A DNA stretch of 25,728 bases from an uncultured virus (IMG/VR IMGVR_UViG_3300029305_005254). Taxonomy: Duplodnaviria; Heunggongvirae; Uroviricota; Caudoviricetes. The stretch is from IMG/VR virus record IMGVR_UViG_3300029305_005254; one strand, written 5' to 3'. Under the pieces are notes generated by a model. The model made no database searches and was not told the DNA's origin. It was given only the letters and a program-made list of their open reading frames with translations. Positions 1 to 25,728 of the stretch are shown piece by piece; the first letter of the stretch is position 1, and each line of letters starts with the position of its first letter. The translations under genes were made by a program, and so were the position numbers.

Positions 1-976
1 CAGAGTGTTCACCATCTAAATGTTTACTTGCAACTAAACCTACAAAGCTGGATAGATATTCCTGATATTCTATAAAGTCTTTCTCGTTAAAATAACAAAC
101 CCTTAAAGATGAGAATTCTACAGGGTTAATCACCTTTACCATCTCTTTTACAAGATTCTTCTGGGCATCCCTACAAGATAAATCTAGGTTACCCCTTCCC
201 AACATAAAATCTACTACTTCTGACTCTCTATTAAATCTTAACATAGCATTTATTGCTGGAGAAAATTTAAAATCTACATAGTTTCTATCCATTTTAGGTA
301 AACCAAAACCATAATCTATCTCACCCATTGTTCCATCTATAAGATACTTTATGTACCCTTTGTATTTAATTGTGTAAGTTTTATACAAATAGCTTTCTGC
401 TAACGGGTTCTCTATATCTCTTATATCAGATAGTAAGGTAATGCCTACCAAAGCTCTGTTTTCATCTGTGTCAAACTCTGGGTCTAACTGAATTAGGGTC
501 TCAAATACAACACCTGCCCCACTTAAATACCTACTATCCTCGTCTTCAAAAGGATATTGGTTATTTATAACTATTCCTCTTGTACCATAATCTGAAAGAT
601 AGTCTATAAAATCTTGTCTGTTATGGTGGTGATCCATACTCACTATATTAACACCTGCGTCACATAACTCTATTATTTTATCAATAGTTATAATAAAATC
701 AACTGCTATAATATCTCTACCACTAACTGCCTCTGTAGGTAAAGACCAATCGTGACTTCTATTACTATTTATGTAATAACTATATTTAATTCCGTGCTTT
801 GCTAAATACCTGCAAACAAGTACTCCTGCTATACAACCATCTACATCTGGGTCAAAATAAACTATAACATCACGAAAAGAGTGGATTAAGTCCTTAAGAC
901 TTGAATCCACCCCTCTAAAGATGTGGTTTTTTGTTTCACCTCTAGGTGTTAATTGTACCTTTCTAGGACTTAACAT
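1..976 (-). CDS. recJ: RecJ-like DHH-family ssDNA exonuclease (3' end runs off the window)
   Basis: Not in the ORF track; translated by hand from ATG at 976 (TAATG overlap with the upstream stop): MLSPRKVQL...VIVYFDPDVDGCIAG...IIAVD...SMDHHH...YLSGAGVVF...LVGITLLSD...FSPAINAMLR...FVGLVASK. These match the RecJ/DHH motifs DxDxDG, D, DHH, SGAGV and GxxxD. Confidence 0.88.
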   Translation of the reverse strand, partial: MLSPRKVQLTPRGETKNHIFRGVDSSLKDLIHSFRDVIVYFDPDVDGCIAGVLVCRYLAKHGIKYSYYINSNRSHDWSLPTEAVSGRDIIAVDFIITIDKIIELCDAGVNIVSMDHHHNRQDFIDYLSDYGTRGIVINNQYPFEDEDSRYLSGAGVVFETLIQLDPEFDTDENRALVGITLLSDIRDIENPLAESYLYKTYTIKYKGYIKYLIDGTMGEIDYGFGLPKMDRNYVDFKFSPAINAMLRFNRESEVVDFMLGRGNLDLSCRDAQKNLVKEMVKVINPVEFSSLRVCYFNEKDFIEYQEYLSSFVGLVASKHLDGEHS

Positions 977-1824
977 TAATTTCCTCCACTTAATGCTGCA
1001 ACTGCTTTAAGGAAATTAGCTGCTCCAACACTTGCTTCCTCTAAAGCTTCCTGTGCCTCTTTATCAGCTTTTTCCTTAGCTTCTCTCTCTTCTTTTTCTC
1101 TTATCTCATCAAGATACTTCTGACGGGCTTCCTGTCTTCTTTGCTCCATAGCCTCAACTTTAGCTTTACGCTCTTCAACAACTTTTCTTGCCTTATCTAA
1201 CCCTGTGGAATCTATCATTATATCCTTAATAGGCTTCTTAGCTGTGAAGTTAGTTTCATCTTCCATTAACACACATACTGCACAAAGAACATCTTTATTG
1301 TAAACATAACCTGTGTCCTTATCAGTATATAACTTCTCTGTAAAACCATTAAGCTTCTTGCTATCAAACTTTAAAAGCTTCTTCCCTGCAAAATTAACAT
1401 TATTACATCTCTGCATAGGAGTGCCATCAAAGCAACATACCCCTGCAACTAAACAAGCTAATACACAATCATCATCAAGATTAATAAATCTTACATCTGC
1501 CTCTATACCCTCATAGAAAGCCAATTCCTTACATAATACTATAATTAATGGGTTCTCTTCAGTATCCTGAATCATTTTGTAGGTGATATTACCTTTTCTT
1601 CCTGTAGGCTTACCTACTCTATATGTAGTATCTAACTTATCTGGCTCTACTACTAAACCATTTAAGAAAAGATTCTTCTCTGTAGAATTAGAATCTACAT
1701 TAACAACCTTACCATCGCTAGTTAAAGCTAAAAAGCCTTCACTAACATCCTCTCTTGAAATAGTTACCTTACCATTATTATAGGATTTCATATAATCCTT
1801 ACCTAACATATTGCAAAAATACAT
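976..1824 (-). CDS. hypothetical protein with charged C-terminal coiled coil
   Basis: 282-aa ORF, AGGAGG RBS upstream of ATG, E/K/R-rich helical tail. Confidence 0.8.
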   Translation of the reverse strand: MYFCNMLGKDYMKSYNNGKVTISREDVSEGFLALTSDGKVVNVDSNSTEKNLFLNGLVVEPDKLDTTYRVGKPTGRKGNITYKMIQDTEENPLIIVLCKELAFYEGIEADVRFINLDDDCVLACLVAGVCCFDGTPMQRCNNVNFAGKKLLKFDSKKLNGFTEKLYTDKDTGYVYNKDVLCAVCVLMEDETNFTAKKPIKDIMIDSTGLDKARKVVEERKAKVEAMEQRRQEARQKYLDEIREKEEREAKEKADKEAQEALEEASVGAANFLKAVAALSGGN

Positions 1825-1856
1825 ATCGGTTACCTCCTAAACTTTTGTATACTGTA

Positions 1857-1865
1857 AGTATAACA
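1857..1865 (-). promoter_or_regulatory. extended -10 promoter element TGTTATACT
   Basis: TGn-TATACT about 30 nt upstream of the 976..1824 start; same motif at 21509 and 23024. Confidence 0.5.
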
Positions 1866-1898
1866 TATTTCAAAATCTAATAAAACTCCTTCACATTT

Positions 1899-2777
1899 CT
1901 AATGTGATTTTTTCATAAACCTACCACTAATTTTTCTTCCACTGTTTAATTCAGCTTCATATATAACATCCTCCATTTCCTGAGGAGTGGTAGCCTTTAA
2001 TAAAAGATTTATATCAACCTTAGCCTTGTAACCCTCTACTAAAATCTTTAAGCAATCTGTGGAATACTTATAACTCTCTCCTTGCTTCTGCTGTAACTTG
2101 CTGATATCAATCCCATTTTTAGCCATAAGAATTAACAACTTTATTCTTTCTGATTCGTCATTAGTATTAACATTATTCTTAATAGCTTTCCAACAATCCT
2201 CACTTAAATCTAGGTTATTGTAGAAACATTCAACTACAGATAAATTATAAGAATTCTTAAGGAGAAACTCACAATCCTTGCCTGCCTTTTCTATTTGAAC
2301 ACATAATTCTAAATATCTGGCTGGTAATGAACTACCCATTGATAAAAACTTTGTCATATCAACTCCTGAACGCAAACCCTTATCAAAAACCTCTAAAAGT
2401 CTCTTTGGAATCAACTCTACTCTTACCTTAGAAAAATCTACTCCATCCTTTACCCAATTTAGTACATAACTTGTATGTTCATCACTTAGGCTTACAGATA
2501 ATACCTTAGAAAAGTGACTAAGGTTCACACCCTTCTTCTTAAGCATTCTAACCTGATATAAAAGTTCTCCACTCATATTGAATAACTGTGAACTTAAATT
2601 CTCCTTCATTGCTAACCTTATTTGGTCTAACTTATAAGGGTTAGATTTTGCAATGTAATCTCCAATATCAACCCCATCCATCAAGGCACTACGAACAACA
2701 TCTTGAATATCAACTGAGAAATCTTTTAGAACTTCTCTGAAGTTATTGCAGTTCAAATCTTTACCATTGTATTTCAA
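1899..2777 (-). CDS. hypothetical protein with degenerate helical repeats (x-G-V/I-D-hydrophobic)
   Basis: 292-aa ORF, TTG start with AGGAG RBS; recurring segments MDGVDI, KGVNL, DGVDF, SGVDM, NGIDI, AKVDI. Confidence 0.75.
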   Translation of the reverse strand: MKYNGKDLNCNNFREVLKDFSVDIQDVVRSALMDGVDIGDYIAKSNPYKLDQIRLAMKENLSSQLFNMSGELLYQVRMLKKKGVNLSHFSKVLSVSLSDEHTSYVLNWVKDGVDFSKVRVELIPKRLLEVFDKGLRSGVDMTKFLSMGSSLPARYLELCVQIEKAGKDCEFLLKNSYNLSVVECFYNNLDLSEDCWKAIKNNVNTNDESERIKLLILMAKNGIDISKLQQKQGESYKYSTDCLKILVEGYKAKVDINLLLKATTPQEMEDVIYEAELNSGRKISGRFMKKSH

Positions 2778-3610
2778 AATAACTCCTCCTTATGCATACC
2801 ACCTTGAGTAAATTCTTTAAGAACAACTCTTAGTTGATTTTCTTGTACTCTATACATTTTATCTATTTTTACTATACCAAAATAACCTTTAGTTGCTTCT
2901 ACACTCTTCACAACTAACTCACATATAGTCTTTTTATAAGAAGAAATCTCCTCTGTTGTACAAGTCTTAGGTATTTTTAAATTAACTACAAGAACAGATT
3001 CATCTGAAATTAAATCTTTTTCTCTCACAAAATGTGGTATATCTGATATAAGATAAGGACACTCGATACCAAACATAATTCTAGGAGATATATTCTCTGC
3101 AACATAAACAGTAATAGCTTTGGAGACTCTTACTAAGTATTCTTCAAAATCAAGATTCTCTTCTAGCTCAATAAGATTGTTAAATCTACATCTTCCTGCT
3201 ATAATTCGCTCCTGACTACCCATATGTAAGTTTTCTCTTACTATGCTAGATAAACTACCTTTGCCTTGTCTAAATCTGTATTTTATCTTACTTTCTGTAC
3301 CATAACAGTGAATACCTCTGTATATAGAAGATACTTGGTTATATACAGATAACCCATTTATAAGATTCTCTTTCTTATCTTCTACAAACTTTAAGACTAA
3401 CTGGTAGTTAGTAACACCTAAACTTACCCACTGATAAACTAAATCTCCTTCCTTAAAACTATCTTTAAAATTAGTGTTAAGTACTCTTATCTTTAATTTA
3501 CCCTTAGAGTCAAAGAAATATATTTTATTTTCTTCAACATCTAACCTTATAACCTCATAAGCATACTCTTTCTTAAAAGAAAAACCTTTTACAAAACTAA
3601 TCTCTCTCAT
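2774..3610 (-). CDS. hypothetical protein
   Basis: ORF track gives 2774..3634; more likely start is ATG at 3610 (MREISF), coupled to the helicase stop via TAATG with GGAG upstream. Confidence 0.72.
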   Translation of the reverse strand: MREISFVKGFSFKKEYAYEVIRLDVEENKIYFFDSKGKLKIRVLNTNFKDSFKEGDLVYQWVSLGVTNYQLVLKFVEDKKENLINGLSVYNQVSSIYRGIHCYGTESKIKYRFRQGKGSLSSIVRENLHMGSQERIIAGRCRFNNLIELEENLDFEEYLVRVSKAITVYVAENISPRIMFGIECPYLISDIPHFVREKDLISDESVLVVNLKIPKTCTTEEISSYKKTICELVVKSVEATKGYFGIVKIDKMYRVQENQLRVVLKEFTQGGMHKEELF

Positions 3611-5844
3611 TATTCTCCGTCGTCTCCTCCCCAAAACTCATTATCATCTATAAAAGGTACTAAACCTTCCATATAAGTCTCAGTCTCTTTCTCTATTACA
3701 TCTATATTTACAGGCTCATCATTTGCAAATTTCTTAAACTCTTCAAGGTTTTTATCTCTTTCCATATCTTTCTTGATAACACCCATCACAGCACCTGAAT
3801 CAAAATTCATACTCTCTGCACTTGATAAATCCATCTCATCTATAAACATACCTGGCTTATTTTTAAGATACACCAATGTGCAAAGCTGCTTGGCACGTGT
3901 ACAAGCAATATAATGTACTCTTCTCTCTTCTTCTATTGCAAGTTCGCCTTCATCTGCTGCATTTCTCTGAGGAAAGACATCTTCTGAATCATTCCACACA
4001 TAAACACTATCAGCTTCCTTACCCTTAAATTCGTGTACTGTTGCAATCTGAACATTTACACCCTTCTTCTTCTTACGAGCCTTTAACCTTTCATTTATAT
4101 CTTCAAGCTCATATAAGAAATCATCAACATAGTCATAATTAAAGTATTCTAACAAGGCTTCTACAGATGATATAACAGAACGCATTACTGAATTAAATTG
4201 AGTATCTTTATCAAATACATTTATTCTATAATCCTGTAGTATGAGTCTTAAAGCTTGTACATCACCCATCTTCTCTCGCCAATCTCTCCACTTCAATACT
4301 CTTTTGGCTATATCTGGACAAGAATAAGATAAATCTTTTGCATCTATATCCCATATACTAAGCTTATTGCTTTTACAAACCTTCATAAGATTATTTACAC
4401 TGTACTCATCCCAAGTTAATAACTTTAAAGCATTCTTAACTGGCTGGGAACTTTTCTCTGTGAATAGTCTTACTATGGATAGAACTGTTCTACCTATGTA
4501 AGAATCTAAAGTCATACCCTCTCCTGATATTGAGAATGAAAAGTTATTTAGCTTGTCAAGTATTAATGCTGGCATTAAACCATCTGAATTTACTCTACAT
4601 AATACTGCGACAGACCTACCATTCTTTACATCATTGTAGATACAATCACTTAACATAGAAATCATACTTGAATAAGAACCCATAGGTGCTACTCTAACCT
4701 TACCACCCTCTGAACTTGAAGATAACTCCTTATCAAAACGGTTCTTATTTTCCTTTATACTAGGAACAATAGCCTTTAATATATCACTAGGGCATCTAAA
4801 ATTAATAGATAAATTATTTATCTCAGGGTTAAAGTCCTCTGAGAAACGCTTAGTAATAATTGAATTATCACTACCCCTCCAAGAGTATATGGTCTGGTCA
4901 TCATCACCAATAGCAACAACCTGCTTACAACCAATGGCATATACCTTCAACAACTCGTATTGAATTTGAGATGTATCCTGAAACTCATCTATGTATATGA
5001 AACTATATCTGTTAGAGAGAAAATCTATCACTTCCTGATTATTTTTTCTATAACACTCAGTATATAGCATTTCCTGTAGGTCTTCAAAGTCACACTTCTT
5101 TAATTGTTTACGCTCAAGTGCCCATTCGAATAATATTGCATCTACCAATGTTCTAGTTATACCTAAATCATCATAAATATCAGAAATATATCTAGTCTCA
5201 TCTAAAACATTTCTAGTTCTAGTTAAAGCACTTTCTAAATTTCTTATATCTTCTGCATTTAAAGGCTTGCCTTTACCATTTACTAATTGAAAAGGCTTTA
5301 TTACCTTTTTAAGTAAATTGGTATTATCTGTATCCGATATTATATTTGTACTAACACCCATAGCATTAAGGGCTCTCTTAAATTCAGCATGTAATGTGCT
5401 AAATTGAATTGAACCTGAAGTGTCTACCTGGTGTAAAGTACTCTGCCATCTCTTTAATGCCCATTCTAACTCATCAGCACCTGACTTTAAGAAAGTAGAA
5501 ACCCATATTTTATCTGGAACTCTTACTTTATTACCATTTACTTCTATTACTTTAGTAGACCAACCTGTTTTTAAGTCATATATAATCTTAAATATTAAGG
5601 ATGTGGTTTTACCACTTCCTGCACAGGATATAATAAGCTGATTACCCCTTGTTTTTAACACAATTTCCATTTGAGATAAATCAAAACCACACTCTTTTAT
5701 GTCATTTAACATAATCTCTGAGGGTTTAAGCTTTTTTATTTCCTCTTTAGGTTTATTATCCGAAACCTTGGTGCTTACACTACCTCTGAAATTCAATAAA
5801 TCTTCAAATATTCCATTACTTTCCAACACTACACCAACTTTCAT
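3610..5844 (-). CDS. uvrD: UvrD/PcrA/Rep family SF1A DNA helicase
   Basis: Motifs: I AGSGKTT, II YIDEFQD, III IGDDDQTIYSWRG, IV NFR, V TVHEFKGKE, VI EEERRVHYIACTRAK. Confidence 0.95.
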   Translation of the reverse strand: MKVGVVLESNGIFEDLLNFRGSVSTKVSDNKPKEEIKKLKPSEIMLNDIKECGFDLSQMEIVLKTRGNQLIISCAGSGKTTSLIFKIIYDLKTGWSTKVIEVNGNKVRVPDKIWVSTFLKSGADELEWALKRWQSTLHQVDTSGSIQFSTLHAEFKRALNAMGVSTNIISDTDNTNLLKKVIKPFQLVNGKGKPLNAEDIRNLESALTRTRNVLDETRYISDIYDDLGITRTLVDAILFEWALERKQLKKCDFEDLQEMLYTECYRKNNQEVIDFLSNRYSFIYIDEFQDTSQIQYELLKVYAIGCKQVVAIGDDDQTIYSWRGSDNSIITKRFSEDFNPEINNLSINFRCPSDILKAIVPSIKENKNRFDKELSSSSEGGKVRVAPMGSYSSMISMLSDCIYNDVKNGRSVAVLCRVNSDGLMPALILDKLNNFSFSISGEGMTLDSYIGRTVLSIVRLFTEKSSQPVKNALKLLTWDEYSVNNLMKVCKSNKLSIWDIDAKDLSYSCPDIAKRVLKWRDWREKMGDVQALRLILQDYRINVFDKDTQFNSVMRSVISSVEALLEYFNYDYVDDFLYELEDINERLKARKKKKGVNVQIATVHEFKGKEADSVYVWNDSEDVFPQRNAADEGELAIEEERRVHYIACTRAKQLCTLVYLKNKPGMFIDEMDLSSAESMNFDSGAVMGVIKKDMERDKNLEEFKKFANDEPVNIDVIEKETETYMEGLVPFIDDNEFWGGDDGE

Positions 5845-6007
5845 TTTTCTAAATTTATTGTTTATTTTTCTAGATATATTTAAACCTTTTTATTGTAAAT
5901 AGTTTATATACTACTTACAATAAACAAATCTAAATAATAATTCTAAAAATATTCTACACAATTCTATTTTAAACCAATCTAATTCAAAATACAACCATCT
6001 TGGTTCT

Positions 6008-7201
6008 TTAATTAATTTCTCCGTACCTATCCCACAATAAGTCATCTCCATTATTATACATATCTTTGTATAAAAATCTGTCAAACTCTACCTCAAATTG
6101 GCACAATAACCAATATATAGCATCAATCTGACTCATCTCCACATAATCAGTATTTCCATCAACTGTTATCTTCTTTGTAACATTTCCTGACTTATCTATT
6201 TTATCTAAAAACATACTCTCTTCTACTGAGAAATAATTTCTTATACCCATTGATGTTAAAGAAACATTCTTTTGATAAGACCTTACCTTAAAGTCTAATA
6301 AATCACTAAAGTACATACGCTTATCTTCAGGGATATCATAATAATCATCTACAATTTCTTCTTTTGTTTTATATAAAGGAAATACTGTCATATGTATATC
6401 ATCTTTATCAACACCATCTAATCTTACAAGAGTAGCACTTACTATTCTTCCTATAGGATTAGCTTCACACATACCCTTTCTTTCCCATAAGATATACATT
6501 CCACCCTCTAACATTCCTTCCTTTTCCATAAAACCTATCTTCTCAGACCAAGACCAAAGCTTGTTTCTACCCCCTGCTATTCCGTTGTTACAGAATATAG
6601 AATAGTCTAAATCAACAGAATACTCAGAAAAGTTTATCTCTAACTGTACATAATCATTAAACCACTCTAAAGATTTAGAGCAAGATAAAAGATTTATGTA
6701 TAGGTAAGTAGATGCTACTTTCTGCCTGTCGGATATAATTATCTTTAAAGGTTTATCTTTTAAGACACCTATACTTCTTGATACTATATAATACCCTACT
6801 AAATGCATAATTGTATTACCCATTTCGTAATTCTTTGTGAACTCTGTAGGGTAAGGAGTACAAGAGTTATAAATTAAATCAAAATCCCATTCATAATTTA
6901 CATCTGCCTCCCTGAATATGCAACCTTCCATTTCTTTCAAACAATCTGTGTTTAAATATACCTTAGGTACATCTAAATCCTCTTCAACAGTAAAACCTTC
7001 AATCTTAATAGCACCTATATGTATTAAATACCTAAAATAACTTAGCATATCCGGTGGAGTTATATCTTTCTCTATAGACATAGTAGTCATATCAAGAGAA
7101 TCTCCTCTTCTGTAACACTCCCTCGCTATTACTAGTGCAAGATATAATTCAGAATAAGACTCAAAATGCCTTCTTTTGAAAATATTTTCACAAATCAACA
7201 T
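6008..7201 (-). CDS. hypothetical protein
   Basis: 397-aa ORF, GGAGG RBS, starts 1 nt after the upstream gene's stop; no recognised motif. Confidence 0.8.
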   Translation of the reverse strand: MLICENIFKRRHFESYSELYLALVIARECYRRGDSLDMTTMSIEKDITPPDMLSYFRYLIHIGAIKIEGFTVEEDLDVPKVYLNTDCLKEMEGCIFREADVNYEWDFDLIYNSCTPYPTEFTKNYEMGNTIMHLVGYYIVSRSIGVLKDKPLKIIISDRQKVASTYLYINLLSCSKSLEWFNDYVQLEINFSEYSVDLDYSIFCNNGIAGGRNKLWSWSEKIGFMEKEGMLEGGMYILWERKGMCEANPIGRIVSATLVRLDGVDKDDIHMTVFPLYKTKEEIVDDYYDIPEDKRMYFSDLLDFKVRSYQKNVSLTSMGIRNYFSVEESMFLDKIDKSGNVTKKITVDGNTDYVEMSQIDAIYWLLCQFEVEFDRFLYKDMYNNGDDLLWDRYGEIN

Positions 7202-7202
7202 A

Positions 7203-7832
7203 TTATTCTACCCCTCCTTCTATGTAACTAATAATATTATATAAATCGCTATTAAAAGGTCTTTCACCTTCTACACTACTAATTAAATAACCCAACTTAT
7301 CTTTGTTAAGTTTATTTAACTCCTCACTAATAGCTTTGAAATTATACCTAGCAAGAAAACCTATCTCCCTCTTGCAATCCTGTATGCTAAAAGAAACATT
7401 ATCTGAAACACTTTCACCATAATCCCTTACCATCATTAAAACATCTAATGGTAAAAGCTTTGATAAATAATCCCCCTTGCATAAAATGGTAGCTAACTTC
7501 ATTCTTCTTTGCAATTCTTGTTTATTGTCCTTAAAATTTACGAACAATTCAAAGAAATCATCTCCAAACATACCATATAATATGTTAGATAAATTTCTTT
7601 TATGAGTTCGAATAGTTCCTTCCTCAACAGATAATTTCATTGCAATAGAGAGGTCATTGTAACCTTCTAAACATAAGTCTACAAGTTCCTTAGCATACTT
7701 ATAATTAGTGTAATTACAATCTGTTAAAAAAGATTTTAATTGTAACCAAAACTCGCCCATCTCACGATTTCTTTCTTTAGCTACAACCCCTTTTAAATCT
7801 CTCATTTCTTTGTAAAAATTTTTCTTATACAT
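7203..7832 (-). CDS. putative DNA-binding protein with LuxR/sigma-region-4-like HTH
   Basis: Segment LCLEGYNDLSIAMKLSVEEGTIRTHKRNL resembles the LuxR-type HTH pattern (GxxxxxIAxxLxxxxxTV/IxxHxxN); GAGGTGA RBS. Confidence 0.62.
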   Translation of the reverse strand: MYKKNFYKEMRDLKGVVAKERNREMGEFWLQLKSFLTDCNYTNYKYAKELVDLCLEGYNDLSIAMKLSVEEGTIRTHKRNLSNILYGMFGDDFFELFVNFKDNKQELQRRMKLATILCKGDYLSKLLPLDVLMMVRDYGESVSDNVSFSIQDCKREIGFLARYNFKAISEELNKLNKDKLGYLISSVEGERPFNSDLYNIISYIEGGVE

Positions 7833-8051
7833 TACTGATACTCACCTCGTTTTTATAATTCTATTTTCTCCTAAAACAATTCTAAAATTTAATTATCTTA
7901 TTTATACTAAAAACTTAATATAAATTTTAACATATTTAAATATTTTTTACAATATCTCTTAAACCTATTTAACATAAAAGAGATAAGTAATATTATTTAT
8001 ATAATCTTAAAAGATAAAAAATCTACAACATCTTTAAACATACTAAAAATT

Positions 8052-8226
8052 TTAAACATTTAAATTAAACATTTATAAATCCAACACTACTCCCACAACC
8101 CCACAAAATTCTTAAAACCCACGAAAATACAACAAAAATCAGCCTAAAATTCGTTGAAATACAAAATGTATAAAAAATTTAAACATTTATTTTAAACATT
8201 TATAAATATAAAATTTTAAACATTTA
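8052..8226. repeat. five direct repeats of TTAAACATTTA in an AT-rich intergenic region (iteron/operator-like)
   Basis: Exact copies at 8052, 8065, 8179, 8192, 8216; partial copy at 8034. Confidence 0.7.
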
Positions 8227-8587
8227 TTGGTTTTAATTAGATATATTAAACCTTCTATAAAATAAAAACCATTCTAAATTTTATTAGAGAGAAAATACTT
8301 GTTTAAGATAGATATTTTGTAAAAAACAATTTAATTTATAAATCCTAACTTAAAATTTAACCAACAACATTATCATTTAAATTGTTACTTTTACAACTAA
8401 AATATTCTCGGTGAATATATCTCAATTTATATTAAAACTTAAATTTAAATAGCATCTTATACTACAAACTCTTGCTAATTAAATATAAAATACATTTCTA
8501 ATTTCTAAAAGGCTAAATTGTATTTCTAATGAAAACACACTTAAATTTAATTAATTTCATTATAATTCTAAATTTATACATATAATT

Positions 8588-8621
8588 AAAGGCAGAACAT
8601 TTCTTAGTTCTGCCTTCTTTT
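8588..8621 (-). terminator. intrinsic terminator-like hairpin
   Basis: AAGGCAGAAC (8589-8598) / GTTCTGCCTT (8607-8616) just after the stop of 8627..9025. Confidence 0.7.
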
Positions 8622-8626
8622 ACCCC

Positions 8627-9025
8627 CTAAGCACTAGCACCCATTAAAAATAAGGTTTCTCTCATATTATCAAACAATTCTTCTTTTTCTTCACCCTCAA
8701 CTATAGCATCTAATACAGAAAACAAAAGTTTTCTTCTCTTAGATTTACTTAACTTATTCTTATAACCTACAAAAAGTATTGTTTTGTTATCTTCGTTGCA
8801 AACATCTTTAGGTAACTTATTTGCATTCGACTCATTCGTTACATAAAATTGCCAAGTATCAGCTAATATAACACCTGTACTATTTGAATCTAAAACAGAA
8901 TCAACATTCTTATCCTTTCTATAGATTACAGTAGCTTCTTCCTTAGTGTGTAAATATTCAGCAACCTCTTCAACACTTAAATCGTTGCTACAAATTATTA
9001 TACCCTTGTTGTAAGTTCTTAACAT
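8627..9025 (-). CDS. hypothetical protein
   Basis: 132-aa ORF with GGAGGAG RBS. Confidence 0.75.
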   Translation of the reverse strand: MLRTYNKGIIICSNDLSVEEVAEYLHTKEEATVIYRKDKNVDSVLDSNSTGVILADTWQFYVTNESNANKLPKDVCNEDNKTILFVGYKNKLSKSKRRKLLFSVLDAIVEGEEKEELFDNMRETLFLMGASA

Positions 9026-9229
9026 AAAGCATCTCCTCCCAAATATTATAAAAATAATAGTCTTAAGTTTTTAACTAATTATTACACTGCATATAAATGT
9101 AGTACAACATCCATATCTTTGTAATACCTAACTTAAAACAATTTTATACTATTTTAAGCAAAATTACAACTCAAATGAAGAAATAAAACTGAATACTCCA
9201 AGACTAACCCACACCTTTATTTTTGATTT

Positions 9230-9286
9230 AAAATAAAATAAAAATTTCCCTTTTAAGATAAAACTTTATAATCTTAAAAGGGAAAT
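9230..9286 (-). terminator. intrinsic terminator-like hairpin (16-bp perfect stem)
   Basis: ATTTCCCTTTTAAGAT (9244-9259) / ATCTTAAAAGGGAAAT (9271-9286), followed by a T-rich tract on the minus strand. Confidence 0.65.
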
Positions 9287-9322
9287 ACCACTTATACTAT
9301 ATAATACTATGTTAATCCTATA

Positions 9323-9958
9323 CTATATACTATTAACATACTCGCTTTTGCATTCTTCTGATAAAACTTGTTTTGTAACAAACATAAGTTTTCTTAAGTA
9401 ACTATCTATCTTCAACTTATTCCATCTATAATACTCTCTTGAATTACCTTTTATATTTCTTAAAAGCATCATTGAATAATAGCACCTTGATATATCAGGA
9501 TATAATAACATATCATTACAACAAAATACACCTCTTATACCCCTTATTGCTTCTGTAGTAAATGAACACTGAACACTTGTTGTAACTTTGTTAGCTGCTT
9601 CTAATACAAACCTACTATCGTCACTTTCTTCTAGAGCATAATCTGAGTATCTATCATAATCTGATAAGACACACTTGGTTCTGTCTACATCAATGTACAT
9701 AGCGACATATCCTTTATTTAAATAGTTTTTCACCATACTCTCGTCTGGATTAGCTACCCAACCCCATAGACAACCTTCTCCATATGACATATAAGGATTC
9801 TTCTTCTTAAGTCTGTTTATTATTATGCTATATGCCTTAGTAAATCTTACTGAAGAATAAGCAAAAGGTGATTTGCTTAAATCTACTGTATATTCTCCTT
9901 TTAATATTTTTGATACTACTTCCCTTTTCTGAAATGTTAATATAAGCATATTTTTCAC
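9323..9958 (-). CDS. hypothetical protein, possibly DUF3841-like
   Basis: 211-aa ORF, GTG start with AAAGGA RBS; LWGW and VLSDYDRY resemble DUF3841 motifs as recalled (not verified). Confidence 0.65.
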   Translation of the reverse strand: MKNMLILTFQKREVVSKILKGEYTVDLSKSPFAYSSVRFTKAYSIIINRLKKKNPYMSYGEGCLWGWVANPDESMVKNYLNKGYVAMYIDVDRTKCVLSDYDRYSDYALEESDDSRFVLEAANKVTTSVQCSFTTEAIRGIRGVFCCNDMLLYPDISRCYYSMMLLRNIKGNSREYYRWNKLKIDSYLRKLMFVTKQVLSEECKSEYVNSI

Positions 9959-9994
9959 GTCCTTTCATTATTTGGTAATAATATCTTTCCTTGT

Positions 9995-10522
9995 TTAAAA
10001 ACCTAAATCATCTTTTAATATCTTAGCTTCCGCTAATAATCTGCTATATTCCTTGATGTGTAAACTATTATAACCTACTATTGGAGTTTTTTCTCCTTCT
10101 TTGTAGAATATATTCTTTATCAATATTCCCTTATTATTTAACTTTTCTATTTCTCTTAAGGATAAATCCTCTGTAACACCTTCTCCTTTTCTTAATATTT
10201 TAAACTTTACTAACTTTTTCTTTATAGAACAACCCCAATCAGAGTCTACTACCTCCCCTGTCTTTACCTTTAAAAGTAACTCTAAACTATTTACTAAACC
10301 AAGTCCTTTACTCTGCTTTATTATTAGAAAATCTATTACAGACTTTTCTGACATATCAATCTTAGCATATTTTATAGGTATAAAATATTCTTTACCCCTA
10401 CTTAGATAGTAAGTACCTTTACATATTATTTTACTATTGTGATAATTTTGAAGAGTTTCCAATCGACTCCATATCTTTTTAAGTTTAGTATTTTCAACAT
10501 CTTCTATTTCACACTTTTTCAT
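9995..10522 (-). CDS. hypothetical basic protein
   Basis: 175-aa lysine-rich ORF with GGAGG RBS. Confidence 0.72.
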   Translation of the reverse strand: MKKCEIEDVENTKLKKIWSRLETLQNYHNSKIICKGTYYLSRGKEYFIPIKYAKIDMSEKSVIDFLIIKQSKGLGLVNSLELLLKVKTGEVVDSDWGCSIKKKLVKFKILRKGEGVTEDLSLREIEKLNNKGILIKNIFYKEGEKTPIVGYNSLHIKEYSRLLAEAKILKDDLGF

Positions 10523-10525
10523 TTG

Positions 10526-10843
10526 TTATCCTCCTAGCATCTCATACACCTCATACAAATGAGAATCTACCACATCTTCTTTTACAGATTCTAAATCTAC
10601 CCTGTAGGTTCTTTGTATCTCGTCTTCTCCCTTGTCATTCAAAACTGAATTCATTCGTTGCTCATAAGATGAAAGCCTTCTCGACTCTCTTATAATACAA
10701 AATCCTCTATTGTCTATAGGTAAATTAGATACTATTGCAATATATCTATTCCCTGCTTTGACAAATACACAATATTTAAATTTATTCTTTAGTTCTGTAG
10801 GAGTATAATCTTCATTATACATTACACTTCTCTTAATAATCAT
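10526..10843 (-). CDS. hypothetical protein
   Basis: 105-aa ORF with GGAGG RBS. Confidence 0.72.
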   Translation of the reverse strand: MIIKRSVMYNEDYTPTELKNKFKYCVFVKAGNRYIAIVSNLPIDNRGFCIIRESRRLSSYEQRMNSVLNDKGEDEIQRTYRVDLESVKEDVVDSHLYEVYEMLGG

Positions 10844-10857
10844 ATAAATCCTCCAAG

Positions 10858-10890
10858 AAAAAAGGCATAGAAGTCACCTTTCTATGCCTT
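10858..10890 (-). terminator. intrinsic terminator
   Basis: AAGGCATAGAA / TTCTATGCCTT stem with a U-tract on the minus strand, downstream of 10935..11357. Confidence 0.75.
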
Positions 10891-10934
10891 ATCTTAGCAC
10901 ATATTAAACTTAAAAACAATACCTATGCAAGAAA

Positions 10935-11357
10935 CTACATATCCTCATACACTACAGACTCATAACCTGATAAATCAACTATTCTGTTCAGAATATCCAT
11001 GCAATCCTCATCAGATAAACCATAAGACTCTGCGATATCTGGATCTACGTCTCCACCAGCACTTAACTCAATGTAAATCTCACAAGACTCATCTGCATAC
11101 TCAAAGTCTACATCTGGTCCATACTCTGTTACCATATCGTGTAGGAACTCTGTAAACTCATCTCTTGTCATAATAGATTCTGTATCTCTATTATAAAGGA
11201 AGAAAGCCTTTCCACCCTTAAATATTACAGCAACCTCATTACCTTTTGAAGTATCATATAACTGAACTGCTGCTACAAAAGTTCCTTCTGCCTTATGCTC
11301 ATAGAAACCTTCTGCGTCCCAATCCATCTTTACAATAGCATTTTTTATAAAAGCCAT
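10935..11357 (-). CDS. acidic hypothetical protein
   Basis: 140-aa D/E-rich ORF, AGGAGG RBS, TAATG coupling to the J-domain gene. Confidence 0.78.
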   Translation of the reverse strand: MAFIKNAIVKMDWDAEGFYEHKAEGTFVAAVQLYDTSKGNEVAVIFKGGKAFFLYNRDTESIMTRDEFTEFLHDMVTEYGPDVDFEYADESCEIYIELSAGGDVDPDIAESYGLSDEDCMDILNRIVDLSGYESVVYEDM

Positions 11358-11605
11358 TACATCTCCTCCTTGTAAATAGTAAAAAGTGATTTATGTCGCC
11401 ACACACCCTTTTGGTGACTAATAGTAGGGTTTTTGTGGTTACTATTTATGTAATTCCAAGCTTTATTTATAGCTTGAAACTTAGCACTATCTCCTGTTTT
11501 TAAGTTATCTGGGTGATATAACTTACTTAACTTTCTATATGCAAGTTTTATTTCTTCTAAACTAGAGGTAGACTTTACCCCTAAGATTTTATAAGGACTC
11601 AGCAT
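11357..11605 (-). CDS. stand-alone J-domain (DnaJ-type) co-chaperone
   Basis: PYKILGV...EIKLAYRKLSKLYHPD...KFQAINKAW; canonical J-domain with HPD. Confidence 0.92.
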   Translation of the reverse strand: MLSPYKILGVKSTSSLEEIKLAYRKLSKLYHPDNLKTGDSAKFQAINKAWNYINSNHKNPTISHQKGVWRHKSLFTIYKEEM

Positions 11606-11672
11606 TACAACTTAAACCTCCTAAACCTTATATAACCTATTGTATAACTCTTACATAGAAAATACAAGTCAA

Positions 11673-14600
11673 TTAGAATAAATCTTTTAAACCTTTTACA
11701 AAAGATTTAGCTCCATGAACTACTGTCCTACCAACTTTTACACCCACTCCTGCAGTACCTGTAATTGCTGTGCCTGCTAATCCTGCTGTTACTCCTAAAG
11801 CTTTTACTGCTTTGTTGCAATTCTTTTTATTCCACATATTTTTAGTAAATGACCAAGTAGCACCTGTACCTTTAAAACAATGTTTTTCTACTGAGGCTGC
11901 TAAACTATTAGCTCTTCTAGTCATTTCTAATTCTCTTTCTATGGCTTTAACTTCCTCTTTTGTACAGTCCTTATCACCTATTTTTAAACTAGTTAAGTTT
12001 CTTAACACACTAAATAATTCCTCAACAGAATTAATATTTAAGGCTGGTGCAATATAATTTATAAAAGTGTCCTTAGAATCTATATTTAATATACGAAGAT
12101 TTGGCATAGATTTTAAACACTCATAATGGAAAAGACTAGATACATTACCTGCATTTACCTCTCTCCTTATATCATAAGGTATTGATGTTCTACAAGCATC
12201 ACTAATCTGACATCTATAAAAACTATTATTTACTGCGATACTACCACCTTTTACAGTAAATGAATTAAACCTTTCTAACCCACCAAACTCATTTATAATA
12301 CTATTAGTAAAAATATCCATTAATTTACCTAATGTAATTTCCTCGTTATACCCAAATGGTACTCCTATAAAGCTACTTTCAGAAATAACAGTTCTATTTT
12401 CATTAGGGTTAATAGCTTCTTGCATTGAAAGAGAGTTTATATTTACACCCAATTGTTCTAATCTGGATACTAAATTTTGTATTTCTTGTATATTGGCTTG
12501 ATATTGAGAATCATTTAAACTATCATAATTAGTTGCATTAAAACTACTCTCGTTTAAATCATCACTAAAAAGGTCAAACTCTAACTCTTCATCCAATATA
12601 TTAGATAGTCTGTTATCTGCATCTGAAAATGCAGAGTCTTCATTAGAGAAATCTTCATTAGACTCACTAACAAGATTTAAGAAAGACTTTTCCTCTTCTG
12701 AAACCTCTTCTGTACTGTTAAGTACCTTGTAATCTGATAAATTAAGCCTAACATCACTTACATCATACATAAACTTATATAAATCTCGCTCATATCCCAA
12801 AGATTCTATAGAGTCTAAAGCCATACCCCATGAACGACATAGAGGTTCTTTGATGTTACCCCCTAATAATTTGTTTACATAAGCTGGAAAACCTATCTCT
12901 GGTACTACATCACCCTCTACACCATTTCTGTATACTTTATTATAAGCTAATGGGTTAGTACTTACACACCTCGCTGCAGATGCTGTAGAGCTATCATTAA
13001 GTAGCAAGAAAGGTCTAAAAACAGGTGAAGATGAAGAGATCTCGCCACTCTCAGCCATAGCAAAGTACCTATAACTATCAAATAAACTTTTATTTGTCTC
13101 AGAAAAACTATATGCTTCAGCCATACCTACAGCTCCTGATGCATCAGCACCTTTACCTGCAAACTTAACAGTATTAGAATCTGAAACTAACTTATATAGT
13201 ACTGACATAAAATAATACTTATTGTCTTTACTTCTTATAGCATCTAAACTAGCTTTTTTTAACCAATCTGGTTGCCATATAAATAACAACTTGGAATTGG
13301 ATAATCTTAACTCTGCTGTCTTAGCTGTTACTATCTTATCCATAACACCAATAGCATATGATACAAAATCTCTAGCATACTTTATAGACTCATCTGTATT
13401 TACAGTACCCTTTGTTTCTTGGCTTGATTTTAATAACTTAGTTCTATCTGCGATAAAACCACCATCACCATTATCACCCTTGAATGCAACTGTTAACAAT
13501 TGAACCTGCTCTGCCAATCTACCAATCTCATCAAAGATAAATAGTATGTAATCATCAGGTGCTACACCCTGTTCTTTCCTCATTATACTAATGAAATATG
13601 CTAAGTGTATATTTCTTAAGTAACAATAAGTTTTTACAAACAATTTCTCATAACCCTTCTCTTGTAAAAACTCTAATATTGGAGTAGGTAACTTAGCATA
13701 CATATATTGATATATGTCGAACCTTGATTCCACCTGACTTAAAGTACCACTTGCATCACCATCGAAAGCTAAAACATTCTCTCCTTCAGCAACATCCCAT
13801 AATACACTTGCCATATCTGGTTTACAATCTGCATACATAACTGGAATGTTTGATGCTAGGGCAGATGCTAAAAGATTAAGAGTCATAACACCTTTACCAC
13901 TACCACTACCTGCCATTATATTATAGATAGTTTTTTGTTGTGCTCCAAATTTACCAAAAACCAATTCATCTTTAGTATTCTTACCTATAAGAATGTTATC
14001 CCAAGAAAGTTTAATACCTTGTTCTTGTAGAATAGGTAATGCTTCATATGCAAACAATGGAGAGTTGTAATAAGACTCTGCATCTATTACAAAATTGATA
14101 TAAAATACATCGTTAAGCTTACCACCTGGATTATTGGCACTTGGACTCTCTACCGATGTTTTAGTTTTAAAAAGAAAACCTTCATTTATTACACTCTGGA
14201 ATGCGTTAATATTTAACGCTCTAGACTCATTAGGGTGTACAGAACTATCCAAGCATATTCTCATCTTTAAAACTACTCCTGGAATGTAGTCATCCACAAG
14301 GATACAAGTTTTTATACTAGCTATGTACTCTAATACTAAACTAGATACAAAACTTCTATCATTCTTTTGCTCTTCTGGTAAAGCTTTAATTAACTTATAT
14401 AAAGTATTTTTTGTTCTATCTTTTATGTAAGTCTCGAATTCTTTATAGCTTGTAGATTTAGTGTCTCTGTTACCAAAATACCCATACATATTTGCTAAAT
14501 GGTATTTTATGAACATAGGTATTCCTGCATACTCCTCTATTTCTGTTGGAGATACCATACTATTAAACCTAGCTGTGCAATCAATCTTCCCCAAACAAGA

Positions 14601-15284
14601 CTCAATTGTACTATAAACCATTGACAGCTCTGAAATAGAATCTTCATCTAAACTTTTAAGTTTAGATATATTTCCACTTAAAGTATAAATACCTTCTGGT
14701 GTAAGTATTCCTTTCGGTCTACTATTCTTGTAACATACCTCATATAAAGATTTATAGCTATCTAATAATTCATCCACCTTATTGTTTATAAATGATAAGT
14801 ATTTATTAGTAGCTACATCTGACTTCTCTACCTCACCAACATCATCTGTATCTCTAGGAGTAATACTCTCTTCTTCAGTCTTTTCTTTTTCTTTAATATC
14901 TTCTTTTTCTTTAATATCTTCTTTTTCAGCTTTTTCTTTATGACTATCTTGTATTATATTTAAACCTATACCATTTCTCTGTCTTAACTCCTCTAATGAG
15001 ACCATTCTAGCTGGTTTACCGAAGGCTTTAGCAACTAACAATGCACCATTAAGAGAAACTAAAGCCTCTCCATAAGACTCATCTATCATACTTGTTAATA
15101 TGGATATAGTATTATCTAATATAATTTCTGATAATTCAGAATTAGATCCATTTAATCTGATACTGCTTATACAAGATATACCTAAATCAGCACATTCACT
15201 ATAACAACCTTCAGCTACAGCTATACTTTCAAATACTTTCTCACAATTTAAGTTAAAACCTTTTATAATTTTTGAATAAGACAT
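11673..15284 (-). CDS. large P-loop ATPase of the FtsK/HerA/VirB4-like superfamily
   Basis: Walker A IMAGSGSGKG, followed by MYADCKPD, Walker B LFIFDE; acidic linker; Gly/Ala/Thr-rich amphipathic C-terminus. Confidence 0.7.
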   Translation of the reverse strand: MSYSKIIKGFNLNCEKVFESIAVAEGCYSECADLGISCISSIRLNGSNSELSEIILDNTISILTSMIDESYGEALVSLNGALLVAKAFGKPARMVSLEELRQRNGIGLNIIQDSHKEKAEKEDIKEKEDIKEKEKTEEESITPRDTDDVGEVEKSDVATNKYLSFINNKVDELLDSYKSLYEVCYKNSRPKGILTPEGIYTLSGNISKLKSLDEDSISELSMVYSTIESCLGKIDCTARFNSMVSPTEIEEYAGIPMFIKYHLANMYGYFGNRDTKSTSYKEFETYIKDRTKNTLYKLIKALPEEQKNDRSFVSSLVLEYIASIKTCILVDDYIPGVVLKMRICLDSSVHPNESRALNINAFQSVINEGFLFKTKTSVESPSANNPGGKLNDVFYINFVIDAESYYNSPLFAYEALPILQEQGIKLSWDNILIGKNTKDELVFGKFGAQQKTIYNIMAGSGSGKGVMTLNLLASALASNIPVMYADCKPDMASVLWDVAEGENVLAFDGDASGTLSQVESRFDIYQYMYAKLPTPILEFLQEKGYEKLFVKTYCYLRNIHLAYFISIMRKEQGVAPDDYILFIFDEIGRLAEQVQLLTVAFKGDNGDGGFIADRTKLLKSSQETKGTVNTDESIKYARDFVSYAIGVMDKIVTAKTAELRLSNSKLLFIWQPDWLKKASLDAIRSKDNKYYFMSVLYKLVSDSNTVKFAGKGADASGAVGMAEAYSFSETNKSLFDSYRYFAMAESGEISSSSPVFRPFLLLNDSSTASAARCVSTNPLAYNKVYRNGVEGDVVPEIGFPAYVNKLLGGNIKEPLCRSWGMALDSIESLGYERDLYKFMYDVSDVRLNLSDYKVLNSTEEVSEEEKSFLNLVSESNEDFSNEDSAFSDADNRLSNILDEELEFDLFSDDLNESSFNATNYDSLNDSQYQANIQEIQNLVSRLEQLGVNINSLSMQEAINPNENRTVISESSFIGVPFGYNEEITLGKLMDIFTNSIINEFGGLERFNSFTVKGGSIAVNNSFYRCQISDACRTSIPYDIRREVNAGNVSSLFHYECLKSMPNLRILNIDSKDTFINYIAPALNINSVEELFSVLRNLTSLKIGDKDCTKEEVKAIERELEMTRRANSLAASVEKHCFKGTGATWSFTKNMWNKKNCNKAVKALGVTAGLAGTAITGTAGVGVKVGRTVVHGAKSFVKGLKDLF
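14884..14919. repeat. in-frame 18-bp tandem duplication (EKEDIK x2)
   Basis: TCTTTTTCTTTAATATCT twice, inside the ATPase gene. Confidence 0.7.
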
Positions 15285-15290
15285 TTAACC

Positions 15291-16511
15291 CTACCTCCTT
15301 ACCTCTGATTGACCTGTTATGTCTAGTAAGAAATCTAAGACAATACCAATCTGATTTGAATTTATTAAACCCTTTAACCAATAGAATATATAATCTGAAC
15401 TACTATAATCAGGGGCATTATATTTTACTGCTCCAATTAAATAAAGATGTTTACATTCTGGTATTTTATGATTTTTAGGAGTTATAGTATTCTCTATTAA
15501 ATACTTTAAGAAGTCTTTTGTGTCTAACAAACCATCACCATTTTGTGCCCTCTCAATAACCTCATCAAAATCGACATCCTTATCATCATCTAAGATACAT
15601 CTCCATTTCTTCAGAAGCTCTACATAGTATTTCTCTTTAGAACTTGGACTAGGTCCTAAAATACTAATTAACATCTTTTGAGGGATAGCTATATCTGGTT
15701 GTAGCCTACAGTCTTCTAATAGTTCACCTATACCTTTCCCAACCGATGTATAACAATATTTTCCATCTGGAGTATATTTTACAGATAAGACAGAATCTCT
15801 TATCTTAATTATTTTTACTAAGCTTGGTAGGTTTTTTAAGTCCTCCTTTATCATAACTTTATACGCTGAAAGAAGAGCCTTATCCTTAGCATCTGAAAGA
15901 GTCTTCTCCATTTTAGAACTTACAGTGTTTTTTACTTTAGTTAACCAAGCACTTAATACCCCTCTTTCTGCATCCACTGAATATATATCTGGTCTTAAGT
16001 TATACTTTTTATACCAATCATCATTCTCGGCAGATACTACCTCTAAAGGCATCTGTCTAGTTGAATCTAAAGCAAAAGTATAATCAACTACCCCATTTAT
16101 TCTAGCATTAGAATACTTATTGTAAGCCTCTGATAAGTTAACCTCATTAGTGTACCCGTAGAATCTCAGTCTAGACATAGATGACTTTAATGTTTGTATA
16201 TAATACTCTAAATTAAATATACCTTGATAGTTTTTAAAAGCATTATCTACATATATCTCCTCTAAACAAGATAACTGTTTCTTTGCCAAGATATTGTGTA
16301 AAGAACCTTGACTTCCATTCTTCTGTATGTCTGGTATAGAAACATTCATATCTAATTGCAATATTTTAGGGTTTCTTGTGTGATAAGCTATCATTATTGA
16401 ACCCCTAGTAATAAAAATAGCCTTAATAAGATTAGGTGACCAATTCTTAGGTATTGAACTATCGTTCTTTGTTTCTAAGACTGCTAATCTTAATTCTTGA
16501 TACATATACAT
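15291..16511 (-). CDS. hypothetical protein
   Basis: 406-aa ORF with GAGGAGG RBS. Confidence 0.8.
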   Translation of the reverse strand: MYMYQELRLAVLETKNDSSIPKNWSPNLIKAIFITRGSIMIAYHTRNPKILQLDMNVSIPDIQKNGSQGSLHNILAKKQLSCLEEIYVDNAFKNYQGIFNLEYYIQTLKSSMSRLRFYGYTNEVNLSEAYNKYSNARINGVVDYTFALDSTRQMPLEVVSAENDDWYKKYNLRPDIYSVDAERGVLSAWLTKVKNTVSSKMEKTLSDAKDKALLSAYKVMIKEDLKNLPSLVKIIKIRDSVLSVKYTPDGKYCYTSVGKGIGELLEDCRLQPDIAIPQKMLISILGPSPSSKEKYYVELLKKWRCILDDDKDVDFDEVIERAQNGDGLLDTKDFLKYLIENTITPKNHKIPECKHLYLIGAVKYNAPDYSSSDYIFYWLKGLINSNQIGIVLDFLLDITGQSEVRR

Positions 16512-16599
16512 AAAAGTTACCTCCTCAATAAAATTAACCTGAAAAACATATAGAATTCTCTTCCTAATTGCATATAATTCTATTTTACAATTTTACAAC

Positions 16600-16634
16600 A
16601 AAAAAGGCATCTCTAGTAATTTACTAAAGATGCC
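16600..16634 (-). terminator. intrinsic terminator
   Basis: GGCATCTCTAGTAA-T-TTACTAAAGATGCC stem plus U-tract on the minus strand, closing the SbcCD/clamp operon. Confidence 0.75.
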
Positions 16635-16647
16635 CTAAACTCTACTA

Positions 16648-17355
16648 TTATTCTGCGACTTCTTCCTCGGTGTAATTTTCATCAAGTATAGATAAATCTA
16701 CATCACCTAAATAAATACAAGTATCATCATAGTCGCCTTCTACAGCTATCATACGGGATTCAGTTCCTCGTTTCTCAACATTATATACTTTACCAATATC
16801 ATTAAGGCTATATTCAACAAATATAAACTGGAAACCACCCTTAACAAATATCTCTATAATATGACTCATAAACTTCTTAGCTGCTGTATGTAATCCATTT
16901 AATCTCTCATCTAGTATTAATAGTCGTCTACCTTTTCTAATCTCAATTAGACAGATAACATACATAAAACTTATAATCTGATTAAGACCTGTACCACACT
17001 GTGTAGATGTATCAAGAATATTACCTTCACCGTCTTTTAACTCTATTGTTACGTGAGGTTTACTACCTGCGTATAACTTACGAGTCATACTTACACTATA
17101 AATATCATGAGGAAATATCTCTGAGAGTACCTTATTTATCATACCTGTAATAAAATTAAGTACCCTATTAGTATTTTCATCAGCAACTGTAGACAAAATC
17201 TTCTGTGCATTTAACATACGCACATACAGTGTCTGAGATTCTACTAACTTTTGATTAAGCTGAAGAACTTCTTGTTCTAATACCTTTTTAGATTTTAAAG
17301 TATTCTTCATTACACCAATTATAGATGCATAAGATAAATTTGTCTGCTGCTGCAT
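16648..17355 (-). CDS. SbcC/Rad50 (T4 gp46-like) ABC-ATPase, C-terminal half
   Basis: Short coiled coil, divergent signature QCGTGLNQII, Walker B RLLILDE; likely start MQQQ at 17355 with AAGGAGG RBS (ORF track extends to 17418). Confidence 0.75.
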   Translation of the reverse strand: MQQQTNLSYASIIGVMKNTLKSKKVLEQEVLQLNQKLVESQTLYVRMLNAQKILSTVADENTNRVLNFITGMINKVLSEIFPHDIYSVSMTRKLYAGSKPHVTIELKDGEGNILDTSTQCGTGLNQIISFMYVICLIEIRKGRRLLILDERLNGLHTAAKKFMSHIIEIFVKGGFQFIFVEYSLNDIGKVYNVEKRGTESRMIAVEGDYDDTCIYLGDVDLSILDENYTEEEVAE

Positions 17356-17365
17356 AATACCCTCC

Positions 17366-18520
17366 TTACTTAGATACTTGCATATTTGAGAACCAAGCTC
17401 CTGTAGAATCTGATGCATACATTAAGTAACCTCTTGTTGTAGGTACAAAATATAGGAATATATCACCTGAGAATATATCATCTCTACCTAATATTACTTT
17501 CTCTAATATAGGAATAGAAATGTTGAAACCTATTCCACTAACACCATCCTTAGCATTGTTAACTGGTATTACCTGATGGAAATTAGAATTCTCAACCTGT
17601 ATTGAGCCATCCTCAAGAATAAGAACCTTACCATCTGTTGAAAGATTACCCATTCTCTTTAATACATCTTTAAGGTAAAGTCTATCTACAACCACTCCAA
17701 GGTCCTTAGACTTCTTCTCTACATACATCTTATAATTTACCTTAATACGCTGGAACTTCATGAAAGCCTCAGTTGAACCTACCTGTACACAAAGATATTT
17801 ATCTTCCATTTTAGCAACACATACACCCTCAGCAGATGCTTCACTCAACTTCTTAAGGAAAGATGTAGATGAGTATGTAAGGGCAATTCCCTTCATAGCA
17901 TCTGGTAACTTGTTTGGCATAAAGGCTGACATATATGAAGTGATAACAAATACATAATCCTCTGCGAAGTTAATCTTACTTGCCATAGAGCTGCTACTAT
18001 CATTAGCCATAATAGGAAACAATGTTTCAATGTAGAGAGATAAATCTCCACCTGGCAACATCTCCCCATTCTCAGGAAACTCAGTCTTTATCTCAGACAT
18101 AACCTTTCCTGTAATAGGTGCTGTTTCAAGATAGAAGTTACTATCCTGCTCGAGCTTAGCATACTCTTCGCTGATAGGCTCTTCATGAATATTTACCCCT
18201 ATTCTAACTCCTTCATCGTAGAAATACATAGCTGAAACCTTTGTTCTATACAATGATGAGAAACTTGAAACAATCTTATTAAGCTCCTGAGCCTTTACCT
18301 GGAATGACCAACCCTCTTCTGGAATATCTTCCTCTATTGACCACTCTTCTAATTCAGTTCTTGAAAAGATGAAAGCACTGAATCCAATAACCTTAAAAGA
18401 ATCTTTACTAATAGTAAAGATAAAGTTCTTTGATTTCTCATCCACAGACTTATCACTTAATACAGTATTTGCATAAGATAAAGCCTTTGAAAGTTCATTA
18501 AAGTTAACCTTTATTTTCAT
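17366..18520 (-). CDS. DNA polymerase sliding clamp (DnaN/beta-like)
   Basis: 384 aa, beta-clamp size; N-terminus MKIKVNFNELSKALSYAN, and third-domain-like VDRLYLKDVLKRM and IGFNISIPILEKV; replication gene context. Confidence 0.68.
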   Translation of the reverse strand: MKIKVNFNELSKALSYANTVLSDKSVDEKSKNFIFTISKDSFKVIGFSAFIFSRTELEEWSIEEDIPEEGWSFQVKAQELNKIVSSFSSLYRTKVSAMYFYDEGVRIGVNIHEEPISEEYAKLEQDSNFYLETAPITGKVMSEIKTEFPENGEMLPGGDLSLYIETLFPIMANDSSSSMASKINFAEDYVFVITSYMSAFMPNKLPDAMKGIALTYSSTSFLKKLSEASAEGVCVAKMEDKYLCVQVGSTEAFMKFQRIKVNYKMYVEKKSKDLGVVVDRLYLKDVLKRMGNLSTDGKVLILEDGSIQVENSNFHQVIPVNNAKDGVSGIGFNISIPILEKVILGRDDIFSGDIFLYFVPTTRGYLMYASDSTGAWFSNMQVSK

Positions 18521-18534
18521 AATACAACCTCCTG

Positions 18535-19299
18535 CTACTTACCAAACTTAGTTCCTGAGAGCATATCTCCAAAACCGAAGTCTTCATCCATATCATCTTC
18601 ATCATCTTCTACTATGAGATTTCCGATATTAAGACCACTCGTTAAATCCTCTGATGCCTCCTGAATAGATGAACCCTTAATAGCATTAACATCAGTCTTA
18701 GTCACATTTGCAACACTCTGAAGAAAATCATTAGCAGATACTGAAACAGTATCCTCACCTAAACCAAAATCTTCTTCCTCTTCTACAACCTCTTCATCAT
18801 CTTCCATAGAGAAAGAATCAGCCATAGCCTGTAAATCCATCTCTTCTTCCTCTTCAGGCTCCTCTGGGATAGCTAAAGCATCTTCATCTACACTAGGATA
18901 TAAAACCTCTGTACCATCCTGAGCAGATGCATTTATACCCTCATTGATAATATCTTCTACAACCTGAGTAGCTATCTCTTCCTGTTCATCAACTGTAATA
19001 CCCATAAGTTTGTTAGCATAGTCGTAATCACCATCTTCGATAGCCTTTACTACCTTCTCCTTAAGGGCATACTCCTCATTTACAACCTTAGTAACACTAT
19101 CAATCTCAGCTTTAATCTTAGCCTGAGTTACCTTAATGTTATCCCCTAAAAGGTTTACACCAAAGGAATCGTTATACTCCTTCAGCTCCTGCTCGAGTCT
19201 CTTCTGTAAGAGCTCTTGCTGTGTCTTTACCTTAGTTCTCTCAAGATTGATTTTCTCAATCTTACTGTTTAAGGCTTCTACCTCTTTTACACTTGCCAT
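18535..19299 (-). CDS. coiled-coil protein with long acidic C-terminal tail
   Basis: N-terminal heptads (LNSKIEKINLERTKVKTQQELLQKRLEQEL); D/E-rich C-terminal half; GGAGG RBS. Confidence 0.8.
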   Translation of the reverse strand: MASVKEVEALNSKIEKINLERTKVKTQQELLQKRLEQELKEYNDSFGVNLLGDNIKVTQAKIKAEIDSVTKVVNEEYALKEKVVKAIEDGDYDYANKLMGITVDEQEEIATQVVEDIINEGINASAQDGTEVLYPSVDEDALAIPEEPEEEEEMDLQAMADSFSMEDDEEVVEEEEDFGLGEDTVSVSANDFLQSVANVTKTDVNAIKGSSIQEASEDLTSGLNIGNLIVEDDEDDMDEDFGFGDMLSGTKFGK

Positions 19300-19301
19300 C
19301 T

Positions 19302-20327
19302 TTATCCCTCCATTGCCATTCTTAAATATTTCTTTGCAATCTCTTTCTCTTCCTTATCTGCTGGTATAATATCTATCTGCTTGAATAAATCACCAGTTAC
19401 GATACGACTGTTCATAACCTCTTCCACAACGACATCTAAAGCCTCTGCGTGACGCTCTTCTTCAGTCTTCTCTTTAGCTTCACCTACAAATGAAGAATCT
19501 TCAAAGAATACCTCTGATGCCGGTGGTAAACCCATTAACTTAGCATCATACCCTGTTGATTTTGATTCTGAATTATATTCAAATATAGCATACCAACAAT
19601 CATCAAATCTCTCTGCTGTTCTTGATGGACTACCTACATAGAATAATCCTACAGACTCACCATTTGGTAACTCAGTATATAACATTTCTTCAGATGGAAT
19701 ATGTATGTGACCTGAGAAAACCAAATCTACTCCACAGAAATTGTTAAGCTTCTTTAACTCAACTGCTGCTTTTGATGAGTACCATTCAGTAACTCCTTCA
19801 ATGTAATAATCTGCATGTCCTAAAACAACATTAGATGCATCTGAAGATGTTAAAGTTAACTGCTTTCTCTCATCACCATAATTTACAAAGTGAAATCTCA
19901 ACTCTGTGCTACCATCACCTACATAATCTACATACAAAGGATTCTTTATGTACCCTAAGGTTACTAACATATCAAAGTCTGAAAAATCACCCATCTCGTG
20001 ATTACCTTTTACAGAATACAAATTACCTTTAGTTAGATTGTATAATGTTCCAAAGAATGCTAGTACTCTAGTAAGGAATTGTCTATCCTTAATAGTTCTT
20101 TCATTTACACCACAAAGGTCTCCTAAGAATATAACTGCACTTGGCTTCTCTTCCTTTACAATCTTTAAGATTAACTGCATAGTTATGTAGCAATCCTGAA
20201 TGTAAGATTTGTGCTTACCTTCATAAGTTGAGCTGAAGTGTAAATCACCAAATAAAAGAACCTTACCACCATTTATAGTATAAGATTTTCTCTCTGTACT
20301 CTCAACGATATTAAACTCCAACTGCAC
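19302..20327 (-). CDS. SbcD/Mre11 (T4 gp47-like) metallophosphoesterase nuclease
   Basis: Motifs GDLH, LGD, GNHE, GH, SGHIH and VGSP; adjacent to the SbcC half genes. Confidence 0.88.
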   Translation of the reverse strand: MQLEFNIVESTERKSYTINGGKVLLFGDLHFSSTYEGKHKSYIQDCYITMQLILKIVKEEKPSAVIFLGDLCGVNERTIKDRQFLTRVLAFFGTLYNLTKGNLYSVKGNHEMGDFSDFDMLVTLGYIKNPLYVDYVGDGSTELRFHFVNYGDERKQLTLTSSDASNVVLGHADYYIEGVTEWYSSKAAVELKKLNNFCGVDLVFSGHIHIPSEEMLYTELPNGESVGLFYVGSPSRTAERFDDCWYAIFEYNSESKSTGYDAKLMGLPPASEVFFEDSSFVGEAKEKTEEERHAEALDVVVEEVMNSRIVTGDLFKQIDIIPADKEEKEIAKKYLRMAMEG

Positions 20328-21495
20328 TCACCTCCAATAATGTACCACAATTCTCACACTCTACAAAGAACTTACCCTCTTTCTTTGCTTCCTCAACAAA
20401 GTGTTCCTTTTCAGTTAATAAAGATTTCTCTTCATTCTCAATGGCTAAAAGCTTTTCGCTTGTACCCAATAGTTCTTTTAACTCAGAAACAATCTTCTTA
20501 AGCTTTAACTCTTTGTCTAAACCTTCAATTTTCAATACTTCAGGAATATCTACAAAAGACTCAGACAGCTGAGCTGAAATATTACCTAAATTATTAAGAC
20601 TTCTTAATCTTTCTACAGATATTCTAGAAACCTCTGGAATATCCTTTAACTCCAATAGATTAACTATGTTGGAGTATATAGTAGAAATCTTAATTTGCTT
20701 AGTAACATTTAACTTTTCTACTTCTGGAATATCTCTTAACTTGGATAAAGACTCTAATGTAGCACAAATACTATTTAGAAGTCTTTCTCTGTACATAAGT
20801 ACACTCATCTCATCTTCCTTCTCAGATAAAGCAAGTATAAGACCTTCAGTAATACCTTGACAAGAATGTAACTGGAGTTCCTTTCTTTGTAATTCTGATT
20901 CTATCATTGCTATTTCTGAATTTAAGGAATTAACATCGGCATTCAACATAGCATTAGCTCTTGAAATTTCTTCTGTCTTAAGAACTTCGTTAAGAGTCGT
21001 ATAATTCTCTGCACCCTTTGTATCTATCAACCATAAGGGGTCTTTACAAGTCTGATAGTTAAGATACCCTATATCTGTTTCTACTAATTCTAAATAAGAC
21101 TTAATAGGACTAGGTACACCTGATATCTTTGCTAACATATTACCTTGTTTAGTTGTAAACACACATTCAGTCTCTTTATACATCTCATACAAAGACTGCC
21201 CATTTACATACTTATCTCTAACTATAGAAATACCATCGTCAAAGGTAACAATTACTCTGAAATAGTCTTCTCCATGACGAATAAACTTATTCTGCTTAGC
21301 AACATACATATTCATTAAGCAGACTGCAAGAGCAACTTCAAAAGCTGATTTACCTGAGCTGTTATAACCTTTAATATTGATTATACCTTTCTCATCAAAG
21401 TAAGCTTTGGCGTGTTTAAAAGCCATAAAGTTATATACTTCTACAGAAGTTATCTTACTAAACTTTTCAGTTCCCACAAAGTATCCTCCTTCCAT
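20311..21495 (-). CDS. SbcC/Rad50 ABC-ATPase, N-terminal half ending in a CxxC zinc hook
   Basis: VEVYNFMAF, Walker A GYNSSGKS, Q-loop-like YLNYQ, coiled coil, C-terminal CENCG; GTG at 21477 with AAGGAGG may be the true start. Confidence 0.82.
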   Translation of the reverse strand: MEGGYFVGTEKFSKITSVEVYNFMAFKHAKAYFDEKGIINIKGYNSSGKSAFEVALAVCLMNMYVAKQNKFIRHGEDYFRVIVTFDDGISIVRDKYVNGQSLYEMYKETECVFTTKQGNMLAKISGVPSPIKSYLELVETDIGYLNYQTCKDPLWLIDTKGAENYTTLNEVLKTEEISRANAMLNADVNSLNSEIAMIESELQRKELQLHSCQGITEGLILALSEKEDEMSVLMYRERLLNSICATLESLSKLRDIPEVEKLNVTKQIKISTIYSNIVNLLELKDIPEVSRISVERLRSLNNLGNISAQLSESFVDIPEVLKIEGLDKELKLKKIVSELKELLGTSEKLLAIENEEKSLLTEKEHFVEEAKKEGKFFVECENCGTLLEVSAVGV

Positions 21496-21508
21496 AAATA
21501 CTAATTAT

Positions 21509-21517
21509 ATTATAACA
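21509..21517 (-). promoter_or_regulatory. extended -10 promoter TGTTATAAT
   Basis: Consensus TGnTATAAT immediately upstream of the sbcC-N gene. Confidence 0.6.
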
Positions 21518-21527
21518 TATTTATACT

Positions 21528-21561
21528 AAAAAGAAAAGGGTATGGCATCAAACCATACCCT
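21528..21561 (-). terminator. intrinsic terminator
   Basis: AGGGTATGG / CCATACCCT stem followed by TTTCTTTTT on the minus strand, after the SSB gene. Confidence 0.78.
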
Positions 21562-21583
21562 AAGTTCTATAGCTGCTTATATA

Positions 21584-22648
21584 CTACTGAACCTCAAGTC
21601 CCTCAGCATCAAAGTCCTCATCTGTATCATCCATTGCTACAGCTGTCTCACTTGCTGGAGTAGTCTTCTTCTCAAGGTTAAACTCAGATGCTGCTTCGAT
21701 ACCTTCTACCTCTGCCTCTCCCTTTGCTTCATAAAGAGCAATAAGGTTACGAGTATTCTCAAGGCATTCCTCAGTAACTGCCTCAAGGTCTGCATAAGCA
21801 TAAAGGTTATTTCTGATAACCATATCTCTTGCAACCTCTGGAGTCCAGCTCTCAGTCTGCTTATCTAACACTTCTCTGAGCTTCTCAGAATTCTTGATCT
21901 TCTTGCTATAAACCTGCAACTCTCTTGCTGAATCTCTTGCATTTGGCTCACCACGCTTTGGAGTGTAAGTGTAGTCAAGTGTAAGGAATAATCCACCTGG
22001 ATGAGTTGGCTCATCTTCCATATTCTCAAGAGCCTTTGCCCACTTCTTCTCCCAACCTCTCTCTGAGATTGAATACCACATAATCTTGTAAGAGATGTTA
22101 CCTGTAGCCTCATCTGTTACAAAAGTCTTAGCATCGTCATTAACAGTATCAAATACTACAATAGGGAATGTGTAGTATCTCTCAGCATCGCCGAGTACTC
22201 TTGCTGAGTAAGCTGCTGACTTGATAGCCTTTACATCATCATTATCAGTATCCTCTGGATTTAAGCCTCTTGCCTTACACTTATCCTGAATAACAAGGTT
22301 AGCAAGTGTCCAAGGATCTGATGCACCATCACACAGTGGGCAAGTACCGTCATAACCATGTGCCTCTGAGTGCAAACCTGAGATACATCTGTAATACTCA
22401 AATCTGTTCTTGTTCTGAACAATATGGATGAATGGAGTATCCATTCTGAGGATATCCTTACCCTCCTTGTCCTGAACGATGTGGTTAGGTACATAGATAA
22501 GTACCTTCTTGTTTACTGGTGTCTTGAAAACTGGATAATTCTCTGGGTCTCTTGATAATGGTGCTGTACGCTCGATTACCTGTACCCCTAACTGAGAATT
22601 AAGATTGGTATCTTCTACAGATACCTTGATAGGTGTTAACTTCTTCAT
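21584..22648 (-). CDS. T4 gp32-like single-stranded DNA-binding protein
   Basis: H...C...CPLC putative Zn site (FIHIV..YYRCISG..GTCPLCD), aromatic-rich core, acidic C-terminal tail (DDTDEDFDAEGLEVQ); replication context. Confidence 0.68.
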   Translation of the reverse strand: MKKLTPIKVSVEDTNLNSQLGVQVIERTAPLSRDPENYPVFKTPVNKKVLIYVPNHIVQDKEGKDILRMDTPFIHIVQNKNRFEYYRCISGLHSEAHGYDGTCPLCDGASDPWTLANLVIQDKCKARGLNPEDTDNDDVKAIKSAAYSARVLGDAERYYTFPIVVFDTVNDDAKTFVTDEATGNISYKIMWYSISERGWEKKWAKALENMEDEPTHPGGLFLTLDYTYTPKRGEPNARDSARELQVYSKKIKNSEKLREVLDKQTESWTPEVARDMVIRNNLYAYADLEAVTEECLENTRNLIALYEAKGEAEVEGIEAASEFNLEKKTTPASETAVAMDDTDEDFDAEGLEVQ

Positions 22649-22700
22649 GTTTTTAGCTCCTTTCGTGCTCTTCGTGTTTTTCGTGTTTTTTCATGTTTTT
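22644..22700 (-). repeat. short A-rich repeats (AAACACGAA/AAACATGA) around the SSB translation start
   Basis: Plus strand TTCATGTTTTT 22644, TTCGTGCTC 22662, TTCGTGTTT 22671 and 22680, TCATGTTTTT 22691. Confidence 0.6.
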
Positions 22701-23023
22701 ACACCTTGTATTTAATGCACTAATGTGCTTAATACCTTGGGTCAGGGTATCCACCACATAAAGTAAATGAATACCCCCTAAGGAGTCCATCAAATGCCGA
22801 TGGCTGAATAAATAGGCGTTACCTTAGCCTTATGTATATAATCACCAATAAGGTGTTAATACCTCAGGTGGCTTTTACACCACCCTTTAAGGATTGTTCT
22901 TACGAACAGATGTTATATAGCAATAGAGATATTCTCTAAAACTAACAAGGGGTGGTGGGTGAGTTGCTTACACCAATTAGGTCTCACCCACCTTATTTCA
23001 TAGTAATTACTTACTATACTATA

Positions 23024-23052
23024 AGTATAACATACTTATAAAACTATAACAA
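23024..23052 (-). promoter_or_regulatory. sigma-A-like promoter TTGTTA-17-TATACT with extended TG
   Basis: -35 at 23052-23047, -10 at 23029-23024, about 375 nt upstream of the SSB start. Confidence 0.55.
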
Positions 23053-23071
23053 CTCAATCTTAGTTTTCCAA

Positions 23072-23097
23072 GGCAACCTTCATGGCTAAAGGTTGCC
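23072..23097. other. stem-loop, possible terminator of the upstream operon
   Basis: GGCAACCTT / AAGGTTGCC inverted repeat; weak U-tract. Confidence 0.45.
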
Positions 23098-23191
23098 CTT
23101 TAGGGAAGCTATATAGAAATACCCTTTACAAACTTATATAGAAACTTCGGAGGTAACTTATAATATTAAGGGTATTACTAACAAAAATTAT

Positions 23192-23455
23192 CTACCAAAT
23201 CTCTATTTCTTCTGTCTCAAGACTAGATAATCTCTTTATCTCCTTCTCTTCCTTAGCATACATCACTGAATATCTTACCCATTGTAATATATTTACTATA
23301 GGAATAAAAGCAGATACACAAATATCATAATATTTTCTTCTAATACTGAATAGTACCAATAAGCTTATTGCTACATATAATCCACATATTATTAAACAAG
23401 ATAATACCATTCCTAACTGCCAATTATCTTGCCAATATAACATAAAACTACTCAT
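23192..23455 (-). CDS. small membrane protein
   Basis: 87 aa, hydrophobic segments (LGMVLSCLIICGLYVAISLLVLFSI; ICVSAFIPIVNIL). Confidence 0.72.
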   Translation of the reverse strand: MSSFMLYWQDNWQLGMVLSCLIICGLYVAISLLVLFSIRRKYYDICVSAFIPIVNILQWVRYSVMYAKEEKEIKRLSSLETEEIEIW

Positions 23456-23457
23456 CT

Positions 23458-24039
23458 CTAAACACCTCTGTTACCAATGTTTTTGGCACTTTCTATGCTT
23501 TTTAAATAATCTACATACATTTGTAAATTATTAACATTCCAATCTAATGGAAGAATCTTGTCTCCATCACAAACAGTAGCTGCATCACCTGCACAAGCAT
23601 TTGTTGCATTTAACTGATTGTTAGTTAACACAAGTATATCATCTTCTCCTGTATTAACTACAAACCCTGATTCCAACTTTACCATATCATTAATATCCCA
23701 ATAGATATCTCCCACTGCTACTGGAAAACTCTCTAATGAATAATTGATAAGGTTATCTGCTTGTAATAAAATTTCTCTTTCATTTTCAAAAGGCTTTGCA
23801 CCTTTACTATAATAAATGTTATCGTCATCAAAGCTGATGTCCATATCCAAATGCTTCCAATTACCTCTCTCATCACTTGCTAAAAAGAGTATATTGGCTA
23901 CATCTTCATCTACTAATCTTAATCTGCATCTAAACAGTGCGTACTGAGTTGTAGAATCTTGTAAGGCTTTAGATAGATTTCTAAAAGCATCGTTAAACTT
24001 CTTGATAACACCTTCTTTTAAAATTGAAATATCTCCCAT
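23458..24039 (-). CDS. hypothetical protein
   Basis: 193-aa ORF with AGGAGG RBS. Confidence 0.78.
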   Translation of the reverse strand: MGDISILKEGVIKKFNDAFRNLSKALQDSTTQYALFRCRLRLVDEDVANILFLASDERGNWKHLDMDISFDDDNIYYSKGAKPFENEREILLQADNLINYSLESFPVAVGDIYWDINDMVKLESGFVVNTGEDDILVLTNNQLNATNACAGDAATVCDGDKILPLDWNVNNLQMYVDYLKSIESAKNIGNRGV

Positions 24040-24053
24040 ACTTTTTCCTCCTG

Positions 24054-24386
24054 TTAAATAGAGCCTAAATAGTGAAATCTTATAAGTTTAAGGAAACAAA
24101 AAGATATTACACCTATACAAGCTAATATAATTAATCTTATAATTGGCTTCTTAACATTCTGGCATACACATTTATCTGCATAAAAACCTAATATTAAACC
24201 TATTAGGAAATAGTCTTTTATAGGTAGTATAACAGTTGTTAAAAATGCAACCAAGAAAAGCTTCCAATCACCAATCATAATATAATATATAAATGTCCCA
24301 AAAAACGCTCCAAGACTATAATTAAATACTTCTCCTTCTTCCTCTACTACTTCTAATTCTTTTTTGGATTTAGTATCTTTTTTCAT
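24054..24386 (-). CDS. small multi-pass membrane protein
   Basis: 110 aa with 3-4 hydrophobic stretches; ATGA overlap with the primase stop. Confidence 0.72.
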   Translation of the reverse strand: MKKDTKSKKELEVVEEEGEVFNYSLGAFFGTFIYYIMIGDWKLFLVAFLTTVILPIKDYFLIGLILGFYADKCVCQNVKKPIIRLIILACIGVISFCFLKLIRFHYLGSI

Positions 24387-25144
24387 ATTCTTCTAGTAAC
24401 CACCCTTCTATCATCTTTAAAAATACTTAATAACATCTCTTTTACATCCTCGGCTTCATACCCGTTGCATAGAGTGTCAATATCTTTACTGTTATCTCCT
24501 GTCCACCTAAAGTACTTACTATTGCTAGGCAACATCCAAGAATCTTTAGATATAACCCCTCTACCTTCAAAATCATTATCTGGTATTCCAACCAATTGAG
24601 AAAATAATGAATATAATACTGATTTATACCTTGAGGATGTTATCCCCATTTGAGCAACACAAGGTATTCCTAAAGACCTTACTGAAAGACAATCAAAAAT
24701 ACCTTCAACTAGTATGTATTTCTTTCCTATACCTGTTTTAGACAACTGTTCCATTCCATAGAATAAACAAGCCTTGCTAAACATTTTACTAGGGGTTGTT
24801 ACATATTTCTTTTCATCTGGAAACCAACCTATTAAGGCTACCGTATTTCCTAACATATCTCTTACTGGAAATATAAATCTCCCATCTAATAAGAAGTTAC
24901 CTTTATCTGAAAATAAAGCTAAATCAGAACCTGCTGACTTTAATTTACTAAAATCACAGTCCCCTTCTTTTATATACATAAAACCTGCTTGTTTAAGAAT
25001 ATCTACCATTCTTTCTGGATAATACCCTCTTAGGGTACATATTTCTCTAGCAACTAAATCAGCTGGTGCACTATGTAATTTTAAATAGTTTTCTACCTTT
25101 GCAAACCTTTTGCAATAGTCTTTATATTCCTGTTCATTTAACAT
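24383..25144 (-). CDS. DnaG-like primase catalytic core (Toprim)
   Basis: RFIFPVRDMLGNTVALIG, KYVTTP, LFYG, LVEGIFD, DNDFEG and KDID match DnaG RNA-polymerase/Toprim motifs. Confidence 0.85.
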   Translation of the reverse strand: MLNEQEYKDYCKRFAKVENYLKLHSAPADLVAREICTLRGYYPERMVDILKQAGFMYIKEGDCDFSKLKSAGSDLALFSDKGNFLLDGRFIFPVRDMLGNTVALIGWFPDEKKYVTTPSKMFSKACLFYGMEQLSKTGIGKKYILVEGIFDCLSVRSLGIPCVAQMGITSSRYKSVLYSLFSQLVGIPDNDFEGRGVISKDSWMLPSNSKYFRWTGDNSKDIDTLCNGYEAEDVKEMLLSIFKDDRRVVTRRI

Positions 25145-25175
25145 AAAAACCTCTTTATTATTTCACTCTATTTAA

Positions 25176-25602
25176 TGATACATTAACTCTTAGTGAATTA
25201 CTTCTTTACACTGATACATTCATCTAATTATGCGAAATACTCTCCTCTATTGATGATGCATTTCTTCCATCTGAAAACTTAATTTTTTGTGATACACTAC
25301 GGCATATTGATATACTCGGCATTTAAGGTACACTAAATCTTCGAGAATTACTTTTATGACCTGATACATTCTGCTTTTCTGATATATTAATTTGATACAC
25401 TCTGTATTATTGAAATACTCACTGATATCGATACACTGCAATCATTTGAAATACTTACCACCTATGGTACACTTGTATTATTTGACATACTATCTTTTTT
25501 TTTCGATACACTTAACACAAATGAAATACTTTTATCCGATGGTACATTCTCTTTCTATGATATAATAATTCTGACCAATACACTTGTTTTCCTTGAAATA
25601 TA
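25176..25602 (-). ncRNA. TIGR-like dual-repeat guide-RNA array (about 12 units of 36 nt)
   Basis: 24 nine-nt repeats alternating TGATACACT-type and TGAAATACT-type (plus strand), starting at 25176, 25194, 25212, 25233, 25254, 25272, 25290, 25308, 25326, 25344, 25362, 25380, 25393, 25411, 25429, 25447, 25465, 25483, 25504, 25522, 25540, 25558, 25576, 25594; spacers variable, mostly 9 nt; strand inferred from flanking genes. Confidence 0.85.
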
Positions 25603-25619
25603 TTTTTTTTTTATTTTAA

Positions 25620-25653
25620 TGTAGTGTTGCTAGAAATTTCTAGCAACATTACA
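25620..25653. other. 34-bp near-perfect palindrome between the putative tas gene and the array
   Basis: TGTAGTGTTGCTAGAAA|TTTCTAGCAACATTACA, one mismatch; overlaps the stop codon at 25630-25632. Confidence 0.75.
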
Positions 25654-25728
25654 CTGATACTGGTTGTATTTATGAGGTTTTTGACCTAGCTTAGCAACCT
25701 CATAAGGTTCGTCAACCTCTAAACCTTC
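25630..25728 (-). CDS. 3' end of a putative Nop-domain TIGR-associated (Tas) protein (5' part outside the window)
   Basis: Hand translation EGLEVDEPYEVAKLGQKPHKYNQYQCNVARNF*; EGL.V..PY..AKLG..H resembles phage Nop-domain Tas C-termini as recalled; directly upstream of the array. Confidence 0.62.
   Translation of the reverse strand, partial: EGLEVDEPYEVAKLGQKPHKYNQYQCNVARNF

Follow-up and report, generated by a model that had tools for sequence, protein, structure and literature searches.

The region at the end of the window, by which we mean the whole stretch of 25,728 nucleotides analysed here, is with high probability a dual-repeat TIGR array encoded together with a TasA effector by a probable large animal-gut phage. 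TIGR-Tas systems were published in 2025, 20,096 tas loci and 6,685 arrays have been catalogued since, and TasA is called the commonest of their effectors. The kind of system is already known, and the locus described here adds a member to it. All genes of the window lie on the minus strand, including those for a primase, SbcCD-like proteins, a UvrD-type helicase and a RecJ-like exonuclease; no structural genes were found in the window, the source of which is probably a phage. The stretch was found in 7 sequencing runs from animal gut or feces; their labels read feces metagenome or bovine gut metagenome.

The array consists of 24 nine-nt repeats on the minus strand, from repeat 1 at 25602-25594 to repeat 24 at 25184-25176, with 23 spacers between them (Table 1). 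Two types alternate strictly: type 1, at the odd-numbered places, is AGTATTTCA-like, and type 2, at the even-numbered places, is AGTGTATCA-like. Both types have the AGT start and the TCA end in common and differ in the middle, which varies more in type 1 than in type 2; three of the 24 repeats end in CCA. At position 4, 11 of the 12 type-1 repeats have A and the remaining one T; all 12 type-2 repeats have G there and A at position 6, and the type-discriminating positions are intact in 23 of 24. Five repeats match their own consensus exactly, ten have one mismatch, eight two and one three. Successive repeats start 18 nt apart in 19 of 23 cases, 21 nt apart in three and 13 nt apart in one, the spacers being 9 nt (n = 19), 12 nt (n = 3) and 4 nt (n = 1) long. 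No two spacers are alike in the list of 24. The repeats delimit 11 units bounded by type 2 and a leading partial unit, hence 11-12 in all. Our re-count, including that of the discriminating positions, bears out the sequence-only reading, which had described 24 strictly alternating nine-nt repeats on the minus strand with unique spacers, 19 of 23 of them exactly 9 nt, and a single interval of 13 nt. A small correction concerns the distance from the end of the upstream gene to the first array repeat, which had been given as 28 nt and measured 27 nt.

Table 1. Features of the array region in window coordinates
Feature	Positions	Strand	Remarks
Dual-repeat TIGR array	25176..25602	(-)	alternating nine-nt repeats and spacers
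tasA 3' end	25630..25728	(-)	last 32 codons and TAG (25632-25630); gene runs off the window end
Near-perfect palindrome / RNA hairpin, 17+17 nt	25620..25653	(-)	94% complementary; straddles the tasA stop, directly upstream of the array
Candidate 3'-truncated last edge repeat	25159..25167	(-)	AGTG, then unrelated bases; uncertain
DnaG/Toprim-type primase gene, downstream neighbour	24383..25144	(-)	by Pfam and PHROG; RBS AAAGAGG and ATG after the array

The three-repeat pattern AGTGTAYCR-N9-AGTATTTCA-N9-AGTGTAYCR matched twice in the window and in none of 100 dinucleotide-preserving shuffles of it. With one mismatch allowed, 17 of the 45 minus-strand matches to the array nine-mer fell inside 25184-25566, and there was no second cluster in the rest of the window. 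Tandem Repeats Finder reported nothing at the array, which is expected since the units are only half conserved; although missed by standard repeat finders, the array had been recognised as TIGR from the sequence alone. Rfam gave no match in the array region at E ≤ 1, and no ORF of substance crosses it. In contigs from four runs the array was identical wherever covered, with the exception of one T inserted at 25494 in X4. Because the flanks are identical too, these runs represent one strain, and spacer turnover is not readable from them. A search for targets of composite spacers in the window's remaining 25,149 bases, with gaps of 0-2 allowed, covered both unit phases and the two geometries A+rc(B) and rc(B)+A. 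At best 14-15 of 18 positions agreed, no more than with shuffled spacers, for which 30 shuffles gave mean maxima of 15.2 and values up to 16 of 18.

The tasA gene is represented in the window by the codons for 32 residues, which equal the C-terminus of the 402-residue protein P0105 (31 of 31 residues plus the final F); the next family member reaches 26 of 31. P0105 was reached by querying the protein collection with P0002, a homologue encoded on the metagenomic contig L001, to whose C-terminus the window fragment is 57% identical (E 4e-9). We take P0105 to be the full-length product of the window gene, a link drawn from the identity of the 32 residues and from the source flag of the database, which is that of the window's own proteins, with only 32 codons of the gene inside the window. 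The family is large: the P0002 query returned 412 matches at E ≤ 1e-3 (best 120 of 412 listed) on contigs of up to 474 kb, and an alignment of 41 members of the P0105 family contains 63 invariant columns. Among GenBank phages, tblastn of P0105 hit only Ralstonia phage phiRSL1 (two records, 35% identity). The PHROGs family phrog_4285, which carries the name 'transposase', matches the protein at E 4.4e-33; to PHROGs and Pfam it looks like an IS110-like transposase.

Profile and fold both group this family with TasR and TasH. When the 41-sequence profile was searched against all PDB sequences, two distinct sequences only appeared at E ≤ 1, namely TasR (9mty_A, E 1.2e-12) and TasH (21kl_A and seven further entries, E 4e-8). 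The AlphaFold2 model of P0105 (pLDDT 88.3, pTM 0.80) begins with a coiled coil. TasH and TasR chains took all of the ten best Foldseek places (E 1.8e-6 to 1.8e-4), followed by the IS621 recombinase and archaeal Nop56/58. With VIA-align, run against 48,161 chains, the model gave Z 18.8 for TasR (rmsd 2.7, 197 residues aligned), Z 18.2 for TasH (rmsd 3.2, 214 aligned) and Z 12.8 for the IS110-family ISCro4, coiled-coil noise staying at 10.0 or below. Residues 7-397 of the model cover TasR 111-322 and TasH 66-303, that is, the parts past their nuclease domains. Pfam detected an HNH or RuvC family in none of the 41 members; Transposase_20 (PF02371) was present below threshold in 27 of 41, and the Pfam Nop model PF01798 did not match the family. 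As neither HNH nor RuvC domain was found, P0105 is classed, on its sequence and its predicted structure, as a TasA, a solo Nop-domain Tas. An assignment to the TasR/TasH subclass was rejected since the model, Pfam and the structural alignment all lacked an N-terminal RuvC or HNH domain. The proposal that the gene upstream of the array is its Tas has thereby found support in the identity of the 32 residues with P0105 and in the profile and fold matches of the family. The Nop-fold check that had been suggested along with it did not refute it, the model matching TasR and TasH best, and the accompanying check for RuvC and HNH singled out TasA among TasA, TasR and TasH.

Two properties of the predicted protein deserve a closer look. 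The model contains a beta-rich insertion of about 115 residues in the Nop core (residues 178-296), at a site that spans about 8 residues in TaTasR and about 35 in FpTasA. A search of the ESM Atlas with residues 176-298 gave at best 0.81-0.83, with viral clusters and below the meaningful level. Foldseek matches of the whole model that possibly fall on the insertion (pilins, beta-trefoil, choline-binding repeats) had probabilities of 0.16 or less, and the VIA-align superposition barely covers the inserted domain. This insertion could alter the activity of P0105. The second property concerns the C-terminus. In SpTasH, the pre-tigRNA is reported to be cut by Y289 and H296, located on a C-terminal loop (PMC13421893), and the window fragment holds a loop PYEVAKLG..PH that aligns with this Y289 processing loop. 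Y289 aligns with the family-invariant Y379 of P0105. H296 falls on a variable N/Q/H column, occupied by Q386 in P0105, and an invariant H389 stands 10 residues after Y379, three past the H296-aligned position. Both Y379 and H389 are encoded in the window fragment.

Gene and array are found together elsewhere. A metagenome scan with the three-repeat pattern led to one contig only: L001, 15.5 kb taken from a contig of 212 kb. Its two plus-strand arrays (about 6920-7565 and 7858-8081) are made up of AGTGTATCA alternating with AGTWWTTCA and lie directly upstream of the 421-residue ORF P0002. Blastn found no similarity between L001 and the window; the L001 Tas is 59% identical and, without DNA similarity to the window, the locus yet carries the same repeat pair. 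A profile scan of IMG/VR added eight more distant homologues with 31-50% identity. A lag of 36 nt was the top periodicity beside the tas homologue in eight of the nine loci (L001-L007 and L009), and no 36-nt periodic array was found beside that of L008. Wherever arrays of related loci were read out, they lay on the tas strand. The array of L004 is composed of AGACAACCA and AGCGAGCCA with 9-nt spacers; the relatives' arrays of this AGACAACCA/AGCGAGCCA kind agree in phase and strand, and their repeats share AG...CCA ends. Searches for close relatives of the window itself returned nothing: blastn matched 23000-25728 to no phage, an exact 31-mer from the window and the three-repeat pattern were absent from the viral contigs, and the primase protein retrieved no locus among the viral contigs.

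Dual-repeat TIGR arrays are described in PMC12045711 as two alternating repeats of 8-12 nt, with spacers of about 9 nt (up to 12 nt), in units of about 36 nt that usually number 5-15 per array. The window array shows this anatomy in the size and alternation of its repeats, in its spacers and in its 11-12 units, so that the interpretation as a TIGR array, first put forward from the letters of the window, agrees with the published description. An adjacent Nop-domain Tas gene is present by way of P0105, with 32 of its codons in the window, and the array shares the strand of tas and recurs beside homologues, in the window and in eight of nine loci. According to PMC12045711, TasR repeats carry a box D at the 5' end and a box C at the 3' end, reading UG...CCA, and their edge and loop repeats covary. 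The two window repeats, alike at their AGT...TCA ends and unlike in the middle, show this edge/loop covariation, and the ends would correspond to the boxes, in letters that differ from those of TasR (AG...UCA versus UG...CCA). The earlier suggestion that the repeat consensus may define a distinct subtype finds partial support in this difference, but the same repeats occur in another genome, L001. TaTasR tigRNA1 has been published as AGCCA, spacer A, UGAAACCCA, spacer B and UGCG, a layout from which the TaTasR edge repeat reads UGCG/AGCCA.

TaTasR (PDB 9MTY) and SpTasH (PDB 9W03, 9W04 and 21KL) have the coiled coil and the Nop fold in common with P0105, and their nine-nt repeats with 9-nt spacers are like those of the window. 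TasR and TasH, however, carry an N-terminal RuvC or HNH domain and cut DNA, and P0105 has neither. Closer still is FpTasA from Flavonifractor plautii, which according to PMC12045711 (Faure et al., Science 2025) binds 36-nt tigRNAs. Like the window system, FpTIGR-TasA combines a solo Nop-domain effector lacking a nuclease with a dual-repeat array adjoining its gene. Judged from the sequences, FpTasA visibly appears to be the closest characterised relative of P0105. As printed in Table S1 of PMC12045711 and compared by eye, FpTasA ends in LEGLEVTEPYEVAKLGHKPHHSS and is identical to the window fragment in 17 of the first 19 residues. In the same comparison by eye, nearly the same motifs occur in FpTasA and in the P0105 family, namely the N-terminal YDxQKLRIxxGNR, the HhH motif KGCGxLMSAVC and the C-terminal LEGLEVxEPYEVAKLGxKPH, and the C-terminal LEGLEVTEPYEVAKLGHKPH of FpTasA is likewise seen in the P0105 family. 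The two proteins differ in length, FpTasA having about 290 residues as printed there versus 402 in P0105 with its insertion.

More distant relatives by fold are the box C/D proteins Nop5 and Nop56/58 and the bridge-RNA recombinases of the IS110/IS621 type, which share the Nop RNA-binding domain. Foldseek probabilities with the P0105 model were 0.92-0.98 for 3nmu, 3nvi and 3pla and 0.95 for IS621 (8wt9). Unlike IS110/IS621, P0105 has no DEDD/RuvC recombinase domain, and its guides would come from an array rather than as single RNAs; compared with a box C/D snoRNP, its system has no fibrillarin or L7Ae partners. A likeness to CRISPR exists insofar as repeats with unique spacers lie beside an effector gene and the precursor is presumably cut into unit guides. 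CRISPR repeats, however, are of a single kind and 25-36 nt long, with spacers of about that size, whereas the window has two alternating nine-nt repeats and split 9+9-nt spacers. CRISPR-Cas was rejected on account of the nine-nt repeats of two kinds and of the absence of cas-like matches in the neighbouring genes.

In published TIGR systems, the array transcript is cleaved inside the edge repeat to give 36-nt tigRNAs, which stay bound to a Tas dimer and whose two spacers pair with opposite strands of a site of about 18 bp without a PAM, as laid out in PMC12045711. A similar course can be proposed for the window array. Type 2 is probably the edge repeat and type 1 the loop repeat. This assignment draws on the L001 sub-arrays, both of which begin and end with truncated type-2 repeats, on the extra U3-A6 pair that type 2 could form where the edge repeats of TaTasR and L004 have C3-G6, and on the more variable middle of type 1; the window array's own ends do not settle it. 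Transcription of the minus strand would either take in tasA as well or start at a promoter in the 27 nt between gene and array. A TasA dimer would then bind the precursor through the AG...UCA ends common to both repeats, which would act as boxes D and C, and the precursor would be cut inside the edge repeat, probably at AGUG/UAUCA, by the Tyr/His loop encoded in the window fragment. This cut would free 36-nt tigRNAs of the form UAUCA-spacerA-AGUAUUUCA-spacerB-AGUG. Since TasA lacks a nuclease, binding and bending of the target are likelier than cleavage. The target, a gene of the host, of a rival element or of a phage, might be bound and bent in such a way that its transcription or replication is blocked. 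Most likely, the system thus functions through binding directed by its guides, which would keep a target from being transcribed or replicated. MbTasA is described in a preprint (10.64898/2026.09.09.750476) as a reversible RNA-guided transcriptional repressor; the repression reported there concerns a different TasA, outside the P0105 clade. None of the 7 sequencing runs holding the stretch is an RNA run.

The flanks of the array show several peculiarities. The hairpin at the tasA stop has a predicted folding energy of -20.1 kcal/mol (z -6.15), and none of 200 shuffles was equally stable. It is not a canonical terminator, since it is followed on the minus strand by a run of A and not of T. A weak promoter-like site on the minus strand overlaps this hairpin. 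At the start of the array, the expected 5'-truncated edge repeat is not evident, and the first repeat is degenerate on its 5' side. At the other end, a candidate edge remnant, with its AGTG at 25167-25164, starts 8 nt beyond repeat 24 and is followed at once by the primase RBS. Its assignment is uncertain, as it is out of phase and no loop repeat precedes it. The ends of the L001 sub-arrays resemble it, with AGTGTAAGT before an RBS in one case and AGTGCCAAT in the other. Published arrays typically end with a terminator according to PMC12045711. No terminator-like site was found on the minus strand between 24900 and 25728, and the window array runs into the primase RBS without a terminator between them. 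The first L001 sub-array also stops at an RBS, that of a small ORF. The sequence-only reading had placed the array directly upstream of the primase, and the gene found there indeed matches Toprim_2 (E 7e-6, above the cutoff) and DNAG_N (E 3e-4) in Pfam as well as DNA primase families in PHROG.

Some of these features could also mean that the array is a decaying relic, the remains of a TIGR-Tas homologue no longer processed into working guides. Only five repeats are exact, no targets were found in the rest of the window, and at the window array neither a terminator nor a clear truncated starting edge is seen. Moreover, because nine of the 24 repeats have two or more mismatches and one spacer measures 4 nt and three 12 nt, some units may be dead. 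Published work describes weak sequence conservation as general in TIGR arrays, however, and spacers of up to 12 nt are allowed in them according to PMC12045711. The positions that discriminate the two repeat types are preserved in all but one of the 24 repeats, the protein family is strongly conserved with its 63 invariant columns over 41 sequences, and the array is identical in the contigs of four runs where covered. Taken together, we regard decay of the whole array as unlikely.

Still less probable, in our view, is a replication origin whose iterons would be the repeats, bound by protein and not serving as guide RNAs. An AT-rich region with repeated nine-mers, directly upstream of a primase and of a replication/recombination module, would suit such an origin, but it would leave unexplained why two repeat types alternate strictly with unique 9-nt spacers, why the arrays are co-oriented with a Tas homologue in eight of nine other loci without a neighbouring primase, and why the repeat ends match boxes D and C as published for tigRNAs. 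The periodicity was also considered as a product of chance in AT-rich intergenic DNA or as a row of plus-strand promoter-like sites, a consensus scan having placed 7 sigma-70-like sites on that strand within the array. These sites follow mechanically from the repeats, in which TTGAAA/TTGATA and TACACT/TATACT recur every 18 nt. As none of 100 shuffles contained the three-repeat pattern and the same architecture stands beside homologous genes elsewhere, with the same repeat pair in L001, this last reading is effectively refuted and we give it next to no weight.

The preferred reading, a TIGR array with its TasA, touches on a group of proteins of current interest for genome engineering, TIGR-Tas being compact, PAM-free RNA-guided DNA binders or cutters. 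To these the window locus adds an AT-rich example whose repeats have UCA at the end instead of the CCA of TasR. Through the 412 matches at E ≤ 1e-3 mentioned above, it further points to a large TasA family carrying an extra beta domain, and it indicates that TIGR arrays can sit directly before phage replication genes.

A further idea, which we consider rather doubtful and put forward only tentatively, is that the family forms a distinct clade of dual-repeat TasA proteins of about 400 residues with an all-beta insert of about 115 residues, whose arrays lie in the 5' leaders of phage genes. Should the Tas cut the last edge repeat, the same cut would fix where the downstream mRNA begins, and guide production would in that case be coupled to the expression of replication genes. 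Such a clade would be frequent on contigs reaching 474 kb, which probably belong to huge gut phages, and the leader arrays would be those before the primase in the window and before the small ORF in L001. Our literature search found no paper joining TIGR-Tas and jumbo phage, and dual-repeat Tas are described as compact with minimal variation in the preprint 10.64898/2026.09.09.750476. Among the rows listed in Table S1 of PMC12045711, four motifs of the ~400-residue clade and KLMGVLTGC occur 0 times, PYEVAKLG at least 92 times and GNRLVQSFY at least 4 times. If the idea were true, the inserted domain could add an activity missing from the published compact dual-repeat Tas.

The AGACAACCA/AGCGAGCCA array, a relative of the TIGR array in the window, is common to four IMG/VR contigs (L004-L007) with near-identical flanks, those of L004 and L005 sharing 96.7-99.8% identity. 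One 36-nt unit, carrying the spacers GAAAACGGG and CACATCGTT, was present in L005, L006 and L007, and exactly this unit was missing from L004. A further unit, TTGGGTGAG / CTGAGCATG, occurred twice in each of the four contigs. The comparison shows gain, loss and duplication at the level of the unit.

Within the window array itself, several spacers overlapped in sequence. AATAATACA and ATAATACAG have 8 nt in common with a shift of one base, and the adjacent spacers TAAATGCCG and ATATGCCGT both contain ATGCCG. These overlaps could reflect tiling of a single target, or else duplication followed by drift. An exact 12-mer, GTATCAGTGTAA, composed of the 3' part of a type-2 repeat and the 6 nt of spacer that follow it, was found once in the array and once more among the last codons of tasA, the gene for the Nop-domain Tas protein. 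The copy in tasA may be due to chance, or the coding sequence may here retain a remnant of an array unit.

The palindrome at the tasA stop codon had a folding energy, as RNA, of -20.1 kcal/mol (z -6.15). A canonical terminator was ruled out because an A run follows it on the minus strand; the palindrome may instead serve as operator, processing site or stabiliser. On the opposite strand of the array, the reverse complements of the repeats formed seven sigma-70-like -35/-10 pairs (TTGAAA or TTGATA, 16-18 nt, TACACT or TATACT), an outcome of the 18-nt period. Antisense transcription across the array is conceivable.

Features discussed in this part and their coordinates
Feature	Sequence	Coordinates	Strand	Remark
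AGACAACCA/AGCGAGCCA array	L004	4872-5691
AGACAACCA/AGCGAGCCA array	L005, L006	4872-5727
AGACAACCA/AGCGAGCCA array	L007	1424-2279
Overlapping spacers	window	25483-25491/25474-25482; 25411-25419/25402-25410; also 25317-25325, 25299-25307
12-mer, array copy	window	25206-25217	minus
12-mer, tasA copy	window	25649-25660	minus
Near-perfect palindrome	window	25620-25653		17+17 nt; overlaps tasA stop codon
Sigma-70-like pairs	window	25287-25473	plus
P0002 gene	L001	8168-9433		TasA clade member
P0105 match (probable Tas gene)	phiRSL1	13249-14172
1203-aa ORF	window	11673-15284	minus	P-loop-like GSGSGKG motif
88-aa ORF	L001	7584-7850		ATG at 7584; upstream of tasA, with a TIGR sub-array on either side

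In P0105, taken as the full-length TasA product, the model predicted that the Nop core is interrupted by a beta-rich segment some 115 residues long (178-296, 14 strands), encoded by a region of the gene beyond the window end. This insertion is a feature of the TasA clade to which P0105 and P0002 belong. It is partly deleted in the shorter clade members P0111, P0117 and P0119 (360-374 aa), and neither Foldseek of the whole model nor an ESM Atlas search gave a confident fold or family match for it.

In the collection searched by tblastn, the sole GenBank phage matching P0105 was Ralstonia phage phiRSL1 (AB366653.2 / NC_010811.2; 35% identity, 78% of the query covered), where the gene is annotated as 'hypothetical protein' in one record and as 'transposase' in the other. 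Given this match and these annotations, it is probably a Tas gene not yet recognised, in a jumbo phage.

The 1203-aa ORF of the replication module had no Pfam match at E<=0.01 and no PHROG match at E<=1e-5, and several further large ORFs of the module likewise remained without assignment in Pfam and PHROG. The 88-aa ORF on L001, the metagenome contig piece with the window's repeat pair, had no Pfam or PHROG match either. Its ribosome binding site immediately follows the truncated last edge repeat, a junction that resembles the one between array and primase gene in the window.
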